DNA of 64,000 bases from the IMG/VR virus record IMGVR_UViG_3300030336_000001. One strand, given 5' to 3'. Position 1 is the stretch's first letter. Each line of letters begins with the position of its first letter. Position numbers and translations under genes: made by a program. The DNA comes from an uncultured virus (IMG/VR IMGVR_UViG_3300030336_000001) (lineage: Duplodnaviria > Heunggongvirae > Uroviricota > Caudoviricetes). Below, one piece after another: positions 1-64,000 of this stretch. The notes under the pieces are model-generated. The model saw only the letters and a program-made list of their open reading frames with translations, did no database searches and had not been told where the DNA came from.

Positions 1-139
1 GTTGTATTCTAACTGGCGTGATGCACTGGAGTCAGCACTAGAGCAAAATAATGACTCCATAAATTAGTAGGCTAGTAAACTAATAAGCAATATCCTCTAT
101 TAATTTAGAACCCTCTCCTCCAGAGAAAAGGGCGTAGCC

Positions 140-829
140 ATGACCAAAATCATAGACCCATTAAAGTTTGGCAAGATGCTGTGGCCCAACCTGAAGTTCT
201 ACAGGGAGCAGAAGGACATCATCTACTCGGTTAGGGATAATGATGAAACCTTCGTGGTGGCTGGCAACATGCTCGGCAAGGACTTTGTGTCGGCATTCAT
301 CATACTATGGTTCTTCATCTCTAGAACCCCTTGCAGGATCGTAACCACCTCTGCCGACTACAGTCAGTTAGAAGCAGTGCTGTGGGGTGAGATTAGGAAC
401 TTTATTCAGACTTCCAGGTACAATCTGTACCACACAAAGGGCGGACCCTTGATCGTGAACGACATGCACATAAGAAAGGCTATACACCCAGAGGGTAGTA
501 AGGGTCCGAAGGACTTTCAGATGTGTGGCTTGAGCTACATCATGGCTAAGGTGTCTAAGAAGGGTGAGGGAATGCTGGGTCACCACGTAACAGAGGATTC
601 AGTGGAGGGAGGTATCACAGAAGACGGTATTCCCAGAACCCTGTACGTAGCAGACGAGGCATCTGGTGTTGATGACGTGTCTTATAAGAGAGCAGATACC
701 TGGGCTGATAGGAAGCTGGTGATTGGCAACCCATATCCTTGTAACAACTTCTTCTTCAACGGTGTTAAGGGAGGAGATATCAAGCATAAACCCAAGAAGC
801 ACCGACGACCTAACTATGTGGAGATCTAG
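140..829 (+). CDS. terL: Terminase large subunit, N-terminal ATPase half (split gene)
   Basis: Walker A-like AGNMLGKDF, Walker B LYVADEASG, coupling motif IGNP; lies ahead of the portal. Confidence 0.85.
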   Translation: MTKIIDPLKFGKMLWPNLKFYREQKDIIYSVRDNDETFVVAGNMLGKDFVSAFIILWFFISRTPCRIVTTSADYSQLEAVLWGEIRNFIQTSRYNLYHTKGGPLIVNDMHIRKAIHPEGSKGPKDFQMCGLSYIMAKVSKKGEGMLGHHVTEDSVEGGITEDGIPRTLYVADEASGVDDVSYKRADTWADRKLVIGNPYPCNNFFFNGVKGGDIKHKPKKHRRPNYVEI

Positions 830-831
830 AT

Positions 832-1914
832 ATGAGCCTACCTGATACTAGTACGCATCAGAACGCTCATCGACCTGGATCTCGTAGCGACATTTCTGGC
901 CACTACCGCAAGGTTATCAAGATAAAAGCAGAGGATAGTCCTAATGTCAGGAAGGCTCTTAGGCAGATAGAACAGGGTATTATACCAACCGGGGAGCTTG
1001 TCATTCCAGGTGTCTTGTCATGGAAGGAGTACCAGAAGCGTAGGAAGACCTGGGACAAGGTGATGCAGTCGGTGGGTCTGGACGCAGAGTTCTGGGAAGG
1101 TGCTGAGATTCTGATGTATCCGCCGGAGTGGCTGAATCGTGCAGAGCGTCTGGCAAGGCTACTAAGGGGCGTTCATGTACGCAGACAAGCCAAGAGCATA
1201 GGTGCTGACCCGGCAGAGGGTGGTGACAAGACAGCAGTGTCGGTGATAGACGAGTTCGGTCTGATGGAACAGACAGCTATAAAGATTCCGGATACTAGTA
1301 AGGTGGCTGGTATACTTATCGACACCATGCGTAGGCACGACGTGTCGCCAGAGAACGTGGTACTGGATCGTGGTGGTGGTGGTAAGCAAATAGCAGATCA
1401 GTTGAGGAGCCGAGGTTTCATGGTCAGGACCGTTGCCTTTGGTGAGCCGGTAACTCAGGAGGTTAAGAAGGGAACCGCCAGGGTTCCTCACAAGGAGAAA
1501 GTTGAACAGAAGGAGGAGAGGTACGCCTATAAGAATCGCAGGTCACAGATGTATGGTGAGTTCCGCAGGCTACTAGATCCAGGTGACGACTTCGACATAT
1601 CCATGGAGCTAGGATTCCACAACAGTCAGATACCCGACTGGTCAGGATTTGCTATACCGGCCAAGTTCAGGGAGCTACGCAGGCAACTGTCGCTGATGCC
1701 TCTACTGTATGACGACGAGGGTAGGATGTTGATGCTACCAAAGAGTAAGAAGAATACTAGGGGTGAAAAGAGTCTGATTCAGATTCTAGGGTGCAGCCCA
1801 GACGAGTCGGACTCACTGGTACTGGCGATACACGGCTTGCTGCACAGGAGTAAGTCCACACCCGCCGGTGCCATGACTTCTGTGAGGAGTAGGCGACGGT
1901 TGATAGCTAGGTAA
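832..1914 (+). CDS. terL: Terminase large subunit, C-terminal RNase H-like nuclease half
   Basis: IGADPAEGGDKTAV, LDRGGGG, YKNRRSQMY and SPDESDSL motifs; own GGAG SD at 820-823. Confidence 0.85.
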   Translation: MSLPDTSTHQNAHRPGSRSDISGHYRKVIKIKAEDSPNVRKALRQIEQGIIPTGELVIPGVLSWKEYQKRRKTWDKVMQSVGLDAEFWEGAEILMYPPEWLNRAERLARLLRGVHVRRQAKSIGADPAEGGDKTAVSVIDEFGLMEQTAIKIPDTSKVAGILIDTMRRHDVSPENVVLDRGGGGKQIADQLRSRGFMVRTVAFGEPVTQEVKKGTARVPHKEKVEQKEERYAYKNRRSQMYGEFRRLLDPGDDFDISMELGFHNSQIPDWSGFAIPAKFRELRRQLSLMPLLYDDEGRMLMLPKSKKNTRGEKSLIQILGCSPDESDSLVLAIHGLLHRSKSTPAGAMTSVRSRRRLIAR

Positions 1915-1938
1915 CTTTTACTGGAAGAGAGTAGTAAC

Positions 1939-3561
1939 ATGGCTAGAAGGAAGACAGTGAATGCCAATCCGGTAAGGAACGGCAGCAAGGCCCAGGCCAA
2001 CGGGGCGACCAAGTTGAACAACGCGGAGCTACAGCACTTTACGGAGGTGGTTAGCAACGTACTGGCGTCCAGGCAGGAGTTCTTGTCAAGGTTCTTTGAC
2101 CCCAGGAGGAACTTGGATGACGAGTGTGGATACCCTTCCGAGAGTTCATACATCAACCCGGAGCAGTATCAGGTTCTGTATGAGAGGGAACCGATCGCGG
2201 CTAGGGTGGTTGAGATGTACCCTAGCTACTGCTGGCAGTTCCAACCGGAGATATATGAACTGGAAGATACATCAGAGAAGACGCAGTTCGAGCAAGATCT
2301 GGATATGATCAGCGCCCAGCTAAGACCGGAATTCAGCTACTACACGGGTGAGCAGGGTTCCGCATTAGTTGAGTACATGAGGCGTATCGACGTACTAAGC
2401 GGCATCGGCTGTTACGGTGGCTTGCTGCTGGGTATCAACGATGGTAGGACACTAGACCAGCCAGTGGAAGGCTTCCCCGATGAGGGTGTTAGTACTCTGA
2501 ACCCCAATCTGATAGCAACGTCTGGTGGACAGTACTTCTCTGTGAATCAGTTACCAGAGCCTCCCAAGAGGAGGTTGTTGTATCTGAAAGCTTTCCCGGA
2601 GTACATGTGTAAGGTGCAGGAGTACGAGGCTTCACCTTCATCCATGAGGTTCGGTATGCCCAAGCGGTACTCCATCAACTTGTTCGATCCCAGGGATCAG
2701 GCTGTCGGTGGCTTCCCTGCTCCTAGCAGTACCATTAACGTCCACTGGCACCGCATCGTCCACATAGCTGACAATCTGTCATCATCCGAGGTGTTCGGCG
2801 TACCCAGGATGCGACCGGTTCTTAATCGTCTGCTAGACTTGAGGAAGCTGTATGCCTCTAGTGCAGAGATGTACTACAAGGGTGCCTTCCCTGGTCTATC
2901 TATCGAAACTCATCCACAGTTAGGCGGTGACGTGCAGATCAATGTCGAGGCTACCGAGGACATGATGGAGAACTATATGAATGGTCTCCAAAGATTCCTG
3001 GCTTTGATTGGTATGAGCGCCAAGTCCCTGGCACCTATGGTGGTGGACCCTACGCCACAGATCATGGTTCAGATTGGTGCGGTGTGTGTGAAGATGGGAG
3101 CACCTATCAGGATATTCATGGGTAGCGAGCGGGGCGAGTTGGCGTCTTCTCAGGACGAGGCTGACTGGGATGATAAGGTGAGGGGCCGACAGAGACAGTA
3201 CTTAACTCCCAGACTGATAGTACCCGTGATCGACCGGTTCATCTCACTGGGTATTGTTGCCAGGCCCAAGGCTGGGTTCTCGGTGTTCTGGCCTGACCTG
3301 TCCAGCCAGACCGACCAGGAGAAGGCTACCGTTGCTTTCAAGAGGACTCAGGCTCTGGCACAGTACCTTACCTCCAGGGCAATGGAGATTATGTCACCAG
3401 AGGACTTCCTGTCCAGGGTACTGGGTTACACGGAGAAGGAAGCCACCGCTATCGTCGGGCGTGCTAGGGCCAGTACACTTCGATCTGAGATAGTGTTGCC
3501 CAAGGATAACTCCAGACTCCAGTCTGATACTAGTACCGCTAGCAGCGGCTCTGCGGAGTAA
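1939..3561 (+). CDS. Portal protein (DUF1073-like)
   Basis: 540 aa directly after TerL; VHWHRIVH and FGVPRMRPVLNRL motifs typical of this portal family. Confidence 0.8.
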   Translation: MARRKTVNANPVRNGSKAQANGATKLNNAELQHFTEVVSNVLASRQEFLSRFFDPRRNLDDECGYPSESSYINPEQYQVLYEREPIAARVVEMYPSYCWQFQPEIYELEDTSEKTQFEQDLDMISAQLRPEFSYYTGEQGSALVEYMRRIDVLSGIGCYGGLLLGINDGRTLDQPVEGFPDEGVSTLNPNLIATSGGQYFSVNQLPEPPKRRLLYLKAFPEYMCKVQEYEASPSSMRFGMPKRYSINLFDPRDQAVGGFPAPSSTINVHWHRIVHIADNLSSSEVFGVPRMRPVLNRLLDLRKLYASSAEMYYKGAFPGLSIETHPQLGGDVQINVEATEDMMENYMNGLQRFLALIGMSAKSLAPMVVDPTPQIMVQIGAVCVKMGAPIRIFMGSERGELASSQDEADWDDKVRGRQRQYLTPRLIVPVIDRFISLGIVARPKAGFSVFWPDLSSQTDQEKATVAFKRTQALAQYLTSRAMEIMSPEDFLSRVLGYTEKEATAIVGRARASTLRSEIVLPKDNSRLQSDTSTASSGSAE

Positions 3562-3570
3562 GGGGACACC

Positions 3571-3825
3571 ATGAGAAAGAAGAATCCTCTGCAACCTATT
3601 CAGATAAAGATGCTGGATGTGTTATCTGATGGGTTGCCGCACAGCAGGAAGGAACTACACGCCTGCCTGTCAGATCCTATGGTAGACATGGCCGCAATCC
3701 GGGTACACATCTGCCACATACGCAAGGTTCTCCGGCCTAGAGGACAGGACATAGTCTGCGAGTTAAAGCATCGCAAGATCCACTACAGGCACGTTCGGCT
3801 GCTACTTGACCCTGGTGAGGACTAG
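3571..3825 (+). CDS. Small winged-helix DNA-binding protein
   Basis: 84 aa; SRKELHACL...AIRVHICHIRKVL resembles an OmpR-type wHTH. Confidence 0.5.
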   Translation: MRKKNPLQPIQIKMLDVLSDGLPHSRKELHACLSDPMVDMAAIRVHICHIRKVLRPRGQDIVCELKHRKIHYRHVRLLLDPGED

Positions 3826-3932
3826 CTTAAAGGGCTAAGATTTGAAAGAGATACTCTCACGGGATACCTAGACTGATCATCTTGGTATATTCTTTGGCTG
3901 TTCGGTTTTCCATTCGCTGAAGCCCGTGAGGG

Positions 3933-5387
3933 TTGGTCATGGCCATAGAGCAGATTGTTGCCAACATAACCGGCAAGATCAGAAAGTCGGTGCTGAATGG
4001 CCGAGAGTATCTGGTCGCCCCCATGACCCTTATTGTACCCGGTGTTCTCTCTGGGAGCCAGGGTCCGATACTGTATCCTGCCGAGGAGTTGTCGAAAGAC
4101 CCTTCTGTGTGGAACGGTATGCCCATAGTGGTATACCATCCAGTCGTAAACGGCCAACCCGTGTCTGCCAGAGACCCATACATTCTGGACAAGCAGGGTA
4201 TCGGCATCATACTCCGTACCAAGTTCAACGAGAAGCTGACCTGTGAGGGTTGGTTCGACTACAAGTCTGTAGCACAGGTTGACAACAGAGTTCTAGAAGC
4301 TCTGGAGAGCGGCACTCCTATGGAGTTGTCAACCGGTCTGGCACTGGACGGCCAGCCTGCTCCTGACGGTGCCGTGTTCAATGGTAAGCCCTACACTTAC
4401 ATCGGGAAGAACTACAGGCCAGACCATGTGGCTATCCTGCCCGACCAGATAGGTGCTTGCTGTATTGATGACGGCTGCGGAGTTCATAATGCAGCCGCAC
4501 TGGGACACTCTCAACTGCGTAGACTGCTAGCTGATGCCATTGAGAAGAGGTTCGGCAATGGCATGGGTATGTCTGGTATTACAGAGTACTACCCGACCAC
4601 CTATGTAGTCGAGGTGTTCGACAAGTACGTCGTGTATGAGGTTCACGGTAAGACCTGGAAGATACCCTACAAGACCGATCTCAGGAAGAGCACCGTGGAG
4701 CTTGCTAATGAGGCTCCGGTAGAGGTGTCCAGGGAAGTTTCATACAAGCCCCTGAACGAAGAAGTTGTTCCGCCTGTCAACAATGAAAGCGAGGATGATA
4801 TGCAGAAGAAAGAACTAGTCTCCTGGCTGATCTCCAACTGCGACTGCTGGCAGGAGGAAGACCGGTCTTCTCTGGAGGCAATGAACGAGAAGAAACTCCA
4901 AACTCTGAAGGACAATGCCGACAGGGCCAAGAAGATTCTGGCAGACTCCGAGGCAGCCAAGAAGGCTCTCGATGATTCCAGGAAGGAATTCGAGGTTGAG
5001 GGTCAGACCGTTACCTTCAACACCGCCACCAACAAGTGGGAGAAGAAGGCCAAGCCAGCTCCGGCTCCTACTCCAACCATTGCCCCGGTGGAGAGCAGGC
5101 TGACTCCTGAAGAGCAGGAAGACCTGGCCTTCGCACGGTCAGAGCGTAACCGTCAGAAGGAAACCATCGTCAACCGCATGACGGCCAACCTTGCCGACCC
5201 CAGCAAAAGCCAGATGCACCAGTACTTGATGGGCAAGCCTCTCGGAGAGCTTCAAGCCCTGTCGGCACTGGTTCCACAGAACGCTAACCAGCCGCCCCAG
5301 TTCCCCGACATCCGTGGTGCCGCCGGAGGCTACCCTCTTGTCAACAAGGATGACTTGGCAGACGAGTTGCTGCCTTTGCACCAGTAA
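3933..5387 (+). CDS. Prohead protease/scaffold (DUF2213-like)
   Basis: WNGMPIVVYHP, ELSTG and PDHVAILPDQIGAC motifs; charged coiled C-terminus; lies between portal and capsid genes. Confidence 0.8.
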   Translation: MVMAIEQIVANITGKIRKSVLNGREYLVAPMTLIVPGVLSGSQGPILYPAEELSKDPSVWNGMPIVVYHPVVNGQPVSARDPYILDKQGIGIILRTKFNEKLTCEGWFDYKSVAQVDNRVLEALESGTPMELSTGLALDGQPAPDGAVFNGKPYTYIGKNYRPDHVAILPDQIGACCIDDGCGVHNAAALGHSQLRRLLADAIEKRFGNGMGMSGITEYYPTTYVVEVFDKYVVYEVHGKTWKIPYKTDLRKSTVELANEAPVEVSREVSYKPLNEEVVPPVNNESEDDMQKKELVSWLISNCDCWQEEDRSSLEAMNEKKLQTLKDNADRAKKILADSEAAKKALDDSRKEFEVEGQTVTFNTATNKWEKKAKPAPAPTPTIAPVESRLTPEEQEDLAFARSERNRQKETIVNRMTANLADPSKSQMHQYLMGKPLGELQALSALVPQNANQPPQFPDIRGAAGGYPLVNKDDLADELLPLHQ

Positions 5388-5388
5388 G

Positions 5389-5474
5389 TCAGGGCGTAGT
5401 AGGTGTCCACTACCCCTGTACGCGGGTGTCCGGGGTCGCTCCGTGCGGCGACCGGGGTTGGCTCCGGCTCCCGC
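5389..5474 (+). other. GC-rich structured intergenic element
   Basis: Stems CAGGG..CCCTG, GGTCGC..GCGACC and GCGGG..CCCGC. Confidence 0.45.
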
Positions 5475-5504
5475 TCTAAATCTTAACAGTTATGGAGTAA
5501 AACC

Positions 5505-5993
5505 ATGTCTCGCAGAAATGGTATCATTGTCAGTGCAGAGCCTCGGGGAAGGTTCGTAGAGGGTACTGTCGCAACCGGTCAGACCTTCTACCCCGGAATG
5601 CTGGTACAACCAGACATCTCGGAAGCTCTCCAGGGTGGGCGTCACGTCTACGAGTTGTACAACGCTGACGCCGATGGTGGCAGGCCCAAGGGGTCACCGG
5701 TCCTGGTCCTTGAGAACTACCTACTCGGCAAGACCATGACAGACCCCTACACGGCAGGAGAGCGGTTCTTCGGCTACGTACCAGTGGCAGGTGAGGAGTA
5801 CAACCTGCTCCTGGCAAATGTTGCTGGTACTGCCGACGATCACACCAAGGGTGAGATGTTGATTGCTGATGATACGACCGGGATGTTCGTCGCCACTACT
5901 GGTACGCCCGAGACAGAGATGGCCATGCTCAAGGAAACCATCACCGATCCCACGGCAGACACCCTGGCCTGGTGTGAGTGGACCGGATACTAA
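5505..5993 (+). CDS. Capsid decoration/cement protein
   Basis: 162 aa beta-rich protein immediately before the major capsid gene. Confidence 0.6.
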   Translation: MSRRNGIIVSAEPRGRFVEGTVATGQTFYPGMLVQPDISEALQGGRHVYELYNADADGGRPKGSPVLVLENYLLGKTMTDPYTAGERFFGYVPVAGEEYNLLLANVAGTADDHTKGEMLIADDTTGMFVATTGTPETEMAMLKETITDPTADTLAWCEWTGY

Positions 5994-6047
5994 GATAACT
6001 CAGGACACTGTCTGTCGCCAGACCTTAACCACCATTGGGAGACAAGA

Positions 6048-7226
6048 ATGTTTGTCGATAATTTCATCCAGGTTCCAGGATCGGACTACACCGGCAACGC
6101 CGTGGAGGTGATGAACGGAGTCCGATTCGATCCTGGTATGCTCAGGCCATACCTGGGCAAGAACAACGAGCGTCTGGTGACTATCAACACTGGCCGCATG
6201 ATCTACGACAACACTAAGCAGATTTATCTGCCAGAGCGTCGTCCGGTACGGATTCGTGACCTGATGAACCAGGGGATGTTCCATTCGGTGTGGAACGCCA
6301 CCTCGCTCCGTAAAGAAGAGTGGATTCAGCTTGACCAGGCAGTAATCCCGGCCTTGCGCGACAGGCTGCGGTTCTACGACGACATGAAGAAGGCCAGCAA
6401 CTTCTCCGGCTTCAACGGCATGGGGAAGCTGACGCTGGAATACGAGACGACCAACGACGTTGGTGAAGCCGTCGTGGACATGGATGGCCTGTCTCCTGGT
6501 CGTACAGACAATCCGCTATTCAAGCTCCGCTCACTGCCCCTGCCGATCACGCACTCGGACTTCTGGTTCAGTGCCCGTCGTCTGGCAGTAAGCCGCTCTG
6601 GTGGTGTGCCGCTCGACACTCGTATGGTGGAGATGGCTTCCCGTCGATGTGCAGAGATGGTTGAGGATACCGCCATCGGCATCGAGACTGGTATCCAGTT
6701 CGGCACTGTTGCCTCCGGAGTGACGGCACACGACGGTCTGTCCAAGGTGTACGGGGCGACCAACTTCCCATACCGTATCACCAAGACCGATCTGACCACT
6801 CCTACGGGTAGCAACCCCGAAGCGGTGATGCAGGACGTTATCGAGATGCGAGAGGAGATGTACGACATCGGTGCGTACGGACCCTTCGTCCTCTACACCA
6901 GCACGTCTTATGATGCTTGGCTGGACAACGACTACTTCCGCACCGGCTCCACGGCTATCTCTCGTACGCTGCGTGAGCGTATCCGTGGTATCGAAGGTAT
7001 CATGGATATCAGACGTCTGGACCAGTTGAATAGCGGGTACCAGATGCTATTGATCCAGATGAGTTCCGAGACTCTCCGTGCCGTCACCGGCATGGCCTTC
7101 ACTGTGGTTCAGTGGGAGAGCCAGGGCGGTATGCGGCTCAATTTCAAGGTCATGGGCATCGAGGTGCCACAGTTCTTCGCAGACTACGACGGTGACGCCG
7201 CTATCGTCCACGGAACCACCAGTTAA
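6048..7226 (+). CDS. Major capsid protein (HK97 fold, encapsulin/linocin-like clade)
   Basis: LRKEEWIQLDQAV, LPLPITHSDF and PLDT motifs; size and synteny. Confidence 0.85.
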   Translation: MFVDNFIQVPGSDYTGNAVEVMNGVRFDPGMLRPYLGKNNERLVTINTGRMIYDNTKQIYLPERRPVRIRDLMNQGMFHSVWNATSLRKEEWIQLDQAVIPALRDRLRFYDDMKKASNFSGFNGMGKLTLEYETTNDVGEAVVDMDGLSPGRTDNPLFKLRSLPLPITHSDFWFSARRLAVSRSGGVPLDTRMVEMASRRCAEMVEDTAIGIETGIQFGTVASGVTAHDGLSKVYGATNFPYRITKTDLTTPTGSNPEAVMQDVIEMREEMYDIGAYGPFVLYTSTSYDAWLDNDYFRTGSTAISRTLRERIRGIEGIMDIRRLDQLNSGYQMLLIQMSSETLRAVTGMAFTVVQWESQGGMRLNFKVMGIEVPQFFADYDGDAAIVHGTTS

Positions 7227-7307
7227 CACTGGTGAGCGATCTGCTACTACTAGCTAACTAACCGCTATCGCCCTGTCCTACTAGTAACCTAACTCTGGAG
7301 AATAAGC

Positions 7308-7910
7308 ATGGCAAGGTTCAAACTCCTGCTGGGACGACACATCCAGAAAGACCCCAAGAATCCTGGACAATCCCTTAGATTCCACCCAGGCGACACTGTA
7401 GAGTCTGACGTTGACCTGGTGAAGAAGCACGGAGCAGAAAAGTTCACCCGTATCGACCCTGTGGCACGACGCATGAGACAGTCTGAGGGTGAGGCTGCCG
7501 CCAAGTTCCGACCACCGGTTGCCATCCCAATGAAGGAAGGACTGGCCGCAAAGCTGGAGGCTATGGGAGAGGACGAGGAAGCCGATCTGTCGCCAGCTCC
7601 CATCAAGGCCAAGGACGCTTACCCTCGCAAGGAGAGCGGCAGGGTTCAGCGTACCAGCAAGATGACTGAGCCGGACTCTGAAGAGTATCCGGACGATGAG
7701 GACGAGTATCAGACCGACATCCCCCTCGAAACCCAGGAGACTGAGGAAGAAGAGGAAGACGATGAGGGCGAGGTTCAACTCGACAAGCCCCTGGAGCAGA
7801 TGAACGTCAGGGAACTGACCAAGCTGGCGAACCAGCACGACATCAGCCTCAAGGGTGCAACACGCAAGGATGAGATGATCAAAGCTCTGAAGGAAGGACT
7901 GTCCCAGTAA
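7308..7910 (+). CDS. Head-associated protein with C-terminal Rho-N/HeH-like motif
   Basis: Acidic linker followed by LEQMNVRELTKLA...KGATRKDEMIKAL. Confidence 0.55.
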   Translation: MARFKLLLGRHIQKDPKNPGQSLRFHPGDTVESDVDLVKKHGAEKFTRIDPVARRMRQSEGEAAAKFRPPVAIPMKEGLAAKLEAMGEDEEADLSPAPIKAKDAYPRKESGRVQRTSKMTEPDSEEYPDDEDEYQTDIPLETQETEEEEEDDEGEVQLDKPLEQMNVRELTKLANQHDISLKGATRKDEMIKALKEGLSQ

Positions 7911-7925
7911 CCCGAATGGGAAGGG

Positions 7926-8441
7926 ATGGTCAACGTGGAATTCTATTCAAGGAGCGGTCCTTTGAGCGATGCAGCAATCGCGACGGTGGTAACAGGATTG
8001 ATTACCATAGTCACAATGATAGCCGGTGTGATGACCCTGTGGATCAAAAGTGCCTACGCCATTCAGGAAGTCAAGGATGAGGTGAACAAGCAAGGTAATG
8101 AGATCAACAGGAAGCAGGACTCTGTTTCTAGTAAGCTGGATCACAACACCGCTATCTCTGAGAAAGCAAAGGAGTCTGCTGCCAAGGCTGAACTCCAGAC
8201 CAACGGTGCTCTGAGTCAGTACAAGATGGCTGTACTGGAGAATGCTAGTAAGATAGCTGGATTGGAGAAAGACACGGTAGCCATTCGGATGTCACTAGAT
8301 GTCCTAGCAAAGTCCATCAGCGAGACACGGCACGAGATGCGTGGCCACCTCCAGGGCGTCATCTACAAGCTAGACCTGCTGGCGCTAAAGTGTCTGCAAC
8401 CTACAGAACCGCCCTGCCCGCCTGAAGATAAGGAGAAGTGA
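7926..8441 (+). CDS. Membrane-anchored coiled-coil protein (holin-like?)
   Basis: Single N-terminal hydrophobic helix followed by a coiled coil. Confidence 0.4.
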   Translation: MVNVEFYSRSGPLSDAAIATVVTGLITIVTMIAGVMTLWIKSAYAIQEVKDEVNKQGNEINRKQDSVSSKLDHNTAISEKAKESAAKAELQTNGALSQYKMAVLENASKIAGLEKDTVAIRMSLDVLAKSISETRHEMRGHLQGVIYKLDLLALKCLQPTEPPCPPEDKEK

Positions 8442-9353
8442 GTGGCGAAGAAGAAAACAGAACCCGCTAAGAAGAGCCTGGGCGTGGCCTGTACCATCAA
8501 GCAAGTGCCGGAGAAGGATAGGATAGTAGCGGCACAGCAGGCTATCATTATCAACCCGGTCAACATGCCACCGCCTGAAGCCCTGATGGCGATGAGTACG
8601 GCACTCATGGAAGAGTCTGATGATGATCCGGTCCCAGGGTTCCTAGCCCTGCTGACCTCAAAGTACTGGGGTGCCGCTGGCGTGGAGTTGACGGTTGGCT
8701 TCATGGAGTCTACGCCAGCCGACCTTCGAGACCGGATCATTAGCCACATGAACGCCTGGAACAAGACCGGCAACATCTTGTTCCGCTACAGCCAGACCAG
8801 CCCACAGGTTAGGATTACCCGGTCAGACGAGGGCTACTGGTCTTACATGGGAACAGACATTCGCATGATCTCTAGTAATGAGGCTACCATGTGTCTGTCA
8901 GGGTTTACCATGAGGACCAGGGAGGAAGAGTTCCGCAGGGTTGTCAGGCACGAGGCTGGACATACCCTAGGATTCCCCCACGAGCACATGAGGCAGCAGT
9001 TGATTGCCAGGCTTGATAGGGAGGCAACCTACCGATACTTCCAGCGAACCCAGGGATGGAGTCGCAGTATGGTGGACTCCCAGGTACTGACACCTCTGGA
9101 GGAAAGGTCTATCAGAGGTACTCCCGATGCTGATGACGAGTCTATCATGTGCTACCAGTTGCCGGGGGATATTACCAGGGACAGGCAGCCGATACCGGGT
9201 GGTAGTGACATCAACGATATGGACTATCAGTTTGTCGGTACGATCTACCCGAAGGCCGACAAGCCGATTGACCCGCCAGCCAAGGGTGGACTGATCACTA
9301 CCCTGGTAGGATTAGACAAGGACGGCAAGGAAGTCGCCAGGTTCAAACAGTAG
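8442..9353 (+). CDS. Zinc metalloprotease (metzincin, astacin/M12A-like)
   Basis: HEAGHTLGFPHEH zinc motif and SIMCY Met-turn. Confidence 0.85.
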   Translation: MAKKKTEPAKKSLGVACTIKQVPEKDRIVAAQQAIIINPVNMPPPEALMAMSTALMEESDDDPVPGFLALLTSKYWGAAGVELTVGFMESTPADLRDRIISHMNAWNKTGNILFRYSQTSPQVRITRSDEGYWSYMGTDIRMISSNEATMCLSGFTMRTREEEFRRVVRHEAGHTLGFPHEHMRQQLIARLDREATYRYFQRTQGWSRSMVDSQVLTPLEERSIRGTPDADDESIMCYQLPGDITRDRQPIPGGSDINDMDYQFVGTIYPKADKPIDPPAKGGLITTLVGLDKDGKEVARFKQ

Positions 9354-9361
9354 AGGCTCGC

Positions 9362-9649
9362 ATGTTCCAATTTCTGGTACTGCGACGATTAAGACGCATC
9401 CAAAAGTTTCTGGAGGAAGTCATGGCTACTCAGGCTGAACTCACCAAACAGGTCAAGGCAATCGGTGACAAACTCACCAAGATTGGTGAAGAGAGTAAAA
9501 CACTCTTGAGCAAAGTTGACGAGTTGAAACAGGCCGTTGCCGACGCCGAGAAGGTCACACCTGAACTGCAATCAGCAGTTGATGCCGTGGCAGAACAGGC
9601 CAAGGTGGTTGACGACCTTGTCCCTGATCCAGCCACTCCGACACCCTGA
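9362..9649 (+). CDS. Small coiled-coil protein
   Basis: Heptad-rich 95 aa ORF with phage-like codon use. Confidence 0.5.
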   Translation: MFQFLVLRRLRRIQKFLEEVMATQAELTKQVKAIGDKLTKIGEESKTLLSKVDELKQAVADAEKVTPELQSAVDAVAEQAKVVDDLVPDPATPTP

Positions 9650-9675
9650 TCGCCCGATTCGGGAGTAAGAATTGC

Positions 9676-11265
9676 GTGTATGCCGCTCTTGTCGCCGCCG
9701 CAATATCCATCGCTCCAACACCGCAACCCTCCTCCCCGGCTTCCGCAGTAACAGCGGCGGCTGTGGACGTAGCCAGGATGGAGGTTGCGTTAATAAAGTC
9801 AGGCTTTAAGCCCAAGCAGATCAAGGAGGAGTTGAGGTTCTACCGATACCTGTGGTTCAACTCCAAGGCCGAACACTACGAGGATGACAACGTAGTAAAC
9901 GTGTTTGACCTGAACCTAAAGTCTGACCAGGGTGTGTTTGGATACCTTACCATAGTCTCACCCAACCTGGGCAGGATTGATCTAAGGGACTTTGGCTGGG
10001 ACAAGAGGCTGCTGGTGTGGGAGAAGTTCAGGGACATAGACTACATCTTCCATGTAAAGATACAGTTCCTTGAAGACACGGTTATCGAGGAGGTGTGGCC
10101 GGGTGGCGAGTACAAGGGTAAGGATTACGAATACGGTGTTTACAACAAGACGCACGCCAAGAAGGGCCAGATAATATCCGCACCGGCACCGTGGTTACCT
10201 GAGAAGGAGATAACCTACCTCCGGAAGACCCTGATAACGGAAGTGCCAATAGTCTCGGCCCACTGGAGGTTTGTACAGACAGCACGACAAATCTCCATAC
10301 GCAACAAGGATGAAGGCGTGGGCTACTACGAGTGGCTGGGCATCAAGAAGAGACAGGACTTCTTTGACCTGGCTGGTGTGAATGAGGACCGTGCGATCAA
10401 GAGGTTCAGGGAGTGGCGAGCCGTAGTCGAACGCTCTGGTATATCACAGCAGGGACGACAGATAGTCAGGCTGGGTGGTGACGACGCCGTGTGGGGTACA
10501 CTGGACGTGTTCAGCCAGGTGGGCAGGGGTCAGCCCAAGAAGAATCTGGAGCGTGGCCAGTTCTTGCATGACGCAGAAGAGTGGTATGGGTTCCTACCCA
10601 ACGGGTTGATGCTAACTCTGCTGGCGAACGCCCAGGGGTTGGCACAGGCGACGGCACCAGACCAGATCGGTCCGGACGACTCGACTCTAAGGGTCGGCAA
10701 GGACGCCAGGGTGCACGCCAACCTTTCCTGCATACGCTGTCATGGCTCTGATAAGGAGATGCTCAAGCCTATCAACGACTGGGTCAGGAAGATCTTCAGG
10801 GCTGGAGGGCCACTGGAGTTAGCCGATAAGAAGAAGGATGTCATCCAGCGTCTGAAGAACCAGTACTTAAGAGACCTTGACAAGCTACTGGCCAGAGACA
10901 GGCAACGCTACACCGAGGCTATTGCGGAAGTCACAACCACCAAGGCCAACCCCAAGGGCAAGACCAGTACAGAGATAGCCAAGCTCTATGGTGAGTACTG
11001 GAACAGGTACGTAGAAGAACCTGTGACCGTCGAGGTGGCAGCCAGGGAGTTAGGCACCTGGAGTTGGAAGTTGAAGGATGCTATCCGCAAGCACATGAAA
11101 ACCAGGGGTGTCACGGATTTGATACTCGCTGCTTTTGTAGACGAACCCTCGGGTAGTATAACCAGACTCGAATGGGAAGAGGTGTATGGCTTCACACAGA
11201 CTCTCATTCACGGCTTGACGGCTCTGCCTGAAATCGAGAAGAAGGAAGAAGCCAAACCGGATTGA
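9676..11265 (+). CDS. Exported protein with a c-type heme motif (planctomycete-type)
   Basis: Signal-like N-terminus; SCIRCH (CxxCH); LPNGL motif. Confidence 0.6.
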   Translation: MYAALVAAAISIAPTPQPSSPASAVTAAAVDVARMEVALIKSGFKPKQIKEELRFYRYLWFNSKAEHYEDDNVVNVFDLNLKSDQGVFGYLTIVSPNLGRIDLRDFGWDKRLLVWEKFRDIDYIFHVKIQFLEDTVIEEVWPGGEYKGKDYEYGVYNKTHAKKGQIISAPAPWLPEKEITYLRKTLITEVPIVSAHWRFVQTARQISIRNKDEGVGYYEWLGIKKRQDFFDLAGVNEDRAIKRFREWRAVVERSGISQQGRQIVRLGGDDAVWGTLDVFSQVGRGQPKKNLERGQFLHDAEEWYGFLPNGLMLTLLANAQGLAQATAPDQIGPDDSTLRVGKDARVHANLSCIRCHGSDKEMLKPINDWVRKIFRAGGPLELADKKKDVIQRLKNQYLRDLDKLLARDRQRYTEAIAEVTTTKANPKGKTSTEIAKLYGEYWNRYVEEPVTVEVAARELGTWSWKLKDAIRKHMKTRGVTDLILAAFVDEPSGSITRLEWEEVYGFTQTLIHGLTALPEIEKKEEAKPD

Positions 11266-11304
11266 CAACCAGGGTGTTCCTTTCCTCCAGAAGAAGGAGC
11301 AGTT

Positions 11305-12174
11305 ATGAAGTCTGTGATCGTCGGAATGATGGTGACACTGCTCGTCACCTCCCCAGTAATGGGCCAGTGTTACAGCAGCGGATACCGGTCGAGGGTGACA
11401 TACTCACCAAGCTACAGCTATCCGAGCTACAGCTACAGCACTTACTCCGCACCTGTGAAGTACGAGGTTGTGGAGAAGGTGGTGAAGAAGGAAGTACCGG
11501 CGTTCGTAACGTACCAGGCTGTCGTACCATACGCCTACGCTCTCCTGAATGTCTTCCCTAGCTACGGAGCACAAGCCGCTCCTGGCTACCAAGCCACCTA
11601 CCCGTCATACCCTAACCCCGGATCGGCTCAGCCTCCCAACCCCAACCCTGCCTCCAACCAACCCAACGGTCAGTCATCGGAGTTGAAGCAGGTTCTCGAT
11701 ATTCTCCAGACCATGAACAAGGATTTGAAGTCCATGGATGCTCGAGTCCGCTCTCTGGAGGATAGACTCAACGGTACGCCAAGGAGGGAAGAAACTCCCA
11801 GGCGGGAAGAGTTACCCAAAGAGTCTTCACCCACTCCCGAGAAAAAGGAGTTGAGTCTGAAGCAGGCCAACCAGCAGGGAGGGTGTTACCTCTGCCATGA
11901 CAAGGGTAACGAGGCTGTGGGTGGCGGGTTCGTACTGTTCGACAAGGATGAGATTGCCAGGCTGACGGTACGACAGATCGAGAAGCTGGTGCGGCACGTT
12001 GAGTTCTCTAGCATGCCGCCAAGCGATAAGCACCCAGACAAGGATGTTGTGGCGGTCGTGGTCAAGAACAAGCTGCAACCGCCCAGTGACGCAGTAGTCT
12101 TGGCCTGGAAGAAGGAAGCATTCCGCCAACTGGAGGAGCGGAAGAAGGAGAAGGTAGAGGCAGAGAAGAAGTAG
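11305..12174 (+). CDS. Exported protein with planctomycete cytochrome c-like C-terminal domain
   Basis: Signal peptide, Tyr/Ser-rich region, CYLCH plus distal SMPP (candidate Met ligand). Confidence 0.65.
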   Translation: MKSVIVGMMVTLLVTSPVMGQCYSSGYRSRVTYSPSYSYPSYSYSTYSAPVKYEVVEKVVKKEVPAFVTYQAVVPYAYALLNVFPSYGAQAAPGYQATYPSYPNPGSAQPPNPNPASNQPNGQSSELKQVLDILQTMNKDLKSMDARVRSLEDRLNGTPRREETPRREELPKESSPTPEKKELSLKQANQQGGCYLCHDKGNEAVGGGFVLFDKDEIARLTVRQIEKLVRHVEFSSMPPSDKHPDKDVVAVVVKNKLQPPSDAVVLAWKKEAFRQLEERKKEKVEAEKK

Positions 12175-12221
12175 GGGTCTGAACGGAGAATAGGCATCGC
12201 CCTCACCTGAAGGAGATAGTT

Positions 12222-12650
12222 ATGAAGAGTTCCGCAATCGCAGTAGTCGCTCTCTTGGGAATGGCCACCCTGGCTGAAGCCGGAGGCTATGACGTCGGAT
12301 CACAGTTCCAGGTACGATCCAGATTCCGAGCACCTGTGCGTCAGAGTCACGGATTCTCGGCAGGATTCCAATTCCAACGGGCACCTGTGTATGCACCGTC
12401 AGCACAGTTCGCGTTCCAGCGTGCACCGGTCTACGCACCGCCGGCACAGTTCTCCGTGCAGCAGTCTTACAGCTTCCAGCAACAGTTGTTTGACGCACCA
12501 CAGGTGTTCGCTCCCCGTGCCCCCCTGTACGTTCCTAGGGCACAGTACGCCCCGTCTTGTGGGGCTGGTGCTCAGTTCGACACCGGCGGAAGCTGTGCCC
12601 CTGTAGGTGCCGGGTTCCAGTTCCGAGCTAGGGGTAACTTCTACCGGTAA
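12222..12650 (+). CDS. Secreted low-complexity protein with FQRAPVYAP repeats
   Basis: Signal peptide ending AEA-G; strong AAGGAG SD. Confidence 0.55.
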   Translation: MKSSAIAVVALLGMATLAEAGGYDVGSQFQVRSRFRAPVRQSHGFSAGFQFQRAPVYAPSAQFAFQRAPVYAPPAQFSVQQSYSFQQQLFDAPQVFAPRAPLYVPRAQYAPSCGAGAQFDTGGSCAPVGAGFQFRARGNFYR

Positions 12651-12675
12651 GTTGACTTAGTCCGGGTAAGGGGGA

Positions 12676-13137
12676 ATGGAGTCCCCCTATCTTCTGGAGG
12701 GTAGTACAATGGCCAGGGTTAATGCAGATGAAGTTCAGACTCTACTGGAAACTGGTGGTGACTACGACAGCGAGAACGAGCCTGATCTGACACCCTTCAT
12801 CGACAGTGCCAACGCTCTGGTTAGCAGGGTGTCCACCTGTGCCTCACTTAAAGGGGAGAGCATAACAAGTACCGAACTGGCTCTGATTGAACTCTGGCTG
12901 GCGGCACACTTCTACTGTATAACTGACAGGACTTATGCAGAGAAGAAGACCCTGGACTCTTCAGCCAAGTTCCACGGCAAGACTGACAAGGGTCTGGATT
13001 TCACCCCATACGGCCAGACCGCCAAGGATATGGACCCAACGGGCTGCCTGGTTGAGATTACTTCCAGGAAGAAAGCCAGGGTACTATGGCTTGGTAGACC
13101 ACCTAGTGAGCAAACCGACTACCATCAAAGAGACTAG
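12676..13137 (+). CDS. Head-tail adaptor (likely start 12709)
   Basis: IELWLAAHF and TPYGQ motifs; synteny. Confidence 0.7.
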   Translation: MESPYLLEGSTMARVNADEVQTLLETGGDYDSENEPDLTPFIDSANALVSRVSTCASLKGESITSTELALIELWLAAHFYCITDRTYAEKKTLDSSAKFHGKTDKGLDFTPYGQTAKDMDPTGCLVEITSRKKARVLWLGRPPSEQTDYHQRD

Positions 13138-13168
13138 CCCTTAGAGTTTCACACTAGAGAGACTAATT

Positions 13169-13537
13169 ATGCCACACCAAGAATCTAGTCACCGTAACGA
13201 GAAGGCTCTGCTGTGGGAAGCCACTGGTGCGTTCGATAACTACGGTCAGCCGGTAGTTGGTGATGTAGAAGAGATTGACGTTAAGTGGCAATGGTCTAAA
13301 ATAGGGCCAAGGCAGCCGATGATAGGCACCAGAACGATTGACGCCATAGCTCACGTTGGACAGGCTATCAGGGAAGGTAGCCATATGGTACTGAGTGATG
13401 AGGAAGAATGGATGGCTGGTTCTGGTGTGAGTGACAACGATGTACTGGAAGTCGTTGCTTATCGAGAAGCTGCTGACGTGAAGAGTAGAGGCATCCGCAG
13501 ATTGGTAATGCTCGCCAAGTTTAAGGACAAGCCATGA
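13169..13537 (+). CDS. Head closure/stopper protein
   Basis: DNYGQP motif; neck synteny. Confidence 0.6.
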   Translation: MPHQESSHRNEKALLWEATGAFDNYGQPVVGDVEEIDVKWQWSKIGPRQPMIGTRTIDAIAHVGQAIREGSHMVLSDEEEWMAGSGVSDNDVLEVVAYREAADVKSRGIRRLVMLAKFKDKP

Positions 13538-13902
13538 TCAGAATGAAATACGTGATGAACATAAAGGAGTTGAAGAAGATACTCGCCATCAAACACACGA
13601 TGAGAGCCAAGCGAGCTACCGTTGCCGTCGGATACACTGCCAGGTATGCTGTATATCAGCATGAGAATCTTCAGTACAACCATACAGTAGGGGAAGCCAA
13701 GTTTCTGGAGAAGCCAGTCAGGATGGAAGCACACCGGTTAACTGACGAGTTCAGAACCAGACTGTTTGCTGGTGAGTCTCTGGTAACGGCTCTATTTAAG
13801 ACCGGTCTGTTGCTGAAGGAACTTAGCCTACCATTAGTACCAGTAGACACCGGGTTCCTCAGAGAGAGTGCATTCGTAGAAGTTGAGAAAGTGGAGCACT
13901 AA
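13534..13902 (+). CDS. Neck protein (HK97 gp10-like)
   Basis: VGYTARYAVYQHE, AKFLEKP and VPVDTGFLRES motifs. Confidence 0.65.
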   Translation: MIRMKYVMNIKELKKILAIKHTMRAKRATVAVGYTARYAVYQHENLQYNHTVGEAKFLEKPVRMEAHRLTDEFRTRLFAGESLVTALFKTGLLLKELSLPLVPVDTGFLRESAFVEVEKVEH

Positions 13903-13904
13903 CC

Positions 13905-14366
13905 ATGCCCGGACCATTGGCTCACTCCCCTGCTGACATCACGCGCAAGGCTATGGTGTTGCTTGGCCTCGGCACCATGCCCTCCCAGCAGGAGGAGTGG
14001 CCAATTTTTACAGCCCTAGAACCAGCCTCCCCAGACAACTGTGTAACTGTGTACGACACCACCGGCAGGCAGTCTGGCAGAACACATAACGACGGAGAGG
14101 TTCAGGAGCACCACGGTATACAGGTTAGAGTCAGGGCGAAGACACATAACGAGGGATGGAACAAGGCCAGGGCCATAGCACACACCCTAGATACAGGGGT
14201 GTACCAGAGATCTGTCTTGGTTGAGGAGTACGGGACGCCACAGGCTTACTTGATACACTCCTTTAGCAGGACTAGCGATGTCGCCGCGTTGGGTAGAGAG
14301 TCTCCAGAGTCTGACCGTAGGTTGTTCACGGTGAACTACCTAGTCTCGGTTAGGCAAGAGTCGTAA
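13905..14366 (+). CDS. Tail terminator (minor capsid-like family)
   Basis: PDNCVTVYDT and IQVRVRA motifs; precedes the tail tube gene. Confidence 0.65.
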   Translation: MPGPLAHSPADITRKAMVLLGLGTMPSQQEEWPIFTALEPASPDNCVTVYDTTGRQSGRTHNDGEVQEHHGIQVRVRAKTHNEGWNKARAIAHTLDTGVYQRSVLVEEYGTPQAYLIHSFSRTSDVAALGRESPESDRRLFTVNYLVSVRQES

Positions 14367-14378
14367 CGAGGAGTTGAC

Positions 14379-14852
14379 ATGCCAGCACCTAGCGCAACGG
14401 CACGCGGTACGCCAGCCGGTATAAAGATGGACGATGGTTACCAGACACTAATAACCTTCGCCCGTAACCCGGTCATCGCCTTCTGGGAGAAGTCGGTAAC
14501 ACCTCCTGGTATGGATGGTGGGGATGAGATTGATACTACCACCATGCACAACGTCAGGTTCAGGACGTTTGCTTCCAGAGCACTTATCACCCTGACGGAA
14601 GGAAGCGTCACGGCTGCCTGGGACCCAGACCTGTACGACGAGATTCTTCTCTTGCTGAACGAGAACGATGTCATCACCATCACCTTCCCGGACGGTAGTA
14701 CCCTGGCGTTCTGGGGCTTCTTGAAGAGCTTCGAGCCTGACGAGTTTGTCGAGGGAGAGCAGCCGACCGCAACCATTACATACGTCCCGACCAACCAGGA
14801 CAACACTGGTGTCGAGCGTGCCCCGGTTATGGTGGAAGTGGCTGGTACTTGA
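14379..14852 (+). CDS. Major tail tube protein
   Basis: IDTTT and ITITFPDGSTLAFWGF motifs; synteny. Confidence 0.8.
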   Translation: MPAPSATARGTPAGIKMDDGYQTLITFARNPVIAFWEKSVTPPGMDGGDEIDTTTMHNVRFRTFASRALITLTEGSVTAAWDPDLYDEILLLLNENDVITITFPDGSTLAFWGFLKSFEPDEFVEGEQPTATITYVPTNQDNTGVERAPVMVEVAGT

Positions 14853-14876
14853 TGAGTGCGGTTTAACCGCTATACT
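14849..14876 (+). promoter_or_regulatory. Possible sigma70-type promoter with palindromic spacer
   Basis: TTGATG-N16-TATACT; GCGGTTTAACCGC at 14858-14870. Confidence 0.4.
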
Positions 14877-14912
14877 ACTAACCGTCGCCCAACTGTTTTC
14901 AGGAGCTAGACA

Positions 14913-15452
14913 ATGGCGAAGAAGATGTCCAAGAATGTCATCAAGAATGATGACGGTCGCTACCGCATGGATTTCAGCGACCTGGAACCTATCGAGATTG
15001 GTTTCAACTACAAGGGAGTTGAGTACGTTCTGTGCGAGGCAGAAGAGTCTGTAGTGTGTGCCTACCGCAACGAGCTTGCCAGGTGTACCAGGATGGGGCC
15101 AAACGGTAAGCCTACCATCATTGGCAACTATGCGGATACCGAATCGTTCCTGGTTAGCCAGTGCGTGTTCCAGGTGGGTGAAGATGGTCACAAAGATCCC
15201 AAGAAACCTGTGACCCAGAAGACTATCAAGAGTTGGCCAGGTCGCATGGTAAGAGATCTGTATAATCAGGTCAGAACCATCAGCGGTCTTAACCCCGAAC
15301 AAACTCCAGACGAGGTTACTCAGATCATTCTGGATGAGAGCGAAGACCTACCTGAAGACTCACTTAGGGTATTGATCACCAAACTAAGAGAGCAGTTGGT
15401 ATCGCGATCTAAGAAGGATGAACCGGAAGAGGTAACAGCCGGGGGAAACTGA
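14913..15452 (+). CDS. Tail assembly chaperone (gpG-like)
   Basis: Between tail tube and tape measure; ends in a slippery site. Confidence 0.75.
   Translation: MAKKMSKNVIKNDDGRYRMDFSDLEPIEIGFNYKGVEYVLCEAEESVVCAYRNELARCTRMGPNGKPTIIGNYADTESFLVSQCVFQVGEDGHKDPKKPVTQKTIKSWPGRMVRDLYNQVRTISGLNPEQTPDEVTQIILDESEDLPEDSLRVLITKLREQLVSRSKKDEPEEVTAGGN
15443..15449 (+). other. -1 programmed ribosomal frameshift site G GGA AAC
   Basis: X XXY YYZ heptamer just before TGA; the -1 frame is open (CTG ATA AAG GCG AGT GAG GTG) into the 15467 ORF. Confidence 0.85.
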
Positions 15453-15466
15453 TAAAGGCGAGTGAG

Positions 15467-15835
15467 GTGTACGACGGTCACTTCACACTCGCCAAAGAGA
15501 ACGGCAAACTGCTACACGAAGTTATGGGCTGGCGAGGTAGCATGACGCACCGCCAGTTCATGGCATGGGCTGAGTGGAAAGATGAGCAGTGGAATACGAT
15601 GGAAAAGATGGATTACTACCTGGCCCAGATATCAGCAGTTATCCACCGTGCCAACCAGGGTAAGAAGCGTAAGAAGATCAAGATAACTGATTACAAGATA
15701 GAGTTCAAGAAGGCAGGGGCCAAGGCTCCTAGAGAGAGTATAGCCACCACGAAGGCTAGGTGGATAGGACGACTGGGTGGCAAGGAGAACATCGAGCACA
15801 GGCTAGTCTCTCCTCCAGAAGAAAGTAGGGAGTGA
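15467..15835 (+). CDS. Tail assembly chaperone gpGT C-terminal part (frameshift product)
   Basis: In the -1 frame of the upstream slippery site. Confidence 0.75.
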   Translation: MYDGHFTLAKENGKLLHEVMGWRGSMTHRQFMAWAEWKDEQWNTMEKMDYYLAQISAVIHRANQGKKRKKIKITDYKIEFKKAGAKAPRESIATTKARWIGRLGGKENIEHRLVSPPEESRE

Positions 15836-18234
15836 TGCCAAGCAGTACAAGTATGGGTGGCATAGTCATCCGAATCCGGGGTGACGCCAGTGGATACTTC
15901 GACGTTCTGAAGGACGTTGAGAATCAGACTATGGCGGTGGTAGCTGCCATGAACGCTGCTACCTCTGCCGCTACCGCTGCGGCTCTGTCGTTCGCCACCA
16001 ACGAGTTCCGCAAGTTCAACAAGGCTCTGACTGAATCTCTCTCTATCATGGGTCTTACGGCAGACGAGGAGAAGCAGATTGAGAAGGCTTCTCTTAGTCT
16101 TGGTAGGACTGCACTTCATGGTCCTACAGACTTGGCCAAGGCGTTTTACTTCATGGCTTCTGCTGGTATGGACGCACAGCAGTCTATTGCCGCCCTGCCT
16201 GCAATCGAGAAGTTTGCAACGGCAGGCAACTTCGACCTTGCCGCAGCCACAACGTACGCAGCAGACGCACAGGCTTCTATGGGTATGAAGTCTAAGAACG
16301 CTGCTACCAACATGAAGAGTCTGGTTCGTATCACAGACGTCTTGGTTAAGGCTGACACCCTGGCCAACGCCTCTGTGTTACAGTTCTCTCGCGCTCTGAC
16401 TAGACAGGCTGGTGGTGCTCTGAAAGCGTTCGGTAAGGATGTAGAAGAAGGTGTGGCCGTCCTGGCTGCTATGGCCGATCAGGGTGTGAAAGCACAACTG
16501 GCTGGTACTCACCTGTCTATGATCATCAGGCACTTGACCAAGAACGCCATCAAGAACGAGAACGCATTCAAAAGGTACGGAATCGCCGTATTCGACAATG
16601 CTGGTGAGATGCGTAACTTCGCAGACATCATTGAGGATATGGAGAATGCGTTCGGTCCGATGAACGACGAGCTAAGATCTGCCGCATTCCTGCAACTCGG
16701 ATTCGAGGCTAGGATGCAGCAATCTATCATGCCTCTGCTTGGCACCAGCGACGCTATCCGTCGGTACGAGAAGGAGTTGAGGAACGCTGGTGGTATGACT
16801 GAGAAGGTCGCCAACAAGCAGATGACCAGCTTCCACAACCAGTTACAGATTATCTGGAATAACGTGGTTGCGTTTGGCATCGACATAGGCAGAGAAGTAG
16901 TGCCGATAATGTTGGCTCTGGGTTTTACTCTGAAGTTCGCATTAGGGGTATGGGCCGACCTACCACCAGTTGTTAAGAAGACTACGGCTGCTGTATTGAT
17001 GGGTGTGGTAGCATTCACCACCTTCGCAGCAGTTGTGTTCACAGCCGGTATGATCTTCAACAAGATGTTCGGTGGTATAGGTATAATCCTGGGAGTTATC
17101 GTTACTGGTGTTGCCGCTATGGCAGGTGCCTTTGCAGGTATAGGCTACAGTGCTGCAGACAGCCTGGGTGTCTTTGACGACATGCAGAAGCAGTTCACAT
17201 CCTTCTGGAAGAGTACGGAACCTGTAAGGTTGGCATTAGTATCTCTGATTAGCCTGATTTGGGATATGGGTGGTGCTATACTGTCATCTCTCGGTAAAGA
17301 TGCTATGGGGGCTATCAAAGGTATAGCTGGTGTAACTCTAACCGTACAAGATGCTATGTTCATGCTGGCTGCCTCCATCAACGCCGTAGAGTTTGCTATA
17401 CTCCACATACGAGAGATATGGGACGTCCTAGCTACTTTCGTTCTGTTCAAGTTAGAAGAGGCTAAGAATGCGGTAATACACGTATTCACGGCAGTCATAC
17501 CAACCACTTTTAAGAACAGTATCAAGATCATGAAGCAACTCTGGGGTTCCCTATTTGACTGGGCACAGGGGTTCTTGACGACCTTCGCGGAGAACTTCAA
17601 GAACATCTTTAGTAATATCGGTGATATCATCACTGGGAAGAAGAAGATAGGTGATCTACTCCAGCAGGCACCGAAGTTCCAGTGGAACATCAGAGACCTT
17701 GATCCTATACCCGAAAGGGAGATGGGAGAATTAGAGAAGAAACTCCATGATCAGTTCATGGGTATGGCAGAGGACTTGAACGACGACCTTAACAAGTTCC
17801 TCGGGATGAAGATTGATATGCAGTTTGCCAAGAATACTCTACCACACCTTGACGACGCCAACGACAAGACAAAAGAGTGGCGAGACAACATGGCTGATGT
17901 TGTTAAGGAAACTCAGCGATTTGACGCTGCTCTTACTGGTAGTGCAGAGGCTTTCACTCGGATCATGGAGTTCAGTGACCGGCTTAAGTTTGATGCGATT
18001 GCAAAGGAAACCAGAGATCGTACCAAGGTCCAAAGGGCTGGCAACCTTCCAGCACACATACCGGCACTCGGACCCATAGGTGGTGCCAAGAAAGTAGCCC
18101 TGGAACCCAACGCTGGGATGGGTGGTGGATTAGAGGGTAACAACATAGCCGGACTACTGGCTAGAATTGCCCAGGCAACAGAGGAGCAGGCACGACGACC
18201 CGGTCTTCGTCTCGATGCTGCCGGTCTGACATAA
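15832..18234 (+). CDS. Tape measure protein (TP901-like core)
   Basis: 800 aa, Ala-rich and helical with central hydrophobic segments; follows the chaperones. Confidence 0.9.
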   Translation: MMPSSTSMGGIVIRIRGDASGYFDVLKDVENQTMAVVAAMNAATSAATAAALSFATNEFRKFNKALTESLSIMGLTADEEKQIEKASLSLGRTALHGPTDLAKAFYFMASAGMDAQQSIAALPAIEKFATAGNFDLAAATTYAADAQASMGMKSKNAATNMKSLVRITDVLVKADTLANASVLQFSRALTRQAGGALKAFGKDVEEGVAVLAAMADQGVKAQLAGTHLSMIIRHLTKNAIKNENAFKRYGIAVFDNAGEMRNFADIIEDMENAFGPMNDELRSAAFLQLGFEARMQQSIMPLLGTSDAIRRYEKELRNAGGMTEKVANKQMTSFHNQLQIIWNNVVAFGIDIGREVVPIMLALGFTLKFALGVWADLPPVVKKTTAAVLMGVVAFTTFAAVVFTAGMIFNKMFGGIGIILGVIVTGVAAMAGAFAGIGYSAADSLGVFDDMQKQFTSFWKSTEPVRLALVSLISLIWDMGGAILSSLGKDAMGAIKGIAGVTLTVQDAMFMLAASINAVEFAILHIREIWDVLATFVLFKLEEAKNAVIHVFTAVIPTTFKNSIKIMKQLWGSLFDWAQGFLTTFAENFKNIFSNIGDIITGKKKIGDLLQQAPKFQWNIRDLDPIPEREMGELEKKLHDQFMGMAEDLNDDLNKFLGMKIDMQFAKNTLPHLDDANDKTKEWRDNMADVVKETQRFDAALTGSAEAFTRIMEFSDRLKFDAIAKETRDRTKVQRAGNLPAHIPALGPIGGAKKVALEPNAGMGGGLEGNNIAGLLARIAQATEEQARRPGLRLDAAGLT

Positions 18235-18245
18235 GGAGGATATTC

Positions 18246-19529
18246 ATGGCAACCTTCCTGCTAGACGGACAAAGAACTTGGAGTGGTGTAAGAGACGATG
18301 AAGGTCATCGAACCTGGAGTATAACCTTCTTGGTGAAAGGCTCCAGGCTTGACGGTCCAGCCAACGCCTTGAATACTCCTGGGTTACCACTACCGGGTAC
18401 GCTGTGGGCTTTCGACAACGATACAGACTTCTATGCCTGGTGCAGACCGAACGCTACGGTTACTCCATTACTAGACAATGAACCTAATAACTACTTTGAA
18501 GTGGAGATGGAATTCTCCACCAAGCCGCCCGAGCGTAACAAGCAAAGGTGCAACGACGTTCAGATAGAAGACCCTATCCTGGAGCCACCGAAGATTAGCG
18601 GCTCTTTCACTCGGTACACAGAAGAAGCAACGCACGACGTTAATGGCAGACCAGTAGTTAACTCCGCATTTGAGCAAATGCGAGGGCCACACGTAGAGTT
18701 TGACAAATCCAGACCGGCTGTCAAGATCGAGCAGAACCTTATCAACATGCAGTACACAGTGTGTGCTTCCATGATGGACTGCGTGAACGATCGGACACTA
18801 TGGGGTTTGCCACCGAGGACCATCAAGCTGTCGCAGTTTAGTTGGGACCGTAAGTACCACGGTTTCTGCTACAAGTACTATACCCGTACCCTTGAGTTCG
18901 AGGTTAATTACAACACCTGGGATAGATCTCTACTAGACGAGGGTACCAAGGTTCTGAAGGGCGAATGGAATTTCAACACTGGTGCGTGGGAACTAAAGAA
19001 CATCAACGGTGCGCCACCAGATCCATTCAACCCCACACACTTCATCCGCTACAAGGATCAGAACGGCGAGAACACTCGAGTAGTCTTGAACGGCAGGGGA
19101 TTACCTGCCCTTACCAACATTGGCACAGGTAAGAGGTATATCTGTATCTCTAATGGAACCATAGGTATACCACTGTCAAATTCTAGCAAGTGGATTCCTA
19201 TCTTCCAGGAAGATCTGACGTTCATCATTGACTGGGTATTCTCGACAACCGTGTACCACAGGGGTTGGTTGGTAGCATACGACGGTGCATACTACGTGGC
19301 TCATAAAGACGCTCCTGGTCAGGTAGAGCCACCAGACGAGTTGGGCACTCCCTACTGGACTCCACTAATAAACGACATTGTAGACACGGGTAACTTCAAC
19401 TTGGGTACAACGTATCAGAGGGGACAGGTGGTAACAGATCTTAGTGGCGAGACTGGTGCAGGTTCTATCATCGTCAGGAAGTATCCGGGTGTCAACTTCC
19501 TCCTCCTAGGGATACCAGCAGTACTGTAA
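18246..19529 (+). CDS. Tail tip/baseplate protein
   Basis: First gene after the tape measure; beta-rich. Confidence 0.55.
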   Translation: MATFLLDGQRTWSGVRDDEGHRTWSITFLVKGSRLDGPANALNTPGLPLPGTLWAFDNDTDFYAWCRPNATVTPLLDNEPNNYFEVEMEFSTKPPERNKQRCNDVQIEDPILEPPKISGSFTRYTEEATHDVNGRPVVNSAFEQMRGPHVEFDKSRPAVKIEQNLINMQYTVCASMMDCVNDRTLWGLPPRTIKLSQFSWDRKYHGFCYKYYTRTLEFEVNYNTWDRSLLDEGTKVLKGEWNFNTGAWELKNINGAPPDPFNPTHFIRYKDQNGENTRVVLNGRGLPALTNIGTGKRYICISNGTIGIPLSNSSKWIPIFQEDLTFIIDWVFSTTVYHRGWLVAYDGAYYVAHKDAPGQVEPPDELGTPYWTPLINDIVDTGNFNLGTTYQRGQVVTDLSGETGAGSIIVRKYPGVNFLLLGIPAVL

Positions 19530-19539
19530 GGAGCTAGTC

Positions 19540-19965
19540 ATGGCTAACGAGATATCCATTCGATCCCAGCTAACCGTACGCAAGGGCTACATAGACTACC
19601 GGTCTAATCCGGTAGCGTTCGAGGCGGATATGGCTGGTGCCAAGGGTCCGACTCCAGGTGCCATAGCTGTCAGCACTGACGGAGTTGATGTGGACCTGTC
19701 GGAACTAACCACGCCCGGTGTTGCCAGGTTCATGAACATAGACGATACAAACTTCGTCGAGTATGGTATATTTGATCCAGAGACTAACGTGTTCTATCCG
19801 TTCGGCAAGATACTGCCGGGTGAAACCTACGTGGTTCGACTGTCCAGTAACTTCGGTGAGCAGTACGCTGGTACTGGTACTGGTACAACGGCAGCCACCA
19901 ATACGTTGAGATTCAAGGCCAACACTGCCAGTGTGAACGTGGTAGTAGAGGTATTCGAGGAGTAA
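19540..19965 (+). CDS. Putative tail-associated structural protein
   Basis: Synteny; beta-rich; GTGTGT motif. Confidence 0.45.
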   Translation: MANEISIRSQLTVRKGYIDYRSNPVAFEADMAGAKGPTPGAIAVSTDGVDVDLSELTTPGVARFMNIDDTNFVEYGIFDPETNVFYPFGKILPGETYVVRLSSNFGEQYAGTGTGTTAATNTLRFKANTASVNVVVEVFEE

Positions 19966-19998
19966 GGTGTCGAAGACTTCTTTAATAAGGAGTGAGTC

Positions 19999-20652
19999 AT
20001 GACAAAGGACAGAGAGATTGAGCGAGACTTCGATTCCGATGCACGGGCCATCGAGGAATTCCACGAGAGGCGTAAGCAGAAGACTGCTACCAAGGCCAAC
20101 CCCGTCATGATGCAAGTTGAACCGCCACCTATTCCTCTGGAAGAAGGGGAGAAACTGGCTGATCTGAAGGAAGAGACCAATACCAGGGAGTACATAGTTA
20201 GGCCAACACTGTCCCTAGTTCAAGACATCTACCATCAGGCTTCTGCACAGGAACCCGAGCAGGTGTCTGCCAGATATAGCAGGGTGTTGTCCGACAACGA
20301 GCAGATGTATCGTCGCAAGACTACGCTGACGGATGAATGGCGACTCCTGGACGTCGGCTGGGTCAACAACATTGGTTTGGTTGTAATCCACAACGACGAG
20401 GGTAGTAACTTCCGTAACCAGCCCTCGTCGCACGAGTTGATGCAGGTTGCTCAGAGGGTTATCGAAGTCTGTTTCATACCAAAGCAACCTCCTAACAGAG
20501 ACATGCACTCGCCTGCCAAGCCAAAGTTGTTAGCCCACATCATCGTCAGACCCGGTGAGTTGGTACACTTCGAGCCGGATGAGGGTGCTGAGGTTATGTG
20601 GAGGTGTAGATTCGGTAGCACCCGCTGCACCCTGTACGTAGTTCCTGCTTGA
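19999..20652 (+). CDS. Hypothetical protein in tail region
   Basis: SD AAGGAG; C-terminal half weakly resembles the preceding protein. Confidence 0.45.
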   Translation: MTKDREIERDFDSDARAIEEFHERRKQKTATKANPVMMQVEPPPIPLEEGEKLADLKEETNTREYIVRPTLSLVQDIYHQASAQEPEQVSARYSRVLSDNEQMYRRKTTLTDEWRLLDVGWVNNIGLVVIHNDEGSNFRNQPSSHELMQVAQRVIEVCFIPKQPPNRDMHSPAKPKLLAHIIVRPGELVHFEPDEGAEVMWRCRFGSTRCTLYVVPA

Positions 20653-20680
20653 TACTCTCCTCCAGAGAAAGTGGTGAGTC

Positions 20681-21544
20681 ATGGCCGAGAGATACTTGCT
20701 CAGCGCAGACGACCTGGACATACTGCGTCGCATCATCAACTCTGTTGACAAGACTCCTAAGAACAAGGTAGGGCACAAGTACCACAACCTGGACGACCCA
20801 CCTTCCCCTGACGTGTACATAGCCTACACCCCTGGCGGAATACAGGGTAGATCCGGTATCAACGCTGGTTACGGAGACTGTGACATCTACCGTATATCCT
20901 GGCAGGACAACATCCCTGTGCTGGTACAGGCTACTACTCTTCAGAGAGTGGTTAACGTAGGTACAGACGGTATTAACGCAGACTCATTCTTCTCGGTCAA
21001 GAGGGATAAGTACGGAACCTGGCTGGCCGACGCCTTCTCTTCTGATAGTGACGTTGGTACTGGTACGGGAACGGCTGTAGATCCTGGAGCTAGTGCTGCG
21101 TTCTCCGGGGCAAAGGTTAGCTGCCAGTCTGGGCAATCCATACCAAACGGTGGGTTCGGTTCGGAGACTGCCATAGTCTTTGACTTTGAGGCGTATGATC
21201 AAGGTGGTTACTGGAGCGCTGGTAACCCTACGAGATTCACAATACCAGAGTCTGGCTATTATCACGTAGGGGGTAGTGCTCTGTTTGACCCGAGCCAAAC
21301 GTACACGTTGCAACTACTTACCATATACAGGAACGGTATATTGGCTCATGACAACGAGTGGCAGAACCACCCCCATGCCACCGGTCAGGATGCTAATCGT
21401 AGCTCCATGTGGCTGGCCATAGACTTCTTCTTCACAGCCGGTCAGTATATAGAGTTACGGGTTGGTCAGACCAATTCTGGCAGTGCCAACAGGTTAGTCA
21501 GTGGTGGTGATGCACAGTTCTGGATTCACAAACTAGGTTCGTAG
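20681..21544 (+). CDS. Tail fibre/receptor-binding protein with C1q-like C-terminal domain
   Basis: IVFDFEAYDQGGYW...TRFTIPESGYYHV pattern of C1q/TNF-like heads. Confidence 0.6.
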   Translation: MAERYLLSADDLDILRRIINSVDKTPKNKVGHKYHNLDDPPSPDVYIAYTPGGIQGRSGINAGYGDCDIYRISWQDNIPVLVQATTLQRVVNVGTDGINADSFFSVKRDKYGTWLADAFSSDSDVGTGTGTAVDPGASAAFSGAKVSCQSGQSIPNGGFGSETAIVFDFEAYDQGGYWSAGNPTRFTIPESGYYHVGGSALFDPSQTYTLQLLTIYRNGILAHDNEWQNHPHATGQDANRSSMWLAIDFFFTAGQYIELRVGQTNSGSANRLVSGGDAQFWIHKLGS

Positions 21545-21573
21545 AGTGTTGACCTTTAGCCAGGGTTCGTATA

Positions 21574-21912
21574 TTGTACTACCCTAGTAGTTCCTCAAAC
21601 ATGGAGACAAACATGAAACACAGGCTCCGAGTCGTCTTCGATGAAGAGACTGGCGACTTGCAGGTGACACATTCCTGCACGGTTACGATGGGTGACCAGA
21701 AGGTTACCAAGTCTGAAGTCATCACCCTTGAGTCTCAGGACTCATTCCTGGATTCCCTGAAGGAGATCCTCAAGGCCAACCGAAAGACAATGGAAAGGAT
21801 GACTAAAGAGTCCGCTGTCGAGCACATGGCAGCGGTTCAAGGTGTGATGCGAAGGAATCGTAAACAGCAAGCCATTACTGGCAAGATGAGTCCAGTAGGA
21901 AAGGAAGAGTGA
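21574..21912 (+). CDS. Hypothetical protein (likely start 21613)
   Basis: ORF with GGAG SD; promoter-like TTGACC-N17-TATTGT at 21549-21577. Confidence 0.45.
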   Translation: MYYPSSSSNMETNMKHRLRVVFDEETGDLQVTHSCTVTMGDQKVTKSEVITLESQDSFLDSLKEILKANRKTMERMTKESAVEHMAAVQGVMRRNRKQQAITGKMSPVGKEE

Positions 21913-21915
21913 ATC

Positions 21916-22551
21916 GTGCTCGGATTTACAAGCCTTATCGACAGGGTTGTTGTGCGACAAGACAAGCAACCTATCCGTGAACCTTCTGCCTGGTGGAAGT
22001 TCTGCAACACCCTCAAGCTGATCCGGGATGGCTCCCTATTCATACCCTTACTGGCAAGGGTAGCCAGGAGACTTGGCCTGGCTGTTATATACTCCGAGTT
22101 GTACGGTCACGTCAGACACGCTGACGGCACCATCACCAACTACGGACTGCTGGGTAGGAATGTCATCACCGATGCTGGGGTAGCATTCCTGGCTGACGAC
22201 TTCGGTGCAGGTGGTAGTGAAATCTCCAATATGAAGTTCCACGGATATGGAACCGGCACTACCAACGAAGCTGCCAGTCAGACAGCACTGGTAACCGAGT
22301 TGACAACTGAGTATGCCAGTGACATCAGACCAACTGGAACTCAGTCGGATTCTACCAATACGTACACCACGGTTGGTACACTCACCCCTGACTCTGGTGG
22401 TACCCTGGCGATAACAGAACATGGTATCTTCAGTGCCAGTTCTGCTGGCACTCTGTGGGATCGAACCAAGTTCACCGCCATTAACCTGGACTCGACGGCA
22501 GGAGATTCGCTGGTAACAACCTACGTCGCTACCTTCCCGAGTGGTGGATAA
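21916..22551 (+). CDS. Putative virion structural protein (fibre/collar module)
   Basis: GYGTGTT and AITEHGIFSASSAGTLWDR motifs seen in phage fibre-associated proteins. Confidence 0.55.
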   Translation: MLGFTSLIDRVVVRQDKQPIREPSAWWKFCNTLKLIRDGSLFIPLLARVARRLGLAVIYSELYGHVRHADGTITNYGLLGRNVITDAGVAFLADDFGAGGSEISNMKFHGYGTGTTNEAASQTALVTELTTEYASDIRPTGTQSDSTNTYTTVGTLTPDSGGTLAITEHGIFSASSAGTLWDRTKFTAINLDSTAGDSLVTTYVATFPSGG

Positions 22552-23059
22552 CATGGCCCTCACATCAACTCAACTGACTGCTCTGAAGAATGCTATCAAC
22601 GCCGATGGAACACTGTCGGCGTTGCCTAACAACAGTGACGGCAACTCTAGCATTGCTGCTGCTTTCAATCTTCAAGCCGTACCAGACTGGACCATCTGGA
22701 AAAAACTAGTGCCAGTAGCAGACATTGGTAAGAAGATAAATGGAACTGAGTTGGCTGGGCTGACCTCGCTCAACCACACCCGACTCCAAACCATCATCAC
22801 CCTTACCACTGCTTCTGGTGGGCTGGATGCTAGCTTGGCAGATCAGAGACAGTTCTTCGACGACATCTTCAGTGGTGCCGGAGGAACCAATACCAGAGCA
22901 GCACTCCTTATCCTGTGGAAGAAACTATCTAGCCGTGCAGAGAAGCTGTTCAGTACTGGTACTGGCAGCAACGCTTCCCCGGCTACGACGGATAGTAACA
23001 TTGGTATGAACTTCACTCTAACCGTGGCAGACGTAGAACAGGCCCGTAACCTGCCGTGA
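22541..23059 (+). CDS. Putative virion protein
   Basis: ORF in structural operon. Confidence 0.45.
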   Translation: MVDNMALTSTQLTALKNAINADGTLSALPNNSDGNSSIAAAFNLQAVPDWTIWKKLVPVADIGKKINGTELAGLTSLNHTRLQTIITLTTASGGLDASLADQRQFFDDIFSGAGGTNTRAALLILWKKLSSRAEKLFSTGTGSNASPATTDSNIGMNFTLTVADVEQARNLP

Positions 23060-23074
23060 TATAAGGGGCAAAAA

Positions 23075-23590
23075 ATGGCAGCAGGTGATATCACCACCGT
23101 ATGGGGTTCTACAACTAGTAGCTCTGGTGGTCTAACTTCTCTCGGGTCGTCCAGCACGTTCATCGCAGGTTACGAGTGGTTCAAGGTGGATGTAGACGGC
23201 ATGACGCCTGCTCCTCTAGACGTTCGACACCAGGGAAAGATTCGTGTAGGTACTACTCCCACTATCAACACAGAGATAAGGATTTACCTAGTAGCCAGTG
23301 ATAACGATAGTACCTGGCCAGACGTATTCGACGGTGCTGCCAGTGCCGAGACAGTCACGAGTGCTGGTGTCAGGGATGGATTCGCCAAGCTAGTAGCTGT
23401 CTTACCTGTAGACAGCACTACGTCTGACAGGGACTATCCGTACAGCTTCAAGGCTTCTGATGCCTTCGGTGCCGCGCTGCCCAAGGCATATGTCCTGTTC
23501 GTGGCTCATAACACTGGTGTGAATCTTAACAGCACGGCTGGTAACCACACCTACGAGTATACTCCTGTCTACGCCAACGTGGCCGCGTAA
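23075..23590 (+). CDS. Putative virion protein
   Basis: Beta-rich ORF preceding the LamG fibre. Confidence 0.45.
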   Translation: MAAGDITTVWGSTTSSSGGLTSLGSSSTFIAGYEWFKVDVDGMTPAPLDVRHQGKIRVGTTPTINTEIRIYLVASDNDSTWPDVFDGAASAETVTSAGVRDGFAKLVAVLPVDSTTSDRDYPYSFKASDAFGAALPKAYVLFVAHNTGVNLNSTAGNHTYEYTPVYANVAA

Positions 23591-23602
23591 TGGAGAAGAA
23601 AC

Positions 23603-25702
23603 GTGCTGGGCCGCTACATTGATTTGGGAAACCCCGTTGCGAACCATCCTCTCAATTTGGGACTGGTCGCGTGGTATCTGCCCTTGCCCAACAACGCGGG
23701 GGGCGGCACCCTATTTGACCTCAAGGGTCGCAGCCACGGGACGCTCGTGAACGGCCCGACCTGGAGCGCGGGGGGCAGGCCGGGGGCACTGAGGCCATGT
23801 CTGTCCTTCGACGGCTCCGACGACTACGTTGGCATTACTCCTGCCACGTCCGCAGGCTGGCCCGACATCGGCGGGGCGAAGACGATCAGCATGTGGACGC
23901 AGTTCGATTCGACCCTTGCGAACAGTCGCATCCTGTTCTCACTCGTCCTGGACGACTCGGGTGGGGCGGGCAATTCGCTCGACCTTTACTTCTCCAACAG
24001 CTTCAGCGTCCGGGATATAAACTGTCGCCAGTGGGGCGGGCAACTCCGACTGACCGCCTACCCGGCCGACTACGGCGTCTCGGCGGAGTCATGGTTCCAC
24101 CTGACCTACACGAGCGGCTCAGGCTGGACGCCGCAGAAGTTCTACTTCAACGGTATCCCGGCCGCGTCCTTCTCCGAGGCAACCAGCACGCAAACGGGTG
24201 CGCCTGGGGTGTGCCGAATCGCGAGCTTCAATGCCGCCTTCCCGGACCCCTACCACAACCGCCCGGTCGACGACGTGCGGGTGTACAACCGGGCGCTGTC
24301 TGCCGCCGACGCCTACGCCCTCTACTGGCAGTCCTTGCGGGGGCACCCCGACACGATGAGGAAATGGTCCCATAGAGTATGGACGTTCGGCCAAAGAGGT
24401 GGTGGTGGAGGTACAACTACTCCACAAAGTAACAGCGGATCAACCACACCGTCTGGTACGTTACAGAAGACAGTCAACCGTTCTCTGGCGGGTAGTGTAA
24501 CTTCTAGTGGTACCAAGACGAACTCAGCCAGGAAACCATTAGCTGCCAGTCTAACTGCTACGGGAACCAAGGCTAACTCTGCCAGTAAGACTATCTCCGG
24601 TAGCTCGACTAGTAGTGCCGCCCTGACCAGATCGTTCGCCAGACCGGTTAGCGGTAGCCTCACAGCAACAGGAACCGAGACTCGCTCTACTTCTAAGTCA
24701 CTGGCTGGTAGTTCTACAGTAACAGGATCAACTAGCAACATCCGTGCTGCACTACAGACTCTTACTGGTAGCCTTACTGCTACTGGAGCAACTACTAGAT
24801 CAACAGCAAAACCACTTAGTGGTATTCTGACTCCCACCGGTACATCAGCCAAGAGTTCTTCCAAGTCTATGTCTGGTAGCTGCACGCCCACTGGTACTAC
24901 CAGTAGTATCCGTGCCGCGTTACAGACCCTAACTAGTAACCTAACTGCCACCGGGTCAGCCATAAGATCAGCTGCCAAAACACTGACTTCCAGTCTTACA
25001 ACTACGGGTATTGCTAGTAAGACAACGTCAAGATCATTAGCAGGCAGTACGACACCAACAGGTTCTCTTTCAATCAACAGAGCCCTGTTCCAAACACTAA
25101 TTTCTACCCTGGCGGCTATCGGAACGTCTGCACGCTCGGTATCCAAGACCCTGACTTGCTCTTCATCTATCTCCAGTGCAGTATCCAAGCTGATCAGTAA
25201 GCTGTTCAGCGGAGGCTCAGCCCCTAGTGGTAGCGCTAGTAGTACTATACCCTCTCCTCCAGAAGAGGCTTCTGATAGATACTTGACATCTTATGCGAGA
25301 GACGACAACTACCTAACCTCATACGTACAGGATGACAACTACGTAACGGGTATTATAGGGGACGGGTCAATGAGCTACAAGAAGAACTTTGAGTGCAACG
25401 TCGGTGAGAAGGTGACTATGGACTTCTTCGACACCGACAGCGAGAACCGCAGCGGTCAAACTCTGGTGTACCGACTACGATCTGTTGACTACGACGGTAC
25501 TATCCTGACTACCAAGACCGTGGGAGATGGTATTACCTTCCCATCCGCTACCCCTGCTGGTTCAACCGTCAGGGTACTTTTAGATAGTGAGGATACAGAA
25601 CTACCCAAGGGTAAGTACTACTACACACTGTCTAGACAGGATGACGAAGTTGTCCTCGCACATGGTGTGTTAACCGTGGGAAGACCAAGGGTGTTTGCAT
25701 GA
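23603..25702 (+). CDS. Fibre/adhesin: LamG/ConA-like lectin domain, Ser/Thr-rich ~18-aa repeats, BppU-like C-terminus
   Basis: FDGSDDYV, WFHLTYT and DDVRVYNRALS LamG motifs; repeated xxSLAGSxTxTG units. Confidence 0.75.
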   Translation: MLGRYIDLGNPVANHPLNLGLVAWYLPLPNNAGGGTLFDLKGRSHGTLVNGPTWSAGGRPGALRPCLSFDGSDDYVGITPATSAGWPDIGGAKTISMWTQFDSTLANSRILFSLVLDDSGGAGNSLDLYFSNSFSVRDINCRQWGGQLRLTAYPADYGVSAESWFHLTYTSGSGWTPQKFYFNGIPAASFSEATSTQTGAPGVCRIASFNAAFPDPYHNRPVDDVRVYNRALSAADAYALYWQSLRGHPDTMRKWSHRVWTFGQRGGGGGTTTPQSNSGSTTPSGTLQKTVNRSLAGSVTSSGTKTNSARKPLAASLTATGTKANSASKTISGSSTSSAALTRSFARPVSGSLTATGTETRSTSKSLAGSSTVTGSTSNIRAALQTLTGSLTATGATTRSTAKPLSGILTPTGTSAKSSSKSMSGSCTPTGTTSSIRAALQTLTSNLTATGSAIRSAAKTLTSSLTTTGIASKTTSRSLAGSTTPTGSLSINRALFQTLISTLAAIGTSARSVSKTLTCSSSISSAVSKLISKLFSGGSAPSGSASSTIPSPPEEASDRYLTSYARDDNYLTSYVQDDNYVTGIIGDGSMSYKKNFECNVGEKVTMDFFDTDSENRSGQTLVYRLRSVDYDGTILTTKTVGDGITFPSATPAGSTVRVLLDSEDTELPKGKYYYTLSRQDDEVVLAHGVLTVGRPRVFA

Positions 25703-25971
25703 TGGAACACAAGTGTTCCCACCTGGGTAAGTTCTCTGGAGAGTATGTAGACTGTACCACATGCAGGAGAGGGGTTAAATTAAAACTATATGACTGTGAG
25801 GTTTATGGCCAGTGTACGCTTACCAAAGGGGTTGACGGGTTCCCCTGTTGTGAGGGTAAGCTAACTATAAATGGGCACGCCGCATGCCCCAAGAGGGACA
25901 CCAATGGGCAAGATAAAGTGGGCTTACGGGTTGACAACGGTGCCGAGGCGGAGGAACACCCTGCTCCCTAA
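25699..25971 (+). CDS. Cys-rich small protein
   Basis: CTTC, C..YGQC and CC motifs; coupled to the fibre gene. Confidence 0.45.
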   Translation: MMEHKCSHLGKFSGEYVDCTTCRRGVKLKLYDCEVYGQCTLTKGVDGFPCCEGKLTINGHAACPKRDTNGQDKVGLRVDNGAEAEEHPAP

Positions 25972-26611
25972 GACTCTGTTTTCACTAAGGCAGGCGGGGT
26001 TTGAATCACCCATACTGTTCGTTGACGGTGACTATGACCCCCTGTCGTGGCGTGGCCAGTTCAACCTGGAGGTGTCGGTAAGAACCACTAACATCCGAAC
26101 ATTCGGCAACTGGATGTTGGGTATGTTAGAACTATACATCCGAGAACCAAACGCCGACAGGTACGCCATGTTCCAGGATGACTTCGTGACCTACAAGAAC
26201 CTCCGTCAATACCTGGAGTACTGTAAGTATCCTGATAATGGTTACTGGAACCTGTACACCTTCCCGCAGAACCAGGAACTAGCCCCGGCAAGGGAAGGGT
26301 GGTACGAGTCCAACCAGCGTGGCAGGGGCGCGGTAGCCCTGGTGTTCGACCGGAAGACCCTGCTACTGGTCCTGGGTTCTGACCACATGCTGAACAGACC
26401 ACAGAATGCTAGTCGAGGTTGGAAGGCGGTGGACGGCGGCATAGTAACTGCCATGACCAAGATTGGTTACAAGGAGTATGTTCATAATCCGAGTCTGGTT
26501 CAGCACACTGGTGAGATCAGTACCATGCTCAACCGGAAGCACCCACTGGCAGTATCGTTCCTCGGTGAAGACTTTGACGCCATGAACTTGAGGCAAGTAC
26601 CAGCGGAGTAG
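25871..26611 (+). CDS. Glycosyltransferase (GT-A fold; likely start 25904)
   Basis: MFQDD metal-binding motif and PSLVQHTG motif. Confidence 0.65.
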   Translation: MGTPHAPRGTPMGKIKWAYGLTTVPRRRNTLLPKTLFSLRQAGFESPILFVDGDYDPLSWRGQFNLEVSVRTTNIRTFGNWMLGMLELYIREPNADRYAMFQDDFVTYKNLRQYLEYCKYPDNGYWNLYTFPQNQELAPAREGWYESNQRGRGAVALVFDRKTLLLVLGSDHMLNRPQNASRGWKAVDGGIVTAMTKIGYKEYVHNPSLVQHTGEISTMLNRKHPLAVSFLGEDFDAMNLRQVPAE

Positions 26612-26614
26612 ACT

Positions 26615-27667
26615 ATGAGGAGTATATCTCAAGTTCTTGTCAACCTGGATAGTCCTAGCCTTAGTCCACTACCGACACCATCCTGCTCCCCCTTACCTTA
26701 CTCTAACCCTACCTGTGCCGCCCTGGCAGTGGAGAGCATGAGTAGCCACATGACGGATGAGGGTTGGCAGATCATGGTTGGTCTGGAACACCACGGCTTC
26801 AAGCTGTGCGGCTACAACCTGACTGTTGGCTTCACAGACGTAGATCAGATACTAGCCACTCTTTCTCCAGATGTCGTACTGGTGCAAGACAAGCGTGAGT
26901 GGGACTTGGCTGCCAAGGACTTCAGGGAACCTAGAGCCAGGTTCACCAACGTAGAATCTCTGAAGGACAGGCACGATATCTTCAAGCTGACCATACTAAA
27001 GGATGCACACCAGCGACCCGAGTATCACATGCAATCTGCTGAAGAGATGGGTGTGCACGCCTGGGTCACCTACTATCATTCAGACATTGTACACCACCTG
27101 GCCCCGTACACTCGCAAGGAGCACCTGATACGCACGTACCACTCCGTTAATGCTGACCGTGTACCACCCTACTCTCCAGAAGGTAGGTCGGGAACGTTGC
27201 TGTCCGGTGCAGTTAGCTCTGTGTACCCCATGCGACAGAACATGATCAGAGAGATACACAGACTACCGGCCACCATCGTGCTTAGGCATCCTGGTTATCA
27301 CAGGAAAGGGTGCATGACCTATGAATTCTTGCATGCTCTCAGTAAGTTCAAGGTCGCTATCTGTACATCTAGCATGTACGGCTACGCCCTACGTAAGATT
27401 ATCGAGGCTACGGCGTGCGGCTGCATAGTGGTAACCGACTTGCCTACCGACGAGGTGTTACCCGAGATAGATGATAACCTTATACGAGTGGCACCAACTA
27501 TCTCTGGAAGAGATATGGGCAAGCTACTGTCTCGCCTCTACGAGACTTACGACGCCGACAGGCAGTACTACTTTGCCCAGCAGTGTAAGTCTTTCTACGA
27601 CTACCGGAACACCTGCCGTATCCTTAAAGACCAGATACTTAACCTACGGAGAAACTACCCATGCTGA
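26615..27667 (+). CDS. Glycosyltransferase (GT-B, CgeB/YkvP-like)
   Basis: LSKFKVAICTSS...KIIEATACGCIVVTD nucleotide-sugar binding motif. Confidence 0.7.
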   Translation: MRSISQVLVNLDSPSLSPLPTPSCSPLPYSNPTCAALAVESMSSHMTDEGWQIMVGLEHHGFKLCGYNLTVGFTDVDQILATLSPDVVLVQDKREWDLAAKDFREPRARFTNVESLKDRHDIFKLTILKDAHQRPEYHMQSAEEMGVHAWVTYYHSDIVHHLAPYTRKEHLIRTYHSVNADRVPPYSPEGRSGTLLSGAVSSVYPMRQNMIREIHRLPATIVLRHPGYHRKGCMTYEFLHALSKFKVAICTSSMYGYALRKIIEATACGCIVVTDLPTDEVLPEIDDNLIRVAPTISGRDMGKLLSRLYETYDADRQYYFAQQCKSFYDYRNTCRILKDQILNLRRNYPC

Positions 27668-28260
27668 GGAAGTCCAACCTTACCACCAGGAATCAACTCC
27701 CACTATTGCTCAACGAGAAGGGTCTGCTAGGCACGGCAGTAGAGGTAGGCACCCACCAGGGGGATTACGCTTCCATCTTCCTGGAACGATGGGAGGGTAA
27801 CATGCTAGTATGCGTTGACCCCTGGCACATACCACCGGGCTACGAGCACCAGATGAAGTTCCTGTGGGGTGACAAGAACAGAGATAATGACTTCCAGACT
27901 TGCATGGACAGATTGTCTAGGTACGAGGGCCGGTACTGCATGATGCGTATGATATCTGTCAAAGCATCCGAGCACTTTGAGGACCACTCACTAGACTTCG
28001 TTTATCTGGATGGTGACCACCGATACAAGGAAGTACTCAAAGACCTGCGTGCGTGGTGGCCAAAGTTGAAAATGGGTGGTATACTTGCAGGCCATGACGT
28101 GATAATGCCTAACCAGAGTGCTGAGGATGACTGGCCAACAGGAGTACAAGGTGCTCTGGACGCATTCTTCGGGCTGACCACCCATCACTACGACATCAAC
28201 CTGATAGTAGAGGAAGATGGTCTGCCCTGGTCCTTCTACCTGGAGAAGACTCATGAATGA
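27661..28260 (+). CDS. Class I SAM methyltransferase (Methyltransf_24-like)
   Basis: VEVGTHQG, VDPW, DFVYLDGDHRY and GGILAGHD motifs. Confidence 0.85.
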   Translation: MLRKSNLTTRNQLPLLLNEKGLLGTAVEVGTHQGDYASIFLERWEGNMLVCVDPWHIPPGYEHQMKFLWGDKNRDNDFQTCMDRLSRYEGRYCMMRMISVKASEHFEDHSLDFVYLDGDHRYKEVLKDLRAWWPKLKMGGILAGHDVIMPNQSAEDDWPTGVQGALDAFFGLTTHHYDINLIVEEDGLPWSFYLEKTHE

Positions 28261-29245
28261 GACTGAGGCAATTGGTTTTATGGTAGCCCCAGGCACGAGA
28301 CGCCCCGGCAAGTACCGAGATGGTGTTATACAAATACACGTCACTAGAGCGTGTGACAAGTCCTGCTTCGGCTGCACGCAGGGTAGTCAGCTACGGGGTA
28401 AGCTGGAGTTCATTAGTCTGCATCACTTCGAGCAGGCTGTGATCTCCCTAAAAGGGTACTTCGGAGTGGTCGGTGTCTTCGGAGGTAACCCAGCCCTTCA
28501 CCCCCAGTTCATAGACCTGTGCAAGATACTCTGCGAGCACATACCATACGAACAGCGAGGACTGTGGTGTAACAATCCGGTCACCGTTGAGAAGGCTCGG
28601 TGCATGGCAAACACATTCAACCCTAACGTCAGCAACCTGAACGTGCACCTGGATCTGCAAGCCTACAAGATGTTCAAGAAGGGTTGGCCACAGTCTATCG
28701 TAGTCGGTCTGTACAAGGATTCCAGACATAGCCCGCCGTTCGTGGCTATCAAGGATGTCATCCAAGACGAAGAGAAGCGTTGGGAACTCATCTCAGACTG
28801 TGACATAAACAAGCACTGGTCCGCTATGATAGGCGTGTTTCGTGGTCAGCTGCGAGCATGGTTCTGTGAGGTTGCTGGTTCACAGAGCATACTACACCAA
28901 GACGAACCAGACTATCCTGACACTGGGATGCCAGTAGACCCCAGCCAAACTGGTGTCATAGTCTATGATGGCCAACTCTACGATTACTGGTGGCAGTTGC
29001 CAATGACTGCCTTTGCACACGAAGTCCGCAAGCACTGCCACGAATGCGGCGTACCCCTGCGAGGCTACGGTGAATTGGCACAGACGTCTGATGAGCATGC
29101 CACCGAGCAGACCAGTGCCACACATCAATCTGTGTTCCTACCCAAGCGAACTGGTAGGGCTGTCGAGTTGGTTACCGTCGAGTCTCAGTTAAGCAGGGGT
29201 CAGATACTGAAGATGACAGACTACTTAGGTAACGCAAGGCTATAG
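28217..29245 (+). CDS. Radical SAM protein (likely start 28253)
   Basis: CDKSCFGC (CxxxCxxC), GGNP motif and extra C-terminal Cys. Confidence 0.8.
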   Translation: MVCPGPSTWRRLMNETEAIGFMVAPGTRRPGKYRDGVIQIHVTRACDKSCFGCTQGSQLRGKLEFISLHHFEQAVISLKGYFGVVGVFGGNPALHPQFIDLCKILCEHIPYEQRGLWCNNPVTVEKARCMANTFNPNVSNLNVHLDLQAYKMFKKGWPQSIVVGLYKDSRHSPPFVAIKDVIQDEEKRWELISDCDINKHWSAMIGVFRGQLRAWFCEVAGSQSILHQDEPDYPDTGMPVDPSQTGVIVYDGQLYDYWWQLPMTAFAHEVRKHCHECGVPLRGYGELAQTSDEHATEQTSATHQSVFLPKRTGRAVELVTVESQLSRGQILKMTDYLGNARL

Positions 29246-29254
29246 GAGGCACAA

Positions 29255-29971
29255 ATGGATGATTCGTTCCCTAGTGGTATGGTGGACTGCATAAGGGAGT
29301 TCTTCAAGAAGGACCATAAACGCCCGGCAGGTCTAGACATCTACCATGACGTGTTCGACGCCCCCCTGTTCTTCCCGTTGCAAAGGAAGGCAGAGTTGAT
29401 CAAGATGATCCAAGTTGCCCGCTCGATAAAGCCGAAAGTCATCTACGACATCGGCAGCGACAAGGGGGGTGGTCTGTACCACTGGTGCAAGTGTCTACCC
29501 AGCATAACCAGAGTTATCTCATGTGAGGTTAGAGGCACCCCTTATGCTGAGGAGTTTGAGAAGAACTTCCCCTTCATCAACTTCAACTGGCTGCCAATGT
29601 CTAGTCTTGATGACACTGCTTTGAGTGTGGTCTTCCAGGTTACCAAGCAGCAGAAGATAGACATATGTTTCATCGACGGGGACAAGACTGCATTCACGGA
29701 AGACTTCTATAATATACTTCCGTACATGAGTAGCAAAGGCATTATCTTCATGCACGATATAACAGACAACCCGATGCCAGGCGACTCATTCCAGGAGATA
29801 CGTAGGCATGGTTACGTAACATCGGAGATAATAGACAGGTCAGACAGTCTGCTGGCTATCAATAGGGAAAAGGAAGGTATCCCTAGCAGTGGACCATACG
29901 AGAGTTGGTTGCGTCATTGGAAGGGTAAGAGTTGTGGGGTTGGGGTCATATACCTTTCTGGAGGAAACTAA
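29255..29971 (+). CDS. Class I SAM methyltransferase
   Basis: DIGSDKGG, DICFIDGD and GIIFMHD motifs. Confidence 0.75.
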   Translation: MDDSFPSGMVDCIREFFKKDHKRPAGLDIYHDVFDAPLFFPLQRKAELIKMIQVARSIKPKVIYDIGSDKGGGLYHWCKCLPSITRVISCEVRGTPYAEEFEKNFPFINFNWLPMSSLDDTALSVVFQVTKQQKIDICFIDGDKTAFTEDFYNILPYMSSKGIIFMHDITDNPMPGDSFQEIRRHGYVTSEIIDRSDSLLAINREKEGIPSSGPYESWLRHWKGKSCGVGVIYLSGGN

Positions 29972-30732
29972 TCATGAGAGCCATACTGGTAAGCGTGGAC
30001 TATACCGATCTGTTGTCATTGACCCTGCCGTACAATCGACACCACTTCGAGGAGGTATTGGTTGTAACCTCTATCATGGATAGGCGTAACGTCAGGCCAG
30101 TAGCTGATCAGAACAAGGCCGACATATACGTTACTGACTCCTTCTACCACGGCGGGGCCAGGTTCAATAAGTGGAAGGCACTGGAGGAAGGGTTGGATTA
30201 CTTCGGCAGGCAGGGTTTACTGTGCATCATGGATGCGGACGTACTCTGGCCCAAGACCATACCAGTAGACGACTCGTACTTCCTGAAGGGTAAGCTGTAT
30301 TCCCCGCTAAGACGCATGGCCCCCATGCCATCAGCTAGCGTCCCGGAGTCTACCCCCTTTCCTCCAGAGAGTGACTGGTGGATATATCCGATCCATCGTA
30401 ACACCAGCGAGTGGGCTGGGTACTCTCAGATTTTCCACGCAGATGATCCGGTACTCGGCAAGACACCCTGGCATGAGATTAACTGGACCCATGCGGGTGG
30501 TGCCGACTCCTTCTTCCAGCAGAAGTGGAAGTTGATAAACCGTATCAGACCACCGTTCGAGATATTGCACCTTGGTGACGCGGGTGCTAACTGGTTTGGT
30601 AGAGCTACAAGGTACATCGACGGTACGCAACCTGAGAACGCTGAACTTAGGAGAAAGGAGATGAAGGAGTCTATCAGACGCAGGGGTCAATCCAACCCCG
30701 ACCATAGGTATGATCACGAGAAGTTAGGGTAG
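29932..30732 (+). CDS. Glycosyltransferase (GT-A; likely start 29973)
   Basis: FNKWKALEEG, MDAD (DxD) and GYSQIFH motifs. Confidence 0.7.
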   Translation: MWGWGHIPFWRKLIMRAILVSVDYTDLLSLTLPYNRHHFEEVLVVTSIMDRRNVRPVADQNKADIYVTDSFYHGGARFNKWKALEEGLDYFGRQGLLCIMDADVLWPKTIPVDDSYFLKGKLYSPLRRMAPMPSASVPESTPFPPESDWWIYPIHRNTSEWAGYSQIFHADDPVLGKTPWHEINWTHAGGADSFFQQKWKLINRIRPPFEILHLGDAGANWFGRATRYIDGTQPENAELRRKEMKESIRRRGQSNPDHRYDHEKLG

Positions 30733-30737
30733 TCACT

Positions 30738-31049
30738 GTGGGGGGAATTATCATGAGAGACTTCCCGAAGCTGGATGATGAGGGCGAGCCGGTTGGTAAG
30801 ATGCCGTGCTGTCCTAGGTGTCTAAAGGACACCTTGATAGTAGCTAATAAGGATCTTGTCTTGTGTCTGAAGTGTGCGTTCAAAGTCGAGAGGTACCAGA
30901 ACTTCAGTTGTCTCTGTAAATGTGGCATTAACGTGCCTATTAAACAGGACATGGACAACCCGTACCTGTTCCACCTGAATTGCTGCTGTGGACATAAGAC
31001 AGGTATAAAGGTGGACAGTGAAACCGCCAGGATGAGGGGGTTAATATAA
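30738..31049 (+). CDS. Zinc-ribbon protein
   Basis: Multiple CxxC/CxC motifs; last gene of the + arm. Confidence 0.5.
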   Translation: MGGIIMRDFPKLDDEGEPVGKMPCCPRCLKDTLIVANKDLVLCLKCAFKVERYQNFSCLCKCGINVPIKQDMDNPYLFHLNCCCGHKTGIKVDSETARMRGLI

Positions 31050-31057
31050 AATGTGAT

Positions 31058-31115
31058 CGTGATTCCCCGCCCCCCAGGTGTTGTAGCTCCGTACCTGGAG
31101 TGTGCGGGGGTCACG
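31058..31115. terminator. Long hairpin at the convergence of the two transcription arms
   Basis: CGTGATTCCCCGC..CCAGGT / ACCTGG..GCGGGGGTCACG. Confidence 0.55.
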
Positions 31116-31117
31116 TC

Positions 31118-31741
31118 TTACTCCTCGCTGGGGTGTGACAGAATGTGGCTGTACTGCGGGTTGCGCCCGTAAATCTTCGCCTCCTCTTCAACGTAGGCTA
31201 TCATGGCTTCCTTCCACCCTGCCACATGGCCTGCCTTGTACGCACCCGTTAGCCCATCAGCGGCGCAGTCCTGAAGGATGCGGGTGAGGTGGTCGATGTG
31301 CTGCTGCTGGTCACTCAGGAAGCCGTCCACATGAGAGCCACGAAGTATGCTCGGTTCCCTGTCGGTATACAGCTTGTGCTTCGCCCGTATCTCCGCCAAC
31401 CGCTCCTCACTCACTGGCCCCGGCACGGGCACGCTGTGCAGGGCTTCCTCGATGGCGGCGGTGATGATTGGGAGCAGGTAGTCAACCGTTTCCGCGCGAC
31501 GACAAGCCAGCCAATCCTCTGCCTTCTCCTTTCCGTCCTCAACGCCATAACTGGCCCCATGCACCATTCGGAGATAGGTGCTGTCGCGCCATTTCTCTAC
31601 GCCAAACGCCTTGGCGGCATGCCGCTCCGACGCCTCCCTGGCGATCTCTTCCACTGTCCTTGCCATATCCTTCCCCCCCCAGTTGATTTCCTTGCAACTC
31701 GTCTGTACTATTATCGCGTCCTGCGTGTTGCAGGGCGTCAA
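31118..31741 (-). CDS. Hypothetical protein (likely start 31666)
   Basis: ORF in higher-GC accessory block. Confidence 0.45.
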   Translation of the reverse strand: MTPCNTQDAIIVQTSCKEINWGGKDMARTVEEIAREASERHAAKAFGVEKWRDSTYLRMVHGASYGVEDGKEKAEDWLACRRAETVDYLLPIITAAIEEALHSVPVPGPVSEERLAEIRAKHKLYTDREPSILRGSHVDGFLSDQQQHIDHLTRILQDCAADGLTGAYKAGHVAGWKEAMIAYVEEEAKIYGRNPQYSHILSHPSEE

Positions 31742-31802
31742 AGAAGGCGAGACGTTCGAGGCCAGTATTCACTCCTGAACCGGGGATGCTGGCTCTCGGC
31801 GT

Positions 31803-32378
31803 TTAGGTGGGTGAGTCTGCCAATGCGGCGCGAGCAATCCGCTGCGTCTTTGCAGTCCAGTCGATGACATGATCAGGCTCAATGGAAGCAATCTCCTCCA
31901 GCGCCTTCATGTACCGATCCCGCTCCATCGCCACCCTGGACGGCTTCAGCACCTCGCCGCTGGCGGTCTGGCTGGGGGGCTGGGGAATCGCCATCTGAAG
32001 GATGATTTCAGAGAGGTTGGAACACTGTTCCTGATAGGCCGACCAATGTGTCCAGATCACCATTACTTCCTTCCCAACCACCTCTCGCATCGCCTCCGCC
32101 CCCAACCGCCACATCTCCTGAGCCGCCTCGCTCTCACAGAGCAGGTCGGTCATGATACGGTCGCGGCCCTCGACGGCGTCAGCCACGGCGGCGCGGATGG
32201 CGGTGGCAATCACTTTAATCGCCCCTTCGGCGTCACTATCAGCATTCCACTGGGGACCAAACATCACCTCGCCAACTGACACCCTGCCATAAACAGAGGT
32301 GCGCCGCTCAATGACTTTCAACTGCACCACTTCTTCCGCCCGCCTCTCTGCATCATCCTTCGTCTTGCTGCTGCTCAT
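31803..32378 (-). CDS. Hypothetical protein
   Basis: AAGGAG SD from the upstream gene end. Confidence 0.5.
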   Translation of the reverse strand: MSSSKTKDDAERRAEEVVQLKVIERRTSVYGRVSVGEVMFGPQWNADSDAEGAIKVIATAIRAAVADAVEGRDRIMTDLLCESEAAQEMWRLGAEAMREVVGKEVMVIWTHWSAYQEQCSNLSEIILQMAIPQPPSQTASGEVLKPSRVAMERDRYMKALEEIASIEPDHVIDWTAKTQRIARAALADSPT

Positions 32379-32381
32379 TCG

Positions 32382-32558
32382 TCACTCCTTCCCCAAGATG
32401 AGATCAACCGCCCAGCAGCCCAGCATCAGGAGAACAGCGAATGGCAAGACAATAGTTTCCCACACCGGCAAACGAACGTAATGACCGCCTCCCTCTGTAT
32501 GCGGTTCATAACAGACCCCACGTCCAATACTTCTTTCATAGATTACATGGCATCGCAT
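32382..32558 (-). CDS. 58-aa protein ending GCWAVDLILGKE (not in ORF track)
   Basis: Hand translation MRCHVIYERSIGRG...LMLGCWAVDLILGKE*; SD AAGGAG. Confidence 0.55.
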   Translation of the reverse strand: MRCHVIYERSIGRGVCYEPHTEGGGHYVRLPVWETIVLPFAVLLMLGCWAVDLILGKE

Positions 32559-32561
32559 AAA

Positions 32562-33674
32562 TCACTCCTTACCGAGGATAAGGTCGAGAGACCAGCAGCC
32601 TCGCACATGTGAACCTGGCGAACGCAGGTGAGCGAGGATGGGATGAGGTTTACTGGGCAAATACCCGTCAGCAACCAGAGAGGCAAACATCTGACGCGGC
32701 ATGATATCGACACTTGCCGGGGCGAACCTGTGCCATCCGCCATTGACTGCACAGTTATCCTCTGCCCACCTGATCGCATCTTTGAGCCTCGGCGCGGTGT
32801 GTATTACCTCATCCTCATCAAGTTGGGATGGCCGCGCAACGACCTCAAACGAATGTCCGCCATGCGACCTGTAGACGACGATACGCTTGGCTTCTCTTGG
32901 GAGTGTACAGCCAGCCTCCTCCAGCGCGTCCGCCAGCCATCCCAGCGTGATCGGATCGAGGCTGCCATCGTCGATGGTGCCGGTGCCGCGACAGGACGGG
33001 CAGAACCATGACCCTTTCTTGCCCATGCACGCCTCGCACTTCCGCCCCGACCGGTGCTGGTACGCGTCGGAGGCGAGCGAGAGGACTTGCGTGGTCCGAT
33101 AGGGTGCGTTCCAACCCACCCCGCCACAGACGAGGCAATCGCCCGGATAGCCGACTTCGGGCGTCCATTCAAAGGGTCGATCCGACCCATGCCGCTTACC
33201 GTCTCCGCCGCAACGACCGCACACCGGCAGCGTCACGGGCCGGAACGGGTTGCCGACGATGTCGCGCAGGAGACTGGCCTGCTCTGCTGGCGGTATGGGC
33301 CAACCTTCATTAGAGAATACGTGGTATGAGTGTCGACCACCATCCCAGCAGGTCCAGGCTGCGGCACGCCAGGCATAGTCTTCAGGTGTTTTCTTTTCTC
33401 TCCATTGGTAAGATGCTTTATACCAGGCATCTTTTAATTCGGCAGGAGACACAAGACCGTCGGCATATCTCTCTGCCACCTCAACAGCCCTGCGGCTATT
33501 CTCTTCTGTCATGTGTTTCCACACTCGACGGGCGCAGGCACATGCGAATAGTTGTAGCTTCCGCTGACTTACTGGGGCGTCACCTAATCCTTCTGCCTCA
33601 TTAGCGTTGTGACCAGTAATTAGCCGCATCATAGCAGCAGGGTCTTCGCTGCTCAGCCACTCTTTCTCGTTCAT
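32562..33674 (-). CDS. Gemmata-expanded family protein with DnaJ-type zinc-finger inserts
   Basis: EWL..EDP, RKLQLFACACARRVW, LLRDIVGNPFRPV, LADALEEAGC and HVRGCWSLDLILGKE motifs. Confidence 0.75.
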   Translation of the reverse strand: MNEKEWLSSEDPAAMMRLITGHNANEAEGLGDAPVSQRKLQLFACACARRVWKHMTEENSRRAVEVAERYADGLVSPAELKDAWYKASYQWREKKTPEDYAWRAAAWTCWDGGRHSYHVFSNEGWPIPPAEQASLLRDIVGNPFRPVTLPVCGRCGGDGKRHGSDRPFEWTPEVGYPGDCLVCGGVGWNAPYRTTQVLSLASDAYQHRSGRKCEACMGKKGSWFCPSCRGTGTIDDGSLDPITLGWLADALEEAGCTLPREAKRIVVYRSHGGHSFEVVARPSQLDEDEVIHTAPRLKDAIRWAEDNCAVNGGWHRFAPASVDIMPRQMFASLVADGYLPSKPHPILAHLRSPGSHVRGCWSLDLILGKE

Positions 33675-33687
33675 ACGTCCCCTTTGG

Positions 33688-33882
33688 TTAGAGCCATTCT
33701 TTGTCCTTCTTTATTTCCTTCAGAGTCTTATCCTGACTTTCCTTGATCTCGTCCTCCCTTTTCTTGATGTCCTTTAGTATCTTGCTTTGTCGGTAGTCCA
33801 GGCGGAACGCTACGATTGTCGTTATTACAGAAACCAGGAATGACACTATGTCCAACCAACTTATGTTGTCCCACATAATCAA
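33688..33882 (-). CDS. Small membrane protein
   Basis: One TM helix plus charged tail. Confidence 0.45.
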   Translation of the reverse strand: MIMWDNISWLDIVSFLVSVITTIVAFRLDYRQSKILKDIKKREDEIKESQDKTLKEIKKDKEWL

Positions 33883-34187
33883 CCCCTGGCGTCTTCAGGG
33901 TGCCACAACTCGTAGCCTGCCGCCACTCGCTGTTGCATTACTAGTATCTTTTCGGCACTGCCGGGCATGGCCAGTGTCGGTTCCGGGGCTAAACCCCTCG
34001 GAGCCTTATTGGTGTTGGTTGTATTCCTAACCCTGTCAGTCTTGGGCTTAGCTTCCAGGGTAGGGTATGCTTCTCTGAACACAGAGAAGTAACAGGCGGT
34101 ACATAGTCTTCTAGGTCTAGTGGGTCGTCGGAACCCACAATGTCTGCAAAGTTCCATTGTCCTCACCGTGGTTAAAAGGCGAGCCAC
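33879..34187 (-). CDS. Zinc-finger protein
   Basis: CRHC..CTAC; PGSAEKI...LWHPED motif. Confidence 0.55.
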   Translation of the reverse strand: MARLLTTVRTMELCRHCGFRRPTRPRRLCTACYFSVFREAYPTLEAKPKTDRVRNTTNTNKAPRGLAPEPTLAMPGSAEKILVMQQRVAAGYELWHPEDARG

Positions 34188-34219
34188 GCTCCACTATAAC
34201 CTTTAGATTCAGGTTCTTG

Positions 34220-36481
34220 CTAGTCGGCTGCCTCCGATACAGTACTGGCCTCATCAAATATCTTCACCATCCTTTCAGTCAACCTCCAGTTAACCATGTT
34301 TGATTTTCCACCTGGCAGCAGCCTCCTGAATGGTTCCACAACCTTCAGTTGCCGGAGGAACTTTAGCAGTAGCCTCATCTTCTCTTCAGTCTGGAAGGTG
34401 GCTGCCGCTATAGCCTTTACTTCCATACCCTGGTTGTCATCCTCGTACAGTGCCTTCACGATGTTAAGGGTAGTGCCCCTGGCAGTGTCCATTGCCACCT
34501 TGGTTACCCTGCTCATAACCTCTTCATCAACCTCGGTCCTGTTCAAGACGATTGACAGGCACATTGCCAGTCTGGTTAACTGGCTGCTCAATCTGGTGGC
34601 AACCTCACGCTCTACAACCTCTTCCTGGATCTTACTGGGCCTGGCCCGCATGTGAGCCACGAACTTACCAAGGTACGCACACCGCCGCTTGCTAGCTTCC
34701 GAGATGCTAACCCCTGCCAGTAGCTTACTGGCGTTGGCCCGTAGCCAGTCAACGTAGCCGCCAGTCATCTGCATGGCCACCACCAGATCGGGATCATGCT
34801 GGCTTTCAATCTTACCATTACTCTCAAGAGCAGTATTCCTAGCAGCCTGGTTCACTTTCCTCCAGAGAATCTCGTCTTCGAGATCGTCATCAATCTCATC
34901 CATCATCACGCAGTCGAGGAACCTCTCACCCAATTCCGACGAGTCGAGTCTTCTGAGAGAAGAGGTGCCACATAGAATCCAGGTCATACGAACCCCGATG
35001 TATTCTCGACTGATACGGTTGCGGTAGTGGGTACGACTGTTGGAGTCATACAGGTCTCTGGCTTCAGACAGAATCTGTGCCAGATTAGGTGACTCCAGGA
35101 GCGTGTCACCATCCTTGGTTACCAGTGTCTTGTCATACAACTGACCGATCAAGCCGTTGTCGTCGTCGCCCTTGGCGTCACTCTTGTAGCCTGAGTGAAA
35201 CCCACGCATGGTAGAGTTTGCCAGGATGTTCTTCCTACTGACGGCCAGTGCCTCACACAGTGTGGTCTTGCCGCAGGCTGCTGGTCCGATAACCTTAATC
35301 CATAGTTGGTCACCAACGCTCTTGACACTAGCGATACTGGCAAGCATGACGCTCAGAGTTACATCCATGCCTCTAGTCATCTTCATAGGCTTACGCCACT
35401 GGTTGATAAGGTCGTCCCACTTCTCGCACGGCAAGGTTTCCAGTTCAACCTTACCCTTGGTTTCAGACTTAGCACGACCTTGAATCCATGTGCCGGGCAC
35501 CGGAGCCATCATCTTTACAAGCGAATCCAACTGTTTGATACGCTCACGCTGGTTATCAGACTCGGTTAGGTGATCCCTCACGTCATAGCCGTCTGGTAGG
35601 TCAAGGTTGGGTCCGTCAACACCGCCCCACGTCATGTAGTTTACCTGGACCGGTGCCTTCTCCGCAGTGGCCAACGACTGTGCCACCTTCTGCATAGCCC
35701 CGTATCCTGCTGGTGGTATGACTCTACCGGTTACTGGGTGCTTGCGAGGGTGGTCGTTGTCATAGCAGATCATGACCATCTTACCGCCTAGCATCTCCTT
35801 CCATGTATCCTGGAATACGTTACAGCCCGGCACCGCTATGATGTTGACAGTCGAGAGTAGACTGACGTCCACATTACCAGTGTGGGTCAGGCCGAACCCC
35901 TCCTCATTCTTGGTGTAGTAGCAGGTTTCCCACAGGCACATGGCGTCCCACGGTCCCTCACACAAGATGACCGTGCCCTTCTTACTGTCCCACAGGTTAA
36001 CCCCGTGCAGACAGTGGTTACACTCTGGTGTGGCATACAGCCTGTACCTGCCATTGGTTTCCTTAACGTACCTATATAACTGGTTCAGCTTACCTTCTGG
36101 AGAGTAGCCTGGTACTAGCCATGTCCCGTCAGTTACCGACCTGCACACACCCCAGCTACTAAGGGTGTGGTCGTAGAGTAGTCCTCTACTCTCCAGGAAC
36201 GAGCCGCATCCGTTGTACGACTCCTCTTCCATCGAGTGCTGGTGTAACAGTCTCAGGAAGGTGAACACGTTGCCACCCTGCTCAGTCTTGGTGGACTCGG
36301 CACCTGTGTTGCAGGAGAAGCACCGCCACTGGCCAGTCTTGGCATTGATAGAGAACTTCTTGGCCTTGGCACAGAACGGGCAGGTGCCAACCACTTCCTC
36401 CCTGTCAGAGTCGTGGTCGAAGTCAACGCCGTGGAATGCGTACGGCTTCAGGTGTTTGGGTAGGTTAACGACCTTTGGCAT
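34220..36481 (-). CDS. Primase-helicase (Zn finger, TOPRIM, P-loop)
   Basis: CPFC/CFSC, CEGPWD, YDND and GPAACGKTT motifs. Confidence 0.85.
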   Translation of the reverse strand: MPKVVNLPKHLKPYAFHGVDFDHDSDREEVVGTCPFCAKAKKFSINAKTGQWRCFSCNTGAESTKTEQGGNVFTFLRLLHQHSMEEESYNGCGSFLESRGLLYDHTLSSWGVCRSVTDGTWLVPGYSPEGKLNQLYRYVKETNGRYRLYATPECNHCLHGVNLWDSKKGTVILCEGPWDAMCLWETCYYTKNEEGFGLTHTGNVDVSLLSTVNIIAVPGCNVFQDTWKEMLGGKMVMICYDNDHPRKHPVTGRVIPPAGYGAMQKVAQSLATAEKAPVQVNYMTWGGVDGPNLDLPDGYDVRDHLTESDNQRERIKQLDSLVKMMAPVPGTWIQGRAKSETKGKVELETLPCEKWDDLINQWRKPMKMTRGMDVTLSVMLASIASVKSVGDQLWIKVIGPAACGKTTLCEALAVSRKNILANSTMRGFHSGYKSDAKGDDDNGLIGQLYDKTLVTKDGDTLLESPNLAQILSEARDLYDSNSRTHYRNRISREYIGVRMTWILCGTSSLRRLDSSELGERFLDCVMMDEIDDDLEDEILWRKVNQAARNTALESNGKIESQHDPDLVVAMQMTGGYVDWLRANASKLLAGVSISEASKRRCAYLGKFVAHMRARPSKIQEEVVEREVATRLSSQLTRLAMCLSIVLNRTEVDEEVMSRVTKVAMDTARGTTLNIVKALYEDDNQGMEVKAIAAATFQTEEKMRLLLKFLRQLKVVEPFRRLLPGGKSNMVNWRLTERMVKIFDEASTVSEAAD

Positions 36482-36771
36482 TACTCGTCTCCGTATGGTG
36501 GCTCGGCCCAGCCGTGACCATTCTGTACCCAGTTGCCCAGGTCTTGACGGTCGAGGTGGGTTACAATTGGTTTGGATTCCTTCACACTTTTAAACAACTC
36601 AGGCTGGGTTGTCCTTATCAACTCAGCCAGGGCGAGGATAACTGGTGGAAGCGATGGTGCAGATGAAATCATCTGCAAATGGAGAGACTGGTAATGGTCC
36701 AAGGCATCAGCCATGTCCAGTAACAGTCTCGCCATTCGCTCCACCAACACTTTGTCGGTGGTGTTGCTCAT
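36481..36771 (-). CDS. Hypothetical protein
   Basis: Translationally coupled ORF. Confidence 0.5.
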   Translation of the reverse strand: MSNTTDKVLVERMARLLLDMADALDHYQSLHLQMISSAPSLPPVILALAELIRTTQPELFKSVKESKPIVTHLDRQDLGNWVQNGHGWAEPPYGDE

Positions 36772-37676
36772 TACTTCTTCAGTTCTCCTGGTACAGACTC
36801 TTTAGCCTTGTCTGCCTCCCACGTAGCCTGGTTACGCTTGCAGACCTTGGCCCAGACTTTGTTGAGCACCAGTTGCAGGTCAATCTTCTCCCTGGTAGCG
36901 AAGTCGCACAGGAACACCAGTAGGTCTGCCACTGCGTCTTCCTTGGCTTCCTGTGCTTCTGTAGGTGGTAAGCCTCTGCCCTGGTGGAGTCGCAGTACTA
37001 CCCTACTCAACTCACCCAACTCTTCCATCACGCCTAGCAGGGCTGGCACCGGACCCAGTGGGTGTCCATAGCTAACGCTGTTAACGTCCTTGCTACAGTT
37101 CTCACCGAACTGCTCCTTGGCCCACTTACCAATCTCTTGCTGAATCTGACGGAAGCTCTTCTCAGCTTCAGTATCTCTGGAAGAGAGTGACTGTATGAAC
37201 TCCTCTCTAGTCATCGACTTGTCTTCATGTTGGACCGGTATGATCGGCTCTTTAACTGTACCGGGCCAACCCTTTGGTTTCTTCTCCACTACTTCCTCCT
37301 TCGGTAAGAGTAAGTCGAATATCTGCTCAGCGTAGTTGCCGATTGGTCCGCTGTGTCTACCGGCAGTCAGATCAGCTTCCAGAGTCAGCAGGGCGAACAA
37401 CAGTCTCCGTGCTACAAGGAACTGTGCGCGCCTGGTAGACGAGACTGTGGAGAAGTTGTCCGAGTCGCAGCACTCGATCAGCTTATCCATGTAATGCAGT
37501 GCCTTGTCCAGAGACGTCAGCCCCTCCTTTAGTTTGTATCTGGTAAGGTATTTGGTGACCGCGCCGACGAACCAAGCCTCACCGTACAATTCCCACATTA
37601 TATCCCAGTGTTGCTTACCATTCAGCAGGTTCGTCTGGTAGTGGGTGCCGCCAATCTGTCTGTCATTTGCGCTCAA
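36771..37676 (-). CDS. DUF3310-like domain fused to MazG-like NTP pyrophosphohydrolase
   Basis: QIGGTHY..TKYLTRYKLKEG..LDKALHY; EELGEL..EDAVADLL. Confidence 0.75.
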   Translation of the reverse strand: MSANDRQIGGTHYQTNLLNGKQHWDIMWELYGEAWFVGAVTKYLTRYKLKEGLTSLDKALHYMDKLIECCDSDNFSTVSSTRRAQFLVARRLLFALLTLEADLTAGRHSGPIGNYAEQIFDLLLPKEEVVEKKPKGWPGTVKEPIIPVQHEDKSMTREEFIQSLSSRDTEAEKSFRQIQQEIGKWAKEQFGENCSKDVNSVSYGHPLGPVPALLGVMEELGELSRVVLRLHQGRGLPPTEAQEAKEDAVADLLVFLCDFATREKIDLQLVLNKVWAKVCKRNQATWEADKAKESVPGELKK

Positions 37677-37858
37677 GTGTTACTCCTTCTTGTAATATCG
37701 TTGTACCGTGGATTCCCATTCAAGTAGAACCTCCGTATCACACCGTAAACTCTAGATATAGAGATGTTGAACCTCTTCGCCAGGGCCGCATAAGACTCGC
37801 CTGCCAACCAATACCGGATCAACTCACGGTTGCGTCTGGTCTTCTCTGGTAGAGGCAT
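37673..37858 (-). CDS. Small HTH (Mor-like) protein
   Basis: RNRELIRYWLAGESYAALAKRFNISISRVYGVI. Confidence 0.55.
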   Translation of the reverse strand: MPLPEKTRRNRELIRYWLAGESYAALAKRFNISISRVYGVIRRFYLNGNPRYNDITRRSNT

Positions 37859-39134
37859 TAACCACCCTCTTGTACCTCGTCTCTGTCCACATTGTAGCCG
37901 CAATCTTCCAGGCGAAATCTTTGATCTGAAGGATACGCTTCCTTACCTGTGTTGCCGGTGACCCTAGCTTGTAGTGGTGGAACGCCGAGAACATGGGCTG
38001 TGCTACTGTCCTGAAGAACGGCTCGTCCCAGTTCAATGAGTCTATCATCTCCACAGAACGCTCAGTTGGATTCTGATTGATGTCAACAAAATCCTTTAGT
38101 TCTCGATCAAACACTGTCCAGTTATGAACCAATGGGACATGGTTCTTGCTGGTGTCACTAGCCAGATTCTGAATAGCCTGCACATCCCTACCAGACTCAA
38201 GCCACTCCTCCGGGTTCCAATTGTTGGTGTAGGCGTGCAGATTATTGGTAACGTGGTGATACTTCCCGACCTGCACACCAAGGTGTGCGGCTAGATATTC
38301 CTGGAGGAAAGTAAAATGCACATAGTTGGCTCCGAACAGTCCCCAGATCATGTCATTACTCCTGTTAACGACAGTCATGTCTAGCCACCGGTTGGGCAAG
38401 AAGATGTTATCTGGGTCGCCAACACAGTTCGGACAGGTGAATGGGGACTCGTCAAGCTCTGCCGCACGCTCTGGTGTCCAGTTACCCTTGCATGTTGGGC
38501 AGACCGGGTCCGTACGCAGGGCGAACATAACCACCAAGTTACAACACACATCCTTGGAGTTATCTATCCTCAGTAGATCGCCCCCCACATTCCACATTGA
38601 CAACACCGCACGCCTACTGTGGGGGTTGGCTCTCAGGTGGTTGATGATTACCTGGAGTTGGTCAACGTAGGTTGGTGGCTCCAGCATTCCGCCGTGTTTA
38701 CTGACGTAGTCAGCGTTGCCATCCTCAATCATATAACGACGCCACCTATACCCGTAAGCACCATTGAACGTCATTCCATCGTCGCTAAACTCGGCCATCC
38801 TCTTGACGTAGTACTGCAACGGAGCCACATCATTCCTGCCAGCTAGCATCCACAATGCTTCGTACAGGTGGAAGAACGGGTTACAATCCCGTGCAGGGTT
38901 GAGCAGTACCCTGGCTTTAGGATTGTGATAGGTGATGGTGATTGGCTCCGGATGGTAGATGCAGTCACCGTACCGACTGGGTGTCTTCTCGACCAGTGCC
39001 CTACCTGTGTGGAACAACTCGACTACTTGGTGAAACGCATCCGCTAAGTCTCTGTACTTCAGGTGCATGGTATCCTCCTGTCTTAGTCGGGCGACTATCT
39101 TCCTAATGTTAACAGAACTAAACCTCAAAATCAA
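37824..39134 (-). CDS. Thymidylate synthase-family protein, probable dUMP hydroxymethylase (likely start 39068)
   Basis: GAYGYRWR, SRRAVLSMW, KDVCCN (catalytic Cys) and RSNDMIWG..AN (dUMP-specifying Asn). Confidence 0.75.
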   Translation of the reverse strand: MILRFSSVNIRKIVARLRQEDTMHLKYRDLADAFHQVVELFHTGRALVEKTPSRYGDCIYHPEPITITYHNPKARVLLNPARDCNPFFHLYEALWMLAGRNDVAPLQYYVKRMAEFSDDGMTFNGAYGYRWRRYMIEDGNADYVSKHGGMLEPPTYVDQLQVIINHLRANPHSRRAVLSMWNVGGDLLRIDNSKDVCCNLVVMFALRTDPVCPTCKGNWTPERAAELDESPFTCPNCVGDPDNIFLPNRWLDMTVVNRSNDMIWGLFGANYVHFTFLQEYLAAHLGVQVGKYHHVTNNLHAYTNNWNPEEWLESGRDVQAIQNLASDTSKNHVPLVHNWTVFDRELKDFVDINQNPTERSVEMIDSLNWDEPFFRTVAQPMFSAFHHYKLGSPATQVRKRILQIKDFAWKIAATMWTETRYKRVVNASTREDQTQP

Positions 39135-39177
39135 CAGCCCCTCCGTGTATCCCGTCCAAATTTTTATCGAATATCTA

Positions 39178-39206
39178 TTGACTAATCCATAGCTCTCTCC
39201 TATACT
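39178..39206 (+). promoter_or_regulatory. Sigma70-type promoter for the 39251 gene
   Basis: TTGACT-N17-TATACT. Confidence 0.7.
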
Positions 39207-39250
39207 ACTCTTGTGTGGACCATAACCATCGCCCTGTAAGGAGCTAAGTC

Positions 39251-39643
39251 ATGTCGGAAGTCAAGAAGCCAGTCGCCTCCACCGCAACCGCAACCAAACC
39301 GGCTGGCAAGAAACCGGCGGCTCAGAAGCCAGCCACTCCAAAGCCACCGGCTCAGAAGCTGACCAAGCTGACACCGGAAGAGGAGCGTGAGAACGCTACG
39401 TCCGTTGGACTGGGTTTGGTACAGTACCGTATCCTGCGTGCGATGTCCGACGGTACGGAGCACAGCTATCGAGACATCGAGGCGAAGACCGGCTACTACA
39501 AGAACCTCACCCCGGTCATGCGTCAAGCCTACGATGGTAGCCTTTCTGCAAAAGGTCTGATCAAAGAGGTTGTCAAGAACGTTGATGGCAAAGAGAAAAT
39601 CACCTTCGTCATCACCGCCAACGGCAAGAAGCTCGTCAAGTGA
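39251..39643 (+). CDS. Winged-helix DNA-binding protein with Lys/Pro/Ala-rich N-tail
   Basis: QYRILRAMSDG..SYRDIEAKTG..KGLIKE..FVITANGKK; only + strand gene in the right arm. Confidence 0.65.
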   Translation: MSEVKKPVASTATATKPAGKKPAAQKPATPKPPAQKLTKLTPEEERENATSVGLGLVQYRILRAMSDGTEHSYRDIEAKTGYYKNLTPVMRQAYDGSLSAKGLIKEVVKNVDGKEKITFVITANGKKLVK

Positions 39644-40352
39644 CCCTCCGCCCTATGCAAAACATCATCCTGTCAAGCATAGGGCATCCCACCCCATCCT
39701 GCATCATTCTATCCAGTTCTGCACGGTAACATACCGTGTGGAACTGGTCTCTTAATCGACTCAACCTCCTGGCGAAGTTGGCTAGAGACTTGTCTCTGCT
39801 ATGGTGGTACTCCAGTACCAGCTTGTTGCACGGAGGTATAAGATCGGCGTCTATTATACCAAGCTCAGACCCCTCAATATCCATTTTCACCCCATCCCAA
39901 CCACCTTGTAGCAACCCAGCCCACACGTTAGGTACTAGTCTGCTATGCTTGTACCCTCGAACTCTCATCACGGTATGCCTAGCCGTATTGCTAGGGTCTC
40001 CGTTGTGATACAGGTCAACCTCATGACAGTTGTGTTCCGTAACGGCAGCCATGTGGCAGTCTGCCCACGGGCAGTTTCTCTGGAGGAGAGTATAGTTATC
40101 CTCATCTGGTTCGTAGCAGGTGACTCTCGCTCCGGCCAGGTGGCAGTAGAGTGCGAACACTCCGATGTTAGCTCCTAGATCTAACCATCGTTCCCCAGGC
40201 AGCACGTCGAATCCCACCTTCACCTTTCGATACGACTTGTCCTTAAATACCTCTCGTATGGTGTGACTATCAGTAGTGTCTGGTCTATACCGAAAGTTAA
40301 CACCCTGTATCTTGGTAACCACCAGTTTCTTGCTGGAAACTCTTATCACCAC
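39636..40352 (-). CDS. FkbM-family methyltransferase
   Basis: LDLGANIG, YEPDEDN and VKMDIEGSE motifs. Confidence 0.85.
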   Translation of the reverse strand: MVIRVSSKKLVVTKIQGVNFRYRPDTTDSHTIREVFKDKSYRKVKVGFDVLPGERWLDLGANIGVFALYCHLAGARVTCYEPDEDNYTLLQRNCPWADCHMAAVTEHNCHEVDLYHNGDPSNTARHTVMRVRGYKHSRLVPNVWAGLLQGGWDGVKMDIEGSELGIIDADLIPPCNKLVLEYHHSRDKSLANFARRLSRLRDQFHTVCYRAELDRMMQDGVGCPMLDRMMFCIGRRVT

Positions 40353-41221
40353 TCGTCTCCTTTCCCATCATAAAGACCCCGTGTCCTACCCTCGTGGAGC
40401 CTGGTTCGCTCCCACTTGTCATACTCACACATGCAGTTTTGGAAGTCTATGGCTTCCATCCTAGCCACCAGGTGTTTGTTCAGCCTCCTACTCAACCTTT
40501 CCTTAACCTCTTTCATCTCAACCTGGAACTGTCGTCCGCTCACCTTGTACCGCATGTCTCGCTCATACAGCCGGTTCAGACCCTTAACCGAACCCGGTCC
40601 TACGGGGAACCAAGTCCACCGATCGGCCCACTCACCCGTCACCGCCCAACGCAAGTCTGCTACTATCTGGCTAGCTATGAACTTGCTCACACCTGGAAAC
40701 CCCTGCAAATCCATCCAGGTTGACCGCATGCTAAACGGGGTTATATCTGGTGCCATACGATACATGGTGTCACAGACTATGTTGATAACCTGATACACCT
40801 TAGTCTGCTTCTCACGGTCTCGACAGCCGTGATTGCCGGTTATCAGGTACGCTGCGGAGAAGTTTTTCAACCCATGTCTACTCCTTTCCTCCAGAAGATC
40901 TGTTAGTCGGGTAGGCTCCCATACGTGAGGAAATCCTACAGCCTCTAGTGAATCAACCCTGTTAAGGTGTCTAGCCAGGGTTGCAGCCAACAGTATGTTG
41001 GGGTGGTCCTTGTAGGGCGTATACCAGTTCTTGATCAACCAAGAAGACACCTTGTCGTCTGCCCTGACTACGTTGCAGAACTTCCTACTCTGCAGAATCC
41101 TGTCATCTGTCCAGGGCTTGGGCAAACCCATCTTCTTCTTCATACGAATCTGCTCCCGCTCGGTTACCCAGTATACCAGTCGCTCGAACGGGGGTAGCTT
41201 ACCGGCATCACTTACTAACAT
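40346..41221 (-). CDS. aGPT-Pplase1 / 5-hmdU DNA kinase helical-domain-like protein
   Basis: WVTERE..KPWTDDRIL..FCNVVRADD, GPGS..GL and NCMCEYDKW motifs. Confidence 0.7.
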   Translation of the reverse strand: MLVSDAGKLPPFERLVYWVTEREQIRMKKKMGLPKPWTDDRILQSRKFCNVVRADDKVSSWLIKNWYTPYKDHPNILLAATLARHLNRVDSLEAVGFPHVWEPTRLTDLLEERSRHGLKNFSAAYLITGNHGCRDREKQTKVYQVINIVCDTMYRMAPDITPFSMRSTWMDLQGFPGVSKFIASQIVADLRWAVTGEWADRWTWFPVGPGSVKGLNRLYERDMRYKVSGRQFQVEMKEVKERLSRRLNKHLVARMEAIDFQNCMCEYDKWERTRLHEGRTRGLYDGKGDEW

Positions 41222-41307
41222 TCATATCCCCCTGTAGATAACAACGGGTGGGGTTTCGACTGGACAGGAGGAAAACCAGTCTACTCCCCCAACCCGTCAT
41301 ACAGACT

Positions 41308-42987
41308 CTAGGACCAGCAAGCACCGCTCTTGCAAGTGTCCATAGAGTTGTCCTCGAATATAACACCCGTCCGGTTGACGGCTGTCCGGTACGGTACCGG
41401 TACGATTGGCTGACCGTCCCTGCTGCCGTGAGGGTAGACCGTGAAGCCACGCAGTTCTGGCAGGAACTTCATGAGAGTCTGACCAAACTCTTTGACCTTA
41501 CCCTCGTTGTTGATCTCGGAACCCCATGGAGGCATGTTGACTGTCGAGGATATTGCGTGATCAACCTTCTTTTGAACCCAAGCCTGGAACTTGATACGCC
41601 TCTCAACGTCGTGTGCCAGGCGGTGGGCGTCTTCAACAAGGTCGGGATCAACGTTGTACTTCTCGACCAACCTGCGAATCGTAGAGTCGATAACGAACTG
41701 AGACTTCCACACCTTGCCGTCCAGGTATCGTCTGAGATACGCACAGGCAGGGATAGGCTCGATACCGGAGGTAGTCTCGGCTACTATAGAGATGGTGCCG
41801 GTTGGTGCCACTGCTCTGGTTGCAACCGGCCTGCTCACACCCAACCTGTCCGCATAAAAGTATGCTTCTGACTGGGAGGTGCAGTAGGCGTCCAGCCACT
41901 TAGCCATCTCGTCGTTAACCCCATACTGGATACCACGCTGTAGCATCCATTCGTGCATGCCCATCAGACCAAGGCCGAGTCTCCTGTTCTTCTCCCTAAC
42001 CTTGTGCATGCCCGGAATCGGTAGCTTGGAGTACAGTGTGCCGCAGAGTAAGAACGCCGTACTAAGGGACACAGCGTCGGCGAACTCCTCCTTGCTTGAG
42101 AACCTCGGCATGCTCAGACTAGCAAGGTTACAGCAGTCCTCATCGTCCCTGCTTGTAACCTCTGTGCATGCGTTGCGAAGGTTCTCCCCTGAGTTGGGAC
42201 CAATGTCAACGGAGAAGCCAGGCTCACCCGTCTCCATCATACCCCTGACTGCCATGTCGTACACCTGTACCGCCCATCTGTGGCTGACCGTGAACGTGTC
42301 CCTACCCAACTGGTAGCACCTGTTCCACCTGGGGTCACTGATGGCTGCGAAGAAGTCATCATCCAGGATGACCGAGATGTTTGTCATATCCATTCTGGCT
42401 GGGAAGTTGAAGTCCTCTTTCTTCCCCTTCCTTACAAGCTCGGGCCAGTCCTTCATCTTAATGAAGCTAAAGACATCCGGGTGCCACCAGTGGAGTCCAG
42501 CCCAGATGGCACTGCGTCTGGACCCACCCTGCATGATGTACCGACCTGCTTCGTTCACCATGCTCATCAGAGAACAGGGTCCAGTAGACTTACCACCCAT
42601 GCCCTTGACGACACACTCTTCCGCACGTAGGTTAGAGTACACCACGCCTATGCCGCCTCCCGTCATGAGAGACACGGTAATCTTCTGCATCAACTGCCCC
42701 CAACTCTCCCTGCTGTCATTCACACTGAACAAGAAGCAGTTGTTGGTTTGGGGGAACGGTCTGCCAGCCGCGTACAGGTATCTTCCTCCTGGTATAAACT
42801 TCTTCTCGGCTATCAGCTTCTCTACCCTACCAGCCAATTCCGGCATATAAGGATCCATCACACAGTGGGCAACCCTGTTGGCCGTCTCTGGCCAGGACTC
42901 CTTTCTACCGTTCAGCTCCATTGCATACTTCTTCTCGTAGATGGTCCTGGCAAATTCAGTCTCGAACATCCAACACTCCTTACTCAC
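41308..42987 (-). CDS. nrdJ: Ribonucleotide reductase, class II (B12-dependent)
   Basis: PGGR, NNCF, GGSRRSA, NACTE, CNLAS and APTGTIS motifs; C-terminal CKSGAC; no beta subunit in window. Confidence 0.85.
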   Translation of the reverse strand: MSKECWMFETEFARTIYEKKYAMELNGRKESWPETANRVAHCVMDPYMPELAGRVEKLIAEKKFIPGGRYLYAAGRPFPQTNNCFLFSVNDSRESWGQLMQKITVSLMTGGGIGVVYSNLRAEECVVKGMGGKSTGPCSLMSMVNEAGRYIMQGGSRRSAIWAGLHWWHPDVFSFIKMKDWPELVRKGKKEDFNFPARMDMTNISVILDDDFFAAISDPRWNRCYQLGRDTFTVSHRWAVQVYDMAVRGMMETGEPGFSVDIGPNSGENLRNACTEVTSRDDEDCCNLASLSMPRFSSKEEFADAVSLSTAFLLCGTLYSKLPIPGMHKVREKNRRLGLGLMGMHEWMLQRGIQYGVNDEMAKWLDAYCTSQSEAYFYADRLGVSRPVATRAVAPTGTISIVAETTSGIEPIPACAYLRRYLDGKVWKSQFVIDSTIRRLVEKYNVDPDLVEDAHRLAHDVERRIKFQAWVQKKVDHAISSTVNMPPWGSEINNEGKVKEFGQTLMKFLPELRGFTVYPHGSRDGQPIVPVPYRTAVNRTGVIFEDNSMDTCKSGACWS

Positions 42988-43113
42988 TCATCAGTTTACA
43001 ACATTGGTACTGGTGTCCTCTGCATGTGGCATACACTACCCATGCGAGTCTAGGCTTTACCCCAACCCGGTACTGGGCAACCGGGTGGGTGAGTGGGGTC
43101 GGCGAAAAGGTCC

Positions 43114-43142
43114 ATTATAAAAGCAGGAGTTGCTCCTGGCAA
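43114..43142 (-). promoter_or_regulatory. Sigma70-type promoter upstream of RNR
   Basis: TTGCCA-N17-TATAAT on the minus strand; inverted repeat CAGGAG-N3-CTCCTG spanning the spacer. Confidence 0.7.
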
Positions 43143-43146
43143 CGGG

Positions 43147-45546
43147 TCACGCCGCCAGTTCTAGTTTTACCCGAGTACCCTCGCTCCAGTTATTTGCGTG
43201 GTACTCGCAGCTAACAGGCGTGGGGATACCGATATCGTTACCACCTTGCTCCATCAGCTTGCGAATCATCTGAATCTTGTCGTAGTTGTCTTTCCAAGGT
43301 TCTGCACCAGTGCCAGCGGGGAAGTCGAACACTAGCTCGTCATGAACCTGTAGTGCAATGTACGCCTGGTCAATCCTCTTATCAGTGTTGATGCTGTCGA
43401 GGAAAGCCTGGCAACGGATCATGGCCTTCATCATCCACCACATGGCAGTTCCCTGTATGTGATAGTTCAGGGGTACGGTCGGCAACACGGTATCCCACCT
43501 TGTTCTGGTACACAGTAACGGATAGCCACGCTCGGGATCAACCGTCTTGTCTGGTATTGTCTCGACGTAGCCGTGCTTGTTGGCGAAGGCAATCATGGAG
43601 TCGTTCAGCTTCTTGATGTTCTTGAACCGGGCCTGGATCATACGCTGACCACCCTTGACGTGATACGCTCTGTCAGCTGTGCCACTAGCCTCAACTGCCC
43701 CGTACTGCACGGCGAAGTTACCGTTCTTCACCCACTGGTACAGGTCGCTGCCGTATCGTTTCTTGAACACCCTGCCGTCGATCATGGGCTTGGAGTGCTT
43801 ACACTTACAGCACTCGTCTTGCTTGGCCTTCGAGTTCTTGTTGTGCACCTCCTTCTTACACTCGGTACAGCTAAGACACAACTCAAACTTCTCCTTGTGT
43901 AAGATATGACTAACTAGTAGGTGGTTACTGCCGAAGTAAGGAGGATCATTAGGACGCTCGAACAGGTCTATCATCTCCTTCTCTTTAGCCTCGTAAGCAG
44001 GCAGTCGTAGCTCAATGTTCTCGGCGTCTAAGCTCCACCACTCCCTACCCGGTGCGGGACCGAAGCAGTACCGTAGATTGAAACCCTCCTTCTTGCTGAT
44101 GTTCTGCTCGTTGGGGTTCTGGCTGGACCACCTCAGTGTGTCCGTGCCGGTAGGGTTCAGGCTCGGGTGGAGTACATACCAGTCCTCAACCATCTTCTGT
44201 AACACCCTGTCCATCACTAGCTCTTGACTGAACAGTGGCACGGCGAACCTGCGGTAAGAGGATATGTAAGCCAGTGCTGTATCCCTCTTACGCTTGGCTG
44301 ACAGGTTCTCGATGAACCGCTTCTGTAGTGACCTGTCTGGTAGCGTAGCCAGGTAGTACTCAAGGGCACCCTTGTCCAAAGTGGGGTTACTGGTCTTGGA
44401 CTTCTTACCCCTGATTGGCTCTAGCTTTAGTACGTCAAAGCAGAAGGTTCTGATGGAATTGTTGACCGCACCCTTGGGTAGCACCAGATCGTAAGGCTCG
44501 ACTACCGTCTCACCAGTAGTCTCATCCACTAATCTCTCAACCTTAAACCCCTTGGCTATGTTCACGCATATCCGGCCAGCCCTCTCGGATTCCTCCAGGT
44601 ACTCGCACTCCTGCTGATCTAACCTTGTGCCGCTGAAGGTGACACCCTTGCTCTCCATGCGATATGCCAGGCGTTGCCTCTGGAGAGAAACCATGTAGAT
44701 CTTATCCAGCTTCTTCTCCTGGATCAGCTTCCACATAACCTGCCACATCAGCACGGTTACCTGACTGTCCATGTTGGCGTACTCTATGGCCACCGTCCAC
44801 CAAGGGTGTACGTCTTCGGAGTCAACTTCTGGAGGGTGATACTTCCAGCCGGGCCACTTGGTACGCCAGGCAGGTAACTTGTGATCCTGGCCATACTTGT
44901 CCCAGAGTTTCTTGCAGTTCTGGTATGCCGGGCTTTCAAGCCACTGGTAGTTAACCAGCGCTCTTGGCAGCCACGTATCGAGTTTCCAGGACTTATCGGT
45001 GGCTGATGGCATCTCCTCCAGAGAATCACTGGCGATACGCCAGGTCTTGAGCCTACGCCTGGTATAGTCTCGTGCCTTCTTGCATGCCTCTTCAAGCCTG
45101 TCTTCCAATGGCTTGATGTTCTTCCGTACGTACCGGCTGGCCATGCTGGTAAGGTCATGGTCTAAGTTAGAACCCAGCAGGTGCCCAGCTATCAGGGTGT
45201 CACGGATGTTGTACCAGGGAAGCTTTGCTCCTGGAGAGAATGACTGTACAGGGTTGAACAACTCCAGTCCTGGCAGTATGGTGGCCAGTGCCCTTGCATC
45301 GAACTTAGTGTTCTGAAGTATGGCCAACTCGCCACTGGCATAAACAGAGTCGAGTAACTCTTTCACCTCATCCAGTTCACCCGGTGGTATGATCGGCTGC
45401 CTGGTCTCAGGATCAACGAACCACTCCCAGTACTTGACCCTGCCGTCATCCCTACATGTGGTGACTATATAAGGCTTGGCCCCGTGGTTGAAGTCGATGC
45501 CCGTGGTCTCGGTGTCAATTGCTAACATGTTCACTCTCCCATCCAC
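43147..45546 (-). CDS. Family A DNA polymerase with 3'-5' exonuclease
   Basis: DTETTG, NTKFD, TGTDTLRWSSQNPNEQN, DAENIELR, KNGNFAVQYG and VHDEL motifs. Confidence 0.9.
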   Translation of the reverse strand: MDGRVNMLAIDTETTGIDFNHGAKPYIVTTCRDDGRVKYWEWFVDPETRQPIIPPGELDEVKELLDSVYASGELAILQNTKFDARALATILPGLELFNPVQSFSPGAKLPWYNIRDTLIAGHLLGSNLDHDLTSMASRYVRKNIKPLEDRLEEACKKARDYTRRRLKTWRIASDSLEEMPSATDKSWKLDTWLPRALVNYQWLESPAYQNCKKLWDKYGQDHKLPAWRTKWPGWKYHPPEVDSEDVHPWWTVAIEYANMDSQVTVLMWQVMWKLIQEKKLDKIYMVSLQRQRLAYRMESKGVTFSGTRLDQQECEYLEESERAGRICVNIAKGFKVERLVDETTGETVVEPYDLVLPKGAVNNSIRTFCFDVLKLEPIRGKKSKTSNPTLDKGALEYYLATLPDRSLQKRFIENLSAKRKRDTALAYISSYRRFAVPLFSQELVMDRVLQKMVEDWYVLHPSLNPTGTDTLRWSSQNPNEQNISKKEGFNLRYCFGPAPGREWWSLDAENIELRLPAYEAKEKEMIDLFERPNDPPYFGSNHLLVSHILHKEKFELCLSCTECKKEVHNKNSKAKQDECCKCKHSKPMIDGRVFKKRYGSDLYQWVKNGNFAVQYGAVEASGTADRAYHVKGGQRMIQARFKNIKKLNDSMIAFANKHGYVETIPDKTVDPERGYPLLCTRTRWDTVLPTVPLNYHIQGTAMWWMMKAMIRCQAFLDSINTDKRIDQAYIALQVHDELVFDFPAGTGAEPWKDNYDKIQMIRKLMEQGGNDIGIPTPVSCEYHANNWSEGTRVKLELAA

Positions 45547-45710
45547 TAAGTAGTTGCTGGGCTTCTTCTACTGTGATATTCACGAACGCTAACAGTATAG
45601 TGTTGACAGGCGACGAGTCGCCACCTCCCTCACTATGTTCAGGTTCCATTCTCTTTCCTCCAGAGAACCAGACCGACCGGTGTTACCCGATCGGTCCAGT
45701 GGTGTTGGTA

Positions 45711-46562
45711 TCAAGAGGCTTCTTTTGGCTCCGCTTGTTCGTTGAAGACGCGTAACTGTTCGAGCGTGCGCAGACAGTTCTTACTGTCCTTCTTCAGTCC
45801 TTTGTTGTAGTACTTGCACATAGTCTCGATCATACCCCTCTGCTTGGCACTGATATAGTTACCAACGTCGAGTAAGATTCTCCTAGGTGACACGTTCAGT
45901 TGCTCTACGAACCTGTCATCCTTGAGAATCTCACCTTGCCATGCAACCAGGGACACTACTCCATAGAAGAACAGTTCGGCCATAGCCTCATCCTGTCCTG
46001 GCCAGGTCTTCATCATAAGTGTCAGTGCTCGTTGCACCACGTCCTCACCGAATCTGGCAGTCAGTCTGTAGAGACTACCAAGACAGGCAATCTCCCCATA
46101 CTTCAGAACACGTGACCCGGTCATGGTAGGTGACGTCGGTATAGCCAGTTTCATTCCAGCACCTTCGACGGCAGACTTGGCTGCCAGTGCAATAGGGTCT
46201 TGTGCAGTCAACGAAGTAACGAACATCTGTGCAGCGGAGACGGCAACCCTACCTCCGTTCAGAATCTTGAAGATCTGAGCCTCATACTGTGGCCCACTGC
46301 TTTCCAACATCAGACACTTCCAGTGTTCCATCCCCAACTTCATCATGGCCGTCATTCGTTGCAAACCGTCAATGATGTATAGCTTACCATCACTCCTTCT
46401 ACCAACCGTCAGTACTCCTGCTGCTGCTGGCATGAAGTTCTTCTCGATCTTCCTGGCGTGTGGTTTGATACCACGCTGATAGGAGTTGTCTACCGTGAGT
46501 GTAGACAATAGAACCTTCTCGATCTTACCTTCCAGACTCCCACCGATTCGACGACTCGACAT
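45711..46562 (-). CDS. ParB/Srx-like N-domain protein (DUF6551-like)
   Basis: VDNSYQR, IIDGLQR and EAQIFKILN motifs. Confidence 0.65.
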   Translation of the reverse strand: MSSRRIGGSLEGKIEKVLLSTLTVDNSYQRGIKPHARKIEKNFMPAAAGVLTVGRRSDGKLYIIDGLQRMTAMMKLGMEHWKCLMLESSGPQYEAQIFKILNGGRVAVSAAQMFVTSLTAQDPIALAAKSAVEGAGMKLAIPTSPTMTGSRVLKYGEIACLGSLYRLTARFGEDVVQRALTLMMKTWPGQDEAMAELFFYGVVSLVAWQGEILKDDRFVEQLNVSPRRILLDVGNYISAKQRGMIETMCKYYNKGLKKDSKNCLRTLEQLRVFNEQAEPKEAS

Positions 46563-46689
46563 AGTGTTCTCCTGTTACTAAGACCAACGGTTAAAGAAAC
46601 TGCCTGTCTTTCCTCACCACGCCGGACAGGCACGACGTTCCTCGGGACACTGGTCTGTGGGAAGTGACTTTCACAGCCAGGTTGGTGAT

Positions 46690-46758
46690 TACTACCGGTA
46701 GGAATCGAACCCACCCTCCCGCAAGGTTGCGACCCTTACGTGGACCACCAGGAGTAGC
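46690..46758 (-). ncRNA. tRNA-like RNA A (non-canonical 6+6 fold)
   Basis: GCTACT/GGTAGT acceptor, GGTGGG-TTCGATT-CCTACC T arm, CGTAAGG-GTCGCAA-CCTTGCG arm. Confidence 0.6.
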
Positions 46759-46760
46759 AT

Positions 46761-46854
46761 TGCTGCTGGCAGGAATCGAACCTGCCCTAAAACTTCATAG
46801 CTCCCGTCTACTGGCATGTCACTATGAAGCTCCCCTCTAGCCACCAGGAGCAGC
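46761..46854 (-). ncRNA. tRNA-like RNA B (non-canonical 6+6 fold, extended central stem)
   Basis: GCTGCT/AGCAGC acceptor, GGCAGG-TTCGATT-CCTGCC T arm, AGCTTCATAG/CTATGAAGTT stem. Confidence 0.6.
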
Positions 46855-47117
46855 GTAGCAGACTTTACACCCACGGTCTGCCAGCGTGGCGGAATCTACC
46901 AACCTCGAACAGGGAGGTAAGTAGGTCGGTAGCGTGTTTGGTGGTGGGCTGCCAGCGTTATCTCCTCCGCCCACCGGGGAGTTTAACCCTGTCGCCGATG
47001 CGTCCAAGCAACAGGGGTTCGACGTACGGCCTGCTAAGGATACCCACAAGGTGTCTCCTACCTCCTTAGCAGCCTGGGACACTGGCCTTGCCCAGCAACG
47101 AGCACGGCAGGAGAAAT
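46855..47117 (-). ncRNA. Putative multi-hairpin ncRNA of unknown class
   Basis: Consecutive stems CTGCTAAGGA/TCCTTAGCAG, CCCTGTTGC/GCGACAGGG, GGTGGGC/GCCCACC, CTACCGACCT/AGGTTGGTAG and GCAGAC/GTCTGC. Confidence 0.5.
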
Positions 47118-47189
47118 AGGCTCCGGCAGGACTCGAACCTGCACTACTAGATTTAGAGTCTAGTCGTCTTCCAGTTGACTCACGGAGCC
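47118..47189 (-). tRNA. tRNA-Sup, anticodon CUA (amber suppressor)
   Basis: GGCTCCG/CGGAGCC acceptor, CTAGA-CTCTAAA-TCTAG anticodon arm, GCAGG-TTCGAGT-CCTGC T arm; CCA not encoded. Confidence 0.85.
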
Positions 47190-47204
47190 GGGGCGGTAGA
47201 GGAG

Positions 47205-47234
47205 ATTATAAATCTCCCCCACCTATCTTGTCAA
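47205..47234 (-). promoter_or_regulatory. Consensus sigma70 promoter of the tRNA/ncRNA operon
   Basis: TTGACA-N18-TATAAT; the -10 lies inside palindrome GGAGATT-ATA-AATCTCC (47201-47217). Confidence 0.8.
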
Positions 47235-47237
47235 GCA

Positions 47238-47528
47238 CTACTCCGGCTGAGAGTAGTTAACACCGCTGTTGAATCCTTCTGCGAAACACGCGGCTTGATC
47301 CAGGTTCTTCAGCCGTAGTTGGTATCGGCACCTATCGTCGTCTGGGTCAACGATGCCGAGGTTTACTCCAACACCGATAGAGTCATACTGCCAGGTAGTG
47401 TCTCCAACTGTAAACCGAAACACACCTGGCTTGACTTCTGTTGCCTTGTTGGCAAACGGTATCTCTTTGGTTCTTGGTTTACCCACTGGCCACCCCCTTT
47501 CACTCGGAGTCGTCACCGAGCAGGTCAT
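47238..47528 (-). CDS. Hypothetical protein
   Basis: ORF downstream of the SSB-like gene; start uncertain. Confidence 0.45.
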   Translation of the reverse strand: MTCSVTTPSERGWPVGKPRTKEIPFANKATEVKPGVFRFTVGDTTWQYDSIGVGVNLGIVDPDDDRCRYQLRLKNLDQAACFAEGFNSGVNYSQPE

Positions 47529-48978
47529 CCCAAGGAACGTTACGATACTCCTGTTCGGTAGCTAAGTCTTGAACTGTCACAGTCCGGGTGCTAGGCTGCA
47601 CACCGATCACCTTTACCTCAGTTCTCTTGCCAGGCTTCTTAGACCGTGCGTTGATGGGTTTATAGTACCACACCTGATCCTCTTCAGGCATGAACTCATC
47701 CTCGCCACCCTCCTCTGCTGGTGCCTCATCGGTCTGATCCTCCACTTCTTCAGCAGGAGGCTCGCCACCCATGATCCATCCTTTCACCTGCTCCCAGCTT
47801 TCGGAGTTGAGAACGTCCGCCTCCGTGTACCCGGCATTGATGGCCAGGTTGGTGAGTTCCGCCTGAGCCTCGCCGTCCATACGGTTGCAACGCTCAACCA
47901 AACCATCCAGATCACCAAACTCATCGAACGGTTCCGGCTCTGGTGCCGGTCGTGCCATAGGCTTCTTGCCTGCCGGAGTAGGTGCTGGTCTGACGGCAGG
48001 CTTGGCCGGAGTAGGTGCCTTGGTTGGCGGAGCCTTTGCTGTCATCTTGGCAGGAGCGGCAGTTGGCTTAGCTGTCGGAGCAGTCGGTCTTGCCATCGGC
48101 TTACTAGCCGGAGCAGCAGGCTTCTCTGTGGCAGCCATAGGCTTACCCGCCGTGGGCTTCTGGGTAGAGGTAGCAGTAGCCTTCTGTGGTGCACCAACCG
48201 TAGGCTTGGCAGAGGATTTGGCCACCGGGTGCATACCCTGATACTGCCGTCCTTGCGTTGCGGGTGGTGCCACTCTCCCGTTCCCAGTGTTGTCAACCGT
48301 GTCGTTCACCTCCTGAGGTGTATAATCCTTTACCCATCCGTGCCACGAGTGTAGGGTCTTTGGTTCCCTACCGGCGAAGGGGTTAGCTTCCATGGCTGCC
48401 TCTTCGGTTGGCCATGCACCGGGGTTGCGAGATGGCTTGAGGTTGCCGGTCTTAGCATCTTCTGACCAGATACGCCACTTGCCGTCGTCGCTCTGTGCAA
48501 CCACCTCCTTATCCATCTTGTAGGTCCGGAACCTGAAGTAGATGGGGGGATCAGCGTTTTTGAGATCCTCACACACCTGCTCGAGATCCTCAAACTCCAG
48601 GGTACTGGTCTCCTGACCAAGCTGACGGAGAACGTTGTACACGAACCCCATGTGATCCTCAACAGTCTCCCTCGTACGACCTGGGGTATCATACAGAGGT
48701 TCCGTGATCGAGGTTAGCTGGCCCTCGGTACGGATGCCATTGAACTCCTTTGGTGTGTCAACACGACCACCGGCGTAGAAGTACCACTCACCCTCGTTCG
48801 GACCAGACTTGTACTTGTCAAACTTCATCTCCGTCAGCATGGCGACACCGCCATCAATTCCTGGAGGAAGCTCACCCATGAACCCGTACTTCGTCTCGGC
48901 ATCCTTGTGCTGCTCGTGTGCGGCAGCCAGACGGTCACGCATGCTGGACACGAAATCGGACTGGTGTTGCTTCGCCAT
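47500..48978 (-). CDS. Putative ssDNA-binding/recombination protein with Pro/Ala/Lys linker and acidic tail
   Basis: Follows the Sak4-like ATPase; globular N-domain, low-complexity linker, acidic C-terminus. Confidence 0.5.
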   Translation of the reverse strand: MAKQHQSDFVSSMRDRLAAAHEQHKDAETKYGFMGELPPGIDGGVAMLTEMKFDKYKSGPNEGEWYFYAGGRVDTPKEFNGIRTEGQLTSITEPLYDTPGRTRETVEDHMGFVYNVLRQLGQETSTLEFEDLEQVCEDLKNADPPIYFRFRTYKMDKEVVAQSDDGKWRIWSEDAKTGNLKPSRNPGAWPTEEAAMEANPFAGREPKTLHSWHGWVKDYTPQEVNDTVDNTGNGRVAPPATQGRQYQGMHPVAKSSAKPTVGAPQKATATSTQKPTAGKPMAATEKPAAPASKPMARPTAPTAKPTAAPAKMTAKAPPTKAPTPAKPAVRPAPTPAGKKPMARPAPEPEPFDEFGDLDGLVERCNRMDGEAQAELTNLAINAGYTEADVLNSESWEQVKGWIMGGEPPAEEVEDQTDEAPAEEGGEDEFMPEEDQVWYYKPINARSKKPGKRTEVKVIGVQPSTRTVTVQDLATEQEYRNVPWDDLLGDDSE

Positions 48979-49103
48979 TGTGTTAGCTCCTTTATGCTAG
49001 ATACTGTAGTGAACAATGTCCTCTGGCTCGCATTTGTTACTCCCCTAGAGGACGTAGGTGAGTTGTGTTTAGTCTCCGATGCAAGCCTGTCGGAGTTGTT
49101 GGT

Positions 49104-49199
49104 GGCACTGCCTAGACTGCAACGAGCAGTTTACCCTTCTAGAGCTTGTAGTCCTCGTAAGACCAAGCCGTACCAGAGGCAGGAGTGGTACACAGTGCC
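49104..49199 (-). other. Four-way-junction RNA structure in the leader of the SSB-like gene
   Basis: Closing stem GGCACTG/CAGTGCC enclosing three hairpins. Confidence 0.5.
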
Positions 49200-49202
49200 G
49201 TG

Positions 49203-50051
49203 TTACCCGTTGATCAACGCCATGATCTTCTCATAGCTGGGGTCAACAATTTCTGGAGGAAGTTCTTTGAACCTCGGTGCTCTGAACTTTGTAATATACA
49301 CCTCTGGGCACTGAATCCGCAAGCAGTGTTCCTTTTTTCCTGTGCGAATTCTGCTTTTACCAGCCGGTCCCTTGCTCGGGCGCTCAACCACTTCCTCTCT
49401 GACGAACATCTCGCAGATGTAATCTGCTGCCTGGTTCAGCCATCCCGCAACCGACGGAGTGAGTGCTGGTCCAATATATGGCACGCCAACCGGGGTGTCA
49501 TCTTCTTTGAAACTACGCTCCTGTGCAACAACAACCACGTTACAGGTGTGGTCGAACAGTGGCCGCATCAGCTCTTTGCACTTTACACCTAGTTGACCGT
49601 ACTGTTCTCGTGTCATCAAGCCCCAACTCTTCTGAACCGGCACCCGATCCAACCCCAGTATCTCCTTGATCAGCAGGTCTTGTAAGCCCGTTGCGTGGTC
49701 GACCACGACAGTCCTGTAGTTATGAATACCCTCCAGAAGCATTGGTATCTGGGCACTGTCAACTATAACCTTCGGTTCGATCACCTCCCTCAACTCCGGT
49801 GTGTCGATGCTCCTCAACTCGCCCGGTCTGGCACCACCGGAGATAACCAGTGCCAGTATGGGCTTCTCGAATGTCGCCCAGAGGGTAGTTTTGCCACTCC
49901 CTGGAGAGCCGTACAGCACCATCTTGACGCCCTCATCCTCTGACGGCCAACCGGACAAAGCCTCCTGCACTACCCTCGGTGGCTGGGCCACCCTACCAGT
50001 ACCCGTCCTGGCTACTGGCCTTGGTGTCTGCTTGGATATGCTAGGTGGCAT
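49203..50051 (-). CDS. AAA_24/Sak4-like ATPase (recombinase)
   Basis: LYGSPGSGKTT, VVVDHAT and VVVAQE motifs. Confidence 0.75.
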   Translation of the reverse strand: MPPSISKQTPRPVARTGTGRVAQPPRVVQEALSGWPSEDEGVKMVLYGSPGSGKTTLWATFEKPILALVISGGARPGELRSIDTPELREVIEPKVIVDSAQIPMLLEGIHNYRTVVVDHATGLQDLLIKEILGLDRVPVQKSWGLMTREQYGQLGVKCKELMRPLFDHTCNVVVVAQERSFKEDDTPVGVPYIGPALTPSVAGWLNQAADYICEMFVREEVVERPSKGPAGKSRIRTGKKEHCLRIQCPEVYITKFRAPRFKELPPEIVDPSYEKIMALING

Positions 50052-50065
50052 ACGCCCTCCTATTG

Positions 50066-51292
50066 TTAGGTACTAAGTTCCGGGAACAGATTGTCGGTTC
50101 GCTCCAGCCCAGCCTCACTGCCGCTGTGCAGGTACTCATCCAACTCGGAAGAGCCACCCTCATCCAGTACGTTGTACACTCCGAACGGGTGCCGCCAGTG
50201 GGCACCCCTACCACCGGCATTCATCCAGCAGTCCTCGGTTTCCTGGAGCCACCCCCACCAGTCGCACAGGCTCTCCAGTATGGGGTCTAGGCACTCCTTG
50301 GTGAACCGTCTTACATCGGCAGGGCTAATCTCAACCCGCCACCGCATGAAGAAGTTGTCCGGCTCTTCCATTATAACAGAGGCGAGTCGAGAGTAAAACT
50401 CGTCCTGAGTTTCTGGCGGCTTCCCGCCGATCCGCCCATCCCCACCACACTTTACGCACCTGGCACCGCTGGGCATCTTACCTTCACCCTTGCACTTCCC
50501 GCACTTAGCCCCGGCAGTACCCTTGCCCCTGACTATACTACCTTTCCCTCCAGAGAGTGGCCTCCGGACCACGTTGTAACGTACACCACCGATTAGATAC
50601 TCTCTACCGTCGGCGTGTCTGTAGTGACCCAGTCGTGCCAGGTCAGGACTCGGATTGTTGTATAGGGCGGTCATGTACATCATGGTCTGCAAGTCGAAGT
50701 GCAGTTGCTTCTTAAGTGCCTCCGGTTGCACGTCACCCTTCGTCTTGTTCTCCTGGATGTACACGGCTGCGTTCCTGCCCTTACCAATCAGGTCAACGCT
50801 GTCCCACTTACCCCGGAGAGTAACGATCTTACCTGATGGCAACTGGTATGGAACCCCGAAGGACTCTTCCTGGAGGAGAGGGGTACGCTGTAGTACATCT
50901 GGGTGTTCTGACCAGTAGTACAGATATAGTGGGAACTGTGTAGAACACACGTTCATCCAGTGTTCAATGTTATCCTGGTCGGTGGGGTACTTCCTCATCA
51001 ACTGGCCACAGTAGTCTGCTAGATAGCCCTGCCACTCATAGCCCTGTGCCCACATCTCCTCACATATGTGCCACATCTGACCATACTCGATACGATGGTT
51101 GAACCCTGACGCTGGCTTCAGACCCTCTACAACCAGTAACCTGAACCTCTCACGACACACGATGAATCTGCTGAGCAGGGAGAAGGTGATGCCGTCAACC
51201 TCCGGTCCCTTCCACACCGGGCCTGACCGAGCCTTTGGCCTGACCCTGTCAGCAGAGCCTATGCTACTCTTCAGCTTCTTAACAAAGTCCAT
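50066..51292 (-). CDS. PD-(D/E)XK exonuclease with DnaJ-type zinc-finger insert
   Basis: ITFSLL..CRERF, GKWD..ENKT and QTMMY motifs; CGKCKGEG..CVKCGGDG. Confidence 0.75.
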   Translation of the reverse strand: MDFVKKLKSSIGSADRVRPKARSGPVWKGPEVDGITFSLLSRFIVCRERFRLLVVEGLKPASGFNHRIEYGQMWHICEEMWAQGYEWQGYLADYCGQLMRKYPTDQDNIEHWMNVCSTQFPLYLYYWSEHPDVLQRTPLLQEESFGVPYQLPSGKIVTLRGKWDSVDLIGKGRNAAVYIQENKTKGDVQPEALKKQLHFDLQTMMYMTALYNNPSPDLARLGHYRHADGREYLIGGVRYNVVRRPLSGGKGSIVRGKGTAGAKCGKCKGEGKMPSGARCVKCGGDGRIGGKPPETQDEFYSRLASVIMEEPDNFFMRWRVEISPADVRRFTKECLDPILESLCDWWGWLQETEDCWMNAGGRGAHWRHPFGVYNVLDEGGSSELDEYLHSGSEAGLERTDNLFPELST

Positions 51293-51561
51293 TACGCCTC
51301 CATTATATCATTGAGACAATCTTTGCAGATAGGACACAGCTTAACCACCACCCCGTGGTTCTCCTTGGTAATCAACTCGCTACAGATAGTACAGCCGGTC
51401 TGACCTTTGGCTCTCTCACCCTTCCTGATGGTAGCCTGTTCCGGTGCGTCGATAGAGATGCTAACACCGTTGCGGTACAGGTCTTCAACCCTGATCACCA
51501 CCTTCTCTTTACCCTCACCGATCACGATTGCCTGGCCAATCTCTCTCGTCAGTATCAGCAT
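51292..51561 (-). CDS. csrA: CsrA/RsmA-like protein with C-terminal zinc ribbon
   Basis: MLILTREIGQAIVIG..VSISIDAP...IRKGE matches the CsrA consensus; then CTIC..CPIC. Confidence 0.7.
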   Translation of the reverse strand: MLILTREIGQAIVIGEGKEKVVIRVEDLYRNGVSISIDAPEQATIRKGERAKGQTGCTICSELITKENHGVVVKLCPICKDCLNDIMEA

Positions 51562-51564
51562 ACG

Positions 51565-52212
51565 TTACCCTCCTAAGATATGGTCCTCGATTGCGTTGCA
51601 GATGACCACCACGCAATTCTGTATGACGTACCCACGCTGGGCTATGTTAACTCCAGACTTCAACAAGGAGCCTGGGTGGATGATGTCAACAACGTGGATG
51701 TGCTTCGGTAGTTTGACGCTGTGCTTATAGCCCTGGTGCATATAGTCTCTGGCTACCGCTCCTACTGCTACTATCAGCTTGGGCTGACAGATGTCTATGA
51801 ACTCTGACAGTCGCTCCTTGCAGCAACCGATCTGGTCGGGGCACGGCTCGGATACCTTACCCCTCCTACCTGTATCGGGGTCAACCTCCTTTGGTATGCA
51901 GCAGACTAGGTTGGTCATGGCGTAGGGTATCTCTGGAACCATTTGGTCGATACCCGTGTCATGATCTTTTACTCGGCAATGGGGTATCGCCTGGTAGATC
52001 ATATAATCCAGTAGTTTACCAGCCGGACCCACGAACGGCCTGCCCGCACCATCCTCGCTTTCGCCCGGTGCCTCACCTATGAACAGCAGGTCCGCCGGTA
52101 TCGTACCCCTTGCGAACACTAGCTTCCGTGCCCTGTCACAGTAATCAGAGCCGCATCCACCGGCCCACTTCTTCTTGTGCAACTCATACGGTGTCAGGTT
52201 TATGGGTGGCAC
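51565..52212 (-). CDS. Uracil-DNA glycosylase, family 4-like
   Basis: IGEAPGESED..GRPFVGPAGKLL, TNLVCC and HP motifs. Confidence 0.85.
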   Translation of the reverse strand: MPPINLTPYELHKKKWAGGCGSDYCDRARKLVFARGTIPADLLFIGEAPGESEDGAGRPFVGPAGKLLDYMIYQAIPHCRVKDHDTGIDQMVPEIPYAMTNLVCCIPKEVDPDTGRRGKVSEPCPDQIGCCKERLSEFIDICQPKLIVAVGAVARDYMHQGYKHSVKLPKHIHVVDIIHPGSLLKSGVNIAQRGYVIQNCVVVICNAIEDHILGG

Positions 52213-52695
52213 TCACTCCTCCTTTCCGTTGTTGACTCTAAGACAATACTCAAGGAGCAACAAAGCGTCTGATGTAGCCAGGGTCACCCTCTCGTCAGGC
52301 CACAACTCCTGTGCCTTGGCTTTCAGCCTGCCCTTGAACACAGACTTAGACTCGGTCTTCTTCTTGGTCGGTAGACCCAGTGCCTTCTGCCACTTCATCG
52401 GTGACACGGTCTCAAACCTAGCACGACTGGCCACTAACGCCATCCTGATAGAGCCATAGTTCATGCCTAGCTTGAACGCCGAGATGCTACCGTTTAGCGG
52501 CATGGCGTGGACCAACTCGACAACCGCCACTATCTGACTACCAGGGTATGCGTTGATTACCTCTAGTAAGTCACGCTCGGTCTGGGGCATGGGTACCGAA
52601 GTCAGGATACCTTCGTGTAGCATGGCTATGCCGCCACTTAATCCCGGATCAATACCCATCCATACCTTGGATCTGCCTACTATCTTAGGCATCAT
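52213..52695 (-). CDS. ruvC: RuvC-like Holliday junction resolvase
   Basis: GIDPGLSGG, VVE, VSPMKWQK and SDALL motifs. Confidence 0.75.
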   Translation of the reverse strand: MMPKIVGRSKVWMGIDPGLSGGIAMLHEGILTSVPMPQTERDLLEVINAYPGSQIVAVVELVHAMPLNGSISAFKLGMNYGSIRMALVASRARFETVSPMKWQKALGLPTKKKTESKSVFKGRLKAKAQELWPDERVTLATSDALLLLEYCLRVNNGKEE

Positions 52696-52741
52696 TTCCT
52701 CCTCTTATTGAGAGTGCTATCGCTTCCTCCTTCAGAGAGCG

Positions 52742-53047
52742 CTATCGCTTCCTTTTCCCTAGTACGGTTACGGTTACCGACTCGTCCTCGTTGACGACCA
52801 CTCTAACCTCCATGGCGTACCTTCTTGCAGAGGCGTTGTTACGTATCTGCTGTGCCATCGTATAGCCACGACCGTTGAAGTCGCGACCTGGATAGATGGT
52901 GAAGGGTTCTGTGGTTGCAAACCATTCCTTCCAGGGATACCTCCTGGTATGAAGGTTGTTCTTCTTCGGCCTGCCACTGTGCACGGCCACGTCAACCTCC
53001 TTTCTATCACAACAACAAGCCCCACCCGCCGTGTCCTTGTTGAGCAC
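52742..53047 (-). CDS. Hypothetical small DNA-binding protein
   Basis: GRPK..YPWKEW motif; basic. Confidence 0.45.
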   Translation of the reverse strand: MLNKDTAGGACCCDRKEVDVAVHSGRPKKNNLHTRRYPWKEWFATTEPFTIYPGRDFNGRGYTMAQQIRNNASARRYAMEVRVVVNEDESVTVTVLGKRKR

Positions 53048-53070
53048 GGTAGGTGGGGCGGGATCAACTC

Positions 53071-54540
53071 TTACGTGGCGACTCGAACGGGCTTCTTCTT
53101 ACCTGGCTTAGACTCTGGTTCAGGTGTGGGTTCCGGTTCGGGTACCAGATCAAATCCTTGATCCGGTTCAAGGTTGGGTTCAGCCTTCCTGGCCTTACGC
53201 TTGTCACGGTTCTCCTCTCTACGCTTGATCTCCTGTTCCTTGGCAGCCTCGATCTCCTTCTTGGTTGGCTGACCCTTAGCAGGAGGCGGCTCGTCCCCGT
53301 CACCCTGGTCCTTTGGATCGCCAAGGTCGATGCCACCCAGGTCCGGGCACTCAGCGATGGTACTGATCTGGGTCTCTGGGTCAGTGTCGTACTTGGGCTT
53401 AACAGAGCCGTCGGTCATCTTCTGGTTACTGGCGAACAGTCTCCACGCCTTCACCAGGATAGCCAGCTTCTCACTGTTAGTGGACACCAACTTGAGCAGC
53501 TTCCTCGCTACGTTCAACACGCCATCACCCTTGCCGAACGCGGCCCAAAATTCAACGGCTTTGTCCCACATAGAGAAGTCAATCAACTCCTCCTTCGCCT
53601 CACCACCTCTGACGGCTGCCAGGTAGACACCCTCACCGGTCTGACTTGCTGCCATCATATACATCATACCGGCGGCGAATCCCAGGTTGATATACTCTTT
53701 GATGGAGTTGTCACTGTTCTCATCATAGACGTGACTGACGCAACGCATGAGCCTGGGGTGCTTCTCCAGGAAGTTCAACACCTCGTCGTGTGTACGTCTC
53801 GGGGAGAACGAATGCTCTCCGTTGCCGGTCCGGTGCCACAACAATCGGATAGCCATGTCGGTGATCTTCGCGGCAGCCTTGCGATCCTCTGGCTTCTTGT
53901 TGCGGAAGTACTCTGAGCGGAAGATCACGTCGCTGATGGAACGCGCCTTGCAGGTGTCCATCGTGTTGACCACCCTATCGGTCTCGCTCAACCCGTAGAC
54001 GATCAGCTTGTCTATCACACAGGGCTGACCATCCCACAACTCCATCCACCGTGCGTGCTTCTGCCGCAACTGGTCTGCCACGATCAGGGCAGGTAGGGTG
54101 TGCTGCCCGTTGAGAACCAGTGCCGTCTTGCCGATCAGGATAGGCTCGCCGTTCACGGTCTCTCTGTCACCGTTGGGTGAACCATCTTCGTGCATGCCGT
54201 TAGGTCCAGCCCACCGTCTGTTCAAGATGGTCTGCGTAAGGTTACTAAAGTTGCTCTGGTAGAACGGCCTGTTGTTGATGTTGTTCAGACACCACACCGG
54301 CTTGTTGTCGGCGTCCTTGAACAACGGGTCTAACCACTTGATACCGTACTGGTCCTTGAATTTCTTAACCTCATCTTCATCCCAGGTTGCCCCGAGTAGG
54401 AAGATAGCATGTTCGACGGTGACTGGGGTAGCACCCCACGCCTCTTCGATAGCAACCTCCGGGTACTTAACCGGACGCTCTACTGCCTGGTCAACCAGTT
54501 TGCCGGACGCCTTAGTCTTCTTGGGGGTTTTCGTAGCCAT
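53071..54540 (-). CDS. ParB-like N-domain protein
   Basis: NNRP, NGEPI..LNGQHTL and TMDTCKARS motifs. Confidence 0.55.
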   Translation of the reverse strand: MATKTPKKTKASGKLVDQAVERPVKYPEVAIEEAWGATPVTVEHAIFLLGATWDEDEVKKFKDQYGIKWLDPLFKDADNKPVWCLNNINNRPFYQSNFSNLTQTILNRRWAGPNGMHEDGSPNGDRETVNGEPILIGKTALVLNGQHTLPALIVADQLRQKHARWMELWDGQPCVIDKLIVYGLSETDRVVNTMDTCKARSISDVIFRSEYFRNKKPEDRKAAAKITDMAIRLLWHRTGNGEHSFSPRRTHDEVLNFLEKHPRLMRCVSHVYDENSDNSIKEYINLGFAAGMMYMMAASQTGEGVYLAAVRGGEAKEELIDFSMWDKAVEFWAAFGKGDGVLNVARKLLKLVSTNSEKLAILVKAWRLFASNQKMTDGSVKPKYDTDPETQISTIAECPDLGGIDLGDPKDQGDGDEPPPAKGQPTKKEIEAAKEQEIKRREENRDKRKARKAEPNLEPDQGFDLVPEPEPTPEPESKPGKKKPVRVAT

Positions 54541-54568
54541 TGTTATAGCTCCTTGTCGTTGGAGGGAT

Positions 54569-54877
54569 TCACTTAGCCGTCGGGCGTCCGACGGTCGTTG
54601 TCTTACGAATCAGCCGTTGCTCGTTGCCGTCCGTCGCTTCAATAGGAACAGCCTCTTGCTGAACCTGCTTTAACTGCATCCTCCTGAATCGGCACAATTC
54701 CACTAAGGTAACTGATTGCAGGTCTTCATCACACAACCTACATACAGGTATCTCCCTAGATATCTCCTGTCTGGTTTCGTTGTGCTTCAGCCCCGGCACA
54801 CTGCGGTATACCCTATGTACCCTCATCGTGTTATTATGTGGAACCCATACGCCGCACACCCTACATCTGTAACTCAC
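54569..54877 (-). CDS. Zinc-binding hypothetical protein
   Basis: CRVC..CRLC; downstream of a promoter. Confidence 0.45.
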   Translation of the reverse strand: MSYRCRVCGVWVPHNNTMRVHRVYRSVPGLKHNETRQEISREIPVCRLCDEDLQSVTLVELCRFRRMQLKQVQQEAVPIEATDGNEQRLIRKTTTVGRPTAK

Positions 54878-54926
54878 CGCTCATCATCTCCTTGTCGTTC
54901 GGGTTATAGGCGAAACTCTGCCGCCT

Positions 54927-54955
54927 ATTATAAACACTGGTTTAACCAGATTCAA
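54927..54955 (-). promoter_or_regulatory. Sigma70-type promoter with palindromic spacer
   Basis: TTGAAT-N17-TATAAT; CTGGTTTAACCAG at 54937-54949. Confidence 0.7.
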
Positions 54956-54964
54956 CTGCAAAAT

Positions 54965-55007
54965 TTTTAGCCGCACAAATTTTGTTCAGAAATTCATGCG
55001 GCTAAAA
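54965..55007. terminator. Inverted repeat with T/A tails (putative terminator)
   Basis: TTTTAGCCGCA..TGCGGCTAAAA. Confidence 0.5.
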
Positions 55008-55015
55008 GGTTTACG

Positions 55016-55303
55016 TCAACTTTGGTTTTCAGACGGTAGTAATACCGTTTCAATTCTCAGGTTCACTATACGCTCGCTAGGGTGGCAGCCATACCCCATT
55101 ATGAAACTCTCTGGAGAGGTAGTGTAGTACAGGCTAATGAACTCCTCTGCTTGGTATCGGCTATCGAATACGTGGCTTGGCCGAGGATACAGCCAATGGA
55201 ACGTAAACCTCCACCATGATTCCCTTTCTCTCCAGAAGAACACCTCATACAGTATGCGGTTTGGGTCTCTCATGTCTATAAGGTCAGCCACTACCAGGAA
55301 CAT
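55016..55303 (-). CDS. Hypothetical protein
   Basis: GGAGG SD. Confidence 0.45.
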   Translation of the reverse strand: MFLVVADLIDMRDPNRILYEVFFWRERESWWRFTFHWLYPRPSHVFDSRYQAEEFISLYYTTSPESFIMGYGCHPSERIVNLRIETVLLPSENQS

Positions 55304-55312
55304 AGTAGCCTC

Positions 55313-55609
55313 CTAGTAACCAGGGAACACCAGTACCGACACGAACTGTGGTATCTCTTCTGGAGGGAAGGTGTGGATGCTATACTCCATGATCTGCCCG
55401 TTGCGTACTATGTATTGCGGTATCTCAACCCAGGGGCCACGCCCCCTTCTTATCTCACTGGCTTGCTCGTCGTACTTCGCCTTGTCGAAGAACTCCAGCA
55501 TGTGTTCTTCTAGTGGGCATATGTCTGAACACTGTAGGAATACGCAGCCGATGATCGTTCCCTTCGGCAGCTTCTGCAGATACACAATCAAGTCTTCTGC
55601 TGTCATCAT
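55313..55609 (-). CDS. Hypothetical protein (paralogue of 58735..59019)
   Basis: Shared RNG.IMEY...E.PQF...L.FPG motif. Confidence 0.6.
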   Translation of the reverse strand: MMTAEDLIVYLQKLPKGTIIGCVFLQCSDICPLEEHMLEFFDKAKYDEQASEIRRGRGPWVEIPQYIVRNGQIMEYSIHTFPPEEIPQFVSVLVFPGY

Positions 55610-55611
55610 GG

Positions 55612-57876
55612 TTAGCTCACATAGGTTAGTTCATGGATTGCCCTGGTGACGCCAACATAGAGGAGGTTATACTCCTGTTCCAACTGCCATGCCATCTTGG
55701 CCGAGGGGTGTGGGCAGGGTGACTCCTCTGGTTGTAGGAAGTACACCCGTTCAGACTCAAGACCCTTGGCCTTGTGAATACTACTGAACTTGACGCCAGG
55801 ACTGACGGTGTCGTCTGTGAACAAGGACTTGATCTTGTGGATCACCCCCTCCACCGTTAACTGACCATCGGTGAAGCACATCACACAGTCAGCCCTGTCA
55901 TTGATGCCCATGATACGGGTCTCTGAAGGCATCTTCTTCGCTTGCTCCTTGGTTATCTCACCGAACCTCCACTCGTCCAGCTTACCAATCAAATCAGGCA
56001 CACTCTCAGCACCCATCCTGTTGACGAGATTGACAAGGTCATCACCGATCCTCCTCCCTTGTATCATGGCTCGCCTACCCTTCTTGAGAAGGCGGAAGCA
56101 CTGGTTAACCAGTGGTGCGTTGGTTCTGCACAACACCATGTCACCGTCCTTGGTTGTTGGTAAGTAAGTATCCTCGTATGGAATCTCTCGCACACCCTGA
56201 TCCCAGTAGTTACTCGACCGCTGAGTGGTGTACTTACCGTGACTGATCTTCCCTTCGTGCGTGTCGGGGAAGTAGGAGAAGTCTGGTACGATACGCCTAG
56301 CCTCCTCTACGATGGCCTTGCCACACCGTCTGGTAACGGTGAGGGGTAACTCCACACAACCGGCAGGGGTGTCATCCAACTCCTTCAGCATGCGAGCCAT
56401 GCTCTGAGTATCGGCTCCAGTGAAACCATATATAGCCTGCCTGTCGTCACCGCACATGACCAACCGCTTACCCATCTTCCTAGCAAGGGCGTGTTGGCAC
56501 CTGCCCAAGTCCTGGAACTCGTCGATCAGGAGCAGGTCGTATCGGAACACTGGTAGGTCCAGGATGACAGGCAACCAGACCATGTCAGAGTAGTCGATCA
56601 TACCCCTACTCTTCGGATCCTTGCACTTCTTGAGTATGTCAGGCACCAACTCCAGCAGGTTGTCACGATGAGTACCAACCTCCACGTCGTACCTGTCGAT
56701 CAGGTAGTCCAGATTATCCTCAGTTGGGTCACTGAGTGTGACCTTACAGAGCCGTACCAACTCTGCCGCAGCCGATGGTAGGATTGGGTCTTTCTCCCTG
56801 AGTACCCTAATGTCCAGACCAGTTAGTTCCTCCATGATCAGGTATGTTACTAGTCTGTCATCGTCGGGCACCTCCAGTTTACCCATCGACTTGAGTACCG
56901 ACCGGTAACCCAGACCGTGCATAGTCTTGGCCTCTACTCCTTGAGGCACCCTGTCTTTCAACACCCTTGCGATAGACGTATTGTATGCACACATGCAGAT
57001 GAACCTGGCACCCTTACTCTCCTCCAGAGAATCCCATACCAGAGCCTGTTGCTCTGATGGTGTGATCTTGGGGATGCCGCCAGTCACCATGTCCAAGCCA
57101 CCGATCAGAGTTGTAGTCTTACCAGTACCAGCCCTCGCCTTCACCATCAGGTGTGGTGGTAGTCCACTACGACGATGTTCTCTGGAGGAAAGGGGATCAT
57201 GTTCATGGGCTACCACTGTAGGCTCAGTCCCACTATTCGGTATAACTCGGAGGGGCTTTTTGATCTTGCTTCTGAGCATTGCGGATAGTCCAGACTTGCC
57301 ACCACCGGTTGATCTCGTACTCCCTGGTTCGGCAGAGTTCTCGCTGGTGTCGTTCGTACCAGTTGACGGTGAACTCTGAGAACTCGCCTGCGATCTCACC
57401 ACAGGGGTTGAGGATGGCTGGTACTGTGAGGGTTGGGTAGGGTCCGGGCTATGCTCACCCTCAGATTCATCGGTGATATCGACATCCGTATCTTCTACAG
57501 ACTGCACACCACCTTCGGAGGGGGTTGTAGATGTTTCGGTAGGGTTTGCTTCCTCGCTGATCTTCCCATCGAGAGTAGCCTCGCTCGCCTCCGCGAACGG
57601 GTCATCCACCACGGTGATAAGGTCTGGAGCTTCAACCTTCTTCACCTCTACTCCAACCCTACCAGTGTTGTTACTCCCGCCGTAGGGCTGTACCTCTACA
57701 CGGAACTTCTGTGCCGAGCGGAACACAACCTGTCTCTTGGTGGTAAGGTTGGTACAGTAGTAACGCCAACCCCTACCACGGAACCCTTGCTCAATACGGT
57801 CCACTCTTACCGTGGTGAGTTTATCACTCACCTTGGCCCTGTAGGTCTTGCCAATCTGAATCTCGTCGTGTCGCAT
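55612..57876 (-). CDS. UvrD/REP-like SF1 helicase with extended N-terminus
   Basis: ARAGTGKTT, IDEFQD, GDDRQAIYGF, SIHKAKGLE and YVGVTRA motifs. Confidence 0.9.
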   Translation of the reverse strand: MRHDEIQIGKTYRAKVSDKLTTVRVDRIEQGFRGRGWRYYCTNLTTKRQVVFRSAQKFRVEVQPYGGSNNTGRVGVEVKKVEAPDLITVVDDPFAEASEATLDGKISEEANPTETSTTPSEGGVQSVEDTDVDITDESEGEHSPDPTQPSQYQPSSTPVVRSQASSQSSPSTGTNDTSENSAEPGSTRSTGGGKSGLSAMLRSKIKKPLRVIPNSGTEPTVVAHEHDPLSSREHRRSGLPPHLMVKARAGTGKTTTLIGGLDMVTGGIPKITPSEQQALVWDSLEESKGARFICMCAYNTSIARVLKDRVPQGVEAKTMHGLGYRSVLKSMGKLEVPDDDRLVTYLIMEELTGLDIRVLREKDPILPSAAAELVRLCKVTLSDPTEDNLDYLIDRYDVEVGTHRDNLLELVPDILKKCKDPKSRGMIDYSDMVWLPVILDLPVFRYDLLLIDEFQDLGRCQHALARKMGKRLVMCGDDRQAIYGFTGADTQSMARMLKELDDTPAGCVELPLTVTRRCGKAIVEEARRIVPDFSYFPDTHEGKISHGKYTTQRSSNYWDQGVREIPYEDTYLPTTKDGDMVLCRTNAPLVNQCFRLLKKGRRAMIQGRRIGDDLVNLVNRMGAESVPDLIGKLDEWRFGEITKEQAKKMPSETRIMGINDRADCVMCFTDGQLTVEGVIHKIKSLFTDDTVSPGVKFSSIHKAKGLESERVYFLQPEESPCPHPSAKMAWQLEQEYNLLYVGVTRAIHELTYVS

Positions 57877-57910
57877 GTCTATTCTCCCTGGTTAGGTTTA
57901 ATACTCCCCA

Positions 57911-57919
57911 ATTATAACA
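57911..57919 (-). promoter_or_regulatory. Extended -10 promoter upstream of the helicase
   Basis: TGTTATAAT on the minus strand. Confidence 0.45.
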
Positions 57920-57927
57920 GAGCGGGG

Positions 57928-58209
57928 TTACTCTTCATACCGATCAGGGTCAAGCATCTCGTATACCAGACACGCCTCGGTTATGTCTTCCTCACTACGC
58001 CCCTCCTTCTCAGCCACCGCCCTGACCGCAGCCCTTGCAGCCTCCGCGTACTCGTGGCTGATCTGCCAGTCGTCGCACTGTCCATCCCTGTAGTGCTGCC
58101 AGATCAGACCCTGTATCCTCCGAGGAACCATAGCCCAGTGCTTCCTGCACATGAGCATCTCCGGCTTGACTGGTGTGTTACAGCATGCGGCGTGACAGGT
58201 GTGTGCCAT
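57928..58209 (-). CDS. Hypothetical Cys/His protein
   Basis: HTCHA..C..LMCRKHW motif, common in phages. Confidence 0.55.
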   Translation of the reverse strand: MAHTCHAACCNTPVKPEMLMCRKHWAMVPRRIQGLIWQHYRDGQCDDWQISHEYAEAARAAVRAVAEKEGRSEEDITEACLVYEMLDPDRYEE

Positions 58210-58659
58210 TTAGGTTCTCCTATACTTGCGTCTAGTTGGGTTGTACTTCTTACGCTTGTGCTTCGGTTTGTACATGGGACTCTTTGGGTCGGTGTACATC
58301 TTGATGCGTAGCATACTGGTAAGCCTTCCCTGTGCTGCCCAGAAGCTACGCTTTCTATCTCTACTGTCAAACTCAACCTTGTAGTGACAGCTTTTACACA
58401 GAGGTATCAGTGGCTCCAGGTCCATGCCGACCAACACTTCTCTGGAGTAAGAGGTATGGTGTATCTCACTGGCCCTGTTAAGACAGCACCTACACTCTGT
58501 ACCCTTCAATACTAGTACCCTGGTTCTGATGGTTGACCACAAGTCACTCATCAGGTAGGACCAGTATGATGGGAAGCCTAGTCTCTTGAGTACAACATCT
58601 CTCTTCTGATACTCTGTTAGCTCTTTCATCTTAAAACTCCACTCTTTCCTCCATCCCAA
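58210..58659 (-). CDS. HNH endonuclease
   Basis: CRCC..EIHHTSY..LIPLCKSCH. Confidence 0.75.
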   Translation of the reverse strand: MGWRKEWSFKMKELTEYQKRDVVLKRLGFPSYWSYLMSDLWSTIRTRVLVLKGTECRCCLNRASEIHHTSYSREVLVGMDLEPLIPLCKSCHYKVEFDSRDRKRSFWAAQGRLTSMLRIKMYTDPKSPMYKPKHKRKKYNPTRRKYRRT

Positions 58660-58734
58660 CAGCCGCCGTCCACCACTAAAATACTCCTTTCTAGAGTAGA
58701 AATCAAGGGGCGGCGGCGATTCCGGTAGTCAAAA

Positions 58735-59019
58735 TCAATTGCCGGGGAAGATTAGTAGTGGTATGAACTGTGGCTCCTCATCCTTGGGCCAGGTGAGGGG
58801 ATCATACTCCATGATGCGACCATTGCGGAGTACGTACCGTTCTGGTCGGGAGTATCTAGGGTAGTTAGAATCACTATCCCTCTCAGCCTTACCGTAGAAC
58901 TCTATCTCTTGTAACTCCATAGGCTCGTAGTCAGAGTGTAGCCTGTACATAACCCCGATGACCGTGTCCTGTGGGTACTTCTGCAGATGCTCGATCAGTT
59001 CCTTTACAGTGATCATCAC
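58735..59019 (-). CDS. Hypothetical protein (paralogue of 55313..55609)
   Basis: Sequence similarity visible by eye. Confidence 0.6.
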   Translation of the reverse strand: MMITVKELIEHLQKYPQDTVIGVMYRLHSDYEPMELQEIEFYGKAERDSDSNYPRYSRPERYVLRNGRIMEYDPLTWPKDEEPQFIPLLIFPGN

Positions 59020-59285
59020 ACAATTCTCCAGTGCTCGGGAAAGAAGGTAGGCTTGCGCTCAGGTGCCACCTCGATGCCACTCAGTCTCATCCGGTTGTGG
59101 TAGGCACAGAACCATGAGGCTATGTCCTGTTGGTTCTCATTCCACGACCGGACGGTGGTGAGTATCTCTTCGTACGCTTCGTGGTTCATCTCCAACTCAT
59201 TGGCCCACTGACCCGGCTTCACTTCCACTATGAAGTACAGGTTGTTGGTTATGGTCCTGGTGGGGTCGTAGTCTCTGGTTGACAT
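59016..59285 (-). CDS. Hypothetical protein
   Basis: GGAG SD; coupled ORF. Confidence 0.45.
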   Translation of the reverse strand: MSTRDYDPTRTITNNLYFIVEVKPGQWANELEMNHEAYEEILTTVRSWNENQQDIASWFCAYHNRMRLSGIEVAPERKPTFFPEHWRIV

Positions 59286-59294
59286 TGAACTCTC

Positions 59295-59714
59295 CTAGAA
59301 GTCGATGTCGGGTGGTGTGATAACGTCTTCGTCTTCGTTTGGGCCTTGCTCCTCACTATCATGAGAGCTGTGCTCATCAACAACGCCGTTGGTTCCCGGA
59401 TGTTTCCAGGGTGAGGCAGTCTGCTGACTATTCTTGCGTGGTGGCCTGGCGTTTTCCCTAGATTGGTTCTCCTTGGCCTGTGCCTCACGCTCTTTAGTAA
59501 GGCAAGGGTTGGACCAGCTGATCCTGGCACTGTCGTAGTACATGCAGATCCACAGCCCACCCCTACCCTTCTCCAGTGCTGAGTAGACCAGGGTGCCGTT
59601 GTCGAAGCACCGGACCGTACCCGCCTCCTGATCATGGTTGGCCTTGCACCCCACGTTCTTCAACCGGGTGATCATCTCCTTCACCTCGGCCTTTGTCATC
59701 ACTGATACTGGCAT
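59295..59714 (-). CDS. Hypothetical protein
   Basis: GGAG SD. Confidence 0.45.
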   Translation of the reverse strand: MPVSVMTKAEVKEMITRLKNVGCKANHDQEAGTVRCFDNGTLVYSALEKGRGGLWICMYYDSARISWSNPCLTKEREAQAKENQSRENARPPRKNSQQTASPWKHPGTNGVVDEHSSHDSEEQGPNEDEDVITPPDIDF

Positions 59715-59726
59715 GTCATATCTCCC

Positions 59727-60092
59727 TTAGTACTCATCCAGGTCGAACTCGTAATCACCGTCCACGAAGGAGTCGGTGCCGTCGTGGTCATACTCCTCTT
59801 CAAGGAACTCTTCTTGTTCCTCCCAGCATCTCAGGTCATCGTCGTACTCGGCTCTCGTCTCGTAGATGGTAGCGAAGGTGCTACCCGTATAGCCTACGCA
59901 GTGGTCGTTACCGAACGTACCCCAGTAGATAGTCAATGATTCCTCATCACCGACGAACCACTCTCCACTAAGGGAACCGTACTCGTACTGTTGGTTACGG
60001 AACTCAAAGTCATCTGCTAGTTCACAGATGCTCTTCAGACCGGCATTGTTCCAGTCTTCAACGTGGTATGCTCTGATCGTAGTCGTGCCCAT
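59727..60092 (-). CDS. Highly acidic hypothetical protein
   Basis: Asp/Glu-rich; AGGAG SD. Confidence 0.5.
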   Translation of the reverse strand: MGTTTIRAYHVEDWNNAGLKSICELADDFEFRNQQYEYGSLSGEWFVGDEESLTIYWGTFGNDHCVGYTGSTFATIYETRAEYDDDLRCWEEQEEFLEEEYDHDGTDSFVDGDYEFDLDEY

Positions 60093-60106
60093 TCTCTGTT
60101 GCTCCT

Positions 60107-62047
60107 TTACTGTAGGTTCTTGTTGAAGTCTTGAGGGTGCGGATACATGAACATACCCGACTCTATTGCCTCGTCCTGGTTATCGAAGGGACCGATGAGC
60201 ATACGCCCATCGTCCACGTACCACTGATTGTCAGACTCACTCATGACCACCGTCCATATCTGGAACATGATTGCACTCCTGTTTACTCTCCTAATCAATC
60301 AACTCACCTTCTCTACTCTACGGTCACACACGTCACAGCCACTTAAGTACCCTATCCAGTGTGTGTATTCTAGTGCCAGCTCTGCCTCACGTATGGTACG
60401 GAACCTTGCCAAGCGTTCGTTGTTACTGTAGACACTCCACCAATAGTGTCCTGCCCTGCACAGGTATAGCCTCTCGGCCTTGCGATTGGGTTCCCTATTT
60501 CGGGTCAACCATCCTGTTATGATGTGCACTACTAATCGCCTCCATCGTTGTCACACATGGTACTATCCTCCAGAGAACCGGGGTGGGCGATACCCCGGAG
60601 TTAGGTTACTTACTGATCTACTCTACGTAGCAGTCCTTGCCCATCTCTAGTCTCCTCGGGTTCAACTGTCGTCCACGTTCTCATCTAACACGTCTTCAAT
60701 AGCAAGCACCTCGTCGTTGTGTGGACAAGCGTGCCGCTCCGCTAGTTCTCTGGAGGAAAATACCCTAACACAGTCCATGAACATGGTGTAGGCTCCCTCC
60801 TCTACAGTCTCATACTCACTGAGGCAGCGGTAACGCTTGCTTAACCTGTGTTGTATTAGGAACATTGCTACCTCCATCGTGATTGCTTGTTGTTCATACT
60901 GTTGCTATCATTCATAGAACCTCAGTTTACCTGCTGGAACTGGTCGAACTCTTGACCGCTGATCGGCAGCCGCTTCATCAAGCGAACGAACCGGTGAACG
61001 TCGGCCATCTTGTCGTTCACTATCTGTTGGTTGGTACCGTGTGTAGACCAGCCATAGGTCTCTCGGTAGTACGGCACAAGTACTCTGCTAATCCACTTGG
61101 CTATGCCAGGTGTGTAGTGGTCCATTACTACCCCTAGAAGGTGTCTTCGTCTATGTCCTTGGGCTGAACCTTGGGTAGTGGTGCCTCAGCCTTTGGTTCC
61201 TCTTCAGGAACTACCCTTGCCGGAGGCATCAACTCTGACGCCCTGACCTTACGCTCCAGGTCACTGATCTTCCACCACAGCATGGTTACGATGATCATTA
61301 TGGAGATCATGGCCATCGTGTTGACGATCATGTACAGACTCACAAGGAACTCTTGGTCTTTCATAGCACGTCTCCAGTATAGAAGTCTAGCCAGCTAAGG
61401 TATTCGTAGCCGTCGGTTGGTAGTCTACCGTGCACCATCTTGAAATGACGCACGCCGTTGTAGTACCCCTCTACAAGATCGTATGCGTCACCGTCGAACA
61501 AGTCACCTATGTCGGTGAGGAACTGAGGCATTACAGTAATGATCCATTCTTGTATGGAGGTGTCGTACATCACTAGCTACTTACTCGGGGTCGGTGTTGA
61601 TGAACTGGTCAAGCTCTGCCTTGTCGTTAGGCAGCCGTTGCTTGCAGAACCTGAACGAGTTGGTATAGTAGAACAGGTCGTCGTAGCCACTACGATCCAG
61701 ACTAATGGCGTACTCACTCCAGTCCTCGACGTGCTCCAACATCCACTCATGAACCGGTGTGTAGTACTGTTCTCGTACCCTGTTCTCTACATCACTACGG
61801 TTCCGGTTCTCGTAGTGCATCAGGTCACGGTTGGTCTTGCTCATCGCTCATCCTCCGGTTTGTGTACTATGGGATCAAGGCGACACTCTTCTTCTGCCAT
61901 CCTTGCAGCTAGTTTGCACGTCAGTCTAGCGTCCTGCTCACCACTACCCTTGCCTATTAGGTCCACCCACTTGCTACCGTCGTGCCACTGGGGGTAGTAT
62001 CCCTTGCTGAACGTCCAGGCGATACGGTAGTTGTACTGCTCACCCAT
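60107..62047 (-). other. Cluster of small early-region hypothetical genes (60107-60298, 60299-60529, 60662-60877, 60922-61125, 61134-61364, 61361-61573, 61581-61844, 61841-62047)
   Basis: Tightly packed co-oriented short ORFs, most with SD-like sites. Confidence 0.5.
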
Positions 62048-62433
62048 TACTCTCCTCCCTCATAGATGTCGTTGTCCATCTCTACCACTATTACGGTCAG
62101 TGCTGCTAGTCCAAGCAGTGTGACCAGCACAGCCAGTACGATTGTCAAGAGCATGGTATTACTCTCCAGAGAGGGGGGCCGGGCGATAGCCCCAGGTTAG
62201 GACTGGTTACGACGGGTAGGTCAACTGCTCGATACGCTGGGCGATCTTGAATCGCCGTGCCTTGCGTCGGTCACTCATCAGCTTGACTCGCTGTCGGCTG
62301 TCGTTGCGTGAGCTACCAGTCCTGGTGTGGGTACGGTGAATGCTCATCGGCTCGCGGGTGGACTCGATGCTGTTGTCGTACTGCATGTCTAGCTCCTGTG
62401 AAGGGCGATGGGTATAGGGCGACTAGGGTTGGG

Positions 62434-62646
62434 TTACTTGCTCTTCGGGAACACCTGCTTGACCTTACCCGCCAAGGGTAAGACCTGTCGGACCTTGCCC
62501 TCATCCATGTTGTAGCCGACCAGTTCGGCAGCATCCAGTTGGTTGTTGTGGTACGCTGCCTTCAAGTCACGGAGGTTACGGTAGGTCTGGCCCACGAACT
62601 TGCCGTGTCGGTAGCCAGAGAGATAGTATCGTGTCTTACGTGCCAT
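62434..62646 (-). CDS. Hypothetical basic protein
   Basis: AGGAG SD. Confidence 0.45.
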   Translation of the reverse strand: MARKTRYYLSGYRHGKFVGQTYRNLRDLKAAYHNNQLDAAELVGYNMDEGKVRQVLPLAGKVKQVFPKSK

Positions 62647-62699
62647 GTTATAACTCCTGTACTGGTAATGGGTTGCGTCGTTACGTCGTTGGTTAGGGG

Positions 62700-63311
62700 T
62701 TACTTACGGGACCACACCACACTGATGTACTTGCTCCCCTTCTTGATGAAACGCTCGCCGTCGTCACCCTCTGTAACCTTGAACGTAGGCTGCTTACCAA
62801 CTGGGATGTACCTGAACCTCTTGCCCTGCTTCACCCGGTAGTAGAGATCTCCCTCATAGTTGGGCTGCTCTGCCTGCTCGATTGGGGTAGTAGCAACCTG
62901 CCCGACGACGGGTTGTTCTTCAACAACTGGCTGCTCTTCGACCGGCTCGGTAACCCCGTTCACCGACTGGATGACAAGCACCACTTCACGCAGTACCTCT
63001 GGGGTAGTGACTGGTGGCTCTGTGCCAGGGTCATACGACTCGATGCTGCACAGACCCGATGGCATGGATCGACTGAGCATCTCGTTGCGTCGGGCATCGA
63101 CCGCCTCCCGCTGTTGCCGGTAGTAGGACATGGCTGGTAGGGCGAGCAGTGCAGAGATCGTGCTCATCAAGAACTGCCAGGCATCGGCTATCACCTGGCG
63201 GTCAGCTCTCTGGAGGAAACCACTGAACATGGCACCCAGGTACATGTCGAGGGTGGCGTCGATGCGGGAGAGGTTGGACTCGTTGCTGCTGTAGATGCGG
63301 TTGGTAGACAT
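62700..63311 (-). CDS. Hypothetical protein
   Basis: GGAG SD; EQPVV repeats. Confidence 0.5.
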   Translation of the reverse strand: MSTNRIYSSNESNLSRIDATLDMYLGAMFSGFLQRADRQVIADAWQFLMSTISALLALPAMSYYRQQREAVDARRNEMLSRSMPSGLCSIESYDPGTEPPVTTPEVLREVVLVIQSVNGVTEPVEEQPVVEEQPVVGQVATTPIEQAEQPNYEGDLYYRVKQGKRFRYIPVGKQPTFKVTEGDDGERFIKKGSKYISVVWSRK

Positions 63312-63394
63312 CGTTCACTCCGTACGTTGGTTAGGACTAGGGTATAGGGCGAGAGGTGGGCGACTGGTTAACAGTAGGGCATAGGCGTTGCTCT

Positions 63395-63940
63395 CTAGTA
63401 GGTGCTGACCGACACGGTGACGTAGGTAGGGGAGAACCCGGACTGCTGGGTGACATTCACCTCCACCTTCAGGTTGGATTCTGGCAGGTCAAGCAGGGCG
63501 TCTCTTGCTACCAGTGCTGACTCCTCAATGCCCTCACACTCGGACACCTTGTACTTGACGCTGAATCCCTTGGCGTTGCCGTTCATGGCCGACGGCTTGC
63601 AGCCGGTCATGTCTCCCAGTACCTGCATTACACGCAAACCCAGTGGCTTGAAGTACTTGCGTAACACGGACATCCTGTTCATGCTCTTGTGTTCCCTCAC
63701 GTACTCGACGTACTGCTTGTAGTCGAAGAACGGGTTGGCTGCTGATCGCTTGGCTCGCCTGGCGTACACCCCGTCGATGTACTTGCGTAGAGCAGTGAAG
63801 AACCGGATACGCTCTTCATCAGGTACCAGATTGTACAGAGTGTAGCTGTCTGGTAGGCACTCGTCAGCACCTAGTAGCTTACGTGCCAGTGAGTCTGCCT
63901 TCTTGTGCCACTCGCTCAGTTCCCCCATGGTAACCAACAC
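63395..63940 (-). CDS. Hypothetical protein
   Basis: 181-aa ORF. Confidence 0.45.
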   Translation of the reverse strand: MLVTMGELSEWHKKADSLARKLLGADECLPDSYTLYNLVPDEERIRFFTALRKYIDGVYARRAKRSAANPFFDYKQYVEYVREHKSMNRMSVLRKYFKPLGLRVMQVLGDMTGCKPSAMNGNAKGFSVKYKVSECEGIEESALVARDALLDLPESNLKVEVNVTQQSGFSPTYVTVSVSTY

Positions 63941-64000
63941 CTCGCTGGTTTGGATAGGAGTGACAGCTGTTCGTTGGGTGCTGTTCGTGTACTGGTCGTG

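What the first reader, a model, noticed from the sequence alone, without database searches (positions are those of the whole stretch)
46580..47117. Unknown structured RNAs punctuated by tRNA-like units, with GGA-bearing loops
Seen in sequence: about 260 nt with at least five stems between the tRNA-Sup and element B, and about 110 nt with two stems after element A. Both segments contain CTGG..CCAG-TGTCCC (GGGACACTGG near 46644 and 47076). Several loops carry GGA (AGGT-AGGAGAC-ACCT, TTGGAC, GGAGGAG, GAGGAAA). Inference: RNase P/Z cleavage at the flanking units would release discrete sRNAs, possibly a Csr-type sponge paired with the phage CsrA, or a new ncRNA class.
Basis: partly seen in the sequence, partly recalled or inferred. 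Interest (0 to 1): 0.7.

Follow-up and report, generated by a model that had tools for sequence, protein, structure and literature searches.

The report
Phage tRNA-mimic operon, no Csr sponge
A perfect phage promoter sits in front of a stop-codon-reading tRNA and two odd tRNA-shaped RNAs of a kind that recurs in related phages; the two stretches between them fold no better than chance, lack CsrA-binding loops, and are more likely processing leftovers and a gene leader than a new class of small RNA.

Summary
The layout is real (minus strand): consensus sigma70 promoter 47234-47205, tRNA(CUA) 47189-47118, spacer 1 (263 nt), tRNA-like units B (46854-46761) and A (46758-46690), spacer 2 (115 nt), then a ParB-like DUF6551 gene. 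The Csr-sponge reading fails. GGA count is 10 against 9.4±2.2 in shuffles, the only ANGGA is base-paired, and the phage CsrA has changed RNA-binding residues. Relatives do carry ANGGAN hairpins at this slot (14 vs 1.4 expected); this cassette has none. The spacers fold no better than shuffles (z -0.8, -1.3), match no Rfam family or ribozyme pattern, and no homologue was found, so covariation is untestable. The shared CCAGTGTCCC is borderline (p 0.03). The 81-aa ORF has no homologue. What holds up is the tRNA-like units: 12 of 66 related phages carry irregular RNAs at this region that keep the acceptor and T arm but have altered cores (27 sense, 2 antisense, 0-1 shuffled hits). A, B and three relatives' units share a 6+6 bp top half. 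RNase P/Z cutting at these units is plausible but untested. Spacer 2 looks like a leaky terminator or leader.

The parts
47205..47234 (-). sigma70-type promoter, TTGACA-18-TATAAT (12 of 12); start predicted near 47198
   Evidence: both hexamers unchanged in related contigs of runs X1/X2 except a 1-nt loss at 47210 in X1
47118..47189 (-). tRNA with CUA anticodon (amber suppressor type, U73, no encoded CCA; canonical shape, not a pyrrolysine tRNA despite the ARAGORN label)
   Evidence: 62.2 bits; compensatory U4:A69 to C4:G69 change in a related contig; TAG is an ordinary stop in 23 of 80 ORFs
46855..47117 (-). spacer 1, 263 nt; predicted hairpins 47072-47031, 47016-46987, 46981-46962, 46932-46896, 46883-46856; would be released by 3' processing of the tRNA and 5' processing of B
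   Evidence: z -0.78; no homologue
47076..47085 (-). copy 1 of CCAGTGTCCC, 33 nt behind the tRNA
46761..46854 (-). tRNA-like unit B: 6-bp acceptor + 6-bp T stem, canonical T loop, 13-bp anticodon-position stem with enlarged loop, A discriminator
   Evidence: tRNA model 20.5 bits, below cut-off; z -2.77
46690..46758 (-). tRNA-like unit A: 6+6 bp top half, mini D loop (UGGU), 7-bp stem with 7-nt loop GUCGCAA
   Evidence: mascRNA model 20.9 bits, below cut-off; z -1.93; same build in L130:5144-5213
46575..46689 (-). spacer 2, 115 nt; predicted three-way junction; leader of the DUF6551 gene
   Evidence: z -1.1 to -1.3; no homologue
46644..46653 (-). copy 2 of CCAGTGTCCC, 37 nt behind unit A
46593..46632 (-). 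8-bp hairpin with 16-nt loop followed by a U-rich run: atypical intrinsic-terminator or attenuator candidate
   Evidence: -13.2 kcal/mol; not listed by the terminator scan, whose loop limit is 8 nt
46567..46574 (-). ribosome-binding site of the DUF6551 gene; perfectly complementary over 8 nt to 47115-47108 just behind the tRNA
   Evidence: p 0.95; p 0.029 in shuffles; one related contig changes 47108, which would break the terminal pair unless compensated
45711..46562 (-). DUF6551 ParB/Noc-like protein, first gene behind the cassette
51292..51561 (-). divergent CsrA-like gene (context; R36 to S and R44 to K against E. coli numbering)

Best explanation
The region is a promoter-led phage RNA cassette of one amber tRNA and two irregular tRNA-like RNAs, in which host RNase P and RNase Z or exonucleases would likely cut at the tRNA-shaped units, leaving spacer 1 as a probably short-lived, lineage-specific piece and spacer 2 as a predicted leaky terminator and leader for the ParB-like gene. 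The selected products are inferred to be the tRNA and the top-half mimics A and B, which likely act as non-decoding tRNA decoys or scaffolds recognised by their acceptor/T-arm elbow. Shown: sequence, layout, family recurrence. Inferred: transcription, processing, decoy role.
For: Perfect promoter. tRNA under compensatory selection in a related contig. A and B fold above background while the spacers do not. Strict acceptor+T-arm scan of 96 related loci (66 distinct phages): 27 sense hits, 2 antisense, 0-1 in five shuffles; 12 of 66 phages have an irregular unit, 68-168 nt. A, B, L130, L204 and L218 share a 6+6 geometry with an unpaired 7:66 position. Spacers have no homologue in 81 sources (913 kb) by covariance model nor by blastn or nhmmer, and L210, the one relative with tRNA plus DUF6551 in the same order, has only about 35 nt between them. 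Hairpin plus U run at 46632-46593.
Against: No transcript or RNA-end data. In run X1 a related contig differs at only 3 listed places (4 at most) in 117 nt of spacer 1 against about 10% in coding pieces (Fisher p 0.007), which could mean selection on spacer 1; but the run was found through this stretch, and in X2 spacer 1 (2 of 51) is no more conserved than the flanking promoter region. RNase P prefers a 7-bp acceptor (PMC4201824 passage), and A/B have 6 bp in the best register. Relatives are distant (41-48% polymerase identity), so a fast-evolving functional sRNA would also lack homologues.
Confidence: 0.5

Rival explanations
1. Spacer 1 (and perhaps spacer 2 up to the U run) is a functional small RNA whose ends are made by tRNA-like punctuation, as mascRNA does for MALAT1 (analogy recalled); target unknown.
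For: Bounded on both sides by processing signals; a hairpin protects the predicted 3' end; ensemble is well defined (most helices p above 0.9); low divergence in the X1 contig, with a G-U to G-C change at 47048; L147 and L163 share a conserved inter-tRNA linker, so spacers can be selected in this family.
Against: Folding z not significant; no homologue; second X1 change (47045) breaks a predicted pair; the CU-rich loop at 46923-46907 has no preference for ribosome-binding sites.
Confidence: 0.22
2. The spacers are decayed tRNA-Leu-like genes from tandem duplication; CUGG..CCAG-UGUCCC is the anticodon-stem/long-variable-arm junction.
For: The same string occurs at that junction in two tRNA-Leu genes (L336, L351) among 19 motif sites in the T-arm-anchored searches; both copies lie 33-37 nt behind a tRNA-like 3' end; Leu-type D arms are common in the relatives' units.
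Against: No T loop or acceptor survives in either spacer; 0 of 121 unanchored motif sites lie in tRNAs; spacer-2 model scores spacer 1 at only 3.3 bits, E 3.
Confidence: 0.12
3. The whole cassette is a processing-controlled leader: in the precursor 47115-47108 pairs with the DUF6551 ribosome-binding site, and cutting at A or B frees it.
For: 8-bp perfect helix, p 0.95 in the fold, p 0.029 in shuffles; site mostly unpaired in the processed piece (0.2-0.9).
Against: Post hoc, spans 540 nt; not present in L210; a related contig changes 47108.
Confidence: 0.08
4. Csr/Rsm-type sponge for the phage or host CsrA.
For: The phage encodes a CsrA-like protein; relatives encode canonical CsrA next to this slot and have ANGGAN hexaloop hairpins there (9 of 39 loci, 14 vs 1.4 expected). 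A diverged CsrA could read another motif.
Against: 0 ANGGAN hexaloop hairpins in the cassette; one ANGGA, fully paired; GGA not enriched; no Csr/Rsm Rfam match at E up to 10; CsrA has R36S and R44K (importance of R44 recalled).
Confidence: 0.05
5. The 81-aa ORF 46837-47082 is the functional element.
For: Open for 81 codons and ends in TAG next to an amber tRNA.
Against: No homologue among 5.8 billion proteins at E up to 1 within 44-142 aa, none in 96 loci, no Pfam; both X1 changes hit second codon positions; read-through adds 5 codons.
Confidence: 0.02

Closest known systems
Polycistrons of irregular tRNAs and allo-tRNAs (Mukai et al., PMC5389517; abstract and passages read, supplements not read)
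   Same: Array of a suppressor-type tRNA and irregular tRNA-like sequences with a 12-bp acceptor branch; some are not used in translation.
   Different: Described folds are 7/5, 8/4 and 9/3 with long variable arms; A and B fit 6/6 best (7/5 or 8/4 only with a mismatch at pair 4:69), lack a long variable arm, and are separated by long spacers in a phage replication region.
T4 RNAC and RNAD (PMC3014915, PMC9697503; passages read)
   Same: Small non-tRNA RNAs transcribed from a phage tRNA region, function unknown.
   Different: No sequence similarity; expression shown for T4, not here.
Engineered tRNA scaffold (PMC3753655; passages read)
   Same: Acceptor, D and T arms kept, anticodon arm replaced by an insert; B and many relatives' units have this build.
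   Different: Synthetic; no cargo function is shown for the natural inserts.
YrlA Y RNAs (PMC4201824; passages read)
   Same: Phage-borne tRNA mimics, one of them cut by RNase P and CCA-tailed.
   Different: No Ro60/TROVE gene in this genome, no YrlA match, free 5'/3' ends at the acceptor.
CsrB/RsmZ-type sponges
   Same: A CsrA gene is near and some GGA triplets occur.
   Different: No repeated ANGGA loops.
Theta ribozymes (PMC10879173; passages read)
   Same: Sequence directly behind a phage suppressor tRNA.
   Different: No G1 at the tRNA 3' end, no HDV-like fold there; phage uses the standard code.

Membership tests
Csr/Rsm sponge sRNA | Many ANGGA motifs, enriched, in hairpin loops | tested here: not met
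Csr/Rsm sponge sRNA | Match to a Csr/Rsm Rfam model | tested here: not met
Csr/Rsm sponge sRNA | Binds CsrA | not testable with these tools
   needs gel shift or pull-down
Phage irregular tRNA-like RNA (units A, B) | T arm with canonical loop stacked on an acceptor, 12 bp in all, A at the discriminator | tested here: met
Phage irregular tRNA-like RNA (units A, B) | Processed by RNase P, CCA-tailed, expressed | not testable with these tools
   no RNA holder listed
allo-tRNA (8/4, 9/3) | Longer acceptor, shorter T stem, long variable arm | tested here: not met
   best fold 6/6, no long variable arm; an 8/4 register exists only with a mismatch
YrlA Y RNA | Adjacent Ro60/TROVE gene and YrlA model match | tested here: not met
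   (record 95% complete)
Theta/HDV-like, hammerhead, twister, pistol ribozymes | Catalytic core motifs and fold | tested here: not met
   motifs recalled; the 3 HDV-like pattern hits reuse the T loops of B and A
tmRNA | G3:U70 acceptor and tag frame | tested here: not met
   long-range acceptor pairings at 47099 and 46933 lack U8/D arm and are less stable than the local folds
New structured ncRNA class (spacers) | Covariation across homologues | tested here: inconclusive
   only identical copies found; two informative changes in a depth-2.7 contig, one keeping and one breaking a pair

The most novel reading that the evidence does not exclude
This uncultured phage family builds natural tRNA-scaffold RNAs, including an undescribed 6+6 bp top-half subtype, and this member uses them as RNase P/Z punctuation marks to cut a 263-nt cargo RNA out of a polycistron and to switch on the downstream ParB-like gene: a bacterial-phage counterpart of mascRNA-type end formation.
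Probability: 0.2. Interest if true: 0.72.

Novelty: new variant of a known kind. Interest (0 to 1): 0.4.

Why it matters
Irregular top-half tRNA mimics in phages are an open question (T4 RNAC/RNAD still have no function). This family offers a comparative set: at one syntenic slot, 12 of 66 phages carry such RNAs with freely varying cores, which makes the decoy versus scaffold question testable. The spacers themselves matter only if expression data show a stable product; the Csr-sponge idea should not be pursued for this phage, though it fits several relatives.

Tried and rejected
Rfam at gathering and at E up to 10: only the tRNA passes. blastn against 50,697 phage records: only short tRNA hits. 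Pattern scans for the shared motif: about 3,400 viral stretches estimated, 121 fetched, 0 in tRNAs; T-arm-anchored scans gave 18 metagenome and 100 viral stretches; the output was cut, and in the part seen none but this phage's own copies resembled the spacers. A/B pattern found only 3 identical copies. DUF6551-anchored viral scans found only identical copies. Single-sequence covariance models of each spacer: self-hits only. No RNA holder listed; runs X1 and X2 are contigs, probably DNA, one study, and cannot show expression or ends; they do not cover A, B or spacer 2. TAG recoding and programmed read-through: not seen. Giant-scaffold folds (acceptor of B with 47099, of A with 46933): ensemble -253.8 and -256.3 vs -261.3 kcal/mol for local folds. 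Anti-Shine-Dalgarno role for the 46923-46907 loop: no start-site preference. Loop 46624-46609 pairing upstream as antiterminator: best duplex p 0.043, at a site other than the one in the global fold. Ten literature searches showed no paper on this family or a 6/6 fold; the library lacks most subscription papers, and the supplements of PMC5389517, which show its irregular tRNAs, were not read. PMC8007984 passages gave nothing of use.

Full report
Context. The window is 64,000 of 68,868 bases of a tailed-phage record (portal, tape measure, polymerase A, helicase). No cultured relative is close (best polymerase hit 23%) and the host is unknown. TAG ends 23 of 80 long ORFs, so the code is standard. 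The finding lies on the minus strand between an orphan 96-aa ORF and a ParB/Noc-like DUF6551 gene.

Anatomy. A 12-of-12 sigma70 promoter (47234-47205) precedes a tRNA(CUA) (47189-47118, 62.2 bits), spacer 1 (47117-46855), unit B (46854-46761), unit A (46758-46690), spacer 2 (46689-46575), the ribosome-binding site (46574-46567) and the ATG at 46562. None of the three tRNA-shaped units encodes CCA.

Observation check. The two CCAGTGTCCC copies are the only ones in the window; a shared 10-mer between the shuffled spacers occurs in 3.1% of 2,000 trials. In spacer 1 the CCAG prefers a long-range partner, so the CUGG/CCAG hairpin is predicted only in spacer 2. GGA occurs 10 times against 9.4±2.2; the single ANGGA is inside a 10-bp stem.

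Csr test. Relatives were collected with alignments of the SSB-like ORF and the polymerase: 96 loci, 66 distinct phages. In 39 of the 48 SSB-anchored loci (three identical to the window and six others, mostly duplicates or truncated, left out), 9 have ANGGAN hexaloop hairpins within 250 nt of the SSB stop, 14 hairpins (two overlapping) against 1.4 expected; 7 of the 96 loci hold a CsrA homologue. So a CsrA link exists in the family, and the test can detect it. This cassette has none, and its CsrA aligns with S at R36 and K at R44 (the role of R44 in RNA binding is recalled). The sponge reading is not supported.

Units A and B. A strict scan for a T arm plus acceptor found 27 sense and 2 antisense hits in those loci, against 0, 0, 0, 0, 1 in five one-strand shuffles; 20 of 66 phages have a sense hit and 12 have an irregular one, 68-168 nt, mostly with a canonical D arm and an enlarged anticodon domain. 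With the T arm held fixed and the upstream sequence shuffled, 19 of 34 relatives' units reach p up to 0.1; B gives 0.07 and A 0.31 on its own. A, B, L130:5144, L204:671 and L218:4737 pair 48:66 rather than 7:66, giving 6+6 bp; A and L130 also share a UGGY mini D loop and a similar 7-nt loop. For A and B a 7/5 or 8/4 register with a mismatch at 4:69 is also possible (sequence). Rfam scores several relatives' units weakly as tRNA and finds no other family at the slot.

Spacers. No homologue was found by blastn or nhmmer, single-sequence covariance models over 913 kb, or anchored pattern scans of the viral and metagenome collections. L210, the only relative with DUF6551, has tRNA-Met and then about 35 nt before the gene. 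The only variation comes from low-depth contigs of a roughly 90% identical phage in two runs of one study. There the tRNA shows a compensatory acceptor change and the promoter hexamers are nearly untouched. Spacer 1 differs at 3 listed places in 117 nt in X1 (p 0.007 against coding pieces) and 2 in 51 in X2 (p 0.22); the runs were found through this stretch, and flanking DNA in the X2 contig is about as conserved, so this is a weak hint. Of the changes in predicted pairs, one turns G-U into G-C, one breaks a pair, one hits the end of the anti-RBS helix. The 81-aa ORF has no homologue and both X1 changes are at second codon positions. Ribozyme patterns are absent. Spacer 2 ends in an 8-bp hairpin with a 16-nt loop and a U-rich run, which could end part of the transcripts; otherwise it is the leader of DUF6551.

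Mechanism. Most likely (0.5) the promoter makes one precursor; RNase P and RNase Z or exonucleases, acting on the three top halves (established tRNA biology; RNase P cleavage of a tRNA mimic is shown for M. smegmatis YrlA, PMC4201824), release the tRNA, B and A; spacer 1 falls out as a by-product and spacer 2 remains as terminator or leader. A and B likely cannot decode and would act as elbow mimics (decoys or scaffolds). All steps after the sequence layout and the family recurrence are inferred. Rivals: functional spacer sRNA 0.22, decayed tRNA-Leu copies 0.12, processing-controlled leader 0.08, Csr sponge 0.05, small ORF 0.02.

Comparison and novelty. It works like the irregular-tRNA polycistrons of PMC5389517 and recalls T4 RNAC/RNAD, but is not an allo-tRNA, YrlA, tmRNA, theta ribozyme or Csr RNA by the features tested. 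Earlier AI notes of this scan describe similar top-half RNAs in other phages (unchecked), so the kind is recurrent. Ten searches of the held library showed no description of this family or of a 6/6 fold. Verdict: new variant of a known kind, interest 0.4.

Noticed in passing
window, genome-wide, e.g. 113-126, 20655-20668, 45653-45666, 57017-57030: A 15-bp pseudo-palindrome (CTYTC-TGGAG-GARAG) occurs 26 times at up to 2 mismatches against 1.4 expected, on both strands, in coding and intergenic DNA. L210, the only relative with a DUF6551 gene, has 5 copies of a near-identical motif in 14 kb (3.6 per 10 kb; this genome 2.5; all other loci 0.07). Likely a parS/NBS-type binding site of the ParB/Noc-like DUF6551 protein. 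Probably the most promising lead in this window.
   Followed up: partly
L149, L153, L154/L130, L160, L163/L132, L165/L131, L166, L185, L187: within 250 nt after the SSB-like stop: ANGGAN hexaloop hairpins, ten times enriched, in a family that encodes CsrA just upstream of the SSB-like gene: a candidate phage CsrA circuit in the relatives.
   Followed up: partly
L147:5145-5191 and L163:5083-5130: A conserved linker between two irregular tRNA-like units that can form an H-type pseudoknot; found in these two phages only.
   Followed up: partly
L167:5119, L217:3520, L161:5877, L159:1176, L152:5018, L195:2501, L147:5029 and 5216, L132:3510 and 3687, L179:5218, L204:671: tRNA-scaffold RNAs with perfect or near-perfect acceptors and long replaced anticodon domains.
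   Followed up: partly
L148:5119-5657, L160:2069-2504, L168:4034-4370, L159:1159-2313: Long apparently non-coding stretches at the same slot with no Rfam match there; may hold other RNAs.
   Followed up: no
window 47118-47189: An amber tRNA under selection in a phage that uses TAG as a normal stop; no obvious read-through target. L217 also has a CTA tRNA at 3762-3835.
   Followed up: partly
window 46856-46958: A short ACGCU(G/A) unit starts four successive stems (spacings 24-47 nt), suggesting local duplication (D4 and D8).
   Followed up: no
window 37824-41221: Thymidylate-synthase-like, 5-hmdU kinase and FkbM methyltransferase genes point to a modified-base genome.
   Followed up: no
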